From: Fibrobacterales bacterium
GTDB taxonomy: Bacteria; Fibrobacterota; Fibrobacteria; Fibrobacterales; JAOPTW01
Length of the DNA: 64,000 bases
Direction: 5' to 3'
NCBI GenBank assembly: GCA_051532055.1
Contig: JAOPTX010000037.1
Span: 1-64,000 of the forward strand
Shown: positions 1 to 64,000 of the stretch, one piece after another
Layout: each line of letters starts with the position of its first letter
Numbering within the stretch: the stretch's first letter is position 1
The notes under the pieces: model-generated
The model's input: the letters and a program-made list of their open reading frames with translations, nothing else
Database searches by the model: none
Told to the model about the DNA's origin: nothing
Translations under genes and position numbers: made by a program

Positions 1-1309
1 CGCGCATCTCGATATACTGTACTTGCGCTGTGAGCACCATCATGTGTGCATTTAAAAGGTTAATTTCTGCTTGAGTCAAAGCGTTGAGCGCATTAAGCAC
101 TTCAAGATACGTTGTTAAGCCATTGGTATATTGTTTTTTCGCTTCATTAAAAGCCTTCTGTGCGGCATCTCGGTTATTTCCCCATGCTTCAAAAGCTTCT
201 TGCTGTGTTACAATAGTTGCCTCTTGGAGTGTGAGCTCACTATGCATTGCTACTATTTTCTGCTTTAAACTCTGCTCTGCCGCTCTGAGTTCTGCCTTTG
301 TTACCGCATGCCCACTTGACGTTGCAAACCCCGCAAAAAGAGGAAGGGTGAGGTTAGCGCCGACCGCCCACGCTTGATCACTGTTTGTTTTAGGCTCAAC
401 AGTATAGTCATACCCCACCATACCCGTGAGTTCAATTTTAGGGAGATGCCCAAGTAACGCAGCCGTGTGACTATGCTCATGGGCTTTAATGCGGAGGCGC
501 TCGGCCTGTATGTCTGGGCGTTTTTCAACAATGGTATTAGGCGAAATAAGAATAAGATCTTGTACGAAAGGGAGATTATTTGCTTGAGGTACTGTTTCAA
601 TTCCCGAAAGTGTTTTCAATTGAAGCTCTGCTGAAAGTACCCCTCGCTTAGCTGAAGGCAATTGAGCTTTTCGGCTCGCCAATGCTTGTTCTTGCTGCAA
701 TACCGGCAAGAGCGAATGCTCACCCAACCGGTAGCGTGCACGCGTCATCTCTAGTATCTCTTTGGATGATGCTATTTGTTCTTCTATAATTTTTAAAAGG
801 CTTTTGCGATATAAAAAATCAAAATAGGTAAGGGTAACGACACTGGTCATTTTTAAGGCAACCGAAGTCGCATCATGTGTTATTGCCTTTGCGCTGTACC
901 CTGCAGAACGGCGGTTCTGGAAACCAGCCCCCCATGCATCAATAGTATACCGCGCCGAAAGCCCTGCTTGACCATTACCATACAGTTGAGTCTCCTCAGG
1001 AACCATACCCGGATTAAAGCCTTGAGTTGGATCAATGACCACTCCAGGCATCCCGCCCGTAGTCTTTGGAAAGTAGTTCACCCCAACGGATGCAGTAAGG
1101 GAGGGATACAGCACTGCTGCACTCTGATCAGATCTCGCCTCAGCACTTTTCACTCGCTCTTGCATAGCGGCGAGATCACCATTATAGAGCAGGGTACTTT
1201 CAATGACAGTATCGAGTTGTGGTACGTTAAAATGACTCCACCACTGCCTCTCTGCAGCGAAAGGTATTACGACCAATCCCATAACGATCCATATTAGTGT
1301 TCTACTCAT
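1..1309 (-). CDS. TolC/NodT-family outer membrane efflux factor (partial, runs off left edge)
   Basis: Not in the ORF track. Manual translation from ATG at 1309 (AGGAG SD upstream) gives MSRTLIWIVMGLVVIPFAAERQWWSHFNVPQLDTVIESTLLYNGDLAAMQERV..., the typical WW..F..P.L..I...N.DL N-terminus of outer membrane factors. Overlaps the tetR stop. Confidence 0.85.
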   Translation of the reverse strand, partial: MSRTLIWIVMGLVVIPFAAERQWWSHFNVPQLDTVIESTLLYNGDLAAMQERVKSAEARSDQSAAVLYPSLTASVGVNYFPKTTGGMPGVVIDPTQGFNPGMVPEETQLYGNGQAGLSARYTIDAWGAGFQNRRSAGYSAKAITHDATSVALKMTSVVTLTYFDFLYRKSLLKIIEEQIASSKEILEMTRARYRLGEHSLLPVLQQEQALASRKAQLPSAKRGVLSAELQLKTLSGIETVPQANNLPFVQDLILISPNTIVEKRPDIQAERLRIKAHEHSHTAALLGHLPKIELTGMVGYDYTVEPKTNSDQAWAVGANLTLPLFAGFATSSGHAVTKAELRAAEQSLKQKIVAMHSELTLQEATIVTQQEAFEAWGNNRDAAQKAFNEAKKQYTNGLTTYLEVLNALNALTQAEINLLNAHMMVLTAQVQYIEMR

Positions 1310-1907
1310 CTATTTCTCCTAGAGAAAATTTTGATACTATTAGTGCAATTTCTTCTACAAACACTTCGGGGTCGTCCATAAGGCTCTTCATACAATCCAC
1401 ATCGTTCAAATGGCACAGCATCATATTCATATGGACACTCCCTAAAATCATTTTCGCAAGAGTTCCATAGGGTACAGAGCCAATTAACCCTGCTGTATTA
1501 CAGCGGGTCAGCCATGCGGTTAGCTCATTTATTGCCATAACTGGTGGGGGTACTGCAACTTTTCCCAATAGTTCATTCATATCTATATTCTCTATACGCA
1601 TGATATTAATGACAGGCGCTAACTCTTTAAAAAAGGTTGCGAGATTATTAAGAATTTCAGAAAGTTGTTCTTTGAATGTGCGGGAATCAGGGAGATTTTT
1701 AACCTGTAAAATCCAAGCGGGAACCTCTCGAACTGCAAGAGACTCTATAATAAGTTCACGTTTTGTTTTGAACCGCTTAAAGAGTGCCGCTTGAGAAACA
1801 CCCATTTCTTGAGCAATGACACTCATTGAGATTTGGCTGCCCTGTTCTATGAAAAGTTTCCTCGCGCAAATGGTCAGCTCTTCATTTGTAAATTGTTGTG
1901 GTCTCAT
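1302..1907 (-). CDS. TetR/AcrR family transcriptional regulator
   Basis: N-terminal HTH ARKLFIEQG..ISMSVIAQEMGVSQAALFKRFKTKRELI; first gene of an efflux operon. Confidence 0.9.
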   Translation of the reverse strand: MRPQQFTNEELTICARKLFIEQGSQISMSVIAQEMGVSQAALFKRFKTKRELIIESLAVREVPAWILQVKNLPDSRTFKEQLSEILNNLATFFKELAPVINIMRIENIDMNELLGKVAVPPPVMAINELTAWLTRCNTAGLIGSVPYGTLAKMILGSVHMNMMLCHLNDVDCMKSLMDDPEVFVEEIALIVSKFSLGEIDE

Positions 1908-1915
1908 ATCGAACC

Positions 1916-1941
1916 AGTTAGTAAGTAATCACTCACTAACT
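1916..1941. promoter_or_regulatory. Putative TetR operator palindrome
   Basis: AGTTAGTAAGT-AATC-ACTCACTAACT, 10/11 inverted repeat immediately upstream of the tetR start. Confidence 0.65.
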
Positions 1942-2041
1942 TACTATAGATCTCCGTATAATTCAAGTTTAATAGAAGAAAGAGTCCATTTGTTACACTT
2001 TAATACACTTTTTGAAGCGTATAGGGCAATTATGTGTATAG

Positions 2042-3085
2042 TTACCTAACGGCATCTGAGTGGCCCTTGAGCTTTTGATAGAGTGAATCACTACCTAAGA
2101 TCCACCTTTTTTGTTGCATTTGACCGATCCACTCCTTCTTAATCTCATCATTTACCTCAATACGAGAATCAGTTGTGTGCCAAAAATCCATCTCTTTCCA
2201 CATAGCTTGATTTTTCCAGTCTACACTGATATAAGCCAATGCCTTAATTTCAGGGTGCAAGTCCAAGTGCCTCCAGAGCATATCAAACCACTCTCGAGCC
2301 TTTGAGGTATCCTTAGGTTTTTCAAAATCAACATTATTAGCGCAAGCTTCAGCAATCATAATTGGTTTTCTATGCTCTTTGCCAAAAGCAATCATTGCTT
2401 CACCATATGCCGCTCCAGCACTCTGCATTCCACTAAAGTGAGAATACCCAACCCAATCTACATATCGGTCTCCTGGATACCACGGTTCATAATTATAACT
2501 AATGGGCTCGTTACCATTACTCTGCCATACATATGCTACATTCGAAACCCCATCGCGCTTCATCAGTTCCCAGATATAAATGAAGGCTGTTCTATACACA
2601 GCCGGGTCATAACCAGTAAAGTTAAATTCATAACCGATACGAAAAAAGACCGGACGAGGAGCGAGCGTTTTAAAGTAACGTGCTAGAGCTAAAAGTTCGG
2701 CATCTTTTGTGCCTGCTGTTATGGCACCCTCATCTTCAAGCATCCAATATCCAATTGAAATTGCCTTATTGTCAAATGCTTTATGGGACAATTGACGATT
2801 CAGATAGTAGTCACCTGCCCCATACTCTACATGGCTCCATAGGCCTTGATTCGATACATTAGTATAGGTGGTGATTCCAGCAGGATCAGGAAGTTCACCA
2901 TGATCCAAATATCCCGATGCGCCATCACGCCCCCATCCAGATTCTTCTTCAGAAAAAGAGACCCCACCGATTGCATTCAAATCTTGTCCAACAAAAAGAA
3001 TCACCTTTCCATCATCAGGTTCAAAAAGTGCTCGCTTGCTCTGTACAACCTTATTTGAAGTACTGACATTTTCTCTAGAATTCAT
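2042..3085 (-). CDS. Glycoside hydrolase family 26, beta-1,3-xylanase-like
   Basis: LFVGQDL, FRIGYEFN (acid/base Glu), WYPGDRYVDWVGYS, KPIMIAE (nucleophile Glu). Confidence 0.8.
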   Translation of the reverse strand: MNSRENVSTSNKVVQSKRALFEPDDGKVILFVGQDLNAIGGVSFSEEESGWGRDGASGYLDHGELPDPAGITTYTNVSNQGLWSHVEYGAGDYYLNRQLSHKAFDNKAISIGYWMLEDEGAITAGTKDAELLALARYFKTLAPRPVFFRIGYEFNFTGYDPAVYRTAFIYIWELMKRDGVSNVAYVWQSNGNEPISYNYEPWYPGDRYVDWVGYSHFSGMQSAGAAYGEAMIAFGKEHRKPIMIAEACANNVDFEKPKDTSKAREWFDMLWRHLDLHPEIKALAYISVDWKNQAMWKEMDFWHTTDSRIEVNDEIKKEWIGQMQQKRWILGSDSLYQKLKGHSDAVR

Positions 3086-3485
3086 TACGTCCCCTCCCCC
3101 CCTAAAAGCACAACCAAGTAGTACTTAGAGTCAATATTTTATGAGGGCTAAAATTCTTATTTTTATCATACATTCAGCATAGAATTAACTTTGCAAATAA
3201 TAGCCACTCTGGTTTTTATTCACACAATTAACAACCAAAAAGCAACCTATTCACCTATATCAGCAAAATAATTATAGAAAATCAATTCTGACATAATAGC
3301 AGAACCACCCCATAGACCTGCGTTATTTAGTAACAGAATGTAAACTTATGCAAACATCCATTACAACTTAGTAATTTGTACTCATTCCATATTGGTTATG
3401 ATAGTTGGTTTATGTATTATATATGTAATGAATACAGTTTAACGACTTTACTTAAGTTGTAACAAACACAAACGGAGTATATATT

Positions 3486-3944
3486 ATGGTTGTCAGCAGA
3501 ATAAATACACGCGATCAGCTTATAAAACACGGAATTCGCCCTTCACACCAAAGAATCAAAATTTATGATTACTTGGTACAAAAGAGAAACCACCCAAGTG
3601 TTGACGAAATTTTCGTTGACCTAAGATCTGAAATACCTACACTTTCTAAAACAACTATATACAACACTCTCAAAGAGTTTCATAAACATAGACTTGTTAC
3701 TCAATTGACTATTGATGAAAATGAGATGAGATATGATTCAGATACTCATATTCATGGCCATTTCATCTGTGAAAATTGCAACAAAATATATGATTTTGAA
3801 GTGGACCAAGCTATGCTCAGTTCAAGCCTACTCGACATTGTTGAGGTCAAAGAACACCACCTCTATCTGAAAGGTATTTGTAAAAACCACAACGCAGCTG
3901 ATCATCTTTCACATAGTTTACAGAGAGAAACAGCACAATTCTAA
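3486..3944 (+). CDS. Fur-family regulator, PerR-like
   Basis: RPSHQRIKI, NHPS, SKTTIYNTL, RYD..HIHGHFICENC..IYD (His/Asp regulatory site with the PerR-type Asp), C-terminal CKNH. Confidence 0.9.
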   Translation: MVVSRINTRDQLIKHGIRPSHQRIKIYDYLVQKRNHPSVDEIFVDLRSEIPTLSKTTIYNTLKEFHKHRLVTQLTIDENEMRYDSDTHIHGHFICENCNKIYDFEVDQAMLSSSLLDIVEVKEHHLYLKGICKNHNAADHLSHSLQRETAQF

Positions 3945-3954
3945 TATCGAAAGA

Positions 3955-3995
3955 AAAAGGCACTTCCATTGGCTTTTGCTAAGGATGTGCCTTTT
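3955..3995 (+). terminator. Hairpin, probable intrinsic terminator after the perR-like gene
   Basis: AAAAGGCAC...GTGCCTTTT outer stem with inner TTGGC/GCTAA pairing. Confidence 0.5.
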
Positions 3996-4012
3996 GATCT
4001 AGTATTATAGGT

Positions 4013-4164
4013 ATGCAAGCCCACCGGGAAGAACACGGCAGCTATAAGTTTTACGAAAAACAAACAGACGAGACTACTGATCACTACTATAGGGAAACCT
4101 TTCTCACCCTACTGAAGAAGAACGTAATCATCAGCAGATTCTCGCATCACTCATAAATATGTAA
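4013..4164 (+). pseudogene. Frameshifted rubrerythrin/ferritin-like helix-pair fragment
   Basis: MQAHREEHGSYKFYEKQTDETTDHYYRETFLTL, then after a 1-nt shift near 4112 EEERNHQQILASLINM*; matches the E..Y.FY...D...LF..LAEEE..H ferritin-like pattern. Confidence 0.5.
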
Positions 4165-4357
4165 AATCAAAATCCCTTGAGCGTGACGTTAAATTTACAG
4201 AGTATTCTGATGAGTAAAGTTTTACTCAAAAAAAATAATGCTTTATATATCTAAAGACCATTGCCCCAATCCTTAAAATTTTAAATGAGCGATTCTCTTT
4301 GTAAGCTATATTGTCCTTCCATGACTAAAGATTAATAATCATGACAATGGAATACCC

Positions 4358-5644
4358 ATGAAACAGTTTATCACCCTCGTCCTTATAGCTGCTACAACAC
4401 TATTTGCAACCCCCGAAGCCTGCCCTACAGAGTCAGAAGGCGTTGCAATAGATTCAATCACCTTTTCTGGAATTGAAACGACTTTACCCAAGGTAATTCA
4501 ACGAGAACTCACCCACACTACGAATACCCCCTTTCAATGCAGCCTCTATACCAAAGAGAAACAACGTCTTATGAATCTCGACATCTTCTCTTCGGTAATA
4601 GCATCCATCGATACAGTTGCAGAAAAAAATATACTCACCTATACGTTTAAGGAACTACCTGCGTATATAATAGTTCCCACTATTGGAAAAACTGACCAAG
4701 ATGGCTGGAGAGCTGGAGCAATACTCGCCTCCCTTAACTTTTTAGGTAATGATATTCGCCTTGAAGCTTTTGCCCGGTACGGGTTTCGACCTTCTTTTGC
4801 TTCGGTGCAAGAATATATGCTTGTGGTATCATCACCCTATTTTATGGACCTCCCCATTGAATACCAAATTGCCTATATCAAAACTGAACGATACAACAGC
4901 ATTATTGATTTTAATGAAAACTCCCATCTCTTTCAGGGAGAATTCTCATTTCCATTAGTTTCTAATCTCGATATATTATGGGGGGGGCGCTCTTACTATA
5001 TGATATCAGATCGTGCAGATATTATGAGTAGCGGTTCATTACATGAGACCGCAAATCGGCTCCACCTTGGGCTTTCACACGATACACGCAATGCACGCTT
5101 TAACCCATTTGAAGGGCATTATGCTGAGGCACGGATTTCTCAAACGGGAATCATCGCTGGTGGTGACATCAGATACACGGAATATCTTATGGATGTACGA
5201 AAATACTTTCACCCTTCCCCTCATCATCTATTCAGAGTATATGGACTAGGAGAATATCGTGATGGCACATTTAGCCAATATGAGTATTTTCGAAGTGGCG
5301 GTGCAAATGTTCTTGCTGGCTACGACAATAAAGCATTCTCAGGCACCAGTGAACTCCTCCTTACCACAGAATATGCGTATGAATTTTTCCACCATAAAAA
5401 CTTCACCGTTCTCGGAGTAAATTTCTTCCTTGGGCTACAAGCAGTTGCCGGAATTGATTACGGCCTCTTTTTTAATGATGGAGAAAAAAATCACGGCTAT
5501 TCCTACTATACCGGGGTTCACTTACTTGTTCCAGGTGCCGAGAGACTCAGGTTCGAATTTAGCCAAAATATCACCCACCTTTCTGTTGACTTTAATACTG
5601 GTTTTTTTGAGAAAAGTACTACCAGACGTTGGCACATTAGATAG
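4358..5644 (+). CDS. Omp85 (BamA/TamA-like) outer membrane protein with a single POTRA domain
   Basis: Signal peptide; POTRA IDSITFSGIETT..VIQREL...RLMNLDIFSSV; NFLG; HDTRNARFNPFEG; GGANVLAGY lid-loop-like motif. Confidence 0.75.
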   Translation: MKQFITLVLIAATTLFATPEACPTESEGVAIDSITFSGIETTLPKVIQRELTHTTNTPFQCSLYTKEKQRLMNLDIFSSVIASIDTVAEKNILTYTFKELPAYIIVPTIGKTDQDGWRAGAILASLNFLGNDIRLEAFARYGFRPSFASVQEYMLVVSSPYFMDLPIEYQIAYIKTERYNSIIDFNENSHLFQGEFSFPLVSNLDILWGGRSYYMISDRADIMSSGSLHETANRLHLGLSHDTRNARFNPFEGHYAEARISQTGIIAGGDIRYTEYLMDVRKYFHPSPHHLFRVYGLGEYRDGTFSQYEYFRSGGANVLAGYDNKAFSGTSELLLTTEYAYEFFHHKNFTVLGVNFFLGLQAVAGIDYGLFFNDGEKNHGYSYYTGVHLLVPGAERLRFEFSQNITHLSVDFNTGFFEKSTTRRWHIR

Positions 5645-5812
5645 CCCCAACTAAGACAAAAATGTAAAAATTATATTTGGGTAATTTGGTACAACATTCT
5701 ATACAAACGCATTGCGAGGGGCACTTATATTCAAAAGTGTCGCTTATGCAACAATTTCGTCATTTTTAATACACATTATTGTTCACCGTTTTTATGACCA
5801 TTCTTATTTTCC

Positions 5813-5826
5813 TTGATCTAGATCAA
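5813..5826 (+). promoter_or_regulatory. Perfect FNR/Crp-family box TTGAT-N4-ATCAA
   Basis: TTGATCTAGATCAA inside an 18-bp perfect palindrome CCTTGATCTAGATCAAGG (5811-5828); candidate -10 TATCAT at 5848-5853. Confidence 0.7.
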
Positions 5827-5884
5827 GGTTTTATGCTTCTGAATCACTATCATTTGATTAGTGAGTCTATTACATGAGAATATA

Positions 5885-6289
5885 ATGGTTGCCCAATCCT
5901 CTATAACCCAATATCTACTCCATCATGGTATCAAGCCTTCATTCCAAAGAATTAAAATCTTTGAATACCTTATGGGACAAGACGAGTTTCCTACTATCGA
6001 AACTATGTATCGCGACTTGAAGAGTGAACTCTCTACTCTCTCCAAAACCACAATTTATAATACTCTTCGCGAGTTTAATCGAAAGAGCATTTTAAGTAGA
6101 GTTAATCAAAACCTTATTAATGAATTTCAAAATATTGATACTACCATTTCATTGACAGTACAGTGCACACAATGTGGATCTATAGAGACTCACATCACAG
6201 AGCGAAATTCACTTCCAGACATAATTACCAACACCTTTTCATTAAGTACAACAGCACTAACCATACACGGTAAGTGTAAGAAACACTAG
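5885..6289 (+). CDS. Fur-family paralogue with degenerate regulatory metal site
   Basis: HGIKPSFQRIKIFEYL and TLSKTTIYNTL closely match the 3486 gene; CTQC and CKKH retained; start set at ATG 5885 by alignment with the paralogue (track start 5861). Confidence 0.8.
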   Translation: MVAQSSITQYLLHHGIKPSFQRIKIFEYLMGQDEFPTIETMYRDLKSELSTLSKTTIYNTLREFNRKSILSRVNQNLINEFQNIDTTISLTVQCTQCGSIETHITERNSLPDIITNTFSLSTTALTIHGKCKKH

Positions 6290-6399
6290 GGCTTTATAAA
6301 GAAGTTCAAAGTTATAATTTATTGGTAAACAACCAATTCGAGACTAAATCGCAGTCTAATTAAGTTACATTTCAGTTACATTATTATATGCATAATTAC

Positions 6400-6414
6400 T
6401 GTAATAGCATTACA
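6400..6414. promoter_or_regulatory. Palindromic operator candidate upstream of the malic enzyme-acnB genes
   Basis: TGTAAT-AGC-ATTACA, preceded by two GTTACATT direct repeats (6364-6383). Confidence 0.4.
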
Positions 6415-6443
6415 CAATTATGATACATAAAGCGAGAGCCCGA

Positions 6444-7649
6444 ATGGCTGTAGACTACTTCAAAATGTCCATGGATATGCATAAGCAATGCCAAGGAAAA
6501 ATCGGTATAGAATCAAAATTTTGTGTAAAAAACAAAGAAGATCTTTGTGTTGCTTACACCCCTGGAGTTGCAGAACCATGTCTTGCAATTGCAAAAGATC
6601 CAGAACTTTCTAAAACATTAACGATTCGTGGAAATGCTATTGCAGTTGTTACTGATGGTACGGCAGTACTTGGTCTTGGTAATATCGGTCCAGAAGCAGC
6701 GATGCCTGTAATGGAAGGCAAAGCACTCCTCTTTAAACAATATGCCAATATTGACGCATGGCCACTCTGCCTCGACACTACAGACCCTAAAGAGATTATA
6801 AAAACAATTCGCTATTTAGCGCCAAGTTTTGGCGGTATCAACCTCGAAGATATTGCCGCTCCCCATTGTTTTGAAATTGAAAATGAGCTCCAAGACTTAG
6901 GCATCCCTGTCTTTCATGATGACCAATTTGGTACTGCAATTGTCTGTTTAGCAGCCATAATCAATGCAACTAAAGTTGTTGGTAAAAAAGTAGAAGACCT
7001 CAATGTTGTTATTTCTGGCCCCGGCGCTGCCGGCTCAGCTATTGCGCGATTAATTGCTATGCAAGGATTTGCAGCTTCGCCCGATAGGCCACCGGTACAT
7101 AATATCATCCTTTGTGATGAACACGGTGCCTTAGTAAAAGGCCGTGCACACCTCACTCCTGAATATGAAAAGCTACTAGAATTTACCAATAAAGAGAATC
7201 GTGGAGGCAAACTAAGTGATGTGATTGAGGGTGCTGATGTATTTATTGGTGTATCTCGTCCTGGAGTTCTCAAGAGAGAGGATGTAGCCAAAATGAGTAA
7301 GAATGCAATAGTTCTTGCTATGGCAAACCCAAAACCAGAAATCATGCCCGATGAAGCAAAAGCGGGTGGTGCGGCGGTAATTGGTACTGGACGAAGCGAC
7401 TTCCCCAATCAAGTAAACAACGTTCTCGTTTTTCCAGGTATCTTTAGAGGTGCCCTTGATGCAAAAGCCAAACAAATTACCCCTGAAATGAAAATTGCTG
7501 CAGCGTATGCCCTCGCAGCCCTCATTAAGGAGCCTACCGCTGATAAAATTATCCCAGACCCCTTTGATACAGGCGTTGCGGCCGCTGTTGCAGAAGCGGT
7601 AAAACTCACTGCAGAGAATCAACTCAAAAATGAAAAAGAATTTGTATAA
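6444..7649 (+). CDS. NAD(P)-dependent malic enzyme (short form)
   Basis: AYTPGVAEPC, TDGTAVLGLGNIG, PVMEGKALLFK, GGINLEDI, PVFHDDQ, TGRSDFPNQVNNVLVFPGIFRG; start 6444 or 6420. Confidence 0.93.
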   Translation: MAVDYFKMSMDMHKQCQGKIGIESKFCVKNKEDLCVAYTPGVAEPCLAIAKDPELSKTLTIRGNAIAVVTDGTAVLGLGNIGPEAAMPVMEGKALLFKQYANIDAWPLCLDTTDPKEIIKTIRYLAPSFGGINLEDIAAPHCFEIENELQDLGIPVFHDDQFGTAIVCLAAIINATKVVGKKVEDLNVVISGPGAAGSAIARLIAMQGFAASPDRPPVHNIILCDEHGALVKGRAHLTPEYEKLLEFTNKENRGGKLSDVIEGADVFIGVSRPGVLKREDVAKMSKNAIVLAMANPKPEIMPDEAKAGGAAVIGTGRSDFPNQVNNVLVFPGIFRGALDAKAKQITPEMKIAAAYALAALIKEPTADKIIPDPFDTGVAAAVAEAVKLTAENQLKNEKEFV

Positions 7650-7673
7650 TTAGTATAAACCCAAAACCACCGA

Positions 7674-10223
7674 GTGAATATGAGCAACTTTTTTGATACA
7701 TATAACGAGCATGTAGCAGCCCGAGCCAAAGAAGGCATACCTCCCCTTCCTTTAACTATTGAACAAGCTTCTGACGTTATCACCCTTTTAAAAAAACCTT
7801 CTGCCGGTACCGAGCAAGAGCTATTTGACCTCATTGCGAACCGCGTAAATCCAGGTGTTGATCCGGCGGCAAAGCTCAAAGCAGAATTTCTTCTCGACCT
7901 CGCTCAAGAAACGGTAACTACACCAGTTGTTTCTGCTGAGAAAGCTATCGAACTCTTATCAACAATGGTTGGTGGATATAATATTGATGCACTTGTAACG
8001 ATAGTAGAAAGCGGCTCTTCCTTGGCATCTCAAGCAGCTGATGCCCTCAAAAAAATTGTACTTTCAGTCAACCGCTACGAAGATATTGAAGCTCTTGCAA
8101 AAAGTGGGAACACACTCGCAGAAGGTGTTATTGAATCATGGGCTTCAGCTGAGTGGTTTACAACACAGCCTGAAGTACCTGAAGCAATTAAAACAGTCCT
8201 ATATAAAGTAGATGGCGAGATAAATACCGATGATTTCTCACCTGCAGCATATGCATATACCCGTTCCGATATTCCCTTGCATGCAAATGTCATGGGTGGT
8301 ACGGTCTTTCCTAATGGACCGAAAGAAATTGTTGACCTCAGAACAGAAAATGATCTTCCTGTAAGTTTTGTGGGAGATGTCGTAGGAACTGGTTCTTCAC
8401 GAAAATCTGCATGTAACTCACTTCTTTGGCATATTGGTAATGAAATCCCTTTTATCCCCAATAAAAAACGTGGCGGCGTTATAATCGGTGGAATTATTGC
8501 TCCAATCTTTTTTAACACAGCAGAAGACTCAGGTTCTCTGCCTCTTCAAGCTGATGTAACAAAACTTAAAACCGGTATGGTTGTCACAGTATACCCTCAC
8601 AAAGGTGAAATTCATGATGAATCTGGTGCTGTAATAACAACATTTGAAAATAAACCTGCAACAATATTAGATGAATATCGTGCCGGTGGGCGCGTCCCAC
8701 TTATTATTGGAAAACTTCTCACCGGAAAAGCTCGTGAGTATTTAAAACTTTCTGTCATTGAAGAGAGTGGAATTTTTGTTAATCCCGAAAATACACAACC
8801 TTCGGAAGGGCAAGGCTATACTCTTGCCCAAAAAATGGTTGGAAAAGCGTGTGGCGTTGAGGGTATCCTCCCAGGAACTGCGTGCCTCCCAAAAATGACT
8901 ACTGTTGGGTCTCAAGATACAACAGGCCCAATGACCGCAAACGAAATGACAGAACTTGCCTGCCTCGAGTTCAATGCAGATCTCGTTATGCAATCATTCT
9001 GTCACACAGCCGCTTATCCAAAACCTTCTGATGTCATAACCCATTCAACTCTTCCCGATTTTATTAGCAGTCGCAAAGGTGTTGCTCTTCGCCCTGGCGA
9101 TGGTGTTATTCACTCTTGGCTTAACCGCCTGCTTGTTCCAGATACCGTAGGTACTGGTGGCGACTCTCATACTCGATTTCCAATGGGCATATCATTCCCT
9201 GCAGGGTCAGGACTTGTTGCATTTGGCGCCGCACTCGGTGTTATGCCTTTGGATATGCCCGAATCAATTCTTGTCCGTTTTAGTGGAAGCCTTCAACCTG
9301 GACTCACTCTTCGTGATGCTGTAAATATGATTCCATGGAAAGCAATACAAGAAGGTAAACTTACGGTTGCAAAAGAGGGTAAGAAAAATATCTTCTCGGG
9401 TAAAATCATTGAAATCGAAGGACTTCCTGACCTTAAAGTTGAACAAGCATTTGAGCTCACTGACGCAACAGCAGAACGTTCGGCTGCCGGTTCTACAATT
9501 AAACTTAACCGTGGCCCTGTCGAAGAGTATCTCAAGTCAAATGTCGCACTTATGGAAAAGATGATTGTTGATGGCTATAGTCATGCAGATACACTCCAGA
9601 AGCGTATTGATGATGTAAAGCACTGGCTTGCAACTGAAGAGCTCATGAGTGCTGACGCCAATGCTCAGTATGCCGACATTATTGAAATCAACCTAGACGA
9701 AATGACTGAGCCTATTCTAGCATGCCCTAATGATCCTGATGACGTAAAACTCATTTCTGAAGTGGCAGGAAACACTGTTGATGATGTTTTTATTGGATCA
9801 TGTATGACCAATATTGGCCTATTTAGAGCTGCCGGTAAAATCCTAGAAGGTAATGGATTTGCTGAATCACAACTCTGGGTATGTCCACCTACTAAGATGG
9901 ATGAAAAACAACTTATTGATGAAGGGTACTACTCAACATTCTCTGGAGCTGGTGCACGACTCGAGCTCCCAGGGTGCTCACTTTGTATGGGTAACCAAGC
10001 ACGCGTTAAAGACGGCCATACAGTATTCTCTACCTCTACCCGTAATTTTAACAACCGGTTAGGTAAAGATGCTAATGTCTATCTTGGGTCATCAGAGCTC
10101 GCAGCCGTAGTTGCACTCAAAGGCAAGATACCCACTAAAGAAGAATATCTTGCGCTTTACAATGAAACGATTGTTGGCAATGAAGATACTCTCTATCGCT
10201 ATTTGAATTTTCACTTAGCATAA
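7674..10223 (+). CDS. acnB: Aconitate hydratase B
   Basis: HEAT-like N-terminus, NTDDFSP, GTGSSRKSA, GSQDTTGPM, QSFCHT, GGDSHTRFP, LACPNDPDD, IGSCMTN, PGCSLCMGNQ, STRNF. Confidence 0.97.
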   Translation: MNMSNFFDTYNEHVAARAKEGIPPLPLTIEQASDVITLLKKPSAGTEQELFDLIANRVNPGVDPAAKLKAEFLLDLAQETVTTPVVSAEKAIELLSTMVGGYNIDALVTIVESGSSLASQAADALKKIVLSVNRYEDIEALAKSGNTLAEGVIESWASAEWFTTQPEVPEAIKTVLYKVDGEINTDDFSPAAYAYTRSDIPLHANVMGGTVFPNGPKEIVDLRTENDLPVSFVGDVVGTGSSRKSACNSLLWHIGNEIPFIPNKKRGGVIIGGIIAPIFFNTAEDSGSLPLQADVTKLKTGMVVTVYPHKGEIHDESGAVITTFENKPATILDEYRAGGRVPLIIGKLLTGKAREYLKLSVIEESGIFVNPENTQPSEGQGYTLAQKMVGKACGVEGILPGTACLPKMTTVGSQDTTGPMTANEMTELACLEFNADLVMQSFCHTAAYPKPSDVITHSTLPDFISSRKGVALRPGDGVIHSWLNRLLVPDTVGTGGDSHTRFPMGISFPAGSGLVAFGAALGVMPLDMPESILVRFSGSLQPGLTLRDAVNMIPWKAIQEGKLTVAKEGKKNIFSGKIIEIEGLPDLKVEQAFELTDATAERSAAGSTIKLNRGPVEEYLKSNVALMEKMIVDGYSHADTLQKRIDDVKHWLATEELMSADANAQYADIIEINLDEMTEPILACPNDPDDVKLISEVAGNTVDDVFIGSCMTNIGLFRAAGKILEGNGFAESQLWVCPPTKMDEKQLIDEGYYSTFSGAGARLELPGCSLCMGNQARVKDGHTVFSTSTRNFNNRLGKDANVYLGSSELAAVVALKGKIPTKEEYLALYNETIVGNEDTLYRYLNFHLA

Positions 10224-10238
10224 TCATTTATATACAAT

Positions 10239-10272
10239 AAAAAAGGGCAACTCAATGAGCTGCCCTTTTTTT
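10239..10272. terminator. Bidirectional intrinsic terminator
   Basis: AAAAAAGGGCAACTC-AAT-GAGCTGCCCTTTTTTT between convergent genes. Confidence 0.8.
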
Positions 10273-10293
10273 ATATCAATACATAAAACGATT

Positions 10294-11103
10294 TTAATAG
10301 CGGTATACAAATCCGATGCCCACGCCCCACGAACTTGATATCATAGTAGCCTCTGACAGAAGCTTTAAATCAGTCGCTAGCGGTTCACTTGAATCTTCAG
10401 CGACTTCATCACCAACTTTTGGGATGTCAGACAATTTTGTTCTTTTTGAAATATGAGCAACATCATATTTAGAGTAATTATAATACATAAAAGCATTACA
10501 CATAATATTGTCTATTATAGGAATCAGAAAACCACCTTTGACCTGAGTTCCTACACCTAAATCAATATCATACTCAAGCTCTGATGAAACAAAATTTGTA
10601 TCTTGACTAACCGATATCGCAGTCGCTTCCTGAGAATAGTCTAAAACCTTTGAGATATTGAGAGAACCACTTATATATGGCTTTACATAATAATCGGAAT
10701 ATTCATAATAAACCCCTATACCAAATGGCACTATAACCACCTCTGATTCAACGAATTCTTTAGCGAGAGTGGTATCATTTAAACTTATTTGCAAAAGGTT
10801 TTGAGCATCTGAATTTTGGTAGCCCATGGAAAGTAAAACTCCCCAATAGTCATTTATAGACTTTTTCACCGTGATATCATAGCCAAATCCTGCACCAATA
10901 TACGTTTCATTATTTGCCAAATCAGCAAATTGATTGGTCGATATATTCTCTCGATTATATTGAATATTGAAGTAGCTATTTCCAGAATTCAAACTCCATC
11001 CATGAAGTGTATTTATTTCAACAGACGTAGTTTGTTTTGCCAAACCTAAAGAACACATTAAAAATACAAGCAATAACAGACGATTCATTAATGACTCACT
11101 CAA
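10294..11103 (-). CDS. Outer membrane beta-barrel protein (OmpW/porin-like), function unknown
   Basis: Signal peptide, alternating aromatic beta strands (KPYISG), C-terminal WGVGIGFVYRY. Confidence 0.65.
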   Translation of the reverse strand: MSESLMNRLLLLVFLMCSLGLAKQTTSVEINTLHGWSLNSGNSYFNIQYNRENISTNQFADLANNETYIGAGFGYDITVKKSINDYWGVLLSMGYQNSDAQNLLQISLNDTTLAKEFVESEVVIVPFGIGVYYEYSDYYVKPYISGSLNISKVLDYSQEATAISVSQDTNFVSSELEYDIDLGVGTQVKGGFLIPIIDNIMCNAFMYYNYSKYDVAHISKRTKLSDIPKVGDEVAEDSSEPLATDLKLLSEATMISSSWGVGIGFVYRY

Positions 11104-11241
11104 AAATTAAAAGGTGAAATGTAAAAAATTATACATCAATCTAGCACCTATTCTCTCCATTAAAAAGCTCTTTTACCCCTTTATAAGCCCAAAGGTGAAA
11201 TATACAGTATTTTTCATATTCAATTCAGCAATGAGTAAAAT

Positions 11242-11278
11242 AAAAAAGGTCGAAGAGTGTAAGCTCTTCGACCTTTTT
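11242..11278 (-). terminator. Intrinsic terminator of the icd-citrate synthase fusion gene
   Basis: AAAAAAGGTCGAAGAG-TGTAAG-CTCTTCGACCTTTTT. Confidence 0.85.
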
Positions 11279-11297
11279 ATACTTATGTTACTAAAGG

Positions 11298-13937
11298 CTA
11301 TTTATCTCTACGTGGTCCCGCATAGATGTATTTAGGTCGCATAATTGGAACACCCTTACCACCACGAGCAACAGTGCGTTCATAAAGAATTTGCGCTGCA
11401 ATACCTACACATCGTGAAAGCCCAAAGAGTACCGTATAGTAGTTTTCATCTTCAAGACCACAGGCCTTGAGAAGTGATCCAGATACTGCATCAACATTAG
11501 GGTATGGATTAGAAACCTTTGGATTACGTGAAAGTACTTTAACCGCAACTTTTCTAAGAGCTTTAGCCATTTTAAAGTGTGGAGTATCAAGCCCTAGATC
11601 CTCGCCTAGCCCATATTGTACAGTCGCACGAGGATCTTCACCACGAAGTACTGCATGACCAAATCCAAATATTTTTCCACCATTATCAAAATGATTTTGA
11701 ATAAACGCTTCAAGAGCATCTTCATCTTCAGGATTAGGAACCTTCTCTAATACTAAATCGATAAAGGCTAAACACTCTTGATTTGCACGACCATGAAGTG
11801 GTCCATCTAAAGCACACATTGCTGCAATTAATGAGCCATACACATGTTCATGTCCTGATGCTACTGCTTTACCTACGAGGGTTGAAAGGTTGCCTCCCCC
11901 ATGGTCATAGTGAAGAATATTAAATATTTTCATTAACTGTTTTAAATTCTCATGTGCTCCTGGAGCTCCCATCATATGGGTAAAGTTTTCCATATACCCG
12001 AGTTCTGGTTTTGATGGAATTGCATCTCCCCATCCCTCACGGAATCGAAAAATTGCTGCAACAACTTCTGGAATTTGAGCAACAAAATTCATACAGTCAT
12101 TACGGTAATTACTGGTATTAAACATAGCCATGGAATTAATACCAGTGACGAGCCACTGCATTGGATGCGCATCTTTCGGCAAACGAGCGAGGCGTTCAAG
12201 TATTAATGGATGTAGCTTAGAGCGATCTCTCAACTCTTCTTTGAAATCAAGAAGTTGCTGTTTATCTGGAAGTTCCAAGTTAAAAAGTAGGTAGATAACT
12301 TCTTCTGGTGCTTTATACGCTAATTCAGCTATTGGATAGCCAGCATAGTGTACACCATCAATTGGATCAACAAAACTTGTAACACAATGTCCAACAGGAA
12401 CACTGCGGAGTCCCGAATCAAGATTATTTTCTTTAATTTTATAGAGAGTGTTATTTTGAAATTTAACTACTTCATCATCTTTACCATCAAATGGTGCGAG
12501 AGATCTTCCTTCAGCATTTTTCAAGTAATCCTGAAGATTACTTTGATAGAGGCGTTCACCACGCCCCGACTCCATTTGATTTGCTTCAATGTTGGCTCTA
12601 TTTTCAAACTGATCAACAACACTTATTTTATCAGTTTTTTTTTGAACCTTTTTTTTTTGAAATTTTCTTTGAGCTGCAAGCTCGGCAATAGTATCAACCA
12701 TCACCTTACCAAATCCAGAACAAGAGAGCCCTTCAGCGCCAGTCATCTGATCAGCAAGATCTTTAGTAACTTTCTTTACACGGATACATTCAGTCAAGGC
12801 ATCACACACCAAGTCTGCGGCGTCTTTCCAATTAAAAAACTCCAGCATCATCACTGCACTTAAAAGTACCGATGATGGATTTGCAAGATCCATTCCAGCA
12901 ATTGCAGGAGCCGTACCATGAGTCGCCTCAAAGATTACTGTTTTATCACCAAAGTTAGCTCCTGGAGCAAGTCCGAGTCCACCAACTTGTGCTGCACATG
13001 CATCAGAAAGGTAGTCACCATTCAAATTGAGTGTGGCAATCACGTCATACTGAGCAGGATCAAGTAATAAGTTTTGAAACATAGCATCTGCAATAACATC
13101 ATTAATAAGGATTTTACCTTTCGGTTGTTTCCCTTTGTATTTAGTCTGTACTTCTTCCCAAGTAACAACTTTATTGCCAAACTCTTTTTTCGCAACTTCA
13201 TAACCCCAGTTTCTAAATCCACCTTCGGTGAATTTCATGATGTTACCTTTATGAACCAAAGTTACTGTTGGGCGATTATTATCGATTGCATATTGAATAG
13301 CGCGTTTAACTAAGCGTTTTGAGCCTAGAGCTGAAACTGGTTTAATACCAATTGCACTTGCTGGACGCACTTTTTTACCAGTGGTCTCAGCAATAAATTT
13401 AATAAGTTCTTTTGCATCTTTCGAACCAGCCTTATACTCAATTCCTGCGTATACATCTTCTGTATTCTCGCGAAAAATTACGACATCAAGTTCACCCGGA
13501 TGCTTAACAGGCGCTGACACACCTGGAAACCAGCGTACTGGACGTACACATGCATACAAATCGAGAGTTTGTCTCAGTGCAACATTAATTGAGCGAATGC
13601 CCCCACCAATAGGTGTAGTGAGCGGTCCTTTAATCCCTACTTTAAACTCTTTGAGTGCTTTAAGAGTTTCTGCGGGTAGCCATTCATTTTCGCCATATAC
13701 TCCAAGAGCTTTTTCGCCAGCAAAAATCTCCATCCATTCAATTTTCTTTTTACCATTGTATGCAGCTTCGACTGATGCGTCTAAGATTCTTTTAGCCACA
13801 CTCCAAATGTCAGGACCGATACCATCACCTTCGATAAAAGGAACAATAGGGTGGTCCGTTTTTTTAGGAACACCCTTTGCTGTAAACTCGATCTTTTTCC
13901 CTGATGTTGGTACTGTAATGTGCTTGTATTTTGCCAT
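11298..13937 (-). CDS. icd: Fused isocitrate dehydrogenase (N-terminal ~420 aa) and citrate synthase (C-terminal ~385 aa)
   Basis: Icd motifs: [69 protein letters not shown]. Citrate synthase motifs: [49 protein letters not shown]. One uninterrupted ORF. Confidence 0.93.
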
Positions 13938-14269
13938 AGTTCTTACGCCTCACTCTTCTTTTTCTATATTAGCGACGACTAATTTAAAAAAAATCTCTCG
14001 GATTTACACCACTTTCTGTAATTACCGAATATCATAATTTGTTAATACCTAGTCTATGATTTAAATGTAAGAGTTTCAAGTGGAAAACGACCCCTCCTTA
14101 CTCGTTTTTATTTAGGAATTTCAATTTTGTATTAGATCAATTTGTAATTTCCAAAGAAAATAACCTCTTTTTAAACCAATTTTGATGAACTCAAATATTT
14201 TTATAACCTCAATATTTAAAAATTAGTATACTGGCACTATTCATTACTACTCTACCTACAAAGGATGTT

Positions 14270-15055
14270 ATGCTTACGCGTCGCTATTTTTCTACTGACT
14301 CGATTTCTCTCGAATATGCAGAAGGCCCTGACAATGGCTCAACTGTAATTATATTACATGGTATTACGAGTAGATGGCAGGAAAACATACCACTATTTAG
14401 CCCTCTCACCTTTAACCACAAAGTCTACGCCCTCTCTTTTCGTGGTCATGGGACTTCATTTCGCGCAGATAGCTATACAGTTTCAGATTACACTAGTGAC
14501 GTTCTTGCTTTCATAAAAACATTAAAAGCTGAGCATGTCACTCTCATTGGGCACTCACTCGGAGGATTGGTTTCTCTCAATATAGCGTCACTCTATCCTG
14601 ACATCGTTAAATCAGTATGTGCTATCGAACCGGTTCTTTTCCCCGAGATATTAGAGCAAAAATGGTGGAAAGAGACCTTTGCAAGTTGGAAATTACTTTC
14701 CGAAGAATTTGACAGCAAAGAGATCATTTATAGAGCATTTAAGGAGAATAGCGCTGCAGCCCGGATGAAAGCAAAATCTCTTGCACGACTCGATTCGAAG
14801 GTACTAGATATCGGTCCTGAATTTGTTAAAGGAGTACACCGAGAGGAAGTCCTCTCAGCAATTACTTGTCCTGTGCACCTTATTTACGGTAATCAAGAAC
14901 TTGGTGGAATATTAAGCCATAAAAATATAGAATGGATCACAACCCAACTTCACAACTGGTCCTCTGATTATTTTGACGGTTCAGGCCACGTCCCTCAATC
15001 AGACGAACTCCAAAAAGCGATTATATCAGTAAGCTCATTTTTAGAGTCTCTCTAA
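14270..15055 (+). CDS. Alpha/beta hydrolase
   Basis: LHGITS, FRGHG, GHSLGG nucleophile elbow, GSGHVP. Confidence 0.9.
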   Translation: MLTRRYFSTDSISLEYAEGPDNGSTVIILHGITSRWQENIPLFSPLTFNHKVYALSFRGHGTSFRADSYTVSDYTSDVLAFIKTLKAEHVTLIGHSLGGLVSLNIASLYPDIVKSVCAIEPVLFPEILEQKWWKETFASWKLLSEEFDSKEIIYRAFKENSAAARMKAKSLARLDSKVLDIGPEFVKGVHREEVLSAITCPVHLIYGNQELGGILSHKNIEWITTQLHNWSSDYFDGSGHVPQSDELQKAIISVSSFLESL

Positions 15056-15196
15056 TTGCCCTGTGTCACTCGCTGGAGTCTTAGATACTTTAAAGGCTCT
15101 ATTTATAGTCATACACATCGCCCGCTTTTTTCGTAATTATCTTGCACCTCCCCCTAAAATTTAAGATACTATAGTACTTAAACTCTTTGGTGGACC

Positions 15197-16447
15197 ATGC
15201 AAACTATTTTAATTTTACAAAATAGCAAGACCCTTGCAGAACTCATTAGTCGGGAGATTGAACGACATACTCATTTTAAAACCGTATGTTGTTTCTCATT
15301 AGCCGACGCCCAAAGCGCTCTTTCGAGTCAAAAATTTCTTGCTGCAATTGTAGCCATGGTTATTGAAGATGCCGAGTCTGGTGAACCCGTTGATTTTACT
15401 CTTTCTCAAAAGATACCTACAATTGTTTTTACCTCGAGCTATAGTGACACACTCCAAAAAACACTCTGGAAAAAGCCAATCATAGATTATGTAATTAAAG
15501 ATAACCCCGACAATATTGGGTATATTATCACGCTTCTTAAGAGACTAGAAAAAAATATTACTACCAAAGTACTCATTTGTGATGACTCAGAGCTCACCCG
15601 TAATGTAGCGTCTAAACTTCTCGAAAATCACCTTTACTCAGTCTTTTTGGCAGAGGATGGAGTAACTGCCCTCAAGGTACTCAGAGATAATCCAGATATT
15701 AGACTTCTCTTGACTGACTATATAATGCCAAGTATGAATGGCCTAGAGCTTATTCAAAAAGTGAGAAGAAAATACCCTAAAGAAAAATTAGCAATTATTG
15801 GAATGACCTCTGATTCTTCTCGCGGTATGTCGGCCCAATTTATAAAAAGTGGTGCAAATGATTTTATACCAAAACCCTACCTAAATGATGAATTTTACTG
15901 TCGTATCAATCAAAATATTGAAACTATCGAACATATAAAAGAGATACAACACGCTTCAGATACCGACTATTTAACGGGTCTCTACAATAGAAGATTCCTT
16001 TTTACAGAGTCAAAACAATATTTTGAAAGTACTCAGAATGATATTGCAGTTGCCATGTTTGATATCGACTCTTTTAAAGCCATCAATGACACCTATGGTC
16101 ATCTTGATGGTGATGCTGCTATTATATCACTTGCAGAGGGTCTTAAGAGGCGGTTCACCAAAAGTGCTATTATCTGTAGATTTGGCGGTGATGAACTCTG
16201 CATCTTTTTTTATGATACGACTGCATTTGAACCACTTATAGAACTCGAACTTTTTAGACAAGAAGTAGAGTCTACAACAATTGTAACTCAAGAGAATAAC
16301 CTCAAAATAACCATTAGTATTGGAGTCTGTGTCAAACGAAAAGAGACTGTAGAAAAAATGATCAACCATGCCGATCAAATGCTTTACGAAGCAAAAAATC
16401 AAGGTAAAAATGTTGTCGTAATCGATAACGAGCTTGATCTGTCATAA
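15197..16447 (+). CDS. Response-regulator diguanylate cyclase (REC-REC-GGDEF)
   Basis: ICDDS...LTDYIMP...FIPKP receiver; TDYLTGLYNRR, DIDSFKAINDTYGH, RFGGDEL. Confidence 0.9.
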   Translation: MQTILILQNSKTLAELISREIERHTHFKTVCCFSLADAQSALSSQKFLAAIVAMVIEDAESGEPVDFTLSQKIPTIVFTSSYSDTLQKTLWKKPIIDYVIKDNPDNIGYIITLLKRLEKNITTKVLICDDSELTRNVASKLLENHLYSVFLAEDGVTALKVLRDNPDIRLLLTDYIMPSMNGLELIQKVRRKYPKEKLAIIGMTSDSSRGMSAQFIKSGANDFIPKPYLNDEFYCRINQNIETIEHIKEIQHASDTDYLTGLYNRRFLFTESKQYFESTQNDIAVAMFDIDSFKAINDTYGHLDGDAAIISLAEGLKRRFTKSAIICRFGGDELCIFFYDTTAFEPLIELELFRQEVESTTIVTQENNLKITISIGVCVKRKETVEKMINHADQMLYEAKNQGKNVVVIDNELDLS

Positions 16448-16509
16448 CCAATCATACAACCATGTTTATGTTTTAATATTAAACTATTTTATTTGTTATC
16501 TTTGAAGCT

Positions 16510-17364
16510 ATGCGCAAACAAACAGTTATTTTACATAGTGCCGTAATACTTCTCAGTGTTCCTGCTCTCTTTGCCAAAGGTATAGATATTCCGGCAGGTA
16601 TGCTCGTTTGGTGGCGCTGTTTTATTGGAGCTATCGCTTCACTCCTTATCTTATGGAGTGTTAAAAAATTAAGTGTTCCGACTGCTCAACAAAAATGGAT
16701 TATACTCACTGGTACCCTCATGGGATTTCATTGGTGGACCTATTTTGCATCAATACAGTATTCGACGGTAGCAATAGGTATTCTCTCACTTTTTACATAT
16801 CCCCTTATCACCGTTCTTCTTGAGCCCTTCTTTTTCAAAACGCCACTCAGCAGCAGACAAATCATCGGGGCATGCGGTATACTTGCTGGTGTATTTTTCC
16901 TCGTGCCTGAATTCTCTTTAGAAAACGAAACAACCTTCGGGGTACTCATTGGTATACTATCTGCACTCTTTTTTTCACTACGCAACATGCTGACAAAAAA
17001 GTACCTCAACTCCACACCAGCCATTACCACCATGGGCTATCATATTATTATAGCCTCCATTGCACTCACGCTCACACTCCCCTTCAATAATTCACCATTT
17101 ATTATACCCTCTCTCAAACAATTAGGACTCATCACCATACTCTCCACATTTTTTACTTTTGGCTCTCATGGACTTCTTGTCTACTCTCTCAAAAGTTTTA
17201 CTCCAGCAACCATATCTATTCTTAGTAGCTTACAAGTAGTATATGGCCCACTCTTTGCAGCCCTCTACTTTTCAGAATTCCCTCCTCTTTATTTCTATTA
17301 TGGTGCAGTTATCATTGTAGGTATTGCCCTCTATGAAATTACAACTGCGCACTATTCTAAATAA
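16510..17364 (+). CDS. EamA/DMT family transporter
   Basis: About 10 hydrophobic helices; HWWTYFASIQYSTVA, LLEP motifs. Confidence 0.85.
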   Translation: MRKQTVILHSAVILLSVPALFAKGIDIPAGMLVWWRCFIGAIASLLILWSVKKLSVPTAQQKWIILTGTLMGFHWWTYFASIQYSTVAIGILSLFTYPLITVLLEPFFFKTPLSSRQIIGACGILAGVFFLVPEFSLENETTFGVLIGILSALFFSLRNMLTKKYLNSTPAITTMGYHIIIASIALTLTLPFNNSPFIIPSLKQLGLITILSTFFTFGSHGLLVYSLKSFTPATISILSSLQVVYGPLFAALYFSEFPPLYFYYGAVIIVGIALYEITTAHYSK

Positions 17365-17429
17365 TAGTGTTATAGATTTTTTTGATAAATACCAGTATAA
17401 TTTAAACTACCAAATATAATGGAGCACCT

Positions 17430-18032
17430 ATGTCACTGTCATCCTCATGTATGAACGTATATAAACACGCACTCGTAAAATCTGTACGGAGAGCAGTAGT
17501 TCGCTACTGCATTTATGGCGCTCTTATGTTGGCAGGGGAAATCTCATTTTATACCATCAGCAAAATAGGAAGAACTCTACCAGACTGGATTAGCTGGTTT
17601 TTTAATTATAGCTGGCGTGTCGATCCGGTACTCGACCTTAATCACATATGGGATGTTCCCATTACCACTTTTTATGGGCAAGCATCACTCTGGATGTTTT
17701 TTGTGTATGCATCCATTTTTGTCTTTGGACTCGAACCAATGTATGCTCGAATTAAATACTCCCTCAATTGGTTTGTACGTGGACTTATTTACATGGGTAT
17801 TATTCTCGCAATGGAGTGCTTAACCGGATGGATACTTTTTTGGCTCACTGGTTGGTCTATCTGGTATTATGCCGATGGGCCACTGACAATTTTTACCTAT
17901 ACCAGCTTTGCAATAGCGCCAATGTGGTTTGTTTTAGGAGTTATATCAGAGCGTGTGATAGATATTATTTATCGACTGTCAGAAATGAAAGGGATATTAA
18001 AAGAGAATAACCTCCCAACACGACGGTCGTAG
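17430..18032 (+). CDS. Membrane protein, TMEM229/putative ABC type IV permease-like
   Basis: GQASLWMFFVY, RGLIY...ECLTGW, W.Y, APMWF pattern. Confidence 0.55.
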   Translation: MSLSSSCMNVYKHALVKSVRRAVVRYCIYGALMLAGEISFYTISKIGRTLPDWISWFFNYSWRVDPVLDLNHIWDVPITTFYGQASLWMFFVYASIFVFGLEPMYARIKYSLNWFVRGLIYMGIILAMECLTGWILFWLTGWSIWYYADGPLTIFTYTSFAIAPMWFVLGVISERVIDIIYRLSEMKGILKENNLPTRRS

Positions 18033-18033
18033 A

Positions 18034-19002
18034 TTAAAACTCCCAGGTAATTTGTAATTCTGGAATCAGTAATTCATTTGGATCTCTGTTAGGCGCCAAT
18101 GAAAGGTTAACGGGGCTGTCAAAATCTGACAAAATTGCATCAACAACAGCATCAGCAATAGAATAAACATAAAAGAATACAGGGCCCCAGATATATTTAT
18201 TCCGAGCCTTTCGTTCATTAGTAAGCTGGGATTTAATATCCTCCAAATCAACAGCCCGTTCTAGTTCTGCAGTCTGTTTTCGCTTTAAGAAGTAACGAAC
18301 TACGCTTTGACTAGAATTGTATGACACATAAGATCCTAAAAATGCCATATACAGTAATCCCGCTTTACCATAGGCTCCATTGTATATTTGACCCCAGCCT
18401 GGTATAAGAGCTGCCTTCCAAGCAGCAGTGATTGGGTCTTTTTTCTCAAAGCTTCGACTCTCGTTATTTTTAAGAGTTTCGTATGCATCCATAATGCTAT
18501 ACAGATACATTCCGGTAAACCAAGCTATTTCACAATTCCGCTGATCTTGTAATTTAACCCGATTATCATTCTCTTTACGCAGTTCATTCAAGGTTGTCGT
18601 TCTGATACCGATACTCACTGAATTTGTCTCTGGATCTTTAGCGATAAGAGTATCAAGAGAGTACAACTTCTCCTTTATATCAGCAATGCGTTCCTCTTGC
18701 TTTTTAGCTTGGTACTTTTTACTGACCCAAATATCAAAACCGAGACCCAAAGTAATGCCCGTAATGAATCCACCATGCACATAGTGCTCAGTATAATAAT
18801 GTCCACCTCCAGGAAAGAGAGAAAGTCCCATGCCCAACCAAAAATTATCATGATCTGTTTTAATATCCCAATCATATGCTGGAAGTGTGTCAATTGCTTC
18901 GATTCCAGATTTATTGAGCTCTAGGTTTTCCTCATTAGTATTTGAGAAAAGTGGAGCATAAAAGAATAGAAGGAGTAAGAGTAGTATCAATTTCATGGCC
19001 AA
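18034..19002 (-). CDS. DUF5683-like membrane/exported protein with two internal repeats
   Basis: SLFPGGGHYY...YSIMDA and ALIPGWGQIYNG..GK...YSIADAVVDA. Confidence 0.6.
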   Translation of the reverse strand: MAMKLILLLLLLFFYAPLFSNTNEENLELNKSGIEAIDTLPAYDWDIKTDHDNFWLGMGLSLFPGGGHYYTEHYVHGGFITGITLGLGFDIWVSKKYQAKKQEERIADIKEKLYSLDTLIAKDPETNSVSIGIRTTTLNELRKENDNRVKLQDQRNCEIAWFTGMYLYSIMDAYETLKNNESRSFEKKDPITAAWKAALIPGWGQIYNGAYGKAGLLYMAFLGSYVSYNSSQSVVRYFLKRKQTAELERAVDLEDIKSQLTNERKARNKYIWGPVFFYVYSIADAVVDAILSDFDSPVNLSLAPNRDPNELLIPELQITWEF

Positions 19003-19091
19003 AAAGATACAAAATTGAACTCAATTTACTTATTAATTTCACAGAATCAGGCGTAGTAGGATCCAATGCAATAAAAAACTACATTTGTACT

Positions 19092-20360
19092 ATGACTCAG
19101 AAGCTCTCTATTATTGCCATTGGCACCGAACTCTTGAATGGAAAAATTCAGGACACGAATACCCATGCTATTGCACGGTTGATGACTGCACACGGGATAC
19201 ATATTTCTCATTCTCTTATTATCCCTGATAACGAGGCAGCCCTTCATAGCGCACTTGACTACTGTATAACATCAGATGCTATAATTGTTACTGGAGGTTT
19301 AGGGCCCACTCCTGATGATCAAACAAGAAACTATATTGCACGGTATCTTAAAAAGGACCTTGTCCAATACCCTGACGCAGTATGCCATATTGAAGAATGT
19401 TTTAGTCGAATGAACCGACCAGTTCTCCCGAATCAATCAGTTCAAACCCTCTTTCCCGAAGGAGCTACACTGCTTGCCAACCCCCATGGTACCGCGCTGG
19501 GCTTCTCTGTATCCCATAGCAACACCATTATATCTGTTGGCCCCGGTGTTCCTCATGAAGTTATTCCAATGGTACGCACCGCGATACTCCCTCTACTCAC
19601 ATCTGGTCACAATGATGAGATTTACACCCGACAACTTCTGAGTTTAAATATTGGCGAAGGGGTGCAAACAGAGCTCCTTGAATCACTCACTCTACCCTCT
19701 GGTGTTGAATTTTCAAGTCTTCCAGAACTTGATGGGCTTCGCCTCTCCTTATCCATGAGTGGATCAATTGAAGAGATCATCCCCATTGTCGATACCACAA
19801 TGGACACGATTATTGCCCTATTTATCAAGAAAGGCTTTGGCGATGAAATTATTTCACTCGATGGTTCATCACTTCTCACAACCCTACAAAAAGACTGTAT
19901 TAAAAATTCTATAACACTCTCTACCGTTGAGTCATGTACCGGAGGCATAATTGGCGGCCTTCTTACTGCACTACCAGGAAGCTCTTGCTACTATTCTGGT
20001 GGGTTTGTAACCTATTCAAATCATCTTAAGACTCAACTGGTCGGTGTATCTCCAAACACTCTGAACGATTATGGCGCCGTCAGTAGCGAAGTAGTACGCG
20101 AGATGGCACTCGGCTGCCAAAAAAGAACATCAAGTGACTATGCTCTGGCAGTTAGTGGAATAGCGGGCCCTGATGGTGGAACGCCAGAAAAACCTGTTGG
20201 CCTCGTATGGATGGCCATTGCCCACCCCAACGGTGTAGATGTTTTTAAACAAAACTTTAGGGGTGACAGAAACTGTCTGAGAGACAAAGTATCTTTTTAC
20301 TTGTTAAACGAACTCAGAAAAAAAATTAACAACTACTCAGATATGCACTTGCACACTTGA
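19092..20360 (+). CDS. cinA: CinA (molybdopterin-binding domain plus NMN deamidase PncC domain)
   Basis: IGTELLNG..DTN, TGGLGPTPDD, ESCTGG, GAVS, SGIAGPDGG..KPVG; directly upstream of recA; start corrected to MTQKL. Confidence 0.92.
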   Translation: MTQKLSIIAIGTELLNGKIQDTNTHAIARLMTAHGIHISHSLIIPDNEAALHSALDYCITSDAIIVTGGLGPTPDDQTRNYIARYLKKDLVQYPDAVCHIEECFSRMNRPVLPNQSVQTLFPEGATLLANPHGTALGFSVSHSNTIISVGPGVPHEVIPMVRTAILPLLTSGHNDEIYTRQLLSLNIGEGVQTELLESLTLPSGVEFSSLPELDGLRLSLSMSGSIEEIIPIVDTTMDTIIALFIKKGFGDEIISLDGSSLLTTLQKDCIKNSITLSTVESCTGGIIGGLLTALPGSSCYYSGGFVTYSNHLKTQLVGVSPNTLNDYGAVSSEVVREMALGCQKRTSSDYALAVSGIAGPDGGTPEKPVGLVWMAIAHPNGVDVFKQNFRGDRNCLRDKVSFYLLNELRKKINNYSDMHLHT

Positions 20361-20377
20361 GCACTAGTTGTTACATT
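20349..20377 (+). promoter_or_regulatory. recA sigma70 promoter overlapped by a Fibrobacter-type LexA box
   Basis: TTGCAC-17 nt-TACATT; TGCACACTTGAGCA (20350-20363) reads TGCTC-AAGT-GTGCA on the minus strand, i.e. TGCNC-N4-GTGCA. Confidence 0.75.
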
Positions 20378-20401
20378 AGATATTAATCAAGCGAGGAATA
20401 C

Positions 20402-21478
20402 ATGGCAAAGAAAAAAGCAACTAAAACTTTAGACGTACCTACAGACAAACTTAAAGCTGTAGAAGCCGCAATGGCACAAATCGAAAAATCTCACGGTAAG
20501 GGATCTATTATGAAACTGGGCGAAGGTGCCGCAGTTGAAATTCCCGTTATATCAACAGGTTGTATTCAACTCGATGCAGCGCTCGGCTGCGGAGGATTTC
20601 CAAAAGGAAGAATCATCGAGATTTATGGCCCAGAATCTTCAGGTAAAACAACACTTGCCATTCATGCAGTAGCCGAAGCTCAAAAGCAGAATGGAGTTGC
20701 TGCATTCATTGATGCTGAACACGCTTTTGATGCAAACTATGCTCGAAAACTTGGCGTTGATATAGAAAACCTTCTTGTTTCACAACCTGAATCAGGTGAA
20801 CAAGCACTTGATATTGCCGAAACACTCGTCAGATCAGGTGCCGTGGACATAATTGTAGTTGACTCCGTTGCAGCTCTTGTACCACAAGCCGAAATAGATG
20901 GCGAAATGGGTGACTCACATATGGGTTTACAAGCACGACTTATGTCACAAGCACTCAGAAAACTCACTGGCATTATTGCCAAGTCAAACTGTTCACTTAT
21001 TTTTATCAATCAACTCCGCATGAAAATTGGTGTCATGTTTGGTAACCCAGAGACAACAACTGGTGGTAATGCGCTTAAATTTTACGCTTCACAGCGTCTC
21101 GATATCAGACGAATTGCATCTCTAAAAACAGGTGAAGATGTTACGGGTAACCGAACTCGTGTTAAAGTAGTGAAAAATAAACTTGCCGCCCCTTTTACTC
21201 AATGTGAGTTTGATATTCTTTACGGTGAAGGCATCTCTAAAGAAGGCTCAATTCTCGATATGGCTGTTGACCTAGAAATCGTTCAACGTAGTGGCACCTG
21301 GTTCTCATTCGGTAGCGAACGCCTTGGTCAAGGTCGCGAAAATGTTCGACAGTTCCTCAAAGAGAATGCTGATATCCGTGCTGATATTGAACTCAAAATT
21401 CGTGAGTCTATGAGTGATATTGAAATGTTTGATGCAGAAGAACGTGTCGAACTTTCAGCGGAGACTGACGCAGAATAA
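20402..21478 (+). CDS. recA: Recombinase RecA
   Basis: [48 protein letters not shown]. Confidence 0.99.
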
Positions 21479-21874
21479 CACTATTTATCCCTGAGCTCGC
21501 TTCTCTCCCATCATACCCTGCAAGCTCGGGGATAATATTTTTTAAACCTTGAGTCAGCACAGTCAACATCTCAGAAATTCTGTATATACTGACTGTTGAT
21601 GCGATCCGAGAAGAGTACCTCGCTTCGGAAGCCTTTGGATTTTATTGTCATTCTCCCAATGGACTAGAATTCGCCATAATTCTAATCTTAACTGTATACG
21701 CAATACCAAATGTGCTGGCTCAAACTATTAATTTTTGATATACTGTAGTTTATAAAGGTTGTCACACACTACTTACAGATACATAGTGTATCTACCACGA
21801 CTGTGTAGGCAATATAAATGTATATTTAAGGGTATTCTGGTACACTGACACACAGCAATACAACTAGTAACATT

Positions 21875-22513
21875 ATGATACAACTACTTTTTCTTCTCGT
21901 ATTCATGTTTTCTATCCTCAATGCATCGGGATCGTTAGAAAAATGGCCTCCACTCGAGACATCAGCAGTCGCATCAGTGGAATATTTTGATGACAATATG
22001 CTGTATCATAAATTCTTTGTCTATTGGGAACATACAGATCACCACCCCAAAGATGAATTCATAATTAAAGACACCAACGGTGTGATACATGAAAGAATAA
22101 TATTTGATTCACTCTTAGTCCGCCATGAATTTGAAGATGCTGAGGCCTACCGACTCTTAGCCTTACATCATTTTCGAGAGTCTCTTATGGGATCTGTTTT
22201 ACAGCTAGAAGATCTCCGGCTCATAACGGAATTTAACTTTGGACTGCCAAAAAATGATTCAATCTTCTCTTACTCGTCCTCTTACACAAAAGTAATTACT
22301 CGTCCCAATTCCTTAAAACTCTATTCTCACAAAAATGAATTGAGCAAAATTATGACCTTTTCAGATTATAATAATTTTCATGGATACCGAGTCCCTCAAA
22401 CAATACGTGTTGAAGATGTGAATAATAGTTCAAAGCGTGCCATCATCCACATAGAAAATATAGCAGTAAATGCAAAAGATGCATTGTTACAGCTGCTCCT
22501 ATCCAGAAAATAA
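21875..22513 (+). CDS. Exported hypothetical protein
   Basis: 212-aa ORF with signal peptide; FSDY..F.G..VP C-terminal motif. Confidence 0.55.
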   Translation: MIQLLFLLVFMFSILNASGSLEKWPPLETSAVASVEYFDDNMLYHKFFVYWEHTDHHPKDEFIIKDTNGVIHERIIFDSLLVRHEFEDAEAYRLLALHHFRESLMGSVLQLEDLRLITEFNFGLPKNDSIFSYSSSYTKVITRPNSLKLYSHKNELSKIMTFSDYNNFHGYRVPQTIRVEDVNNSSKRAIIHIENIAVNAKDALLQLLLSRK

Positions 22514-22521
22514 AGTTCTAT

Positions 22522-23475
22522 CTAATTTAAAAATGGGAGATCATTTTGATAGGAAAGATAAATATAGAACTTGTCCTTTTCTGTCACTTCTTTTCGAACA
22601 AGATGGTTCTGGTCATTTAAGTATTCTGAGTTTTTATAAACAACATCAAGACCAAAAATAAAACGATTACAGCTCTGTCGAGAACCAATATGATAAATAC
22701 TTCCTATCCGATAGGAGTTTTTGTTGAGTCCTGTATCGGCATATCTTTTCCATAGGCCATTCTTAAAGCCTTTACTCACATAGCGGTTACTTATAAACAA
22801 ATCGAAAGGACTATGTAATATATTATATCTAAAATCGATTATAAGTGTCACGACCTGATCTCGTTCATACACCGGGATGCCATAATAAAAATCATAATTG
22901 TAGCCATTATTGCTGGTATTTATATCGATTAGAAGATGTTCTATCTCAGCGACAAAAAGCCATTCAGTATAATCAAGCGTAAAACGCGCCTTTGAATTGA
23001 CTGCTTGCAAATTATCGAATGCATCACGTTGATAGAGTGATTCACGGACCAACTCACTATTCCACTTTTGAATGCTATTTTCTGACGGTGCGAGTTGAAT
23101 ACTACTCTGAAGATAGAAAAGCGAAGAATACCCAATTTGAAATTCAAAAAATTCAGATATTTTAATCCCAAGGTCAGTGCCTAAACGAGAAAACCAGGGT
23201 GATTGAGTATAATCAATTCCAAATCTAAGATGAGATTCTTTCAAAAGCCAATGGCTCTTCTGAAATGTTGGTTCAATCCATGTGTACGATACATTCATAT
23301 CTAAATCGGGCAGTGTCTTATTTACATACGGAGAAGAGCCTATAAACAGTTCTGTTGATAAATTATTACCAAATGAGAGTTGGCGAAATGATTCAAATCG
23401 TTGTGAAAAAGTAGTTGATACCGTGATGAACACAATTACAATTAAATATCTACAGTACATGCTTCGTTTACTCAA
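22522..23475 (-). CDS. Hypothetical exported/outer membrane protein
   Basis: 317-aa ORF with signal peptide, rich in aromatic beta strands. Confidence 0.55.
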   Translation of the reverse strand: MSKRSMYCRYLIVIVFITVSTTFSQRFESFRQLSFGNNLSTELFIGSSPYVNKTLPDLDMNVSYTWIEPTFQKSHWLLKESHLRFGIDYTQSPWFSRLGTDLGIKISEFFEFQIGYSSLFYLQSSIQLAPSENSIQKWNSELVRESLYQRDAFDNLQAVNSKARFTLDYTEWLFVAEIEHLLIDINTSNNGYNYDFYYGIPVYERDQVVTLIIDFRYNILHSPFDLFISNRYVSKGFKNGLWKRYADTGLNKNSYRIGSIYHIGSRQSCNRFIFGLDVVYKNSEYLNDQNHLVRKEVTEKDKFYIYLSYQNDLPFLN

Positions 23476-23689
23476 AATGCTTTCATCAAAATGTACTTTA
23501 TTCGGGCGTGATTCACAGAATGAGACTTCTAAAAGTACAATTCTCAGGCACTTTCATTTAACCTGTTAAACAAACAATATGTATGACAAAGAAAAATAGT
23601 TGTTTAGAGAACGCATAGGAGGCGAATTTAATATATTATGAAACACAAACATAATACATACACTTGATATCGAACTAAAAGGAGACTGA

Positions 23690-24091
23690 ATGAAACTAGC
23701 AGTTCTTATCTTAGGAATACTCTTATTTCTTGGATGTTCATCACACAAATCCCCTATCCTTGCTAAACGTGGTGTGGCACCAGATGAACGACCATACGAA
23801 GTTAAACAAGAAGGTTATGGCGTTGACCAGAAAATTAAAAATGCATTCCTTAAGGGGTATGCTGTTGAAGGCATGTCTCAAGTATTAGTACGGTTTTTAT
23901 GGGGCCCTCCCGATATTGAGAAAAAAAATGGCCATGTATGGGAGTACTACACCAAGAAAGGTAAACTTGTAACCCGTATTATCTTTAAGGCATCTGAAAA
24001 GAAAATTTTAGGTCAGGTACCTCTCGTAGTTGCAAGCTTTGAAGGCGACCCATGGGGTGGATCACCACCGCCATCAAGTACCAATTTTTAA
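23690..24091 (+). CDS. Lipoprotein, possibly BamE/SmpA-like
   Basis: AAGGAG SD, lipobox FLGC, GMS..V...WGPP...WEY motif. Confidence 0.7.
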   Translation: MKLAVLILGILLFLGCSSHKSPILAKRGVAPDERPYEVKQEGYGVDQKIKNAFLKGYAVEGMSQVLVRFLWGPPDIEKKNGHVWEYYTKKGKLVTRIIFKASEKKILGQVPLVVASFEGDPWGGSPPPSSTNF

Positions 24092-24107
24092 AGAACATCT
24101 ATAGCAT

Positions 24108-24144
24108 AAAAAAAGCGACTGTCATAGAGACAGTCGCTTTTTTT
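24108..24144. terminator. Bidirectional intrinsic terminator
   Basis: AAAAAAAGCGACTGTC-ATAGA-GACAGTCGCTTTTTTT. Confidence 0.9.
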
Positions 24145-24145
24145 A

Positions 24146-25645
24146 TCATTCTGGTTTCATAAGAGGAAAGAGCAATACATCTCGAATTGTTGGCGAATTA
24201 GTCAAAAGCATCACCATTCGATCGATGCCAATTCCTACACCACCGGTCGGTGGCATACCACTCTCAATAGAATGCAAAAAGTTTTCATCAAGCGGATGAG
24301 TCTCATCTTCACCCCCACGACCTCTTTCAACTTGATCCTCAAATGCTTCACGTTGTTTTATTGGATCATTGAGCTCTGAGTATGCATTACCTATTTCCCA
24401 ACCATTAATATACGGTTCAAATTGTTCCACTAAATCGGGATTTGAACGATGTACCTTACAAAGCGGTGTTGACTCTTTAGGGAAATCAATAATGAAATGC
24501 GGTTGAATCAACTTGTCTTCACAAAGCTCCTCAAAAAGTGCTAAAATTGCACGCCCTCTAGAAAACTCTCCATCCATATGGATTTCATGTTTATCTATTT
24601 CGCCCTTAATTTCGTCATCACTCAACGACTCTACACTTATACCTGCAAACTTCTCAATCGCTTCATAACAAGTCAAGCGAGGCCAAGGTGCTTTCACATC
24701 AATCTCTTGCCCTTGAAAGTTAATTTTGGTAGTGCCGTTAGCTGCAATACATGCTTTTTCATAAATAGTTTCGAAATGTACCATCATGTCATTATAGTCA
24801 GCATATGCTTCATAAAACTCAAGAAGGGTAAATTCAGGATTATGGGTTTTATCCATTCCTTCATTTCTAAAGTCTTTTGCAAATTCAAAAACTCGTTCAA
24901 GCCCTCCAACAATACATCGTTTCAAATAAAGTTCATTTGATACACGCATATACAGTTCGAGACCTGCAGCATTGTGATGAGTTGTAAACGGACGTGCATT
25001 TGCTCCACCATAAATTGACTGTAGAACAGGAGTTTCAACCTCCATGTAATTTAGTCCCACAAGATAGTCACGAATTGATTGAACTATTTTGGTACGTTTA
25101 AAAAAGACCTCACGTACTGAATCATTTAAGGTAAGATCAATATAGCGCTGACGATACCGTGTCTCAACATCTTTAAATTCATCAAATACAGTAACAGTGC
25201 CATCCTCATTTCTCTTCTCTTTAGGAATAGGAAGGGGGCGTACCGCCTTTGAAAGGATCTGCATATTTGTTGCTTTAACACTATATTCACCCTTCTGAGT
25301 GGTAAATAGAGTTCCTTCAACACCAACCCAGTCTCCAATATCAAAGAGTTTCACTACTTCATAGTTCTCTTCACTAACAAGATTTTTCGCAGCGACTACC
25401 TGCATTCGACCAAATTGATCTTTCAAATGCATAAAACACATTTTACCTTTGCGATTATACCGGACAACTCGGCCTGCAAACCTTACAACCGTCTCTGAAT
25501 CATTCAATGATTCTCGTTCATCTAAAAGTTGTTTAGAGCTATGAGACATGTCAAACTTATATGGATAAGGATTTACACCCATCTCACGATATTTCTCTAG
25601 TTTAACTAAACGCGCCTCTACCTGATCATTTTTTTCCATTGCCAT
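24146..25645 (-). CDS. lysS: Lysine--tRNA ligase (class II)
   Basis: RYRQRYIDL, EVETPVL, GGANARPF, FRNEG..THNPEFT, NAYSELNDP, GMPPTGG.GIGIDR. Confidence 0.98.
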   Translation of the reverse strand: MAMEKNDQVEARLVKLEKYREMGVNPYPYKFDMSHSSKQLLDERESLNDSETVVRFAGRVVRYNRKGKMCFMHLKDQFGRMQVVAAKNLVSEENYEVVKLFDIGDWVGVEGTLFTTQKGEYSVKATNMQILSKAVRPLPIPKEKRNEDGTVTVFDEFKDVETRYRQRYIDLTLNDSVREVFFKRTKIVQSIRDYLVGLNYMEVETPVLQSIYGGANARPFTTHHNAAGLELYMRVSNELYLKRCIVGGLERVFEFAKDFRNEGMDKTHNPEFTLLEFYEAYADYNDMMVHFETIYEKACIAANGTTKINFQGQEIDVKAPWPRLTCYEAIEKFAGISVESLSDDEIKGEIDKHEIHMDGEFSRGRAILALFEELCEDKLIQPHFIIDFPKESTPLCKVHRSNPDLVEQFEPYINGWEIGNAYSELNDPIKQREAFEDQVERGRGGEDETHPLDENFLHSIESGMPPTGGVGIGIDRMVMLLTNSPTIRDVLLFPLMKPE

Positions 25646-25646
25646 G

Positions 25647-26736
25647 TTACTCTTCTCCTGTTGCCAGTAAATAAGACTCTATAAAATTCTTTATATTTCC
25701 GTCGAGAACGCCACTTGCATCAGAACTCTCTGTTGCTGTTCTCGCATCTTTGACCATAGTGTAGGGATGCAAAACGTAATTGCGTATTTGACTCCCCCAC
25801 TCAATTTTTTTCTTTTCTGCAAGTTTTGAATCTCGCTTAGCTTCTTCTTCATCACGATAATGCTGATACACAATTGTTTCAAGAATTTTTTTAGCCTTCT
25901 CTCTATTCTGTATCTGAGAACGTTCACTTTGACAAGTCGACACTTTACCTGTTGGAATATGTGTCATACGGACCGCTGAGTCAGTCTTATTAATATGCTG
26001 TCCACCAGCACCACTCGCTCTGTAGGTATCAACCCGTACATCACTGTCTTGAATATCAAAATCAATATCTTCGAGTATCGGATATAAAAAGACCCCAGCA
26101 AATGAGGTATGCCGTCGAGCATTTGAATCAAATGGTGATATACGCACTAACCGATGAACTCCTACTTCGGAGCGAAGATACCCATACGCATATTCAGAGT
26201 CAATCTCCATCGTTACCGACTTAATTCCCGCTTCTTCACCCTCTTGATATTCAAGCACCTTACAGTTCATGCCTTCTTTCTCAAAAAAACGACGATACAT
26301 ACGAACAAGCATCTCTGCCCAGTCTTGAGACTCTGTCCCACCTGAACCAGGGTTAATAGTCATCACAGCAGCTTTGTCATCATCTTCACCACTAAGCATT
26401 CTACGTAATTCAAGTTCGGAAAGAGTCTTTTGCATAGACTCTATATCTTGTTGGATAGAGTCCATAGTTTCTGAATCACCTTCTTCTTTAGCAAGGTCAT
26501 ACATTTCAGAAAAATCGTCGCGATCACCATTGACCTTATCCCAAGGTTCGATCCAATCTTTTAAGGTTTTAATCTTTTTTAAATGAGTCTGAGCTTTTTC
26601 ATTATTATCCCAGAAATCAGGAGCAGTTGAATCCTGCTCCATCACTTTTACCTGTTCACGCATTGTGTCCAGGTCAAAGATACCTCCGTAAATTTTCGAG
26701 TCGCTCTAAGATCTCGCTAAATACTGGTAATGCCAT
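25647..26736 (-). CDS. prfB: Peptide chain release factor 2 with programmed +1 frameshift
   Basis: ATG at 26736 gives MALPVFSEILERLENLRRYL, then CTT TGA C with upstream GGAGG; SPF and GGQ motifs in the +1 frame. Confidence 0.97.
26673..26687 (-). other. RF2 +1 frameshift site
   Basis: GGAGG-TAT-CTT-TGA-C on the minus strand. Confidence 0.95.
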
Positions 26737-26737
26737 A

Positions 26738-27760
26738 TTATCTAAGTCCTGGAATAGAGAGGGCTGCAGGGTCATATGATTTGTCATAATAAACCACAGG
26801 AAACTTTTTCTCAAGAGACTTTAAGTACTCTTCGACTTTACTTTGACGCTTGATCATCTCTTCTTGATAAATGGCTTGTGCAATTAACTCTTTGTAAGAT
26901 TCCAATTTCCCGTCATTTTTTTCGAAGAGGTAGAAAATATGAATACCGAGTGGCGTTTCAAAAGCCTTAGTAATTTTACCTACCTTTAGACCGCGTACTG
27001 CTTTTGCAAATTGTGGTTTCATATCTTTCAAAGTAAAACGACCCATATGGCCACCATTTCTCTTTGCGCCATCATCATCAGAATGCTGTGCTGCAAGACG
27101 ATCAAACTGAGCTTTACCCATCTTTACCTGAGCCGCAAGCCCATTGAGAAACTCTTTCTTTGTCTCTTTACTCTCTTTGGTTTCACCTTTACCCGTTTTC
27201 AGAAGGATTTGAAAACCACTAATGGTATCATTAATAGGAAGCTCTTTTTTATGTTTTGTGTAATATGCTTTGATCTCTTTTTCTGTAGGAATACCTGGTT
27301 CTGTAACCACTTTTCTTAAAAGCTGATCACTTACTACTGACTCCTTTACTTTATCTTTTATATCATTTAAGGTTATTCCCTGCTGCGCGAGATATTTCTC
27401 AACATTCTCTTTACTTTTGAGTTTGTTAACATATAATGCCATTTGTGACTCATATAGGCTATCAACAGTAGTTTGTTTTGGTTTAAGTTTTTGAGATACA
27501 GCTTCTAGTTTAAGAAGTTCTGCACCTACAATATTTTTAACGACAGTGTACTTAATCTGTTCACGAGCCCCCGGTGGCAACTGTTGCCCTCCAGAAGACA
27601 TTTTCTGCTGCTCCTCGATTACCAATATCATGGTATCGATTTTACCCTTTGAAAACTCCATAGCTCCCACTTTGAATACAGGCATTCCAGAGGTATTAAG
27701 GAGTTGTGCTTGTGCAATAGTCACAAGGAATAACGCAATAACGAGCGCGATTTTTTTCAT
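26738..27760 (-). CDS. SurA/PrsA-like parvulin peptidyl-prolyl isomerase
   Basis: Signal MKKIALVIALFLVTIAQA (start corrected); QILLK, F..LAAQHSDD...NGGHMG, KVGKITKAFETPLGIHI. Confidence 0.85.
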   Translation of the reverse strand: MKKIALVIALFLVTIAQAQLLNTSGMPVFKVGAMEFSKGKIDTMILVIEEQQKMSSGGQQLPPGAREQIKYTVVKNIVGAELLKLEAVSQKLKPKQTTVDSLYESQMALYVNKLKSKENVEKYLAQQGITLNDIKDKVKESVVSDQLLRKVVTEPGIPTEKEIKAYYTKHKKELPINDTISGFQILLKTGKGETKESKETKKEFLNGLAAQVKMGKAQFDRLAAQHSDDDGAKRNGGHMGRFTLKDMKPQFAKAVRGLKVGKITKAFETPLGIHIFYLFEKNDGKLESYKELIAQAIYQEEMIKRQSKVEEYLKSLEKKFPVVYYDKSYDPAALSIPGLR

Positions 27761-27984
27761 GAACAATCCAATTGTTATAAGGTTTGAGATATTTGCTCCA
27801 AATATAAGAATTAATGCCCATTTTGGGAAGAAAAGCAAGAATCCAGTACTTCTCCTTCTTTTTTTGATCACATTATCGACAGAGTTTGTAAAATCTCGCC
27901 CCAGAAACAAAGCGAACTCAAGATTCGGAAATTTGAACTTATTTTATTTACTATCTTTGGCTCACTCTTTAAAAAGCCCTCATT

Positions 27985-29274
27985 ATGACACAAAATAAAT
28001 CGATCCACATAAAAAGTTACGGCTGTAGCCTCAATATGGGTGAAGGCGAAATCATTAATGGCCTAATCCAAAAAGATTATTCCGTTGCTCAATCTGATAA
28101 TGATGCCGACATGATCATTCTTAACATCTGCACCGTTAAAGGCAATTCGGAAATTGTAAAACGTGTCCGTAAATTACGTGAAGAGTATCCTCATAAAAAA
28201 ATTGTTCTCAGTGGCTGTGTGACCAAAGAGCTCGGGCGTCTTGTACATGAGGTTGACCCTACAGTATCACTGACAACCACCAACAACCTCAACAAAATAG
28301 CAACAACAATATCAGAAACCTTTGAAGGATCTGTAGTAGAAGATTTTAAAGTAGAGAAACAAGTTAAGGTTAATAAACCTAAAATACGTACCAATCCAGT
28401 TGTAGGAATTGTACCGGTATCAGCGGGGTGTCTTGACAATTGTTCCTTTTGCTCTACGGTACTTGTTAAAGGAAGGCATTACAGCTACCCTGTCGAAAGC
28501 ATTCTTCAAGAGGTAGAAGCCTGTGTTGCTGATGGTTGTAAAGAAATATGGCTGACTGGTCAAGATGCTGCATGTTATGGTTTTGATATCGATACAAATC
28601 TTGCGAAACTCGTTACGGCAGTTGTAGCACTACCCGGTGATTTTATGGTGCGTATCGGTATGGGAAATCCTCGTCATCTACTGAGCTACATCGAAGAGCT
28701 CATCGAAGCAATGAAGCACCCAAAGGTGTTTAAATTTATACATTTATCAGTTCAAAGTGGCAGTAACACTGTTCTTGAAGCAATGAAGCGAAAACACTCA
28801 GTTGAAGACTATATTTATCTTGTGAACACTATTCGTAAGGCTTTACCAGAACTCACCTTATCCACTGATATCATTGTCGGGTTCCCTGGTGAAACTGAAA
28901 AAGATTTTGAAGACACCCTCAACCTCATTCGCACCACCACACCTTCAGTTTGTAATCGAACTCGGTTTGTCCCCCGCGAAAAGACTGCAGCACAAAAACT
29001 CCCTGATCAAATCCATATACAAGAAAAAAAGAATCGTAGCCGTATCCTTACAGAAGAATTTAAAAAGGTTGCTTTTGAAAACAACAAAAAATGGGTCAAC
29101 TGGGAAGGCACTATCGTCATTGATGAAATTTCTCGTCAAGGCGACCCTGTTGGTAGAAACTCTTCATATAAGCCTGTCATTCTAAAAGGCTCACATGCAC
29201 TCGGCGACAAGCTGAAAGTCCGGGTCACTACCCCTGATATTTTTGGTCTCTATGCCGAAATTATACCTGAGTAA
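27985..29274 (+). CDS. mtaB: tRNA methylthiotransferase (UPF0004 + radical SAM + TRAM), archaeal/eukaryotic e-MtaB (CDKAL1) type
   Basis: YGCSLN, CTVK, SGC, CLDNCSFC, EIWLTGQDAACYGFD, RIGMGNP, VFKFIHLSVQSGS, DIIVGFPGET, GRN..YKPV. Confidence 0.8.
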   Translation: MTQNKSIHIKSYGCSLNMGEGEIINGLIQKDYSVAQSDNDADMIILNICTVKGNSEIVKRVRKLREEYPHKKIVLSGCVTKELGRLVHEVDPTVSLTTTNNLNKIATTISETFEGSVVEDFKVEKQVKVNKPKIRTNPVVGIVPVSAGCLDNCSFCSTVLVKGRHYSYPVESILQEVEACVADGCKEIWLTGQDAACYGFDIDTNLAKLVTAVVALPGDFMVRIGMGNPRHLLSYIEELIEAMKHPKVFKFIHLSVQSGSNTVLEAMKRKHSVEDYIYLVNTIRKALPELTLSTDIIVGFPGETEKDFEDTLNLIRTTTPSVCNRTRFVPREKTAAQKLPDQIHIQEKKNRSRILTEEFKKVAFENNKKWVNWEGTIVIDEISRQGDPVGRNSSYKPVILKGSHALGDKLKVRVTTPDIFGLYAEIIPE

Positions 29275-29401
29275 TTCTTAATCCTACAAAAAACTAATAG
29301 CACTAAGAACCATCTTAGTGCGTACTTTTTAACGACGAATAACACAATAATTAATATCTTATATGCAACATATAAGAAAAGCGTAATAAAAGGCGATCCA
29401 C

Positions 29402-30283
29402 ATGGCACTACAGAGTATGACAGGTTTTGGAAAGAGCGAAGCTCGCTACAAAGATATGGAAATATCTCTAGAACTAAAAAGCGTCAACAACCGCTACCTT
29501 GAAAGTAACCTTCGTATCCCTCGAACATTATCACCCTATGAAAATGAGTTCAAAAACCTCATTCAACAAAAATTAATACGGGGTTCAGTAAGCCTTTCTA
29601 TTAATATTTCAAGTGAAACGCCCAGCCTTATACCTGCGGGTTACAATAAAGCACTCGTGAAGTCTTATCTGAAAATTGCTACAGATATTCAAAAAGCACA
29701 CAAAATCCCCGGTGAAGTAACCATTGATCAAATTCTCCAGCTTCAAGATTTAATAACCTATAGTAAAACCGAACACAATAGTGACCTCTTAGCAAAACAA
29801 GTTAAGAAACAGCTAACAGAAGCCCTCAAACAGCTTATACAGATGAGATGTGACGAAGGTGACAACCTTAAAAAAGATATTCTTGCTCGTATTGACCTCA
29901 TGGATTCAACACTCAAAGAGATCAAAAAACTGACACCAAAGCGCGCCAAAGATACTCGCGATAAGCTCTTAAAGCGCGTTGAAGAACTTATGGGTAAAGC
30001 AACCCTTGATGAAAATCGGCTCATTCAAGAAATATCTATCATTGCGGACAAAATCGATGTAACCGAAGAAATTGTACGCTTCGAATCACACATTAAGGCA
30101 TTTAAAGCATCCCTGAAAAGTAGTGGACCTCACGGTAAAAAACTAAATTTTCTTTTACAAGAGTTGTTGAGAGAGGCTAATACCTTAGGCACCAAAAGTA
30201 ATTTTCCAGAAATGTCGCACCGCACAGTCATTCTCAAAGAAGAAATCGAGACAATTAAAGAACAAGTACTTAATATCCTCTAA
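29402..30283 (+). CDS. yicC: YicC/YloC family endoribonuclease
   Basis: SMTGFG, KSVNNRYL, DVTEEIVR, GKKLNFLLQE..REANTLGTK, KEQV. Confidence 0.93.
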   Translation: MALQSMTGFGKSEARYKDMEISLELKSVNNRYLESNLRIPRTLSPYENEFKNLIQQKLIRGSVSLSINISSETPSLIPAGYNKALVKSYLKIATDIQKAHKIPGEVTIDQILQLQDLITYSKTEHNSDLLAKQVKKQLTEALKQLIQMRCDEGDNLKKDILARIDLMDSTLKEIKKLTPKRAKDTRDKLLKRVEELMGKATLDENRLIQEISIIADKIDVTEEIVRFESHIKAFKASLKSSGPHGKKLNFLLQELLREANTLGTKSNFPEMSHRTVILKEEIETIKEQVLNIL

Positions 30284-30300
30284 TATGTAGAGATTCATCA

Positions 30301-30329
30301 AATTCCCTGGAGTTTTTCTCCAGGGAATT
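30301..30329. terminator. 12-bp perfect hairpin after yicC
   Basis: AATTCCCTGGAG-TTTTT-CTCCAGGGAATT; weak U tract. Confidence 0.5.
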
Positions 30330-30451
30330 CTTATTAACACCCTCTCCGCGAACAATTGCTCTCTTTAGTCTGTATTCCGGCTTTCTCCATACGGGTCTCC
30401 CCCTTTTTTTCCTATATTTCCCCCCGAAAAACTTAATTATTTGGAACTTCC

Positions 30452-32239
30452 ATGAAAAGAACACATAACTGTGGTGAATTACGTGCTGCACACAATGGCG
30501 AAACCGTAACCCTCATGGGTTGGGTTGATAGACGTCGTGATCTTGGTGGCGTTATTTTTATTGATCTGCGTGATAAATTTGGTAAAACTCAAGTGGTGTT
30601 TAACCCTGAGCATAATCCTGAAATTCACAAAATTGCAGACACCCTTCGTAATGAATTTGTAATTGCGGTTGAATGTGACGTTCGTCTCCGTCTCGACGGT
30701 ATGGCTAACAATAAACTTGATACCGGTGAAATTGAGTGTTTTGCAAATAAACTAGAAGTTTTAAATAAAGCTAAAAACCCACCACTCTCTATTAACGACC
30801 ACAATGAAGTCTCTAAAGAGAATGATGAAGTTAAATTGAAATATCGTTATCTTGACCTTCGTCGTCCATGGATTCAAAAAAAGATCATGCTCAAATCAAA
30901 GTACCAGCATGAGACTCGTTCATTTTTCTATGGCAACGGTTTTGAAGATATTGAAACTCCAGTATTGTGTAAATCTACCCCCGAAGGTGCCCGTGACTTT
31001 TTAGTTCCGAGTCGCCTACATCACGGTAAATTCTACGCACTTCCACAATCTCCACAGGTCTATAAACAGATTTTAATGATTGCAGGGTATGATAAATACT
31101 TTCAAATCGCAAAATGTTTCCGTGATGAAGATCTTCGTGCAGATCGTCAGCCAGAATTTACTCAAATAGATGTTGAGATGGCATTTGCATCACAAGACGA
31201 TGTCATGAATACTTTTTCTCAGTATATCCAAGAGGTAATCCCAAAGGTTTGGCCAGAAGCGACAATCCCTACAGAAATTCCAAAAATGGCTTATGCTGAA
31301 GCAATGCTCAAATACGGTTCAGATAAACCAGACCTCCGTTATGACCTTGAGATTCATGATGTTTCAGAAATTGGTGCAGAATCAGATTTTGGTGTTTTCA
31401 AAAATGTTGTAGCCTCAGGTGGTGTTATTCGTGGTATGGCAGCAACAGGTTGTGTTGACTTTACCCGTAAAACTATTGATGAACTTACAAAGTTTGTTGG
31501 AAAATATGGCGCAAAAGGCCTCGTTTGGATGCGCGTAAAAGAAGATGGCACCGTTGAGAGTCAAGTAGGGAAATTCTTTAAAGAAGGCCAACTTGAACAG
31601 CTCCGTGATGCTTGTGGTGGTAAACCAGGAGATATGCTCTTCTTTGTTGCTGCTCGTGAAAAACTTGCGGCATCGTCAATGGGTCACCTCAGAACTGAAA
31701 TTGCAAAAATGAAAGGTCTTGCGAGCCCCGATGAGAAGAATTTTATTTGGATTGTTGACTTCCCAATGTTTGAATATAAAGAAGCTGACAAAAAATACCA
31801 AGCAATGCACCACCCATTTACCAATCTCTATCCTGAAGACCTGGAAAAAATGGTTAAGGGTGAATTTGATGGCCTTCTATCTAAATCATATGACCTTGTA
31901 CTTAATGGTGTTGAACTTGGATCTGGTTCTGAACGGATTCATGACCCTGAAGTGCAACAACAAGTATTTAAAGCACTCAGCTTGACTGATGAAGAAGTTC
32001 AAGAAAAATTTGGTTTCTTTGTTGAGGCGTTCCAATATGGTGCACCTCCACATGCTGGCTTTGCAATTGGCGTAGACCGAATGGTCGCAACAATGGAAAA
32101 TGAAGAATCAATAAGAGACTTTATTGCATTCCCCAAAAACACCACTGCAAACTCGCCAATGGATCAAGCACCTTCAAGTGTTGACCCCATGCAACTTCTT
32201 GATATTCACATTAATGTACGAGAAAAACAGGGGGAGTAA
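30452..32239 (+). CDS. aspS: Aspartate--tRNA ligase
   Basis: MKRTHNCGEL, RRDLGG, YRYLDLRR, STPEGARDFLVP, LPQSPQ, FRDED.RADRQPEFTQ, GAPPHAG. Confidence 0.98.
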   Translation: MKRTHNCGELRAAHNGETVTLMGWVDRRRDLGGVIFIDLRDKFGKTQVVFNPEHNPEIHKIADTLRNEFVIAVECDVRLRLDGMANNKLDTGEIECFANKLEVLNKAKNPPLSINDHNEVSKENDEVKLKYRYLDLRRPWIQKKIMLKSKYQHETRSFFYGNGFEDIETPVLCKSTPEGARDFLVPSRLHHGKFYALPQSPQVYKQILMIAGYDKYFQIAKCFRDEDLRADRQPEFTQIDVEMAFASQDDVMNTFSQYIQEVIPKVWPEATIPTEIPKMAYAEAMLKYGSDKPDLRYDLEIHDVSEIGAESDFGVFKNVVASGGVIRGMAATGCVDFTRKTIDELTKFVGKYGAKGLVWMRVKEDGTVESQVGKFFKEGQLEQLRDACGGKPGDMLFFVAAREKLAASSMGHLRTEIAKMKGLASPDEKNFIWIVDFPMFEYKEADKKYQAMHHPFTNLYPEDLEKMVKGEFDGLLSKSYDLVLNGVELGSGSERIHDPEVQQQVFKALSLTDEEVQEKFGFFVEAFQYGAPPHAGFAIGVDRMVATMENEESIRDFIAFPKNTTANSPMDQAPSSVDPMQLLDIHINVREKQGE

Positions 32240-32372
32240 TTCTTCCCTTTTATCGCACAATCCCCTACTATTAGGGCTAAATTGTGTTAGTTGGTAAAAT
32301 AAATTGATTAAGCCTTTGAGAAACCTCAAAAGGCTTATATTTTATGGTAGGAATATGAAAATGGAGAAATTC

Positions 32373-32597
32373 ATGAAAAAAATGTCACTTGGCATAGCTG
32401 CACTACTCATTATTGGACTTGTTCTAACAGGTTGTGGTAGCACCAAACCATCAAACGGATCGGAAGGCCCTAAAGAAATTGAAGGTGACGTAACCGAAAT
32501 GTCTGAGCGTGCTCTTAGACTCGAGAAAGAAAATCACGAACTTAAAAAAGAGATTTTCAACCTTAAACGCGAACTTGGGATGCCCATCGAGGATTAA
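32373..32597 (+). CDS. Small coiled-coil lipoprotein
   Basis: GGAG SD, MKKMSLGIAALLIIGLVLTGC lipobox, C-terminal heptad repeats. Confidence 0.75.
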   Translation: MKKMSLGIAALLIIGLVLTGCGSTKPSNGSEGPKEIEGDVTEMSERALRLEKENHELKKEIFNLKRELGMPIED

Positions 32598-32599
32598 AC

Positions 32600-33550
32600 A
32601 TCGAAGCGTCAAAAATAGAAAATAGATACACAATATCTGAATCAGAAAAAATTAAAATCCTCGGCCTACAAAACGAGAATGTTTCATTGTTCGAGCAGAG
32701 CCTTAAGGTGACTTTAGTCAATCGTGGCACTGGAATCCTCATCATCGCCTCTGAGCAAGAGACTATTGACCTCACCATTAAAACACTTGATGAAATGCGC
32801 TTTTGTTTAAAAAATGGGAATGACATCACCCCATTTTATCTTAAGGAAGTGCTCGGTCAAACGGGTGACCGTCCCGCAGCAAAATTGGGAAAACCCATTT
32901 TTAGAAACCGGTATGGACAACCTATTCAACCTAAAACCGCTGGACAACTTGCTATTGTTGATGCCGTACGTAAAAATGATATTGTCTTTGTTAATGGTCC
33001 AGCTGGTACAGGCAAAACGTTTCTTGCGGTTACCCTTGCGGTTGCCGCTCTTGAAAACCGTGATGTTGAGCGCCTCTCCCTTGTAAGACCAGCGGTAGAA
33101 GCAGGTGAAAACCTCGGTTACCTCCCTGGAGACTTAAAAGAAAAAATCGCCCCTTACCTGCACCCTATATATGATACTATCGAAGAACTTCTTCCCAAAG
33201 AGAAAGTTCGTGCATATAATGAATCTAATATGTTGGAAATCGCCCCTCTTGCCTATATGAGAGGACGTACATTAAAACGCACCTTTATAATTCTTGATGA
33301 AGCACAAAATACTACAATCTCACAAATGAAGATGTTCCTCACCAGAATTGGCCCCAACTCTACCGCTATCATTACCGGTGACAGCACGCAGAAAGATCTT
33401 GCTCCCAATCAGCTCTCAGGATTCCCCCATGCCCTCTCAATTTTGAAAGGGATCCCTGGAATCGCCCAAGTAACTTTAGACACCAAAGACATTCAGAGAC
33501 ATAGACTTGTTTCAAAAATTATTAACGCCTATGAAAAACAAGAGCATTAA
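32600..33550 (+). CDS. phoH: PhoH family ATPase (YbeZ-like)
   Basis: GPAGTGKT, RPAVEAGE.LGYLPG, APLAYMRGRT, DEAQN; KH-like N-terminus extends to an ATC at 32600 (track start TTG 32687). Confidence 0.92.
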   Translation: MEASKIENRYTISESEKIKILGLQNENVSLFEQSLKVTLVNRGTGILIIASEQETIDLTIKTLDEMRFCLKNGNDITPFYLKEVLGQTGDRPAAKLGKPIFRNRYGQPIQPKTAGQLAIVDAVRKNDIVFVNGPAGTGKTFLAVTLAVAALENRDVERLSLVRPAVEAGENLGYLPGDLKEKIAPYLHPIYDTIEELLPKEKVRAYNESNMLEIAPLAYMRGRTLKRTFIILDEAQNTTISQMKMFLTRIGPNSTAIITGDSTQKDLAPNQLSGFPHALSILKGIPGIAQVTLDTKDIQRHRLVSKIINAYEKQEH

Positions 33551-35801
33551 CTCCCAAAGAACTATTCACCTTGGCCTTTCATTTTTAATCGTATGCTTTA
33601 TCGGCTGTTTGCTCTTCCCTGTGCAAAATATTGATATTAAATCGGTTATTCCAAAAGTAAATGAACTCGCTCAAAAACATTACATTGCCCCTCTAACCTT
33701 TGATATTCCAAAGTCAGAAGATCAATTGATTCGAGAACGTGAAAGTGCTGCAGATGCTGTCCCTGCTGTATTTGAATATGACCAAGAACAAAGTAACAGA
33801 CTTAAAGCTTCATTTACAAGCCTCATTGATAATCTCATGCAGTACCAAACGGTTCAAAAAAAACTTGAGCTCTTTAATGGCACTGAAAAAGCTGACACTA
33901 TTACTATTACTGCGGCTGCCCTTTATCAAAAGCTCAACAAATCTATTTCACATGTAGCTATTTCGCAGATGAGCACAAATGCTCAAGCTAGAAATGACCT
34001 TATTCAAAGTTTTAGAAATATCATCAATAAGGGGGTATCAAATTCTCTCATTGCAATGAATAAAAAACAGGTTCGTAATTACAAGGCGACCTTTACTATT
34101 CGTGACCTCAGAGTACTCATTTACAATAAACCTACGATCAACCTTATTCAAAATAGTAATGAAGAGTCCGTCCCTCTTTCTGATATAAAAACGAAAGAAA
34201 TTCTCATTGATGATGAATTCGTGAAACTCAAATCAAAGTATCCAAAGTCTCAAGCGATACAGAGTGCATTTTACGAGATTTTATTTGCCTTTACCTCCCC
34301 TACAATTCTCTACTTAGAATCGGAAACACAGAAGAGAAAAGAGATTGCCCGTAATGCAACAGACCTCTATGAAGGTAAAATCTATAAGGGTATGGATATT
34401 TTACGTCCTGGTGACCTCGTGACAAGTTATCATGTTAATGTTCTAAAAGAGCTTAAGCGCCAAACAGAACAGACTCAAGAAAACTACAAATCTTTTCTTC
34501 CCCTTATTGGAAGATGGCTCCTTATCATTATATCCACACTTTTCTTAGGCGCCTATTTCATTATTTATCAAAAACACGAGATTAAAACCAACACCCAAAT
34601 TTATGCCCTTGCTACCGTAATGATCATTCAGTTCTGTCTCTTTTTTGGAACGCAACTTATCATCGACTTTCTAAAAATAGCCCGGCCTGATGTACTTATT
34701 GACACCACAGAAACGATGTACCTCCATCTTATTATTGTTGCAAGTATATTAGGAGTAATGCTCTTTTCGGTTAAAACGGGGTTTATACTCTCAATCTATT
34801 TTAGTCTCTACTTTGGAATGATGTGTGGATACGACCTCAACATGACTATTGTTGCACTTGCCCTAGGAATGACAATTGCCTACACCTTGCAAAACATCAG
34901 ATACCGTTGGCAGTTCATCACCACCTGTTTCCTCTCAATATTTATCTATAGTTTATTAATTATTACTCTCTCGCTTCTTGGAAATAACTTCAATAACATC
35001 TACATAAAAATTGCCTATGGCGCCCTCAGTGTCACCCTCTCAATTGGACTTGGCTCGTTCTTACTTCTACCCATTTTTGAAAAACTCTTCAAAATCACTA
35101 CAACCATGACACTCATTGAGCTTTCTGACTTTAATCACCCCGCTCTGAAACTCATTTCTACAGAAGTACCCAGCACCTTCCATCACTCGATTATGGTCGC
35201 AAATATAGCTGAGAAGGCCGCCAGCGCCATTAAAGCCAACAGCCTCCTAGTAAGGGTGATGGCGCTCTATCACGACATTGGCAAGACTCAAAAACCACTC
35301 TACTATACCGAGAATCAAGGTATGGCAGAAAATGTTCACGAAGGGCTCGACCCTTGGGAAAGTAAAGAGATTATTATCTCACATGTTACTGAGGGCATTA
35401 CTCTCGCAGAAAAATACCAACTCCCCCCTCTCATTATTTCGAGCATACCTGAGCACCATGGTACTACCGTAATTCAATACTTTTATAGAAAGGCAGTAAA
35501 AGACAATCCGGGTAAAGCAATTAAGTCCAAAGACTTTTGTCACCTAGGACCTAAACCTCAGAGTAAAGAGACTGCGATTTTAATGATCGCTGATACTCTT
35601 GAAGCAATGGCCCGTTCAATTAGCAATCCTGAGACCAAAGATTTTAAAGAAATTATAACTCAAGCTGTAGATATGAAACTTAAAGAAAATCAATTGGACG
35701 ATTCAGGACTCACTCTTTCAGAATTACCACTCATTAAAAAAGCTTTCTTAGCATCTCTTGAAGGAATGTACCATACAAGATTAAATTATGCAAAAGACTA
35801 A
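33531..35801 (+). CDS. 7TM-HD family phosphohydrolase (PgpH-like)
   Basis: Extracellular domain, multiple TM helices, L.ELSD.NHP, TFHHS..VAN, YHDIGK, EHHGT, GPKPQSKE..MIAD; follows phoH. Confidence 0.88.
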   Translation: MKNKSINSQRTIHLGLSFLIVCFIGCLLFPVQNIDIKSVIPKVNELAQKHYIAPLTFDIPKSEDQLIRERESAADAVPAVFEYDQEQSNRLKASFTSLIDNLMQYQTVQKKLELFNGTEKADTITITAAALYQKLNKSISHVAISQMSTNAQARNDLIQSFRNIINKGVSNSLIAMNKKQVRNYKATFTIRDLRVLIYNKPTINLIQNSNEESVPLSDIKTKEILIDDEFVKLKSKYPKSQAIQSAFYEILFAFTSPTILYLESETQKRKEIARNATDLYEGKIYKGMDILRPGDLVTSYHVNVLKELKRQTEQTQENYKSFLPLIGRWLLIIISTLFLGAYFIIYQKHEIKTNTQIYALATVMIIQFCLFFGTQLIIDFLKIARPDVLIDTTETMYLHLIIVASILGVMLFSVKTGFILSIYFSLYFGMMCGYDLNMTIVALALGMTIAYTLQNIRYRWQFITTCFLSIFIYSLLIITLSLLGNNFNNIYIKIAYGALSVTLSIGLGSFLLLPIFEKLFKITTTMTLIELSDFNHPALKLISTEVPSTFHHSIMVANIAEKAASAIKANSLLVRVMALYHDIGKTQKPLYYTENQGMAENVHEGLDPWESKEIIISHVTEGITLAEKYQLPPLIISSIPEHHGTTVIQYFYRKAVKDNPGKAIKSKDFCHLGPKPQSKETAILMIADTLEAMARSISNPETKDFKEIITQAVDMKLKENQLDDSGLTLSELPLIKKAFLASLEGMYHTRLNYAKD

Positions 35802-35897
35802 CTCCTTTATTTAAAAGGGATTAGGAAGGGTTAATCAAAAACCATTCAAAGAACTAAAAACTTTTTAACTTTATTTTAACTTTTTTAACAATTTTCC

Positions 35898-35926
35898 TTG
35901 AACTCTAATTCTATTATATGTATCTT
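35898..35926 (+). promoter_or_regulatory. Sigma70-type promoter of the small gene-tRNA transcript
   Basis: TTGAAC-17 nt-TATCTT. Confidence 0.55.
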
Positions 35927-35956
35927 TACCCACGTTAAAACAAGGAGCACAACCCG

Positions 35957-36190
35957 ATGACACAACAGGGAGACAAACTTTTCAACAAGAAAAATTTTGT
36001 TTTACTTTGTCTAGGAGTTGCAACTGTTTTAGTAGGATTTATTCTACTTGCACAGGGTCAAGATCCAAAGATCGGTCCAGTGTATGATAGCCCGCTATCA
36101 ATAACATATGCACCTATTTTACTTACCATTGCTTATGTAGTAATCATCCCTTGGGCGATTATTGCAAAGAGCGATAAAAAGGGCGACTAG
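35957..36190 (+). CDS. DUF3098-like small membrane protein
   Basis: AAGGAG SD; F.KKNF.L..G....GFILL...S.T.APILL..AYVV.IP.AI. Confidence 0.75.
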   Translation: MTQQGDKLFNKKNFVLLCLGVATVLVGFILLAQGQDPKIGPVYDSPLSITYAPILLTIAYVVIIPWAIIAKSDKKGD

Positions 36191-36255
36191 CTCAGCTGGT
36201 CTAGAGCATCTGCCTTACAAGCAGAGGGTCACAAGTTCAAATCTTGTGTCGCCCA
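36181..36255 (+). tRNA. tRNA-Val (TAC)
   Basis: Acceptor stem GGGCGAC/GTCGCCC, anticodon arm TCTGC-CTTACAA-GCAGA, GTTCAAA T-loop; no encoded CCA. Confidence 0.97.
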
Positions 36256-36260
36256 TTTTA

Positions 36261-36334
36261 GGAGTGGTGGCTCAATTGGTTAGAGTACCTGCCTGTCACG
36301 CAGGGGGTTGCGAGTTCAAGTCTCGTCCATTCCG
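36261..36334 (+). tRNA. tRNA-Asp (GTC)
   Basis: Acceptor stem GGAGTGG/CCATTCC, anticodon arm CCTGC-CTGTCAC-GCAGG. Confidence 0.97.
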
Positions 36335-36337
36335 CTT

Positions 36338-36372
36338 AAAAGACCTCTTAGGAAACTAAGAGGTCTTTTTTT
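36338..36372 (+). terminator. Intrinsic terminator after tRNA-Asp
   Basis: AAAAGACCTCTTAG-GAAA-CTAAGAGGTCTTTTTTT. Confidence 0.9.
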
Positions 36373-36592
36373 ATGTATCTACTATTATAAACTATTGTTC
36401 TTATATTCCTTTGTTTTTAAAGTGTCAAGCTAGTGTCATACTAACGACACTTAAATCAGCCTACTTTATTACCTAAGCTCGAGCTGACCTAACGGCAACT
36501 CCACTAATAGGACTGGTTCACAAGCCTCAATGCGCTCTTTCAATACATTGTTTAGATTAATAGCCAAAACATAATTTTACCCACAAAGTTCC

Positions 36593-36623
36593 TTGACATC
36601 AACATTTTAGGAAACTATATATT
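36593..36623 (+). promoter_or_regulatory. Promoter of the second tRNA-Asp
   Basis: TTGACA followed 17 nt later by TATATATT. Confidence 0.7.
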
Positions 36624-36634
36624 AACCCTGAAAC

Positions 36635-36708
36635 GGAGTGGTGGCTCAATTGGTTAGAGTACCTGCCTGTCACGCAGGGGGTTGCGAGTTCAAGTCTCGT
36701 CCATTCCG
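36635..36708 (+). tRNA. tRNA-Asp (GTC), second identical copy
   Basis: Identical 74 nt to 36261-36334. Confidence 0.97.
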
Positions 36709-36711
36709 CTT

Positions 36712-36746
36712 AAGCACCTATTGATTGCTCAATAGGTGCTTTTTTT
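36712..36746. terminator. Intrinsic terminator
   Basis: AAGCACCTATTGA-TTGC-TCAATAGGTGCTTTTTTT. Confidence 0.88.
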
Positions 36747-36765
36747 ACACCTCGTGAGCTGTAAT

Positions 36766-39700
36766 CTAGCGAATCAACCCTGACTTGAGCATATAACGTT
36801 CTCTCATGCCGCTCCCATAGCGAATTATAACTCTCCATATATAAACGCCTGTCCCAACTTTTCTCGCGTCCTGACCTCTTACATTCCAAAAAAGGTAGTG
36901 CATTGCACCGTAGTTTCCTCGTTCGTGATGGAGATCTAGTGAGTCATTGACATAGCTATAAGACATGTGATGCACAAAGGTACCCTGCATCGTATAAATA
37001 TATACCTCTGAGCTAAAACTTGAGTCACACGCTAGAGTGAGGCCAAACTGCCCTCCTCTCAGGGAATCTACTGGCATTTCTTCATAAAATTCTGTTGGTT
37101 CATCCAACTCGCCGGATAAGGAAAGAACTGAAGGGAAGATTCCAATTTCTAATACCCCATTCCTTTGTATTCCATTCACTTTGACCAATTGTTTCAAAAT
37201 ACTATTTCCATTGACATCTCGAATAGACTGAGTAGCCTTAATCCCTATGCAACCACCAACAAGGGGCTCTACCCCATCATCAAACCTCACATACCATTGA
37301 CTGTTGGAACTATCAAGAGGAGAAATAGACATAAATTTTAATGGTTTTTGTTCATGACTATCCGGTTGAGTATTACATGTTTCATTAAAATAAAATGACT
37401 CATTAAATACCTCGGTATTCATCGTTGTAGTATTCATCGGTTTAGAGAATCTAAATATAAAATGATCCCATCGTTTTATTTTCTCAATACCCTCATGCTT
37501 TCCTTGTCCTGGAATACGCTCTACCCCTGTAATAATCGGAGATACACTATCATTGATCACCACAAATTGAACCGCCCCAATAGAATTCCATTCAGGAGGA
37601 ACCTGTAAATAAAGTGGACTCTGTTGCAAAGAACTTTCAAAAACTAATTCACTCTGCTCTGTACTGAGGTCCAACCGCATTCCACTTGCATCTTTTTTAA
37701 TTGAATAAGGCACTATAGTCCGAGCAGAATCACTTCCTTTATAAAAAAGTATTGCAGGGGTTACAGCTGAAAAGGTGAACATACCATCTATTGTTTTAAT
37801 ATACACGGTCTCTCCGGCGCCATCCCCATTTCTATCTATAATCCAAGAAGTAAACGTAACACCTTTTTCACTGCTTGAGCTCTCGTTCTCATAATGAGAA
37901 CTCACCAGATCTTCTTCTTGAGAACTCCCACCTTGTGGTATTAAATCGGGAACGACAATAGGATCTCCTCCAGGAATGGTGTCAGGAATCTGATGTAAGA
38001 TAAACGTAAGGGTATCACTAGGGAGCAAGAGTGGTGCCTTCATATAAAAACGAGCCGTTCCCATAAGAGAGGTATTAAACCTCTTATTCAACTCTAATCC
38101 ATGAAAAGGGAGAGCTGACCATTGCCCCGTACTATCCAATAATTCTGCAAAAATAGTTGCAGAATCAACCAAACTATCAATAGACCACGACAAAATAAAA
38201 AGGGAATCTTTATATAGAAAGGTATCGCCCTGAAGAATGGATGAAGTATTTATAGTTGGTTTAGCGAGCTTTGATATTTGATAAAAAACTATGGAGTCAA
38301 TTGCACTGGGTGAGTATCGGTTTGATGAAGATAGGCTATAGAAATACAATGTTCCTGCGCTATTAAGGGTGAGAGTGTCACCCGGGAAGATTATAAGGTT
38401 TGAATCCTCAAGACTATCTACTCCAAGTATTGTATACTGAATCTCCACTGAATCATCTATTGAATAACCATTGAGAGAAAAATAAATCTGTGCACTATCA
38501 TTAAATAAAGTACTGCTTCCTTGCTCTGCATTGAGGAGAGTAGCTACAGGACTTGCAATTGTTGGACACTGTTCGTGTCGCATAAAGCCGCTTAAGGGAT
38601 AGTTCCCCTGAGCGCTATAGCCATCCCTACTCGTAAATTGATATTCAAGAGGTAACGAATCATGAAGTGAAATAGAATAGTTAAAACTCCCATCACTTTG
38701 AATGTTCACTAATCTACTCTGTAACAATGGCGATTGATCAAACTGATACCTGAGCTCCAATGAAGTAACCCCTTCAGGGTCCACAACTGAACCTGAAATA
38801 AGGAACTCATTTGCACCGCGCACATAACAGTTCTTTACATTAGTTACAACAGTTGGCGGACTATTTTCAATTGCTATGTAATAAGGATACCTTTGAACAG
38901 GGTACCCAAGTTTTGTGTAAGGAGCATAAACATTTTGATTATCAAGAGTAGAAACTGCGACATAAAAATCAACTCCAGGTTTTACTGCGCTGTAATATGG
39001 AATGGTAGCCTCAAACAACTCTCCAGACTGAAGTTGCAATTCAATGACATCGTAGAATATTGATCCTGTTGTTCTATAAAATAATTGTGCTGAAACAATG
39101 GGTTCTCCACTGCTAATATGTACACCAATAAGAATATTCTGCCACACAGGTACTGAACTCCTGAGCAAAGAATCAGTTGCAGAAGTGAGTGTTACGGAAA
39201 GGTTCTTGTCATTCTCAATCCATTCTGTTGTATCTTTGCCTTCTTGACCACTCACCGAAAGAACTGTTTCAAGGGAAATATTATATCGATCCCCATTCGA
39301 AAGAGTATCTGGTGAACGGTAGCACAATCGGTAATCATTATAAAGACTATTTTCTATAAGACTCAATTGATTAAAAAGAGAATTTCTCGGTATATTTTTT
39401 ATAACAGCACCACCTGTCAATGGAGCAACACTGTCCCACACAGTTCCCATTGAATGTTCTAACCAGAAAGCATACAGAGCAATGTCATACTTCACTGCTG
39501 AATCTCTTATATCACTTATATGATGTAGATTTACGCTACCGCTTCCATCTGCAATAATATAGATCACCTTTTCACCAACATTACCTTTTAAAGATTCAAT
39601 TGCTGCATAGACACCATCAATAGTATTTGTTTTATTATTAAGAGTAGTACTCAATTCTGCAACAGCCTTATTGAGAAGTGTTGTATCTGCAGTCACGGGA

Positions 39701-41421
39701 GCATACTCATTAATTCCTCCATCAAATCCTAGAATACCCACCTGACTTAATCTATCCATATGTAAGACGTAATAATACAGTTCTTCTTGTAAGGACAGTA
39801 TATAAGGAGCCATGGAATGACTCTCATCTATGGCAAAGAGTACAGAACGTTTTTCTCTTGTTTGGGTTACCCTAAATTCATTAATACGTGTTTGCCTTGT
39901 TTCTATTTGGCTACTATCGCTATGCGCTTGCCAGACCTTAAGTCTATCACTATCAACCTGAGGGATAATCTGACCTGTTAATGAATCGATAATGGTAAAG
40001 TCAAAACAAATATCAGGAAAGTGATAACTGTTCACCTCCTTAATAAAAATATATGGCTGCACCGTTGTATCTGTATTGTAGACGGCTTGTAGGAGCGCAT
40101 CTGATTGTATTGCAATTGAAATTGAATCATTTTCAGGTAAACCACGCAAATGTGTTGTAGTAGAATCAATTATCCAGTGCTTAAAGATATACCCTAAATA
40201 AGGGAACGCTTTTAGGGATGCGGTATCGCCATCGAACATTGAAAATGTAGAACTCGGCTGTATTGTTCCCTGTTTTGAATCCACAACGACCGAGTTACCC
40301 ACCTCATATGACAGGGTAACTGAATCTATAAAAGAACTCTGCTGAGGTCTAAATAATGCGATGTATACCCATTCACCATTCTGTACTATGGGAATTTCAA
40401 ATTCAACGGAGTCTCCTTGTGGACTTACCCTAAATTGCTGATTAAAAAGTCTATCATTTTTGTAATAGGCCAAAGACATTAGGTCACCTCCTCCTCCTTC
40501 TGCCTTTATTCTCATTGGTTTACCAATGCCCTCAATATAAAATGCTATCATTTCTGATTGTGTGGAATCTTCGACAAATCCATGAGTACTCCACTCATAC
40601 GATACCGGTTGACTCGTTATAGGGTATAGACTTTTTAAATCATACTGTACAGCAATAACTGCGTCATTTTGAAGTGTGACACTCGGATTAAAAGAATGTG
40701 TTCCATCAATGGTTACCATACCTGACTGAGTAACCCATTCAATATTCTTTAGATCATTTCGTTTAAGAGGAGTGTTAATAACAGTCGGTACGTTTTGCGG
40801 AATAAAAAGGGAATCAATAAACATTCCTGAACTATCAACTATAGTAAGTTTTGCAAGGGGGTTAAAATGGGCATTGATTTCAGCATTACCAGAAAGAACA
40901 GCTGAAGTTTTTGCTGAAAATGGGTCTGATAGTACAATTCCAGAACCTCCAGTCGTGACACTCCAATGTGAAAATACATAACGGCGATCTGCTCGAGCTA
41001 TTATTTGCGTATCTATTCCATGCTTCAATCCTTGCAAAAAGGAATCTACAACCTCGCCCCCCAAAGAAGTGGTGAGAGTCAGAGAATACGTATTATAAAA
41101 ATGCGCTTCAAAGGTGATTTTGGGTACGGTAAATAGAGCGGTAACTTCTGTGACTTTTGTAAATGAGTTTTTAATAGATGATTGATCAGGAATCTTGGAG
41201 TTCCAATGAGAAAATACAAATCCATTATTGCTATCTGGAAATGCTTCCAATTGAATCCAAGTATCTCTTTCTGCCGAATCCAGTTGAGGGACAACGGTTC
41301 CTCCTCCTTGAGCTAAAGTACCATTTATATATGCATACGTTTCAACCACAAACGTATCAGCTTGAACCAGTATAGTGCATAATAAAAGCACTATAACTAC
41401 TCTCAACCAGCATATATTCAA
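36766..41421 (-). CDS. Large surface protein with InlB B-repeat-like domains, a VWA domain and a Fibrobacter-type C-terminal domain
   Basis: Signal peptide; G(F/Y)VF.HW repeats; VWA MIDAS DESHS...TNT.DG...IADG; C-terminal WNVRGQDARKVGTGVYIWR. Confidence 0.8.
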   Translation of the reverse strand: MNICWLRVVIVLLLCTILVQADTFVVETYAYINGTLAQGGGTVVPQLDSAERDTWIQLEAFPDSNNGFVFSHWNSKIPDQSSIKNSFTKVTEVTALFTVPKITFEAHFYNTYSLTLTTSLGGEVVDSFLQGLKHGIDTQIIARADRRYVFSHWSVTTGGSGIVLSDPFSAKTSAVLSGNAEINAHFNPLAKLTIVDSSGMFIDSLFIPQNVPTVINTPLKRNDLKNIEWVTQSGMVTIDGTHSFNPSVTLQNDAVIAVQYDLKSLYPITSQPVSYEWSTHGFVEDSTQSEMIAFYIEGIGKPMRIKAEGGGGDLMSLAYYKNDRLFNQQFRVSPQGDSVEFEIPIVQNGEWVYIALFRPQQSSFIDSVTLSYEVGNSVVVDSKQGTIQPSSTFSMFDGDTASLKAFPYLGYIFKHWIIDSTTTHLRGLPENDSISIAIQSDALLQAVYNTDTTVQPYIFIKEVNSYHFPDICFDFTIIDSLTGQIIPQVDSDRLKVWQAHSDSSQIETRQTRINEFRVTQTREKRSVLFAIDESHSMAPYILSLQEELYYYVLHMDRLSQVGILGFDGGINEYAPVTADTTLLNKAVAELSTTLNNKTNTIDGVYAAIESLKGNVGEKVIYIIADGSGSVNLHHISDIRDSAVKYDIALYAFWLEHSMGTVWDSVAPLTGGAVIKNIPRNSLFNQLSLIENSLYNDYRLCYRSPDTLSNGDRYNISLETVLSVSGQEGKDTTEWIENDKNLSVTLTSATDSLLRSSVPVWQNILIGVHISSGEPIVSAQLFYRTTGSIFYDVIELQLQSGELFEATIPYYSAVKPGVDFYVAVSTLDNQNVYAPYTKLGYPVQRYPYYIAIENSPPTVVTNVKNCYVRGANEFLISGSVVDPEGVTSLELRYQFDQSPLLQSRLVNIQSDGSFNYSISLHDSLPLEYQFTSRDGYSAQGNYPLSGFMRHEQCPTIASPVATLLNAEQGSSTLFNDSAQIYFSLNGYSIDDSVEIQYTILGVDSLEDSNLIIFPGDTLTLNSAGTLYFYSLSSSNRYSPSAIDSIVFYQISKLAKPTINTSSILQGDTFLYKDSLFILSWSIDSLVDSATIFAELLDSTGQWSALPFHGLELNKRFNTSLMGTARFYMKAPLLLPSDTLTFILHQIPDTIPGGDPIVVPDLIPQGGSSQEEDLVSSHYENESSSSEKGVTFTSWIIDRNGDGAGETVYIKTIDGMFTFSAVTPAILFYKGSDSARTIVPYSIKKDASGMRLDLSTEQSELVFESSLQQSPLYLQVPPEWNSIGAVQFVVINDSVSPIITGVERIPGQGKHEGIEKIKRWDHFIFRFSKPMNTTTMNTEVFNESFYFNETCNTQPDSHEQKPLKFMSISPLDSSNSQWYVRFDDGVEPLVGGCIGIKATQSIRDVNGNSILKQLVKVNGIQRNGVLEIGIFPSVLSLSGELDEPTEFYEEMPVDSLRGGQFGLTLACDSSFSSEVYIYTMQGTFVHHMSYSYVNDSLDLHHERGNYGAMHYLFWNVRGQDARKVGTGVYIWRVIIRYGSGMRERYMLKSGLIR

Positions 41422-41656
41422 TCTAAATTGATCCCTATGAACAATAATGGATGGATTCAGTGCTTCCAGATTGTAGTACTGGACCCATCACGTACCTGGA
41501 TTGTATTAAAACTACTTCAATCAAAGCGATCATTGGGCTCTTTTATGCTGAAAGGGGGTGCTTAAGTAAATTATCCATTACATAGTGCACCACTCTTTAT
41601 AATAAACAGCCAAATTAGTATAATTTGCTCAGTTTCCTTAACGCAGTCCTTTTACT

Positions 41657-42271
41657 ATGATTCGTACTTATTATTGGGTAGTTGCAATAGCATTATTACT
41701 CTCACCACTTGAACTCTTTGCTGACCAACTGAACATTACCGGCGGCTATAGTTTCTATTCACCATTTAATGCAGAAAGAGATCAAGCGGATAATATTACC
41801 CAATCCATTGAATCTGAGTTAGAGCCTTCATATCTTGTAGACATACACTATGTATTTTATTCACTCGATCGTTTTACTGTGAATCAATTTATCTATTTTG
41901 GTGCAGGATTTCAGGTCTCAGCTCCTTTTGCATTTAAAAATTCAATAAATATGGATGCCCTCTTTATACCAATCTATGTTTCACTCAATGGAGAGAGTCG
42001 TAAAAGAGCTGCAGTTAAACCAGTACTGAGAACAAAAATTGGCTACAATCACCTTCTGAACTATGGAGATGTTATAAACAGAGGCTGGGGCAATATATTT
42101 GGTTCCTTATCACTCGAAGCCAAATGGTTTAATATGGTCTCTACAGGTATAGATATGAGCGCAAAACGATTCGAATATCAGACAAACGCTTCTGAAGATC
42201 AATCAGTAACTAATATTCATGCAACAATATATTCAGTGAGCGCATATTTCAGCATTTGCATAACCCTATAA
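41657..42271 (+). CDS. Small outer membrane beta-barrel-like protein
   Basis: Signal peptide, FGAGFQ, FIPIY, KIGYN strands. Confidence 0.55.
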   Translation: MIRTYYWVVAIALLLSPLELFADQLNITGGYSFYSPFNAERDQADNITQSIESELEPSYLVDIHYVFYSLDRFTVNQFIYFGAGFQVSAPFAFKNSINMDALFIPIYVSLNGESRKRAAVKPVLRTKIGYNHLLNYGDVINRGWGNIFGSLSLEAKWFNMVSTGIDMSAKRFEYQTNASEDQSVTNIHATIYSVSAYFSICITL

Positions 42272-42279
42272 AGGTACTT

Positions 42280-42543
42280 ATGAGTAACTCAAAATCATTG
42301 ACCCTTCATGAAATGGCAAATCAATTTATTGAACTAGCTAATATGCTTGTAGAACAAAATGGACAAAAAGTTCATGATGTTGGTGCAGCAATGCGTTACG
42401 CGACTGCACGTATGAATGCTCATGAGTTTACTCATTTCTCGAAAACACCACTTGCAGAAAAACCACAAGCAATCCGTTGGTTTACCGATCAATATCAAAC
42501 CGATCTTAATCAAATTATCGAAGATATTATTCAAAACATGTAA
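42280..42543 (+). CDS. DUF3144 family protein
   Basis: ANQFIELAN, VGAAMRYATARMNA, WFTDQY. Confidence 0.75.
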   Translation: MSNSKSLTLHEMANQFIELANMLVEQNGQKVHDVGAAMRYATARMNAHEFTHFSKTPLAEKPQAIRWFTDQYQTDLNQIIEDIIQNM

Positions 42544-42546
42544 CGT

Positions 42547-42966
42547 ATGTGGATCCAAAAAGAATTTCAGCTGAGTCCCCGCCCCCGTGGTTTTCACCTC
42601 ATCACTCGTGATATTCTAGCAGCAATTCCCGAGCTGACAAATTTTTCTGTTGGTCTCGTCCACATACTTATTAAACACACATCCGCCTCACTCACCATAA
42701 ATGAAAACGCTGACCCTACGGTGCGTATCGATTTTGAATCACATTTTAATCGATCCATACCTGAACGTCAACCTTACTATCAGCACGACTATGAGGGTGA
42801 CGATGATATGCCTGCTCATCTCAAATCGAGCACTCTCGGTTCTAGTATTACTATCCCTATTACAAATGGCCATTTGAATTTGGGAACGTGGCAAGGTATT
42901 TACTTAGGGGAACATAGAGATCATGGAGCCAGTAGATCCATTGTAATGACTCTGCATGGGGAGTAA
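42547..42966 (+). CDS. yjbQ: YjbQ/UPF0047 family protein
   Basis: RGFHLIT, HTSASLTINENADP, EGDDDMPAHLKS, LGTWQGIYLGEHR. Confidence 0.93.
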   Translation: MWIQKEFQLSPRPRGFHLITRDILAAIPELTNFSVGLVHILIKHTSASLTINENADPTVRIDFESHFNRSIPERQPYYQHDYEGDDDMPAHLKSSTLGSSITIPITNGHLNLGTWQGIYLGEHRDHGASRSIVMTLHGE

Positions 42967-43182
42967 TCCATAATTCTCTTAGCTAAAACAACACTCTTTT
43001 TAGTCTTTCATTACAGATTTAGCCTTTGAGTCTTATAAAAATGGTCACTCGCTTACAAATTAAATAGTACGATCTTGATTCTTCAATTTCTGTATATTTT
43101 AATTTTACAAACCCGTTAAATTCCAGTCAAAATCCCTAAAAAGTTTATTATTTTGAATTTATAATTTTATCTGAGTATTATA

Positions 43183-45450
43183 ATGGAGTCGACTGTGACT
43201 GAATCTACAGAACTATTACCAGGGGTGTCACCTCTTAAGCCTAAATGGCACGACTACACCACACTTACTCAAGAAGAGATCGATGTATTTGAAAATAAAA
43301 ACATCCATGACCCCTTCTCGATACTAGGCCAGCACGTTAAAGATACCTCTGAAGGCAAAGTTAATGTTATTCGCGTTATGCATCCGACAGCATATTTTGT
43401 TATTGGTCATAATACAGAAAATAATAGCAGTTTTGACTTTATCAAACTCGGTGACTCAGGCTTTTTTGAAGCAACACTTCCTTACAACGAATATTTCTAT
43501 TCCTATGAGTTAGAAATATTTATGACTGACTCAGAAAGCTACATGCAAAAAGACCCTTATTGCCATGAACCTATCATTAGTGAATTTGACATGCACTTGT
43601 TTAATCAGGGCACTCACTATGAGCTGTATAACATCCTTGGAGCAAACCAAGTAACACACCAAGGTGTTACGGGAATTCTCTTTGCAGTATGGGCTCCTAA
43701 TGCACAATCGGTGTCTGTCGTTGGTAATTTTAATAGTTGGGATGGCCGTAGAAACCCAATGCGTATAAGAAACCATGGTATATGGGAACTCTTTATCCCT
43801 GAACTCCCTGCTGGAGAATTTTACAAATACGAGATTCGCAGTTGTTTTGGTGAAATGATGGTCAAAATTGACCCTTATGCAAAATTTAGTGAACTCAGAC
43901 CCAATCAAGCATCGGTAGTGGTTGGTCCAAGCACCTACCAATGGAATGACCAGGATTGGCTTACACAACATACAGGATCAGATTTTGTAAATCAACCTAT
44001 GAGTATCTATGAGGTGCACCTCGCATCATGGAGACAAAAACAGAATGGTGATTTCTACCAGTATGAAGATTTTATAAATGAGCTCATCCCTTATGTACGC
44101 GAGCATGGATTTACTCATATTGAACTCATGCCTCTTGCTGAGCACCCACTTGATCAATCATGGGGATACCAAGTAACCGGTTATTACTCACCAACTGCAC
44201 GCTATGGCAGCCCAGAAGAACTCAAAAGATTTATTGATGCATGTCACGCCAATAATATTGGAATTATTCTTGACTGGGTACCTGCCCACTTTCCAAAAGA
44301 TGCTCATGCACTCGGAAAATTTGATGGTACCGCACTCTATGAACATGCTGACTCTCGCCAAGGTGAACACCCTGATTGGGGAACCTACATATTTAACTAC
44401 GGTCGTACTGAGGTATCAAACTTTCTTATTGCCAATGCGCTCTACTGGCTTAAAGAATTCCATATAGATGGTCTTCGCGTTGACGCTGTTGCTTCAATGT
44501 TGTACCTCGATTATGGTCGTGAACATGGCCAATGGGTTCCAAATAAATATGGTGATAATATCAATATCGAAGCCCTTGATTTTACTAAACACCTCAACAG
44601 CATTATACGTCAAGAAGCTCCTCATGCACTTATGGTTGCAGAAGAGTCAACATCATATCCAAGTATAACCAAACCCCCTGAGCATGATGGGTTAGGTTAT
44701 CATTACAAATGGAATATGGGTTGGATGAATGACTTTCTCTACTATATTGAAAAAGAGCCCATTCATAGACAATTTCATCAAAACGAACTCACCTTTGCAA
44801 TGCTCTACGCATTTACCGAAAACTTTTGGCTTGTGTTGTCTCATGACGAAGTAGTACATGGCAAAGGTTCAATGATTAATAAAATGCCTGGTGATGATTG
44901 GCAAAAATTTGCAAACCTCCGTCTCACCTATGGCTTTATGTTTGCACATCCCGGTAAAAAGCTCCTCTTTATGGGTTCGGAATTTGGGCAATATCATGAG
45001 TGGAATGCCGACCAAGGGCTTGATTGGCACATTATTGATGATGGAAAACATTCTCAGATTCAATCAGTTATCAAGAACTTGAATAGTATTTATACTCAAT
45101 CAAATTGCTTATGGGAGATTGAAGACTCCTATGAAGGATTCGAATGGCTTGAGTGCGATAATGCTGCTGATTCAATTGTTGCTTTTGCTCGAAAAGGGAA
45201 AGATCAAAATGATATGATCATTGCGATTTTTAACTTCACTCCTGTTCCAAGAGATTCTTATCAATTTGGTGTTCCAAAACCTGGGTACTATGAAGAGATT
45301 TTTAACTCTGACTCAGAACTTTTTGGTGGAAGTAATATGGGTAATGATGGTGGAAAGCAGAGTATTCCAGAAGGGAAAGGGCATTTTGGACAAAGTATAG
45401 ATGTATGCCTCCCACCACTATCTGCAACATATTACCGGTATCACCCATAA
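43183..45450 (+). CDS. glgB: 1,4-alpha-glucan branching enzyme
   Basis: HDPFSILG, FAVWAPNA, YEVHLASW, SWGYQ, DWVPAHF, DGLRVDAVASM, AEES, SHDEVVHGK. Confidence 0.98.
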   Translation: MESTVTESTELLPGVSPLKPKWHDYTTLTQEEIDVFENKNIHDPFSILGQHVKDTSEGKVNVIRVMHPTAYFVIGHNTENNSSFDFIKLGDSGFFEATLPYNEYFYSYELEIFMTDSESYMQKDPYCHEPIISEFDMHLFNQGTHYELYNILGANQVTHQGVTGILFAVWAPNAQSVSVVGNFNSWDGRRNPMRIRNHGIWELFIPELPAGEFYKYEIRSCFGEMMVKIDPYAKFSELRPNQASVVVGPSTYQWNDQDWLTQHTGSDFVNQPMSIYEVHLASWRQKQNGDFYQYEDFINELIPYVREHGFTHIELMPLAEHPLDQSWGYQVTGYYSPTARYGSPEELKRFIDACHANNIGIILDWVPAHFPKDAHALGKFDGTALYEHADSRQGEHPDWGTYIFNYGRTEVSNFLIANALYWLKEFHIDGLRVDAVASMLYLDYGREHGQWVPNKYGDNINIEALDFTKHLNSIIRQEAPHALMVAEESTSYPSITKPPEHDGLGYHYKWNMGWMNDFLYYIEKEPIHRQFHQNELTFAMLYAFTENFWLVLSHDEVVHGKGSMINKMPGDDWQKFANLRLTYGFMFAHPGKKLLFMGSEFGQYHEWNADQGLDWHIIDDGKHSQIQSVIKNLNSIYTQSNCLWEIEDSYEGFEWLECDNAADSIVAFARKGKDQNDMIIAIFNFTPVPRDSYQFGVPKPGYYEEIFNSDSELFGGSNMGNDGGKQSIPEGKGHFGQSIDVCLPPLSATYYRYHP

Positions 45451-45494
45451 GAATTAGTATGTAATTTGACTCTTTTTTTAACTTTTAGCGAATT

Positions 45495-45528
45495 AAACGC
45501 CCCATTTATTTGAAATGGGGCGTTTTTT
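45495..45528 (+). terminator. Intrinsic terminator after glgB
   Basis: AAACGCCCCATTT-ATTTG-AAATGGGGCGTTTTTT. Confidence 0.85.
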
Positions 45529-45581
45529 CTTATATTAAAGGTATAATAAGTGTAACCCGAACCATATCGGAGTATCATTCA

Positions 45582-45836
45582 ATGAAAAGATTACTATCTC
45601 ACGCCCTTAAAGCAGTTACAGTAGGATTAATCCTCGTTGCAGTAGGGTGTACAAAAATGCCTTCTCCTGAAGACCTTGATAAGCTTGACCAACAAAAATC
45701 TGCAGCAGATGCAGCAGAACAAAAAGTAGTTGAGCTTGAACGTCAAAAAGCAACCCTCCAACAAGAGTTAGCTGATGTACAGGCACTTCTTACACAACAT
45801 GAACAAGAGTTTGCAGAACTCAAAAACAGAAAATAG
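45582..45836 (+). CDS. Short coiled-coil lipoprotein ending in Lys
   Basis: GGAG SD, MKRLL...VAVGC lipobox, heptad-repeat mature chain ending ELKNRK. Confidence 0.8.
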   Translation: MKRLLSHALKAVTVGLILVAVGCTKMPSPEDLDKLDQQKSAADAAEQKVVELERQKATLQQELADVQALLTQHEQEFAELKNRK

Positions 45837-45841
45837 GAGAC

Positions 45842-46510
45842 GTGATGACATTATTTAAAAGTATACTTACTGCTACTCTTCTTATTGCTGCTACAAATAG
45901 TTTTGCACAAGAAGAGATGACCTATGACCAGTACCTTGTTGAGCTTAAAAAAGAGCAAGATAGAGAAGGCGCTGCGAAACAACAGATCGACCAACTTGAG
46001 AAAGATATCGCTGATCTTCAAGGGCAACTCACCAATAGTAAAAGTCAAATTGAATCACTCTGGCAAGAGATGCTCGATTTTGTTGGTATTACTCAAGAAG
46101 AATTTGACACATTTGCTCAAAAAATCGATGACCTTACTATGCAGATTCAAGGCTTTGAATCTGAGTACTCTGAAATGCTTGCAGAGTGGAGTAAACAGCT
46201 CAATATGGCAGATACAGAAGTTGAATCAATCAAAGCAAGTACGATTGCAATTTTTCCACGTCTCGATGGTAAAATCACTGGTCTTGAAGATGCACTTCTC
46301 GCATCTAAAGAAGCTCGTGCAGCAATGCGTGGTAACACCTATACTGTTCGGCTCATACCAGAACGCCGCGACTGTCTCTGGAGAATTGCAGAAAACGATG
46401 AAATTTATGGCGATGCATTTAAATGGCCACAGATATATTCAGCAAATAAAGATCAGATCAACGACCCTGACCTCATCTTTCCAGGTCAAGAGCTCGTAAT
46501 TCCACAGTAA
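45842..46510 (+). CDS. Exported coiled-coil protein with a C-terminal LysM domain
   Basis: Signal peptide; TYTV...DCLWRIA...YGD..KWPQIY.AN...I.DPDLIFPGQELVIP. Confidence 0.9.
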   Translation: MMTLFKSILTATLLIAATNSFAQEEMTYDQYLVELKKEQDREGAAKQQIDQLEKDIADLQGQLTNSKSQIESLWQEMLDFVGITQEEFDTFAQKIDDLTMQIQGFESEYSEMLAEWSKQLNMADTEVESIKASTIAIFPRLDGKITGLEDALLASKEARAAMRGNTYTVRLIPERRDCLWRIAENDEIYGDAFKWPQIYSANKDQINDPDLIFPGQELVIPQ

Positions 46511-46522
46511 ATTATAAGACTT

Positions 46523-46559
46523 AAAAAAAGCCCCTGAGAATATTCTCAGGGGCTTTTTT
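46523..46559. terminator. Bidirectional intrinsic terminator
   Basis: AAAAAAAGCCCCTGAGAATATTCTCAGGGGCTTTTTT. Confidence 0.9.
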
Positions 46560-46594
46560 ATTTTAAGCAGGGATGATTCAAATAGTGTGTAGAT

Positions 46595-47569
46595 TTAGCG
46601 ACTTAAAATACTTTTTAAAGTAGGAACACTTTCACACTGAGAAAGAATTGTTTTTAAGACCAATAGCCCTGGCTGCAGGTGTTTTTTGTACTCTACCTTT
46701 CCTTTGGTGTCGGACAAAAATGAGTAGGCGCCACAGGCCTGCATAACTCTTTGAAGCGACGCTTCAATAAATTCTTTATAAAAATGTGCATAGCTTAGCT
46801 CTATATGTGCTGTTTTATAGTAGTAGCGCACCAATTGATCAACCATTTCTATTGAATGAGAACAATATGGGTCCCAAACCAATGAGGCGAGGTCATAGCA
46901 ATAACTCCCCATTCTCGCCCCTTGATAATCTATCAATACAACCTCATTCTCCGATATCATAATATTTTGAGATTGGAAATCTCGGTGCATGAACACTTTT
47001 TTATGAGCATCGACTGACCGTGCTAAGTCAATGCATTCACACCGGTGATTACGCCGCTCACTATCACTTAAACACTCATAAACCGTAAGATAATTTTCGG
47101 TAAAATAGCCCGTCTCCCATTCAAGCATTTCTTGGTCAAACACTTTCGGCTCAGAGATCATATCAACCGTTATAGGAGTATTTTGCAGTAGTATCAACGC
47201 ATCTATAGCCCGTTTGAATTGATCGGCATCCTGAAGGTGTTGCCAATTATCCCAGAGTGTTACCGTACCCAAATCTTCTATCAGTATTTGAGCATCGTCG
47301 CTATTCACCACATAGAGCTCGGGAACCCGTACACCACTTTTTTGCAATAGGTGAGTAATCTCAATAAATCGGTTAAAATCAGAATCAACTTCTGGAGCCT
47401 GCATTAACACATAACTCATGGATTCACTGGGGATTCTATAATAGAGCCGACTTGAAGCAGCTTGCCCGGCAAGAGAAAGCTCAGTGGGAACACTCACTCC
47501 TTGTTGCTCTAAGTAATAAGCGATCTCCTTGGAGACGACACTAGAACGATTTGTTTCTATAGCTGCCAT
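46595..47569 (-). CDS. APH-family phosphotransferase, AmgK-like anomeric MurNAc/GlcNAc kinase
   Basis: ASSRLYYR, EDLG, HRDFQSQNIM, IDYQGA, YDLASL.WDPY, QR..QACG; paired with a nucleotidyltransferase. Confidence 0.8.
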   Translation of the reverse strand: MAAIETNRSSVVSKEIAYYLEQQGVSVPTELSLAGQAASSRLYYRIPSESMSYVLMQAPEVDSDFNRFIEITHLLQKSGVRVPELYVVNSDDAQILIEDLGTVTLWDNWQHLQDADQFKRAIDALILLQNTPITVDMISEPKVFDQEMLEWETGYFTENYLTVYECLSDSERRNHRCECIDLARSVDAHKKVFMHRDFQSQNIMISENEVVLIDYQGARMGSYCYDLASLVWDPYCSHSIEMVDQLVRYYYKTAHIELSYAHFYKEFIEASLQRVMQACGAYSFLSDTKGKVEYKKHLQPGLLVLKTILSQCESVPTLKSILSR

Positions 47570-48387
47570 GCGATTCCTTCACCCACAATTGCCTTGTCGT
47601 ATTCATCTCCCGAAAGTGTTGTGCCATCTAGGATAATTGAATCTTTAATAGAAACGTCATCGAGAAGTTGAACACTCTCCCCTACTAAAGAGCCATTTAC
47701 TAAAGGAGTTCCTATTTTGTTCGCACGATCAAAGGAAGCTTCATAAAGACCTTGTGGTGTCCCAATATCAATCCACACTGTTCCATTATTATCCAGTGCT
47801 CTACCAAACTTACCCTTTGTTGCTGCACTTTTCCAAAAAGAGACAATGCTAAAATGTTCTTTATTAATATCAGCAAGAGCCTCCTTTGAATACCAAGAAA
47901 CTCCTGAAAATGTTTTTAGGAAGCTGGTCTCTTTTGCTGAATAGACCTTACGCACTCCGGTGACCATATTTTCAGTCACTTCAACACTATTAAACTGTTC
48001 ATTATCTATGAGCAACAAAGAATAGTAGGATTCCTGCGCCTCTGATACAAATTTTTGTAAATCAAAATCGTGGTAAATATCACAGTTTATGACCAAGAGA
48101 TCATCTGTGTATCCCTCATTATACATTCTATGGAGTGGCCCACCCGTTCCTAAAATTTCTGGTTCAAAAAAGACCTTTTGAATAGGCAGTTCAGTCGCAA
48201 AAGTATGCAGCTCTTCAGCAAGGTGATGAGTATTAATACACATATTGGAGTACTTTAATTCTGAGCACCCCTCTATTTGAATCTCAAGCCCTGTTTTATC
48301 GGCAATTTTAACCATAGGCTTAGGAATTCTATCAGTCAGTGGGGCAAGTCGTGAGCCATACCCTGCACAGAGTATCAATACATTCAT
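47557..48387 (-). CDS. Sugar-phosphate nucleotidyltransferase, MurU-like
   Basis: ILCAGYGSRLAPLT..IPKPM, INTHH, EILGTGG, WIDIGTP. Confidence 0.82.
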   Translation of the reverse strand: MNVLILCAGYGSRLAPLTDRIPKPMVKIADKTGLEIQIEGCSELKYSNMCINTHHLAEELHTFATELPIQKVFFEPEILGTGGPLHRMYNEGYTDDLLVINCDIYHDFDLQKFVSEAQESYYSLLLIDNEQFNSVEVTENMVTGVRKVYSAKETSFLKTFSGVSWYSKEALADINKEHFSIVSFWKSAATKGKFGRALDNNGTVWIDIGTPQGLYEASFDRANKIGTPLVNGSLVGESVQLLDDVSIKDSIILDGTTLSGDEYDKAIVGEGIAWQL

Positions 48388-48588
48388 TATTTCTCCAACG
48401 TTTTAAAAGGTCTCCATCTCTACACTCAAAAATAACATTGCAGGTTAAGATCGAGGTAATTTATCCAGAAAATAACACTTCTGGACTCGATATAGAAAAA
48501 AGACTTCATTGTAAAAATAAACCACTTTTTCTTTTACATAATGCATATTTTAAATATCGGGTAGTAAAGGAATAGTTGGTCAGGAACA

Positions 48589-49524
48589 GTGCACGAATAT
48601 CTAACAATCAGCACAAACAAAATCCTTATCGTTGAGAACAAGGGTATTGAACGGGGATCCCTCCATCAGGATTTCATTAAAAACGGCTATCACATTACTG
48701 TTGTAGATAACTTCTTTAATGCTATGGAGCGCCTTAAAACTCAAGAATTTGATCTTATCATTTCTGAAGTGAAGTTAACCGATTCTAACGGCTATAAACT
48801 TCTCAGTGAGGCTCGCAAGATTTGCCCTACTGCAGGTCGGCTTCTATTGACAGATGATAATATTGAGAGTAATATGAATCTCATCAAAGATTACTCTATT
48901 GAAAATATTATTCCTGTTCCCAAGCCATTCGACTCTACTGAAATTATTGATGCTACAAGTAAACTCATATCTAAAGACATCTTTGGACTTGAGAAGTATC
49001 TCAAAAAGCGTACGAAGGTTAAAAAAATATTACTCAGGTCACCGAGACAGATTGATGAAATCTGTGAAGACCTTACCCAGCTCTATGGACTGAAACACAA
49101 TATCGATAAACTTAAAGTCGTTCTGACAGAGCTTATGACCAATGCCCTCTTTTATGGGGCTAAAAGTGAAGACGGCTCTAAGAAAAACATGTGGGACCGT
49201 GACTTTGTCCTTCCTGAAGGCGAGGCTATTGAGATCTGGCACGGAAAAGATAGTGAAAAAAATGGTATTGCAATTATAGATAACGGTGGTAAGCTCGACT
49301 CAAAAACCATACTCTACTGGCTTGATCGACAGATAACCAATGGTGAAAAAGGGTTCCCTAAAGGGCTTCTCGATTCCCATGGTCGTGGCCTCTATATCTC
49401 TCGTAAGCTTGCAGATCGACTTATTATCAACATCGAAGCACAGAAAAAAAGTGAATGTATTATTCTCAACTACAATGAAGAGAAACATTCAGACAGTAAG
49501 CCTATTAGGATTTGTGAAGTCTAG
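48589..49524 (+). CDS. Atypical receiver domain fused to an HATPase (anti-sigma-kinase-like) domain
   Basis: KILIVE..., DLIISE, KPF; ELMTNALFYG, DNGG, GRGLYI. Confidence 0.75.
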   Translation: MHEYLTISTNKILIVENKGIERGSLHQDFIKNGYHITVVDNFFNAMERLKTQEFDLIISEVKLTDSNGYKLLSEARKICPTAGRLLLTDDNIESNMNLIKDYSIENIIPVPKPFDSTEIIDATSKLISKDIFGLEKYLKKRTKVKKILLRSPRQIDEICEDLTQLYGLKHNIDKLKVVLTELMTNALFYGAKSEDGSKKNMWDRDFVLPEGEAIEIWHGKDSEKNGIAIIDNGGKLDSKTILYWLDRQITNGEKGFPKGLLDSHGRGLYISRKLADRLIINIEAQKKSECIILNYNEEKHSDSKPIRICEV

Positions 49525-49544
49525 GAGTCTGTCAGACTCCTAGA
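49520..49544. terminator. Hairpin between convergent genes
   Basis: TCTAGGAGTCT-GTC-AGACTCCTAGA. Confidence 0.55.
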
Positions 49545-49553
49545 AAACCTCAA

Positions 49554-51119
49554 TTAATTTTCCATTGTCTTTTCAAAGGTCAGACCTTCGTAGTTTTTTT
49601 CAGCGAGATTTAGCTTGAATTCGTTCGGAAAGAGACACACCAAATTACCCTCTTTATCTGTCGAACAGTTAAAGCCGTACTCTTTTACGAATTTCTTTAT
49701 TTCCTCTTTATCACCCACAATCCAACGTGCCTCAAACACATTAAATCGATCAAGGATAACATTGGCCTGATACTCATGCTCTAGACGATGTTTAAGAACA
49801 TCAAATTGCAGTTCTCCCACAACACCAATAATCGCTGTAGGCGACTGAATTGGTTGAAAGAGCTGGGTCGCTCCCTCTTCTGAAAGCTGGTCGAGCCCTT
49901 TTTTCATCTGCTTTGACTTTAACGGATTCTCAAGAGTAACTTTCGCAAAATATTCAGGAGCAAAGTGTGGAATACCATGGAATTTAAATTTCTCACCCGC
50001 AGTCAATGTGTCACCAATGTTAAATATTCCAGGGTCATTTATCCCCACAATATCTCCTGCATAGGCAACGTCAAGAATATCTTTATTCTTAGCCATAAAT
50101 GAAGTTGGCGCCGCCATACTTAGTTTTTTACCAGTACGACAGTGAACTACCTTTGAGCCACGTTCAAATTTCCCTGAACAAATACGCATAAATGCCGTTC
50201 TATCGCGATGTTTCGGATCCATATTTGCTTGAATTTTAAAAATAAATCCAGAAAATTTTTCTTCGTGTGGATCAACAACCCGAACATCAGTGTCCCGAGG
50301 AAGCGGTGGCGGTGCTAATCGCTCAAAGGTATCAAGGAGCTGTTTTACTCCAAAGTTAGCAATAGCAGAGCCATAAAAAACAGGGCACTGGTCGCCATTC
50401 AAAAAAGCTTCTTGATCAAAGGGTTCCATCACTCCAGTAACCAGGTCGTAGCGTTCACGAAGCTCGGTTACATCACGCTCATCAAACAGGTCGTCTAGTT
50501 TTGGATCATCAATACCCGAGAGTTGTACAACCTCTTGCTCACTTCCATCTTTTGAATATGAATGTAGGGTATCATCAATAATAGAATAGACCCCTTTAAA
50601 GAGCTTCCCATAGCCGATTGGGAGCGAAAAAGGCGCACATTTAATTTTTAATATTTCTTCAATCTCATCAATGAGGTCAATAGCATCTTTGCCATCAAGA
50701 TCCATCTTATTGATAAAGGTAATAATAGGAGTTTTACGAAGACGACACACATCCATCAATTTGATTGTTTGTCGTTCCACACCATTTACTGAGTCGAGAA
50801 GTACCAAAGCAGAGTCTACTGCAGTGAGTGCTCTATAGGTATCCTCACTAAAGTCTTGGTGACCCGGAGTATCGAGTAGATTAAACTGCGAATTTCCATG
50901 AGGAAAGTTGAGCACCGATGACGATACCGAAATTCCCCGTTGTTGTTCAATCTTCATCCAGTCAGAGGTTGTATGCGAACGATTCTGCTTTGCACGAACA
51001 TGACCCGCTTCGCGAATAACCTTGCCATACCAAAGAAATTTCTCTGTAATGGTGGTTTTACCTGCATCCGGGTGGGATACAATAGCGAAGGTCCTGCGTT
51101 TTTCTATCTCATTTCTCAT
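49554..51119 (-). CDS. prfC: Peptide chain release factor 3
   Basis: RRTFAIVSHPDAGKTT, SDWM.IEQQRGISV, DTPGHQDFSEDTYR, FKIQANMDPKHRDR, QLSEEGA. Confidence 0.98.
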   Translation of the reverse strand: MRNEIEKRRTFAIVSHPDAGKTTITEKFLWYGKVIREAGHVRAKQNRSHTTSDWMKIEQQRGISVSSSVLNFPHGNSQFNLLDTPGHQDFSEDTYRALTAVDSALVLLDSVNGVERQTIKLMDVCRLRKTPIITFINKMDLDGKDAIDLIDEIEEILKIKCAPFSLPIGYGKLFKGVYSIIDDTLHSYSKDGSEQEVVQLSGIDDPKLDDLFDERDVTELRERYDLVTGVMEPFDQEAFLNGDQCPVFYGSAIANFGVKQLLDTFERLAPPPLPRDTDVRVVDPHEEKFSGFIFKIQANMDPKHRDRTAFMRICSGKFERGSKVVHCRTGKKLSMAAPTSFMAKNKDILDVAYAGDIVGINDPGIFNIGDTLTAGEKFKFHGIPHFAPEYFAKVTLENPLKSKQMKKGLDQLSEEGATQLFQPIQSPTAIIGVVGELQFDVLKHRLEHEYQANVILDRFNVFEARWIVGDKEEIKKFVKEYGFNCSTDKEGNLVCLFPNEFKLNLAEKNYEGLTFEKTMEN

Positions 51120-51127
51120 ATATACTA

Positions 51128-51712
51128 CTATTTAAAAAGGTCTACTCGTGGAATAACTACTGGAGTACCTTTTGGAATGGCGTTAAAGTTTATTGTTGGG
51201 TTCAGCGTTTTAAGCTCATACTTAATAAGCACATCTGGAATCGCTTCTGAATAAATATTGTACTGCTTTGAAAGGAGCTGTTTGATACTCATTGTAGTAC
51301 GTGGTGTAATGCTTATGAACAACCCCTTATTTTGAGGGTCATTTTTCATTTTAGTGATCTGTTTAGAGAAGCGCTCAACAAACAACTCCTTAGTAATAAA
51401 TTTTTTGGTCGTAATTTTTTGACCTGAGGTCCTATTTTTTAAGCTCCCCATTTGAGGCTTTTTCACAAGAGCTGTTTCAAGATCCATTTCAAGTTTTTTC
51501 TTGCGATGGGTGGTATCTTGTTTGTAATGACGGATATTTTTTGCGCTATCAAGGTCGAGTGAATCGGGAAATTGTTCAAGAGTTACTTTTTGACCTATTT
51601 TTGATTTGAACTCATATTCACCCTCACTGCTGCACCCTATGATTCCCCAAAGGGTAAAAAGAGTGCATATGAACACTCCTATCTTAATATTTTTGTAAAA
51701 ACAGTGAACCAT
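51128..51712 (-). CDS. Hypothetical lipoprotein with LysM-like C-terminus
   Basis: IIGC lipobox; LKTLNP.INFN.IP.GT.V.IP. Confidence 0.55.
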   Translation of the reverse strand: MVHCFYKNIKIGVFICTLFTLWGIIGCSSEGEYEFKSKIGQKVTLEQFPDSLDLDSAKNIRHYKQDTTHRKKKLEMDLETALVKKPQMGSLKNRTSGQKITTKKFITKELFVERFSKQITKMKNDPQNKGLFISITPRTTMSIKQLLSKQYNIYSEAIPDVLIKYELKTLNPTINFNAIPKGTPVVIPRVDLFK

Positions 51713-51857
51713 GTGCCTAGTAATTATCCCTAATAAGGGTCAAAGTTAATAAAATGCCCCCTTTTATTCACTATCACTGGAATAATTCATTGATTAATGG
51801 CTAAATAGTTCTATATTTGCATCGAATTAAAAAACGTGACACTTAACGGATACTTAT

Positions 51858-52154
51858 ATGAAAGAAGGATTACATCCATCATACAGCCCAGTAGTTTTTA
51901 TTGATGCTAGTACTAAAGCTGAATTTGCTACTAAATCAACCATGACCTCTAAAGAGACTAAAGAGATTGATGGTGTTGAACACTACATTATTCAATGCGA
52001 GGTGACTTCAGACTCTCACCCATTTTGGACTGGTAAAGTTCATAGACTCGATACTGCAGGACGTATTGACCGTTTCGCTAAGAAATATGACAAAATTACA
52101 TCAGGCAAAAGAAAAACAAGAAAAGAAGTTACTCGTAAGAAAGACGAAGAATAA
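51858..52154 (+). CDS. rpmE: 50S ribosomal protein L31 type B (no Zn-binding Cys motifs)
   Basis: MKEGLHP.Y.PVVF.D, SDSHPFWTG, DTAGRIDRF. Confidence 0.95.
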   Translation: MKEGLHPSYSPVVFIDASTKAEFATKSTMTSKETKEIDGVEHYIIQCEVTSDSHPFWTGKVHRLDTAGRIDRFAKKYDKITSGKRKTRKEVTRKKDEE

Positions 52155-52176
52155 CACTCTTTTTTCATCAGTATTT

Positions 52177-52204
52177 AAGGTCAACTCAAAGTTGACCTTT
52201 TTTT
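52177..52204 (+). terminator. Intrinsic terminator after rpmE
   Basis: AAGGTCAACT-CAA-AGTTGACCTTTTTTT. Confidence 0.85.
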
Positions 52205-52342
52205 GTTTCTATTAACTGCAATTCATTGCAATTCTTTATAAATCCTTGTAAAATAATATATTTCATAAGGATTTGATTGTTTTGGCTCATGATACCCATC
52301 CTGAGGAACATTCGAACCTAAGACTTTTTAGAGGTAGATATA

Positions 52343-53800
52343 ATGAACATTGAACTCAGAACAATTGCTCAAGCAAAATCAATAACAGAACCACTGGTAA
52401 TTTTTTGTAAAAAAGGGAGTATACAACTCTCAACACCTAGTGCTCATGTTTCGCCGGAATCAAAAGAAATAGTCAAGCAACTTGAAGAGAGCAGACTCAC
52501 TGGGACTCAAGTGATTCAAGGAACTCCTGAGACTATTGTTCATGAAATTGCAGAGCCTAAAGGACTTGATACTACAGAGCACCTCAGAATTGCATCCTAC
52601 CGCGTTTCTGTTTTTGCGCAAAAAAGAAAAAATGAATCTATCGCTCTCGTACTACCTAAGATTAAAGATGAAGCCCTCTCAGCACTCTGTCAAGGCTTCC
52701 TCACCGGCGGATACAGTTTTACAGGATACAAGTCTGAACCTACAGAACAACAACCGGTAACCCTTGTACTCTATGTCGATGGATCAGAAAAACGACACTT
52801 TCAAAAAATTGTTGATCGTGAAATTACACTCGGCCTTGGTGCCACCGTTACACGAGACCTTATTAACGAGCCAGGTTCAAGTCTTACTCCAAAAGATTTT
52901 GTTACACGTGCTAAAAAACTCGCCGCTGCAACTGATAGTATTGAGATATCTATACGAGACAAAAAAGCACTTGCCAAAGAAGGCTTCAACGGACTCATTA
53001 CTGTAGGAAAAGGGAGTCCAAACGACCCTTATATGGTAACGCTCAACTACACTCATAGCAAAGCACCTAAAACGACTAAGCTTGCACTTGTCGGCAAAGG
53101 AATCACCTTCGATACCGGTGGGATATCTTTAAAGCCAGCGGGAAGTATGTGGGAAATGCGCATGGATATGGGTGGTGCCGGAACTGTTCTTGGTGCGTTT
53201 AAAGCAATTGCTGAACTCAAACTCCCTATAAATGTATCTGCGGTTATCTGCCTCGCCGAGAACCGTCCTGGGCAAGACGCTGCACTCCCTGGAGATATTT
53301 TTACTGCGAAAAATGGTAAAACAATTCAAGTTGAGAATACCGATGCAGAAGGACGCCTCGTTCTAACAGATGGACTCGCAGAAGCGGGACTCATTGGGGC
53401 GACTCATATTATTGATCTTGCAACCTTAACCGGTGCCATTGTAAGAGCTATTGGCCCTAAAATGACTGGCCTCTTTTCAAATAAAGATGCATTTGCAACA
53501 ACAATTTTGAAATCAGGCAAAGCAAATGGTGAAAAGTTTTGGCACATGCCTCTCGAAGAAGAGTATCGTGACGAGCTCGACGATAAAGTTGCCGACCTCC
53601 GCAATATTAGTGAATCGGCTGGGGCAATCACTGCCGGACTCTTTTTACAGGAATTTGTACCTGAAGGTGCAATCTGGGCCCACCTTGATATTGCAGGTAC
53701 TGCCTTCATCACCAAAGAGTGGAAATATTACAATTGGGGTGCTACAGGATGGGGAGTACGCTCACTTGTCTCTATAGCAGAAAGCCTCACTAAGAAATAA
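52343..53800 (+). CDS. pepA: Leucyl aminopeptidase (M17)
   Basis: VGKGITFDTGGISLKP, DMGGA, NTDAEGRL, DLATLTGA, WAHLDIAG. Confidence 0.95.
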   Translation: MNIELRTIAQAKSITEPLVIFCKKGSIQLSTPSAHVSPESKEIVKQLEESRLTGTQVIQGTPETIVHEIAEPKGLDTTEHLRIASYRVSVFAQKRKNESIALVLPKIKDEALSALCQGFLTGGYSFTGYKSEPTEQQPVTLVLYVDGSEKRHFQKIVDREITLGLGATVTRDLINEPGSSLTPKDFVTRAKKLAAATDSIEISIRDKKALAKEGFNGLITVGKGSPNDPYMVTLNYTHSKAPKTTKLALVGKGITFDTGGISLKPAGSMWEMRMDMGGAGTVLGAFKAIAELKLPINVSAVICLAENRPGQDAALPGDIFTAKNGKTIQVENTDAEGRLVLTDGLAEAGLIGATHIIDLATLTGAIVRAIGPKMTGLFSNKDAFATTILKSGKANGEKFWHMPLEEEYRDELDDKVADLRNISESAGAITAGLFLQEFVPEGAIWAHLDIAGTAFITKEWKYYNWGATGWGVRSLVSIAESLTKK

Positions 53801-53848
53801 CAACGACCTCGGCCCAGCCGAAGTGAACAACCTAACAATGGAACTTGT

Positions 53849-55636
53849 GTGAAAGATAAAATTGCTATTCTCGATTTTGGTGGTCAATATGTACACCTAA
53901 TAGCGAACAAAGTACGTCGTCTTGGTGTCTATTCCGAGATATTTCTCCCTACTGAATCAGCTGATACGTTTAAGGATTACAAAGGAATTATTTTTTCTGG
54001 AGGCCCTTCAAGCGTCTACGCTGAAGATCGTCCTGATTTTAATAGTGACCTTATTAATCTCACTATTCCCAAACTCGGTATCTGTTATGGGCATCAACTC
54101 ATCAATCAACAACTGGGCGGCACTGTAGAAGTAGGTGAAGTTCAAGAGTATGGTGTTTCACAACTTCTCGTTCCTAAAGATCCACACCCACTCCTTAAAA
54201 ACCTGCCAGACTCCTCCCCTATGTGGATGAGTCATGGTGACAAAGTAAGTGTTCCTGCTGAAGGATTTGTTACCATCGCTTCTACCGATGACTGTGAGCA
54301 GTCTGCAGTGGCAAACGATACCCTTAAAAGCTATGGCATTCAATTTCACCCAGAAGTAACCCACTCAGAGTTTGGTATGAAAATACTTGAGAACTTTATT
54401 GATATATGTGAATGTGCAAAAGATTGGGATGCTGCATCTTATATTGATGAGATCAGCAATAAAATTAAAGCACAGGTAGGTGATAAAAACGTACTTCTCC
54501 TCGTTTCGGGTGGCGTAGACTCTACCGTTGCTTTTGTACTCCTCAATAATGTACTTGGTCAAGACCGAGTAATAGGTGTTCATATTGACAATGGACTTAT
54601 GCGCCTCAATGAAAGCGCTGAGGTTGATATTTTCCTTAAAGACCACAACATGCACAACCTAAAAATTGTTGATGCATCTGACCTCTTTTTAGGTAATCTG
54701 AAAGGTGAATTTGCACCAGAGGCAAAACGAAAAATAATCGGCGATACTTTTCTCGATGTAAAAGATAATGAAATCGAAGGAATGGACCTCGATCCTGAAC
54801 AATGGATTATGGCTCAAGGTACTATCTACCCTGACACTATTGAGTCTGGTGGTACTAAGAATGCTGACGTCATTAAAACACACCATAACCGAGTTCCAAA
54901 AGTAATGGAGCTCCTTGAGCAAGGAAAAGTGATCGAACCCCTTGCTGAGCTCTATAAAGATGAAGTTCGTGACTTGGGGGCTGAACTTGATATCCCCCAC
55001 GCACTTCTTTGGAGGCATCCATTTCCAGGACCAGGTCTCGGTGTACGTCTCCTTTGTAGTGATGGAACGCATATAGAAAACCCTCATATTGAGGGCCTTG
55101 CCGACTATCTTCTTCAAAATGATATCCAAGGAAAGATTCTCCCCATTCACAGTGTGGGTGTTCAAGGTGACGCCCGTACCTATGCGCAACCTTTTGTTAT
55201 TCAAAACGAAATGGGCTGGCGTGACTGTGAAACATACTCTACAGCTATTACTAATCGATTTAAAGAACTTAACCGCTTAGTATATCAAGTCAATAGTGAT
55301 CCATTGATTCACTATGAGCTTGTGGAGCAGTATTCAACTCGAGATCGTCTTGATATTCTGAGAACTATTGATGCAATATGTACAGAGTTCCTCTTAGCAA
55401 ACAACCTCTACAATGAAATTTGGCAGATGCCTGTTGTACTTCTTCCCCTTACCACTAATGGTAAGCCTGTAGCAGTGCTCCGCCCTGTTTGTTCAACTGA
55501 AGCTATGACCGCAAATTTTTACGAGATGGACCGCACTCTACTCAATCAACTCTGGACCAAAGTTGAAGCTGCAGGCCTTGGTGCACTCCTCTATGATATT
55601 ACTCATAAACCCCCAGGAACCATTGAGTGGGAATAG
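53849..55636 (+). CDS. guaA: Glutamine-hydrolysing GMP synthase (long form)
   Basis: ILDFGGQY, GICYGHQ, QFHPE, SGGVDS, QGTIYPD.IES, RHPFPGPG, KPPGTIEWE. Confidence 0.97.
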   Translation: MKDKIAILDFGGQYVHLIANKVRRLGVYSEIFLPTESADTFKDYKGIIFSGGPSSVYAEDRPDFNSDLINLTIPKLGICYGHQLINQQLGGTVEVGEVQEYGVSQLLVPKDPHPLLKNLPDSSPMWMSHGDKVSVPAEGFVTIASTDDCEQSAVANDTLKSYGIQFHPEVTHSEFGMKILENFIDICECAKDWDAASYIDEISNKIKAQVGDKNVLLLVSGGVDSTVAFVLLNNVLGQDRVIGVHIDNGLMRLNESAEVDIFLKDHNMHNLKIVDASDLFLGNLKGEFAPEAKRKIIGDTFLDVKDNEIEGMDLDPEQWIMAQGTIYPDTIESGGTKNADVIKTHHNRVPKVMELLEQGKVIEPLAELYKDEVRDLGAELDIPHALLWRHPFPGPGLGVRLLCSDGTHIENPHIEGLADYLLQNDIQGKILPIHSVGVQGDARTYAQPFVIQNEMGWRDCETYSTAITNRFKELNRLVYQVNSDPLIHYELVEQYSTRDRLDILRTIDAICTEFLLANNLYNEIWQMPVVLLPLTTNGKPVAVLRPVCSTEAMTANFYEMDRTLLNQLWTKVEAAGLGALLYDITHKPPGTIEWE

Positions 55637-56832
55637 AGCTAAAAAAAACTATTGAGAAGGCTATTTTGGTTGGAATATCAACCAGTAAAGTCCGCCCTAA
55701 AGTAATGCGAGAACACCTTGCAGAGCTGCAGCGCTTAACAGAGACTTCTGAAGCAGAAGTCGTCGAAATTGTTACTCAAAACATGAAGACCTACAATCCA
55801 TCGACATTGGTGGGTAAAGGAAAGCTTGAAGAGATTCGCCAACTGAGTCACATACACTGTGCTGAACTGGTTATCTTTGATGAAGACCTTTCGGGGTCTC
55901 AAATTCGTAATATTGAGAAAAGTTTACCTGACGTCAAGGTACTCGATCGTTCAGGTATTATTCTCGATATATTTTCGAAACACGCTAAAACATCTGAAGC
56001 ACAAATAATGGTTGAGATCGCACAGCACGAATACCTCATGCCCCGCCTTACCAATATGTGGACTCACCTCTGCCGACAAGTAGGTGGTATTGGTACCCGT
56101 GGTCCCGGTGAAACACAGCTTGAAACCGACAAGCGACTGGTCCAAAAACGCATTAAAGACCTCAAAAAGAAACTTCAAAAAATTGAAAAGGCACGCAACC
56201 TCCAAGCGAACAAACGAAATGCACAGTTCCATGTGGGAGTTGTTGGCTACACAAATGCCGGGAAATCTACCCTTACCAACCTTCTAACAAAAGCAAAAGT
56301 ACTGGTAGAAGATAAGCTTTTTGCAACTCTTGATAGTACAACGCGGAAGCTCTTTCTTGATACAGAACGCAGTTTGATTCTCTCGGACACGGTTGGATTT
56401 ATTAGAAAGCTTCCTCACCATTTGGTCGCCTCGTTTAGAAGTACTCTAGGCATTGCTGCACAATCAGACCTTATTTTACATGTTATTGATTCAAGTGCGA
56501 GCGATATGTATGATCATATGGAAGTGACCACATCAGTATTAAAAGAAATAACTGAAAAAAACATTCCTCAGCTTTTAGTATTTAACAAAGTTGATGCGTT
56601 AGACGAAACCGCTCGAACTACTCTTTATGAGAAGTTCCCTGATGCGGTGTTTATGTCGGCCCTTGAAAACATAGGGACAGATATCCTAAAGAATAAATTA
56701 AGTAACGAATACGACTCATGGCACTCTCGTATATTTGACCCTAAAACTGAAGAACGGGTCGAACATCTCGAAGAGAAGCTCTGGAGTGAAGATGGCATTG
56801 AGCCAAAGGAATTTATTGTTGATGACTATTAG
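55627..56832 (+). CDS. hflX: GTPase HflX
   Basis: GPGETQLETD, VGYTNAGKST, LFATLD, SDTVGFI, FNKVD. Confidence 0.97.
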   Translation: MGIELKKTIEKAILVGISTSKVRPKVMREHLAELQRLTETSEAEVVEIVTQNMKTYNPSTLVGKGKLEEIRQLSHIHCAELVIFDEDLSGSQIRNIEKSLPDVKVLDRSGIILDIFSKHAKTSEAQIMVEIAQHEYLMPRLTNMWTHLCRQVGGIGTRGPGETQLETDKRLVQKRIKDLKKKLQKIEKARNLQANKRNAQFHVGVVGYTNAGKSTLTNLLTKAKVLVEDKLFATLDSTTRKLFLDTERSLILSDTVGFIRKLPHHLVASFRSTLGIAAQSDLILHVIDSSASDMYDHMEVTTSVLKEITEKNIPQLLVFNKVDALDETARTTLYEKFPDAVFMSALENIGTDILKNKLSNEYDSWHSRIFDPKTEERVEHLEEKLWSEDGIEPKEFIVDDY

Positions 56833-57670
56833 CGGAAAAACCAAAATTGTTGGTATCCTTGGATATCCTGTAGAACATTCTTTCTCACCAAACATGCATA
56901 ACACTGGCTTTGCAGAACTTGGGTTAGACTTTTGTTACATCCCCTTAGAAACACACCCAGACAACCTTGAGCAAGCTGTAGCTGGCCTTAGAGCGATGAA
57001 TTTCGTAGGGGCAAATGTTACCATCCCTCACAAACAAAATGTTATTCAGTATCTCGATGAGGTTTCAGATATTTCAGAACTCATGCAGAGCGTGAATACT
57101 ATCTATAAAAAAGATGGAAAACTATGTGGCACCACTACAGATCCCTATGGCGCCTTAGAAAACCTCCGTCGATCTGGTGTTGAAATTACTGACCAAAAAG
57201 TAACACTTCTCGGGACTGGTGGTGCAGCAAGTGCTATTGCATGTGCATTTGCTCTTGAATACCCCAGCATTACTCTTACTATAGCTGGCATCAATGCAAC
57301 TGCCGGTGGTGACATCGTCGAAAAGATTAATACTAAAACCGAATGTAAAGCACTCTACATTGATTCATCAAAATATTCTGAAATTGCTCGGGAACAAAAA
57401 CTCCTTATTAATGCAACTCCACTAGGAATGCACCCTAATGAAGATGCGAGTGCTGTTTCGGCTGATTATATTTACCCTGGGCAAGTGGTATATGATATCG
57501 TCTATAATCCACGTGAAACGAAGCTTCTTAAAGATGCTGCTGCAAAAGGTGCTAAAACCGTACAGGGACTTGGAATGCTCGCCTATCAGGGCGTTAAATC
57601 TTTTGAGATCTGGACTGGTGTTGAAGAAGGACCTGCTGAGACCTTTGTATCAGTCTTAGATAAGTTATAA
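56822..57670 (+). CDS. aroE: Shikimate dehydrogenase
   Basis: GYPVEHSFSP.MHN, GANVTIPHK, SVNT, GTGGAA, NATPLGM, DIVYNP, GLGML; start corrected to MTISGKT. Confidence 0.95.
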   Translation: MTISGKTKIVGILGYPVEHSFSPNMHNTGFAELGLDFCYIPLETHPDNLEQAVAGLRAMNFVGANVTIPHKQNVIQYLDEVSDISELMQSVNTIYKKDGKLCGTTTDPYGALENLRRSGVEITDQKVTLLGTGGAASAIACAFALEYPSITLTIAGINATAGGDIVEKINTKTECKALYIDSSKYSEIAREQKLLINATPLGMHPNEDASAVSADYIYPGQVVYDIVYNPRETKLLKDAAAKGAKTVQGLGMLAYQGVKSFEIWTGVEEGPAETFVSVLDKL

Positions 57671-57759
57671 TCTAGAATCGGCCTGATATATTTTTTTTTG
57701 TTTCATTGGGCACCTCTCACAATAAATACCACTACTCCTCTTTGGATATTTAATCCGAT

Positions 57760-57810
57760 TTCTGTAAAAAGAGCCACCCACTATTGTAGGTGACCCTCTT
57801 TTACAGGAAA
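57760..57810. terminator. Long hairpin between convergent genes
   Basis: TTTCTGTAAAAAGAG...CTCTTTTACAGGAAA. Confidence 0.55.
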
Positions 57811-57823
57811 TCGATTTATAGTA

Positions 57824-60800
57824 TTAGTGAAACTTAATAAAAAGCATACCATGAGGAACTGAGTTTGGTACATGAATCATACCGCTTTCTATCACTGAAG
57901 CCTTATGAACCAATGAGCCATTAATAGTAAATACCTGAAATGATTCAGCTTGTTTTGGCGCCCGGAGGCTCCGCCCTTCTGTACCACTATTTTTGTATAT
58001 AAAAGTCATACCCTCTCTCTTTTTTGGGTTTTCAAAAAGTGGTGCAACACCGCTAGAGTCTACAATTACAGGTCCCGTCGTATCTACAATATCAACTACT
58101 GGGTCTATAATCAGACCTAGCGTTGAGTCAGCAATTGGATCAACAACGGTATCTACAACGGGAATCAGTGAAAAGAATGCAGTCATCTGATCATCCTGTG
58201 TCACGGGTGACGCATAGGTATAACCAGCTCCTGCAACAACTATCTCTGCTGTTACATTAACTCCATTACGATAGACAGAATCAAGGGCAAAACCAGCTGT
58301 TGGTGTAACCGTATAGGTAACCGATTCACCATAGTTTAACTCCGAGGCACTTACCACAACGCTACCACTTCCTACAGCGACAGCGCTACTTGCACTATGT
58401 CTCTTTACTGCAAAATTTGCAGTGTAAGTATTTGACCCTACAATATTTAAGAGAGTGAGATCAGGAATTGTCGCAGCAACTACTCCGGCTGTATCTGTCC
58501 AATTCACAAAATGAGAACCAGTATTTGGGGTTGCGGTTACTACAGACGATGCAGTATTATACTTAACTGTTTGAGCTACTTCACCTGTGATGATTCCATT
58601 TGCTCCGGCTGTATAGATAAGACCAAAAGTGTTTATAGTATACGCTGCAGTCACTGCAATATTACCGGTCACACCAGTAAATTTAACGGGGTTTTCTGTA
58701 CTTACCAAAGTACCCTCTGAATCAATCCAACCGGCAAACATATGTCCTGCTGGAACAATCGCTGTTACCGCAGATGCCGAAGCACCGCCCTTAACATTTT
58801 GAGTCGCTGTACCTACTAAAGTGCCACCAGTTCCTGCCACAAAAATCACCGAATAATCATCGAGCGCAAAAACTGCTGTAAATGAACTATTTTTTCTAAT
58901 GTCCGGAGCGCCAAATGAACTTTCAGTACTCACAATAATACCAGAAGCATCTTTCCAACCAGCAAAGCGATACCCTGCTGCAGGGGTTGCTGTAACTGCC
59001 GGTGCAGTATTGGTATAAAAAACTTTTTGAGTGCCAGTTGAAAGTGTGCCACCCGAACCTTCTACACTATAGGATACCGTTTTTTTCATCCACTGGAGAT
59101 ACGGACGTGGGTTTGTATCAATAGATGAAATCGTTGCAATCTCCCAAGTATTTTCAAAATCCCAACCGGTAAACGTATTTTTAGAAGCAAATGTTCCAGT
59201 TGCAACTCCAGTCACATCAAAAGGTTTGCTACCAGATGTTTCGCCAACTCCTTCTGATGAACCATATGTAGTGATATCAAAAAATGACGATACGACAGTC
59301 CCCTCGATAACCTTCCCTATAAATCCACCCTGTGGTTCCTCCACAGCATCAACTACTGCTGACGCATAACTGTTTTCAATTTTCATTACTCCATCGTTGT
59401 ATTCTGTCAGAAATCCAGTGATTCCACCTATAGATTTTTCACCACCTATAGTTCCAATAAAGTGAGAATTACTTAGTGTCCCATTACTTAATTTTCCTGC
59501 GAGACCTCCTCCCCGAATAATATTTTCTCCACCTTCCAGAATCATCGGAATAATTTGAGCATGGGCGAATATATTATTTATTACAGAAGGACCACCATTC
59601 CCAATAACCCCACCTACATTTTCCTCCCCCATTACTTTACCTTGGAAATAACAATTTCGTAAGGAGCTACTATACCCAACTGCCCCAACTATTCCACCAG
59701 TATTACTACCGCCAATCACTTCTCCAATAGCTATAACATTACTAATTTCTGTTGAGTCAGCATAGCCAATAAGCCCGCCAACATTGCTACTTGCATTTAT
59801 TGAAAAATCTTTCAAGGTAAGAGAACGTATTACAGCGCCATCTGCAACACCAAACATTCCAACATAGCCACCTGCATTAATATAGAGATTGGATAGAGTA
59901 TACCCCCCACCATTGAAGCTCCCTGTAAAACTTGACACCCTGTACCTTCCAATTGGAATAAAGCCTCTTGGCTCCCCATCTGAACCTAAATTCCAATGGC
60001 GCGTATCAGATGCATCAATATCTGCAGTCATCAAAAAGTGCTTATCATGATAATCTATTCTATTAGACAAAGCCTCTAGCTGATAGAGAGTAGATATTTG
60101 GTAGGGACTTCCCTCTGTACCATCCCCCACAGGAAACGATTCTTCTTTTTCAATTTTTGCTACAAGTGTCCGATCAGCAGCGCCAGTCACCGTAAACGAA
60201 TACTCCGCAACATCACTTACTAGCACTCCATTCAGGTACCAACCTCCAAAGACATATCCAGATTTTGTTGTTACTCCCAATGTAGCAGTCTCACCACTAT
60301 CGTAACCCCTACTACCTGAAACAGTTGATCGCTCGTTGTTATTAGTTGCAACAGCAACATACATATCCTTTTGTTGCCACTGCAAATATGGCCGAGGGGC
60401 CGCATCAATTTCAGGAATTGTTGCGATTTCCCAAACAGTATCAAAGTCCCACTCAGGAAACGTCGCCTCTAATGCAAAAGCACCTGTTTCGAGTTTAGCA
60501 CATTCAAGGTCTTCTGCCGGGCAGACATCTGTGTGTCCCGCCCCATTTGCACCATTGGCAGCATCATACCAAGTATCGGTAAACTCTGCTGCCGAATACG
60601 AAGACTTCCTATAGCTCATAATACCACCTCTATTCTCTTCAGTACCTGACTCAATATGGACCATTGTATAATTTTTATCGATAACTCCACTAGCAGCACT
60701 GTATACAAACCCGGAAATTGCTTTTGTTTGATCAAGTGAAGAAACAGAGCCCGTAGAAAAATTATTTATAACATCACTCCACGTGGCATTACCCAAAAAA

Positions 60801-61531
60801 CCACCTGCATTTGATGTTGCAACAACTATACCAGAGCTGAAGCTTGTCATTACAGTTGAATTACGTAAATAACCGACCAACCCTCCAGTATATTTACCGT
60901 CACCTTGCGTAAATACTGCACGACTCCTCACTGATACAGCGCTACTACTACTCATTATTATTGAATTATAAACACTCCCCGATAAACCTCCAGTATGATA
61001 TTTACCTCTTACCGCCCCCGATACCTGACAGTGTATTATGGCGCTATTTTTCATGTACCCTACAAGACTGCCAACCAAGCGATTTCCAGAGTAGTCAACA
61101 CCTTCAAGAGTAATATTTGCCAAGGTAGCGTCATCAGCATATCCAACAAACCCGACATATGTTTCATCAGGCCGTGTAATAGTCAAATTAGAAATGGTAT
61201 ACCCTTTACCATAAAAAGACCCACTAAAAGGCTGTGAACTATTCCCAATTGGAGAAAATCCTAAATATCCATTCCAGTTTTCAGACCCGGTCGCATCAAT
61301 ATCAGCACCAAGAATCCAGGTTTCATCCCAGGCATCACTAGTTTCACTCAACCAGATCAACTCATTAACCGTTGTTATTGTTCCACCATCACCATCTATC
61401 CATTCACTCGGTACCGATGCCACCGGAGTTGAATTTACTAGAGCATGTGCACTCCACGTTGTAAACAATACTATTATAAGTATTACCATTAAATTTTTCA
61501 AAATGTCTCCTGCAAGTATGTTAATCTGCAA
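57824..61531 (-). CDS. GLUG-motif beta-helix surface protein with InlB B-repeat-like domains
   Basis: Two blocks of ADIDA...GF.PIG...F.G.F.G.GYT.SNL with (V/T)GGLVG repeats, each ending WDF..WEIATI..ID..PRPYLQW; GYxFxGW repeats; short C-terminal sorting-like domain. Confidence 0.85.
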   Translation of the reverse strand: MQINILAGDILKNLMVILIIVLFTTWSAHALVNSTPVASVPSEWIDGDGGTITTVNELIWLSETSDAWDETWILGADIDATGSENWNGYLGFSPIGNSSQPFSGSFYGKGYTISNLTITRPDETYVGFVGYADDATLANITLEGVDYSGNRLVGSLVGYMKNSAIIHCQVSGAVRGKYHTGGLSGSVYNSIIMSSSSAVSVRSRAVFTQGDGKYTGGLVGYLRNSTVMTSFSSGIVVATSNAGGFLGNATWSDVINNFSTGSVSSLDQTKAISGFVYSAASGVIDKNYTMVHIESGTEENRGGIMSYRKSSYSAAEFTDTWYDAANGANGAGHTDVCPAEDLECAKLETGAFALEATFPEWDFDTVWEIATIPEIDAAPRPYLQWQQKDMYVAVATNNNERSTVSGSRGYDSGETATLGVTTKSGYVFGGWYLNGVLVSDVAEYSFTVTGAADRTLVAKIEKEESFPVGDGTEGSPYQISTLYQLEALSNRIDYHDKHFLMTADIDASDTRHWNLGSDGEPRGFIPIGRYRVSSFTGSFNGGGYTLSNLYINAGGYVGMFGVADGAVIRSLTLKDFSINASSNVGGLIGYADSTEISNVIAIGEVIGGSNTGGIVGAVGYSSSLRNCYFQGKVMGEENVGGVIGNGGPSVINNIFAHAQIIPMILEGGENIIRGGGLAGKLSNGTLSNSHFIGTIGGEKSIGGITGFLTEYNDGVMKIENSYASAVVDAVEEPQGGFIGKVIEGTVVSSFFDITTYGSSEGVGETSGSKPFDVTGVATGTFASKNTFTGWDFENTWEIATISSIDTNPRPYLQWMKKTVSYSVEGSGGTLSTGTQKVFYTNTAPAVTATPAAGYRFAGWKDASGIIVSTESSFGAPDIRKNSSFTAVFALDDYSVIFVAGTGGTLVGTATQNVKGGASASAVTAIVPAGHMFAGWIDSEGTLVSTENPVKFTGVTGNIAVTAAYTINTFGLIYTAGANGIITGEVAQTVKYNTASSVVTATPNTGSHFVNWTDTAGVVAATIPDLTLLNIVGSNTYTANFAVKRHSASSAVAVGSGSVVVSASELNYGESVTYTVTPTAGFALDSVYRNGVNVTAEIVVAGAGYTYASPVTQDDQMTAFFSLIPVVDTVVDPIADSTLGLIIDPVVDIVDTTGPVIVDSSGVAPLFENPKKREGMTFIYKNSGTEGRSLRAPKQAESFQVFTINGSLVHKASVIESGMIHVPNSVPHGMLFIKFH

Positions 61532-61790
61532 ACCTGATGATTCGCCTGGTCCCGTTAACCCCGCACAAATAATAGCTGTTTAAGCACCAAGATCAATCCA
61601 AAGACCTACTTGAAGTCAAGTATCTGTTTAAGAAGGCGTTTAAGAAATTATGAATAAATGGGGATTCAGAATACCCACCAAATGTATAGGCCTCTTTTAT
61701 ACAGAAAGTGATTAATGCTCTTTTTAGACTACTGACAGCAGGCTACAATGGAACATTTTCTCCATTACTAATCAGACTAATGTGATACAA

Positions 61791-62237
61791 CTACTCAGTT
61801 ATTATTGAAAAGTATTGAGTTATTCGCTCACTCTGCTCTCGTTCATTCCAGACAATGTGGCCTTCGCCATCAAGTGAATAATAAAATGAATCAAGATCAG
61901 CTACTCCACCTTCTGTCGTAATGATAAAGATCAAACTATCAGTGGCCCACCATTTTCCTGTTGTCGTATCCGTTGTACTATACTCTGGGTAAAACGTATA
62001 ATCTGCATAGAGTGAATCAGTAGAATAGTGTGCTTCAAAATTATTGTGTGAAAAACCTTCACTGAGTCCCGTTACAGAATCTAAGTGCCATCTACCAATC
62101 AAAGGATGAGCGGTGAGCTGTGTATCTTTTTCTATTATGGAAGACCCATTATCATGCAGAGAGTCTATAGAAGGCGATGATGGGCTATCACACCCTATAC
62201 AGAACAATAGACTTAAGATCCACAAGTAATAATTCAT
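61791..62237 (-). CDS. Lipocalin-like lipoprotein
   Basis: CIGC lipobox; LIGRWHL, TGKW. Confidence 0.6.
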   Translation of the reverse strand: MNYYLWILSLLFCIGCDSPSSPSIDSLHDNGSSIIEKDTQLTAHPLIGRWHLDSVTGLSEGFSHNNFEAHYSTDSLYADYTFYPEYSTTDTTTGKWWATDSLIFIITTEGGVADLDSFYYSLDGEGHIVWNEREQSERITQYFSIITE

Positions 62238-62289
62238 AATTTACCCTAATAGTATTTGAAGACACGATAAAATAAGTGTTTGTAGAATA

Positions 62290-63762
62290 TTATTTCACCC
62301 AACGTATATTATCGATTAAAACTGTGCCCTCTCCATTATGCAATCCAAAAGGTATTCTGATTTCGTTAAAATCTATGCCATCACCAAACGTATTAACCAA
62401 ATGATCAAAGGGGATAATTGCAGTTTGCCAGTGATTGTCCGCTCTTACATATCGATCAAGATCAATATACGCTGTCTCTGTTTTATGGTTCATGTGACCC
62501 CACTCTATTTTTATTGCATAGTTATGTTCCGTTTTCACATCAAAAACAAGTTTACCCTGAGCCCATTCTCTCAAATCTGTAGGTGAGTGGTATGCAAGCA
62601 TAAAACCACCGTCGCCTGGTGTCAAAACAATACTTCTTTCACCTTCAGTGCGATCCGGCGAATAGAGTATATCTTCTAACTTTAATGAGCCCCAGTTATC
62701 TGCTTTACCAAGAGTCTTAAAATAGTCACTGCCATCATAGTTATCAGTCATAAACACCAGCCCACCCCTATTGCGATAGGTTGAAGTACCTTGTGTAGAA
62801 TAATATATATTATCAATTACTATCTTTTCCTTCTTTCCGCCATTAAGATATATAAGGGCAAAAGGCTCTTTCAATTGTTCTAGATTAATTCCGTTAAACG
62901 AATCAAGAGGAATCACAACGTGCTCCCAATCGCCATTAAGCTCTGCATAATCGAACAACACCTTAGATTCATAGGAACCATTATCCCACTCTAATTTAAT
63001 CGCTGCATTTGTTTTTGATTTTATATCAAAATGTAAATAGCCACTATTGAATTGTTTGAAATTCTTCTGACTATCAAATACACATGCCCATCCACCACTT
63101 TCAAATTCTAATGCAATGCTCTTATTTCCTTCTACTGCATCATGGCTCGTTACTATGTTATTATTTCCCCACCTTACAAACCTACCCTTCCTTTGAAACT
63201 CATCAGTCCCATCGAACTGTTCTGAATAGAACTGAAATGTTTTTAGTTCTTGCACTGTACTTGAGGACGACACGGTTCGTTCTGACGAACTTAAATCTGG
63301 TAACAATATTTCTGAAGAAGAAGGAAGTATCGAAGAGCTCAGCACAATTATTGCACTCGAAACCGTTGTTGCTGAAGACGTAATTACTGTCCCGCCTTGT
63401 GAAAGAGCCACAGACTCACTGCTTGAAGAAATATTTACTGAACTACTTACCGATGCAATGAAGCTACTGATATCTCCACCATTACTCGATAAATGCAAAT
63501 CACTCGAGACGGATATTCCTGTAGATTCATTTTGGGAAGAAGAACTAGCTTCAATAGTTGTTGAACTCACACTGGATACAATACTGCTGCTTGGCCCCTG
63601 TACCACAGCTGTTTGTGATGACACTGTACTCTGAGGTTGAACATCCTGTAAATCTCCTGCAGTTGAATCAGGATCATCTAACATTGGTTTTACAACATTT
63701 CGATCACAAGCACTCAATACTATGAGTACGATTAAAATATGACTTAATAGATAGTGGTACAT
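62290..63762 (-). CDS. Lipoprotein with Ser-rich linker and two tandem carbohydrate-binding-like domains
   Basis: LSAC lipobox; long Ser-rich tract; duplicated EG.(K/R)SI...G.L.FD(I/V)K...IK.EW...W...IP.D...IDNI. Confidence 0.72.
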   Translation of the reverse strand: MYHYLLSHILIVLIVLSACDRNVVKPMLDDPDSTAGDLQDVQPQSTVSSQTAVVQGPSSSIVSSVSSTTIEASSSSQNESTGISVSSDLHLSSNGGDISSFIASVSSSVNISSSSESVALSQGGTVITSSATTVSSAIIVLSSSILPSSSEILLPDLSSSERTVSSSSTVQELKTFQFYSEQFDGTDEFQRKGRFVRWGNNNIVTSHDAVEGNKSIALEFESGGWACVFDSQKNFKQFNSGYLHFDIKSKTNAAIKLEWDNGSYESKVLFDYAELNGDWEHVVIPLDSFNGINLEQLKEPFALIYLNGGKKEKIVIDNIYYSTQGTSTYRNRGGLVFMTDNYDGSDYFKTLGKADNWGSLKLEDILYSPDRTEGERSIVLTPGDGGFMLAYHSPTDLREWAQGKLVFDVKTEHNYAIKIEWGHMNHKTETAYIDLDRYVRADNHWQTAIIPFDHLVNTFGDGIDFNEIRIPFGLHNGEGTVLIDNIRWVK

Positions 63763-64000
63763 TTAGGCTAATCCAGGCTTTTTAAGGTTAGCCAAAGATA
63801 GAAATTGACTGTATAAATAAATGTAAAATACAGTAAACGAACAGAGAAAGACTTTGAGTTATTTGAGCCTAAAGCTAAAAGACAATGCTTATTTACTCTA
63901 TACTCATTAAAAACCCACCATAAAATAAAGGTTAATATAAAGCTACTTTACCCAACGCACATTATCAATATATACGGTCCCACCTCCATTATGGGTACCA

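What the first reader, a model, noticed from the sequence alone, without database searches (positions are those of the whole stretch)
11298..13937. Isocitrate dehydrogenase fused to citrate synthase in one polypeptide
Seen: a complete E. coli-type Icd (about aa 1-420), a stop-free linker of about 70 aa and a complete citrate synthase form one 879-aa ORF with one terminator, and the recognisable catalytic motifs of both are present. Known: these enzymes catalyse steps 1 and 3 of the oxidative TCA branch, are normally separate proteins, and both are homodimers. Inference: the fusion skips the middle step and could form a genetically encoded metabolon that docks AcnB, encoded about 1 kb away. Two independent dimer interfaces could also drive rings or filaments. 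I do not know of a characterised Icd-CS fusion.
Basis: partly seen in the sequence, partly recalled or inferred. Interest (0 to 1): 0.88.

Follow-up and report, generated by a model that had tools for sequence, protein, structure and literature searches.

The report
Fused isocitrate dehydrogenase–citrate synthase enzyme
A marine Fibrobacterales bacterium makes two Krebs-cycle enzymes, isocitrate dehydrogenase and citrate synthase, as one continuous protein that arose when the stop codon between two neighbouring genes was lost, a very rare and so far unstudied arrangement.

Summary
Window 11298..13937 (-) is one 879-aa ORF: a complete type I Icd (aa 1-417), a 78-aa linker and a complete citrate synthase (aa 496-879), followed by a strong terminator. 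It is not an artefact. The same frame is intact in a second species of the genus, where dS is 0.56-0.88 yet linker dN/dS is 0.066, and in two metagenome proteins. A metatranscriptome contig bridges the linker.

The origin is clear. In 31 genomes of sister families, icd and CS are adjacent but separate genes in the same order; four of them are one stop codon away from a fusion.

New findings:
- The genome holds a second, short-linker Icd-CS fusion, split over two contig ends. These two fusions are its only CS-family genes.
- Trees of both halves support one fusion event followed by duplication.
- All fused Icd halves have lost the NADP determinants (K344/Y345/V351/Y391/R395), so they are probably NAD-linked. 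A monomeric IDH is also present.
- The second copy's Icd half has lost two metal ligands.

AcnB lies in a separate, convergent operon. The metabolon and filament ideas remain untested. I found no published description. This is a new variant of a known kind, of moderate to high interest.

The parts
11298..13937 (-). Complete Icd-CS fusion ORF, 879 aa plus stop
   Evidence: intact in G001, P0002, P0003
12687..13937 (-). Type I isocitrate dehydrogenase domain (aa 1-417). Substrate and metal residues are intact. The positions equivalent to E. coli 344/345/351/391/395 read A, I, A, K, D.
   Evidence: dN/dS 0.009 against G001
12453..12686 (-). 78-aa linker (aa 418-495), lysine-rich at its start, with no recognisable domain
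   Evidence: Alignment; dN/dS 0.066 with dS 0.875; pLDDT below 50; no Pfam or Atlas match; RNA-library contig spans 12411-12766 without gaps
11301..12452 (-). Citrate synthase domain (aa 496-879), closest to eukaryote/mitochondrial-type CS. The equivalents of pig H238, N242, H274, H320, R329, D375, R401 and R421 are all present.
   Evidence: invariant columns; pLDDT mostly above 90; dN/dS 0.020
11243..11278 (-). Intrinsic-terminator-like hairpin (15-bp stem, T run) ending the fusion's transcription unit
7674..10223 (+). AcnB (aconitase B), convergent to the fusion and preceded 25 nt upstream by a malic-enzyme gene (6420..7649). This is context, not shown to be part of the system.
   Evidence: same layout in G001
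10294..11103 (-). Outer-membrane beta-barrel protein gene lying between the fusion and acnB, with its own terminator at 10271..10239. Context only.
   Evidence: only 37% identical between G000 and G001

Best explanation
The ORF encodes a genuine, transcribed and selectively maintained bifunctional protein: an N-terminal type I isocitrate dehydrogenase joined by a 78-aa linker to a C-terminal citrate synthase. It arose in an ancestor of this Fibrobacterales genus when the stop codon between the neighbouring genes of an icd->CS operon was lost; that operon is conserved across the class. The fused gene then duplicated, giving the 879-aa long-linker form in the window and an ~816-aa short-linker form elsewhere in the genome. 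Shown here: both catalytic centres of the window's copy are intact and under strong purifying selection, so it should carry out step 1 (oxaloacetate + acetyl-CoA -> citrate) and step 3 (isocitrate -> 2-oxoglutarate + CO2) of the oxidative TCA branch, with a separately encoded aconitase supplying step 2. Inferred: the immediate effect of the fusion is obligatory 1:1 co-synthesis and co-localisation of the two activities. Inferred from specificity residues only: the Icd domain no longer prefers NADP and probably uses NAD+, while the genome's monomeric IDH covers NADPH supply. Not shown: any channelling, AcnB docking or higher-order assembly.
For: Real and conserved:
- One ORF with both domains over curated cut-offs.
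- Intact in G001, which is 97% identical in protein but has dS 0.56-0.88. dN/dS is 0.009 (Icd), 0.066 (linker) and 0.020 (CS).
- Intact in P0002 (92%) and P0003 (85%, with a 1-aa in-frame indel in the linker).
- No indels in DNA or RNA-library contigs; one RNA-library contig covers 12411-12766, that is the whole linker and both flanks.

Origin:
- Of 34 loci examined, 2 are fused (G000, G001) and 32 (31 distinct genomes of families f5 and f7) have icd, a stop, 17-268 nt, then CS with its own ATG.
- In L094, L095, L101 and L102 the two genes are in frame with a single stop between them.

Single origin:
- On the CS tree, long plus short fusions form one clade (96% SH-aLRT).
- On the Icd tree, a 96% branch separates both fusion groups from the other 56 rows.

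Catalysis:
- E. coli S113, N115, R119, R129, R153, Y160, K230, D283, D307 and D311 are all kept.
- Pig CS H274, H320, D375, R329, R401 and R421 are kept.

Coenzyme:
- Positions 344/345/351/391/395 read A-I-A-K-D in 4 of 4 long fusions and D-(I/L)-A-A-(Q/R) in 2 of 2 short ones, against K-Y-(V/I)-Y-R in 32 of 32 unfused rows of the phylum.
- K344, Y345, V351 and Y391 are named as EcIDH coenzyme determinants, and K->D and Y->K mutants lose NADP affinity, in PMC10574006 (passages read).
- The domain scores higher on 1iso (517 bits), whose printed sequence has D, I, A, K, S at these sites, than on wild-type 1ai2 (509 bits).
- Monomeric IDH is present in G000 (1193 bits). Across the class it is present in the window's order but in 0 of 32 genomes of family f7, which keeps the NADP-type operon.
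Against: - There is no protein-level evidence that the full-length product accumulates.
- The RNA evidence is contigs from one metatranscriptome of the same sample as the probable source DNA. Contigs cannot show a single transcript, and DNA carry-over is possible.
- An in-frame ATG at codon 455 is conserved in the long-linker forms and could give a separate CS, although no Shine-Dalgarno-like motif precedes it.
- The coenzyme inference rests on residues alone. Position 344 is Ala in the long form, not the Asp that repels the 2'-phosphate, so dual specificity is possible.
- NCBIfam still scores the domain above the cut-off of its 'NADP-dependent' equivalogs.
- The fused sequences form one clade, so the link between fusion and coenzyme change is a single evolutionary event, not a repeated association.
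- The structure model gave no confident linker or domain arrangement (pTM 0.48).
Confidence: 0.75

Rival explanations
1. Assembly or sequencing artefact: two adjacent genes (icd, CS) were merged by an erroneous base or indel that removed the stop.
For: Sister-family genomes do have two separate adjacent genes. The genome is a fragmented draft of 181 contigs.
Against: The same 879-codon frame is intact in a different species with dS 0.56-0.88, in a JGI protein and in another NCBI protein. The linker is 78 codons of constrained sequence (dN/dS 0.066), not a short read-through. No indels appear in the laid contigs.
Confidence: 0.02
2. The fused ORF is real, but the cell uses two separate proteins: CS is made from an internal start (ATG at codon 455), or the linker is cleaved after translation, so the fusion only couples expression.
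For: An in-frame ATG at codon 455 is conserved in G000, G001, P0002 and P0003. The linker has low predicted order. This phylum may not depend on Shine-Dalgarno sites (recalled, not tested).
Against: No SD-like motif lies in the 25 nt before codon 455. The part of the linker upstream of codon 455 is also conserved in frame. The short-linker paralogue and P0004 have only ~17 linker residues and no internal Met there, yet keep the fusion.
Confidence: 0.1
3. One reading: the fusion is a built-in metabolon that docks AcnB and, through two independent dimer interfaces, forms rings or filaments that channel citrate and isocitrate.
For: Both parent enzymes are homodimers (established knowledge). acnB is 1 kb away in both species. 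Non-consecutive TCA enzymes do associate functionally in B. subtilis (MDH-ICD; PMC11189929, abstract and passages read).
Against: acnB is convergent, in another operon with a malic enzyme, and separated from the fusion by an unrelated OMP gene and two terminators. Nothing here addresses binding or polymerisation.
Confidence: 0.15
4. One domain of the window's protein is no longer catalytic and serves as a regulatory or scaffolding module, for example an Icd-like metabolite sensor on a citrate synthase.
For: This does seem to have happened in the paralogue: in G000's short-linker copy the Icd half has R112N, N115A, N232T, D307G and D311N.
Against: In the window's copy every substrate, metal and catalytic residue of both domains is kept, and dN/dS is 0.009 and 0.020.
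Confidence: 0.05

Closest known systems
Type I homodimeric isocitrate dehydrogenase (E. coli Icd; PDB 1ai2, 5m2e, 3dms)
   Same: Full-length match at about 57% identity (509-525 bits). The phosphorylatable Ser113, all substrate and metal ligands and the catalytic Tyr160/Lys230 are present.
   Different: It carries a C-terminal CS. It lacks K344, Y345, V351, Y391 and R395. No AceK was found in the genome (the genome is 94% complete).
Natural and engineered NAD-specific type I IDHs (for example the E. coli variant in PDB 1iso)
   Same: Shares Ile345, Ala351 and Lys391 with the 1iso sequence printed. The short-linker paralogues also share Asp344.
   Different: The long-linker form has Ala, not Asp, at 344 and Asp at 395. 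Its specificity has not been measured. That 1iso is the engineered NAD enzyme of Chen, Greer and Dean 1995 is recalled; that paper was seen only as a reference-list entry and is not held in the library.
Eukaryote/mitochondrial-type citrate synthase (pig 1cts, Arabidopsis CSY4 6k5v); NCBIfam NF007128
   Same: Best solved matches (206 and 191 bits). The catalytic triad and the oxaloacetate-binding arginines are conserved.
   Different: The first ~42 residues of the pig enzyme have no counterpart; the linker and Icd sit there instead. Unfused relatives are short (about 388 aa).
icd-CS operon of sister Fibrobacteria families (for example L009, 'MAG: Fibrobacteria bacterium')
   Same: Same gene order and orientation. 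Icd is 62-67% and CS 57-64% identical to the halves of the fusion.
   Different: These have two genes with a stop and a 17-268 nt spacer, and their Icd has the NADP-type residues.
B. subtilis TCA enzyme associations (MDH-ICD, MDH-CS) and the engineered MDH-CS fusion
   Same: Physical coupling of TCA enzymes, including non-consecutive ones (PMC11189929). The engineered MDH-CS fusion appears in the reference list of PMC6750097.
   Different: Those are non-covalent or man-made. Here the link is covalent, natural and between CS and Icd. That CitZ-Icd-Mdh form a core complex in B. subtilis is recalled, not read.
Eukaryotic NAD-IDH3 (catalytic alpha with non-catalytic beta/gamma subunits)
   Same: G000's second paralogue has lost its own-site metal ligands D307 and D311 but keeps K230 and D283, which a type I subunit donates to its partner's site. 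This is an analogy only.
   Different: Heterodimer formation has not been shown. P0004, the other short-linker protein, keeps D307 and D311. The description of IDH3 architecture is recalled.

Membership tests
Type I isocitrate dehydrogenase (Pfam PF00180; NCBIfam NF005425 / TIGR00183) | Profile score over the curated cut-off across the full-length domain | tested here: met
   PF00180 300.8 bits (cut-off 27). NF005425 608.4 bits (cut-off 490) and TIGR00183 599.6 bits (cut-off 567.3).
Type I isocitrate dehydrogenase (Pfam PF00180; NCBIfam NF005425 / TIGR00183) | Isocitrate and metal binding and catalytic residues (E. coli S113, N115, R119, R129, R153, Y160, K230, D283, D307, D311) | tested here: met
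   All are present in the window's protein and in 4 of 4 long-linker fusions. The residue list itself is recalled.
NADP-dependent subclass of type I IDH (the label of NF005425 and of the public annotation) | 2'-phosphate-binding determinants K344, Y345, V351, Y391 (and R395) | tested here: not met
   A, I, A, K, D at these positions. The determinants are named in PMC10574006. The 'NADP-dependent' name is therefore not supported.
Type I isocitrate dehydrogenase | Homodimer with shared active sites | not testable with these tools
   Two full-length chains exceed the size limit of the complex tool.
Citrate synthase (Pfam PF00285; NCBIfam NF007128 subfamily) | Profile score over the curated cut-off | tested here: met
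   PF00285 287.4 bits (cut-off 27), profile 1-357 of 357. NF007128 374.1 bits (cut-off 344).
Citrate synthase (Pfam PF00285; NCBIfam NF007128 subfamily) | Catalytic His274, His320, Asp375 and substrate-binding His238, Asn242, Arg329, Arg401, Arg421 (pig numbering) | tested here: met
   Mapped on 1cts, giving H679, N683, H715, H761, R770, D816, R842 and R867, all invariant in A1. The residue list is recalled.
Citrate synthase | Acetyl-CoA rather than propionyl-CoA as acyl donor (citrate versus 2-methylcitrate synthase) | not testable with these tools
   TIGR01800 (2-methylcitrate synthase/CS II) scores only 195.9 bits against a cut-off of 421.3. An assay is needed.
Composite ('Rosetta stone') gene fusion | A single uninterrupted ORF whose parts are separate genes in other genomes | tested here: met
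   Fused in 2 of 34 loci and separate in 32 (31 distinct genomes).
Composite ('Rosetta stone') gene fusion | The fusion recurs in independent assemblies under selection | tested here: met
   G001, P0002, P0003 and P0004. Linker dN/dS is 0.066.
Composite ('Rosetta stone') gene fusion | The full-length polypeptide is made | not testable with these tools
   Only RNA-library contigs bridging the linker are available.
IDH3-like catalytic/regulatory pairing (considered for the two paralogues) | One partner lacks its own-site metal ligands but keeps the residues it donates to the partner's site | tested here: inconclusive
   This holds for G000's copy (D307G, D311N; K230 and D283 kept) but not for P0004 (D307 and D311 kept). 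It rests on a single assembly.

The most novel reading that the evidence does not exclude
The two paralogous fusions co-assemble. The short-linker protein, whose Icd half has lost its own metal ligands but keeps the residues it would lend to a partner's active site, pairs through its Icd domain with the catalytic long-linker protein, as the non-catalytic subunits of eukaryotic IDH3 pair with the alpha subunit. Because each chain also carries a dimerising CS domain, the result would be a defined hetero-oligomer or open polymer, a genetically hard-wired CS-IDH core of a TCA metabolon. In it a degenerate Icd site senses citrate or isocitrate and tunes flux, and the coenzyme has switched to NAD+.
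Probability: 0.12. Interest if true: 0.85.

Novelty: new variant of a known kind. Interest (0 to 1): 0.62.

Why it matters
Whether TCA-cycle enzymes work as physical assemblies, and what contacts between non-consecutive enzymes achieve, is a long-standing question that is usually studied with weak, transient complexes or man-made fusions. Here evolution has made and kept a covalent CS-Icd pair, duplicated it, changed its likely coenzyme and apparently inactivated one Icd copy, while close relatives keep the unfused operon as a natural control. That gives a clean comparative system: fused against unfused orthologues at about 60% identity. It can be used to test what tethering steps 1 and 3 does to kinetics, oligomeric state and 2-oxoglutarate output. 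The fusion also predicts that CS and Icd interact in relatives. In practical terms, public annotation names the 879-aa protein only 'NADP-dependent isocitrate dehydrogenase'. That hides the organism's only citrate synthases and probably gives the wrong coenzyme, which would mislead metabolic reconstruction of these marine Fibrobacterales.

Tried and rejected
1. L025 (a MAG labelled Bacillota) looked like a full-length match, but it is CS followed by icd with a stop between them, and its CS is of another type (31% identity). Rejected as a fusion.
2. 'open_frame_aa' values of 830-919 suggested further fusions in G251, G255, G265 and G275. Frame analysis shows a stop after icd in every one.
3. 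The exhaustive HMMER search of 1.84 billion cluster representatives listed no fusion in its best 150 (top score 517.8 bits, Icd only). The known fusions are evidently hidden behind non-fused representatives, so this blank says little. The long hits I checked are Icd-MDH (P0123), Icd only (P0149, P0249) and CS only (P0256).
4. P0277 (601 aa, both Pfam families) is CS followed by a 60-residue Iso_dh fragment in the reverse order. It is probably a miscalled operon and was not counted.
5. Alignment A2 (fused plus Icd-only plus CS-only rows) misplaced the CS rows on the Icd half and was discarded. A3 was used instead.
6. The AlphaFold2 model from A3 has mean pLDDT 59.9 and pTM 0.48. The CS half is good, the Icd half poor (only 7 rows cover it) and the linker is below 50. 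It gives no information on domain arrangement.
7. Complex prediction of the Icd half against the CS half scored 0.00 and returned no verdict. This is neither support nor evidence against an interface.
8. Linker homology: Pfam at E <= 5 gave only DUF3332 at E 0.065, below its cut-off. BLASTP against the N-terminal extension of the long CS P0272 gave nothing. Atlas feature hits were all 0.78 or lower.
9. The search of earlier findings for this genome returned nothing relevant.
10. In PMC7282089 the term 'gene fusion' comes only from a software citation. In the bioRxiv preprint 2022.10.25.513756 and in PMC11976288, 'fusion' refers to ATP-citrate lyase.
11. PMC40463 (Chen, Greer and Dean 1995) is not held.
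12. TIGR00239 (2-oxoglutarate dehydrogenase E1) was not found in the 94%-complete genome. I draw no conclusion from this about whether the cycle is complete.
Full report
**Observation.** The window has a single stop-free ORF at 11298..13937 on the minus strand, 879 aa with an ATG start.
- Pfam places Iso_dh at aa 32-410 (300.8 bits) and Citrate_synt at aa 509-869 (287.4 bits), each covering its profile almost end to end.
- NCBIfam scores the N-terminal half above the cut-offs of two isocitrate dehydrogenase equivalogs (NF005425: 608.4 against 490; TIGR00183: 599.6 against 567.3). It scores the C-terminal half above that of the citrate (Si)-synthase subfamily NF007128 (374.1 against 344).
- About 78 residues (418-495) between the domains match nothing.
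- A terminator-like hairpin with a 15-bp stem follows 20 nt after the stop.

**Not an artefact.**
- The same 879-codon frame is intact, with no stop, in the only other species of the genus held (G001).
- The two genes are 97% identical in protein but well separated at synonymous sites (dS 0.56 in the Icd part, 0.88 in the linker, 0.86 in the CS part). dN/dS is 0.009, 0.066 and 0.020 respectively. The linker is therefore a translated, constrained sequence and not an accidental read-through.
- Two further full-length 879-aa proteins from other assemblies, P0002 (92%) and P0003 (85%), keep the frame. P0003 has a one-residue in-frame indel in the linker.
- Contigs of a DNA run (probably the source sample, so not independent) and of a metatranscriptome run of the same sample show no insertion or deletion. 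One RNA-library contig lies on 12411-12766, across the whole linker (12453-12686) and into both domains. RNA-library contigs cover 11853-14041 except about 12335-12410. Contigs cannot prove a single transcript, and DNA carry-over cannot be excluded.

**How rare.**
- In the 5.8-billion-cluster protein collection, a search with the whole protein scored 7999 candidates; among the 120 best listed, three carry both Pfam families: P0002, P0003 and P0004.
- A search with the CS half, restricted by length to proteins of 483 aa or more, returned 27 proteins. Only those three, plus a doubtful reverse-order fragment (P0277), have both families.
- A search with P0004 found nothing new.
- The window's protein shares its 90% cluster with P0002 and with P0296, which is identical to G001's protein and is publicly named 'MAG: NADP-dependent isocitrate dehydrogenase [Fibrobacterales bacterium]'.
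- The exhaustive search of 1.84 billion representatives listed no fusion. Because the known fusions themselves do not appear there, that blank is uninformative.
- Four full-text searches and the passages I read gave no description of a natural Icd-CS fusion.

**Origin.**
- A scan of one genome per species found a 'MAG: Fibrobacteria bacterium' record (L009) with icd (422 aa), a 56-nt spacer and CS (388 aa) in the same order but in different frames.
- A survey of 296 genomes of the phylum, followed by retrieval of the regions and frame analysis, covered 34 loci holding both genes.
- Only G000 and G001 are fused. The other 32 loci have a stop after icd and a CS with its own ATG 17-268 nt downstream. 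These 32 loci represent 31 distinct genomes, two of family f5 and 29 of f7, because L009 is identical to G259.
- In four loci (L094, L095, L101, L102) the genes are in the same frame with a single stop between them, so they are one substitution away from a short-linker fusion.
- A locus from an unpublished genome (G253) was left out; nothing rests on it.

**A second fusion in the same genome.**
- The two apparent 'stand-alone' paralogues reported both lie at contig ends. The Icd ORF on C65 runs off the start of its contig, and the CS ORF on C12 runs off the end of its contig.
- The last 22 nt of C12 equal the first 22 nt of C65, and the frame continues across the overlap.
- The intact 816-aa P0004 aligns at residues 1-451 to the C65 piece (67% identity) and at 446-816 to the C12 piece (82%).
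- The genome therefore very probably encodes a second Icd-CS fusion of about 816 aa with a linker of about 17 residues. G001 shows the same split.
- Family searches of the genome find CS-family domains only in these two genes. Iso_dh domains occur only in them and in a leuB-like gene. The organism, whose genome is 94% complete, thus has no free citrate synthase of this family.

**One fusion, then duplication.**
- On a CS tree of 44 rows, the long-linker (4) and short-linker (3) fusions form one clade with 96% SH-aLRT, nested among the unfused sequences of the class.
- On an Icd tree of 62 rows, a branch with 96% support separates the two fusion groups from the 56 other rows, which include 24 from other phyla.
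- Both are quick searches without bootstrap. The short-linker Icd halves sit on a very long branch, so long-branch effects are possible on the Icd tree. The agreement of the two halves is the argument.

**Active sites.**
- Mapped on E. coli Icd (alignment to 1ai2), the window's protein and all four long-linker fusions keep S113, N115, R119, R129, R153, Y160, K230, D283, D307 and D311.
- Mapped on pig CS (1cts), H238, N242, H274, H320, R329, D375, R401 and R421 are present, and they are invariant among the fused proteins. The residue lists themselves are recalled from the literature on these enzymes.
- The short-linker type differs. P0004 has N115A and N232T. G000's copy has in addition R112N, D307G and D311N, so it has lost two of the three metal ligands. 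Its Icd half is probably inactive on its own, while its CS motifs are intact. This rests on one assembly.

**Coenzyme.**
- At the positions of E. coli K344, Y345, V351, Y391 and R395, all 32 unfused rows from the phylum and 22 of 24 outgroup rows read K-Y-(V/I)-Y-R.
- The four long-linker fusions read A-I-A-K-D, and the two short-linker ones read D-(I/L)-A-A-(Q/R).
- PMC10574006 (passages read) names K344, Y345, V351 and Y391 as determinants of EcIDH coenzyme specificity. It reports that the equivalent K->D and Y->K mutations in a Pseudomonas type I IDH abolish or lower NADP+ affinity.
- The window's domain scores better against 1iso, whose printed sequence carries D, I, A, K and S at these sites, than against wild type (517 against 509 bits).
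- I infer that the fused Icd domains no longer prefer NADP+ and probably use NAD+. With Ala rather than Asp at 344, the long form could have dual specificity.
- Consistent with a division of labour, the genome has a monomeric IDH (PF03971, 1193 bits). Across the class this enzyme is present in the window's order (f1 1/1 besides G000, f2 2/2, f4 138/151) and absent from family f7 (0/32), where the NADP-type icd-CS operon is universal.
- AceK was not found.

**Surroundings.**
- acnB (7674..10223, +) lies 25 nt behind a malic-enzyme gene (6420..7649, +) and is convergent to the fusion.
- Between them lie an outer-membrane beta-barrel gene (10294..11103, -) and two terminator-like hairpins.
- G001 has the same layout.
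- Proximity of acnB is therefore real, but it is not co-transcription, and nothing here shows binding.

**Structure.**
- AlphaFold2 on an alignment of fused and CS rows gave a confident CS half, a poor Icd half (few rows) and a linker below pLDDT 50, with pTM 0.48. It says nothing about how the domains sit.
- Full-length dimers are too large for the complex tool. The oligomeric consequences of joining two homodimeric enzymes stay open.

**Verdict.** This is a real, conserved and almost certainly bifunctional Icd-CS fusion that arose by stop-codon loss in a conserved operon and was then duplicated. It comes with a probable NADP-to-NAD shift and one degenerating Icd copy. It is a new domain architecture built from two well-known enzymes: a new variant of a known kind, not a new kind of system.

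Noticed in passing
G000 contigs C65:3-1352 (-) and C12:69735-70849 (-); loci L122 and L121: A second, short-linker Icd-CS fusion (~816 aa), split by an assembly break with a 22-nt overlap. Its Icd half has D307G, D311N, N115A, N232T and R112N. G001 shows the same split (C59 and C10).
   Followed up: yes
P0275 (722 aa) and P0123 (776 aa), metagenome proteins: Other apparent natural fusions of TCA enzymes: malate dehydrogenase-citrate synthase (P0275) and isocitrate dehydrogenase-malate dehydrogenase (P0123), by Pfam. P0275 is a cluster of one member from one contig. For P0123 only the representative was seen (cluster size not given). Neither has been checked for sequencing errors.
   Followed up: partly
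P0007-P0121: Most of the next-best hits are ~588-aa type I Icd proteins with a C-terminal CBS domain (PF00180 + PF00571). Where they are named, they come from Gammaproteobacteria and other phyla. This looks like a widespread Icd-CBS architecture.
   Followed up: no
window 10294..11103 (-) and L002 4360-5148: The outer-membrane beta-barrel gene between the fusion and acnB is only 37% identical between the two species, while its neighbours are 94-100% identical. It is a fast-evolving surface protein.
   Followed up: no
window 6420..10223 (+): A malic-enzyme gene and acnB are 25 nt apart on the same strand, probably one operon.
   Followed up: no
L122 1697..2734 (+) (G000:C65): ORF with a long collagen-like run of G-x-x triplets (GTNG(I/V)DG repeats), interrupted by withheld bases.
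   Followed up: no
Loci L102-L118 compared with L090-L101 (family f7): Two Icd subtypes sit next to CS in the same family: a 418-aa form (62-67% identical to the query) and a 446-aa form with insertions (51-57%). The 446-aa form groups with Icd of G006 and G011 and with other phyla on the Icd tree, which hints at replacement of icd within the operon.
   Followed up: no
P0296 (the G001 protein): The public name is 'NADP-dependent isocitrate dehydrogenase' for the whole 879-aa protein. The CS half is not annotated, and the coenzyme label conflicts with the specificity residues.
   Followed up: yes
P0079 (1391 aa, Gemmatirosa kalamazoonensis): Type I Icd fused to PF13620 and PF10633 domains, another unusual Icd architecture.
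   Followed up: no

Follow-up and report, generated by a model that had tools for sequence, protein, structure and literature searches.

A candidate transcriptional slippage site at the junction of a fused isocitrate dehydrogenase and citrate synthase in the Fibrobacterales

Known slippage systems and the fusion gene

In Thermus thermophilus dnaX, transcription slips at a run of nine A residues, tau being read in frame and gamma arising after the slip (PMC1088944 and PMC5009743, which, like the other papers cited here, we draw on in excerpt). Two-ORF dnaX genes with 10 As have been ascribed to transcriptional realignment (PMC3711429), and in Escherichia coli dnaX and copA a complete N-terminal unit is freed from a longer protein at the motif A_AAA_AAG (PMC5009743, PMC3711429). 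In yeast, the pre-duplication IDP2 gene undergoes a +1 frameshift at a T6 run (PMC4526572). According to the passages cited of PMC1088944, few chromosomal genes are known to make a short product by slippage, and truncating cases are not easily recognised in sequence. We found no account of a fusion of isocitrate dehydrogenase (Icd) with citrate synthase (CS), or of slippage in a bacterial icd, in the open-access literature, a scope outside which most subscription journals lie.

The gene described here encodes such a fusion and lies in a window of 64,000 nucleotides (the whole stretch of DNA that was analysed). The source genome (G000) comprises 5.17 Mb with 39.6% GC and is compared below with a sister genome (G001); the read runs holding the fusion gene are labelled marine metagenome. 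The parts of the gene, in window coordinates, are as follows.

11298..13937, minus strand: Icd–citrate synthase fusion ORF, 879 aa, 96.8 kDa
12687..13937, minus strand: homodimer-type isocitrate dehydrogenase domain, residues 1-417
12456..12686, minus strand: linker of ~77 aa with a Lys-rich beginning, seen in no proteins other than four long-linker fusions
11298..12455, minus strand: citrate (Si)-synthase domain, NF007128 subfamily, residues ~495-879
11243..11278, minus strand: 15-pair terminator-like hairpin with a T tail, 3' of the fusion gene, from a consensus scan only

The protein contains PF00180 at residues 32-410 and PF00285 at residues 509-869, and matches both TIGR00183 (Icd) and NF007128 (citrate synthase) above cut-off. 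Solved Icd structures align as far as fusion residue 414-419. The Icd positions that we take, from E. coli Icd numbering, to contact substrate and metal are all intact (S116, N118, R122, R132, R156, Y163, K230, N232, D284, D308 and D312). The fusion carries A345 and I346 where the NADP-type homologue P0004 has Lys and Tyr, the pair named as NADP determinants in PMC5397045, and for this reason the fused Icd may, as judged from its sequence, not duplicate the separate monomeric isocitrate dehydrogenase of the same genome. The AlphaFold model of the fusion, built with 5 sequences, was unusable (mean pLDDT 36.9). An origin of the linker from Icd-CBS proteins was considered and is weak (an HH probability of 32% when the Icd end is part of the query and of 0.2% when it is left off); an Atlas search with the linker returned a single lead (0.75). 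An internal start for a free synthase was also rejected, the only in-frame candidates being M455 and TTG472, both without an SD element. Genes for malic enzyme and aconitase B occupy window positions 6420-10223 on the plus strand, at most 1.1 kb from the 3' end of the fusion gene and on the opposite strand from it, making up a small TCA cluster.

The coding (minus) strand at the junction reads TTT CAA AAA AAA AAG GTT CAA AAA AAA ACT GAT AAA ATA AGT. Its two A runs occupy codons 427-430 and 432-435 of the fusion ORF, 10-17 codons past the Icd domain, and are followed by stops in both alternative frames.

12649..12658, minus strand: A10 run (CAA AAA AAA AAG), putative main slip site, within which lie both A_AAA_AAA and A_AAA_AAG; kept in G001
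12635..12643, minus strand: A9 run (CAA AAA AAA ACT), candidate second slip site; kept in G001
12628..12633, minus strand: -1-frame TGA TAA, read once one A is added; in G001 the TGA is kept and the TAA lost
12623..12625, minus strand: +1-frame TAA, read once one A is lost or two are added; also present in G001
12594..12648, minus strand: AU-rich hairpin directly 3' of the A10, predicted at -14.8 kcal/mol, z -3.35 in G000

On conceptual translation, one A added at the A10 gives 435 aa with the tail KGSKKN, while one A lost or two added give 437/438 aa with the tail RFKKKLIK; slips at the A9 are predicted to give 434-438 aa. A slip at either run would hence yield an ancestral-type Icd extended by 17-21 residues (434-438 aa, ~47 kDa). 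The earlier note had reported the sequence, the coordinates and the alternative-frame peptides, all of which proved correct when the minus strand was re-read. Its claim that a slip either way leaves an intact Icd with a short tail also agrees with the predicted products, in which the Icd residues checked above are retained.

We propose that the A10, helped by the A9, would act as a transcriptional slippage site of the Thermus dnaX kind. RNA polymerase would slip so that some transcripts gain or lose an A, ribosomes on the slipped transcripts would stop 1-8 codons later, and the short product would be a complete and likely active Icd of 434-438 aa, made alongside the full 879-aa fusion. Fused and free Icd subunits would then come from one gene in a set ratio, bringing back in part the free Icd of an ancestral icd–gltA operon, and the run would likely be kept by selection for this second product. 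That slippage at the A10 is selected for its free-Icd product is the reading we prefer, and we rate its chances somewhat below even; the weights given to this and the four other readings discussed below are judgements, not computed values.

The junction resembles Thermus dnaX in having at least nine A in the coding strand, a full-length product in frame, stops near in both other frames, avoidance of such runs by the host and a short product that is the N-terminal part of the protein, by sequence a complete Icd unit. It differs from Thermus dnaX in being a fused pair of TCA enzymes with two runs, and in that slippage here is predicted from sequence. The A10 equals in length the run of the two-ORF 10-A dnaX genes (PMC3711429), a type that the dnaX of the source genome fits; a slip in those genes leads to a longer product, whereas at the junction it would lead to a shorter one. 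With E. coli dnaX and copA the locus shares A_AAA_AAG and the release of a complete N-terminal unit, but it has neither an upstream SD-like stimulator nor a conserved 3' stem-loop. As in yeast IDP2, the C-terminus of an isocitrate dehydrogenase would be changed via a homopolymer slip, although the yeast case is eukaryotic and the slip there adds a peroxisomal signal instead of removing a fused enzyme.

Rarity, conservation and origin of the junction runs

The host genome strongly avoids long A runs in its ORFs. It holds 11 A/T runs of ten, 76 of nine and none longer. In 3,227 crudely called ORFs, each of at least 150 aa, 29 sense-strand runs of at least nine A were observed against ~216 expected when synonymous codons are shuffled within genes; for runs of at least ten A the figures are 3 and ~80. 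Where the protein sequence permits a run of at least ten A, one is present at 3/327 sites, and where it permits at least nine, at 28/669. Eighteen pairs of such run-permissive sites lie at most 10 codons apart; both runs are realised at the Icd–CS junction only, and the other 17 pairs have no run of at least nine A. Such avoidance is taken in PMC1088944, in the part cited, to indicate that slippage occurs at A9 runs in a species. Because long A runs are avoided, chance runs in a Lys-rich linker are a poor account of the junction in this genome. The caveat of the earlier note, that Lys-rich linkers in an AT-rich genome give A runs and nearby out-of-frame stops by chance, therefore fails for the runs and holds for the stops: both off-frame stops are found within 6 and 9 codons at ~22% of 17,494 random in-gene positions, and we dropped them as evidence of slippage. 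The motif A_AAA_AAG was dropped as well, there being 425 in-frame copies in the genome.

Long-linker fusions were found in 2/296 genomes of the phylum (a third match is weak, with four stops) and as the proteins P0001 (92%) and P0002 (85%). The sister gene, the one orthologue read as DNA, is 88.6% identical in nucleotides, with 258 synonymous and 25 non-synonymous codon differences; it keeps the A10, the A9 and one stop per frame, though V431, D436, K437 and I438 change. For the G001 genome, 66 runs were examined, 48 of them alignable to G000 and 24 in ORFs on the sense strand. Eight of these 24 are kept at a length of at least nine, namely the two junction runs, the dnaX run, a run in an efflux adaptor and 4/19 other in-ORF A9 runs of G001. 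Against a background of 166 genes and 62,999 codons, neutral drift keeps each junction run with a probability of 0.61 and both with ~0.37. Codons 425-447 show 0 synonymous differences where 3.9 are expected (P ~0.03), a stretch picked afterwards, three other stretches of the gene being more extreme. As far as protein sequence alone can tell, P0001 (QKKN, TKKS) and P0002 (EKKS, EKKN) each permit an A10 at one of two sites, and the second site of P0001 permits at most A8; among isolated KK sites, 0.3% are A10-permissive. The comparison suggests selection on the junction runs. In run X1 there is a third population (depth 30, aligned to window 12380-12776), whose Icd end resembles that of P0002 and whose linker has diverged. 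Searching representatives with a profile returned a single match, to an unrelated repeat, and also missed known homologues, which makes this a weak search.

The fusion likely derives from an icd–gltA operon, since icd and the synthase gene are separate neighbours in relatives. The 23 loci with the closest free synthases were drawn from 36 genomes that matched in a search of 296. In 20/23 a separate icd gene sits immediately before the synthase gene; in 19/20 of these its reading frame ends at the position corresponding to fusion residue 417, and no A run longer than 6 occurs at any of the 20 junctions. The operons of the same class share the gene order and are 48-66% (Icd) and 57-66% (synthase) identical to the fusion, which differs from them in being one gene with A runs at its junction, where the operons have at most A6. 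Given that the relatives' Icd is separate and ends at 417, a slip at the junction runs would regenerate the ancestral free Icd. That the Lys run is a relic of an old Icd C-terminus or of an A-rich spacer found no support in the same data, as the relatives' Icd ends at 417 and their spacers have no run above 6. Several Icds from the 20 icd–gltA genomes align over 450 columns, not 418, which points to an insertion of ~30 residues.

Judged from its gene content, the source genome seems to lack both a free synthase and a free Icd of this family. It does hold a second Icd–CS fusion, whose halves lie on two contigs (G000:C65:1-1361, minus strand, and G000:C12:69732-70849, minus strand) and which has a linker of ~15 residues with no A run. 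The two halves are likely one gene: 22 identical bases are shared where the contigs end, and P0003 represents the short-linker type as an unbroken protein. Its synthase is 99% identical in G001. Its Icd in G000 carries N118A, N232T, D308G and D312N (numbering of the window gene) and is likely, on these substitutions, catalytically dead; P0003 keeps both aspartates. The window gene would thus be the sole source of active dimeric Icd, which would give a reason for Icd to be released in larger amounts than synthase. A full-length monomeric isocitrate dehydrogenase (PF03971) is encoded at G000:C42:42092-44293, so that the genome has three IDH-type genes.

dnaX and the other A10 runs as internal comparison

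The three in-ORF A10 runs of the source genome lie in the Icd–CS gene, in dnaX (G000:C17:65273-65282) and in a gene for a CusB-like efflux adaptor. In dnaX the templated frame stops two codons past the A10, giving 388 aa, and one added A opens a frame of 565 aa; the sister genome has the same pattern. The tail opened by the added A matches the tails of 28 other loci (E 5e-102 in the sister genome and 4.5e-15 to 1.4e-3 in the other 27). The tau frame of dnaX thus needs a one-base slip at the A10, and from this we infer that slippage at an A10 is frequent enough to be of use to this organism, as it may also be at the equally long junction run.

The set of dnaX loci comprises that of G000 and those of 29/30 relatives, one partial gene giving no locus. 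The run lies at codon ~370-390 in 30/30 loci (27 A10, 2 A11 and 1 A9), with tau in frame in 23/30 and out of frame in 7/30, the latter including G000 and G001 and one gene cut by a contig end. The A9-A11 run would accordingly appear, by sequence, to be a slippage site common to the whole order. Across the order it sits at the gamma/tau boundary with a frame that flips, and annotation of G000 and G001 would call a 388-aa gene. As the run is held at 10, whereas a heptamer suffices for a ribosomal shift, slippage by RNA polymerase seems favoured. An SD-like tetramer (loose motif set) stands 3-4 bases before the run in 21/30 dnaX loci and none stands before the Icd–CS A10, so dnaX may have help that is absent at the junction and the transfer from one to the other is imperfect; the downstream fold has z < -2 in 9/29 dnaX loci.

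The third A10 (G000:C30:21434-21443) lies in a linker right after three Cys/His-rich repeats of the efflux adaptor, and one added A there would give a predicted N-terminal piece of 158 aa. It is kept in the sister genome and missing in 3/3 distant homologues examined, which means that an A10 can persist between these two genomes without deep conservation. Two A10 runs outside called ORFs, G000:C44:46581 and G000:C80:2854, are kept in the sister genome as well; the latter directly precedes ATG AAA AAA and is possibly part of an A-rich initiation region.

Competing readings and what the junction may mean

Slippage at the junction might be tolerated instead of selected: the runs would slip and some free Icd would be made with no selection for it, avoidance of runs of at least nine A being relaxed because the truncated product works and the second fusion supplies citrate synthase. 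We rate this a little lower than the preferred reading. With free codon choice (CAA 0.66, AAA 0.75) each run has a ~0.37 chance of arising and a 0.61 chance of surviving to G001, and the A10 of the CusB-like adaptor likewise sits in a linker without deep conservation. The separate monomeric enzyme means that free IDH activity exists anyway, which tells against selected slippage, and the second fusion also lowers the cost of a slip, so that tolerance stays a strong rival. Many slippery runs have no evident role in the part of PMC1088944 cited, where truncating cases are called hard to judge from sequence; general support for tolerance also comes from the excerpted preprint 10.1101/2025.10.02.679949, in which numerous domain-truncating shift sites are predicted for Gammaproteobacteria, none with a demonstrated function. 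Tolerance does not sit well with the 17 other paired Lys-rich sites, many of them in linkers or tails, where not a single run of at least nine A has arisen. Further, TCA enzymes are usually strongly expressed. Tolerance is expected chiefly in weakly expressed genes (PMC1088944, in the passages cited).

We consider it unlikely that this is an ordinary Lys-rich linker with negligible slippage, in which only the fusion protein matters. In its favour, two DNA contigs (depth 518 and 273; run X1) and one RNA contig (depth 24.8), from one sample, cross both runs without a gap. Since assembled contigs drop minor variants, gap-free contigs show only that the templated length is the main form; the RNA contig may include DNA from the library, and minority slippage is invisible in contigs. 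A word-based search, weak on low-complexity linkers, scored 0/64 candidates as short or split Icd–CS forms among proteins below 483 aa. In E. coli cell-free extracts, ribosome sliding is weak at A9-A10 and strong at A11, and A9 and A10 gave little truncated product (PMC4363877, in part). Two facts speak against negligible slippage: A-run counts fall sharply at 9, implying a cost to such runs in this genome, and dnaX needs a slip at an equally long A10. For short runs, the RNA polymerase of E. coli is reported to slip less on A than on T (PMC6260861, excerpt), which calls for caution with tests in that host.

A programmed -1 ribosomal frameshift at A_AAA_AAG, of the E. coli dnaX/copA type, with the 3' hairpin as stimulator, would give the 435-aa form only, and we think it quite improbable. 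The in-frame heptamer is kept in the sister genome, and in G000 it is followed by the hairpin (z -3.35) and by a -1 stop 6 codons on. The hairpin was nonetheless dropped as a conserved stimulator, its counterpart in the sister genome being weak (-7.6, z -0.57). Read by eye, the 20 bases before the A10 contain no SD-like element in G000 or in G001, though SD elements are in use in this genome (found before 39% of ATG ORFs, compared with 4% in a control window), and the heptamer, with 425 in-frame copies, is common. Compared with the E. coli dnaX type, the junction thus has the in-frame motif, but not the upstream SD-like element or the conserved stem-loop. Robust poly(A) ribosome sliding needs at least 11 A (PMC4363877, in part), and the longest run in G000 is 10. 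Phase variation, in which slipped-strand mispairing turns citrate synthase off in a subpopulation, is very improbable: A9-A10 runs are mutable in replication and A11 occurs in two relatives' dnaX loci (which could be variants or assembly errors), but both X1 populations have A10 and A9 with no indel contig, gap-free contigs speak against a large switched-off subpopulation, the genes or proteins of G000, G001, P0001 and P0002 are all full-length, no run in G000 exceeds 10, and this is not a surface gene.

The earlier note had proposed recoding or phase variation as the switch between free Icd and the fusion, with free Icd subunits that could cap fusion oligomers. The slippage part of this idea gains from the avoidance of runs of at least nine A, the slip needed at the dnaX A10 and the ancestral icd stop just upstream; the phase variation and the E. 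coli-type -1 shift are not supported, the former as no length variant was seen in two populations, one sister genome and two further protein orthologues, the latter for want of an upstream SD-like element and because the sister genome does not keep the 3' hairpin. Selected transcriptional slippage at the A10 remains the reading that we prefer, and by analogy the junction likely works like the slippage site of Thermus dnaX. What would be new is the setting of a probable site of this kind in a fused TCA enzyme, and the dnaX A10 of the same genome serves as a built-in control for slippage at the Icd–CS site. More tentatively, we suggest that the lineage fused icd and gltA and then recruited dnaX-style polymerase slippage in the new linker, so that free Icd returned in a fixed proportion; the free enzyme, the fusion and a second fusion paralogue whose Icd has lost two metal-binding aspartates may jointly determine the stoichiometry of a hard-wired citrate-to-2-oxoglutarate assembly. 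If the preferred reading is true, it would place programmed recoding within the core TCA cycle, in an enzyme where the recoding would partly undo a gene fusion.
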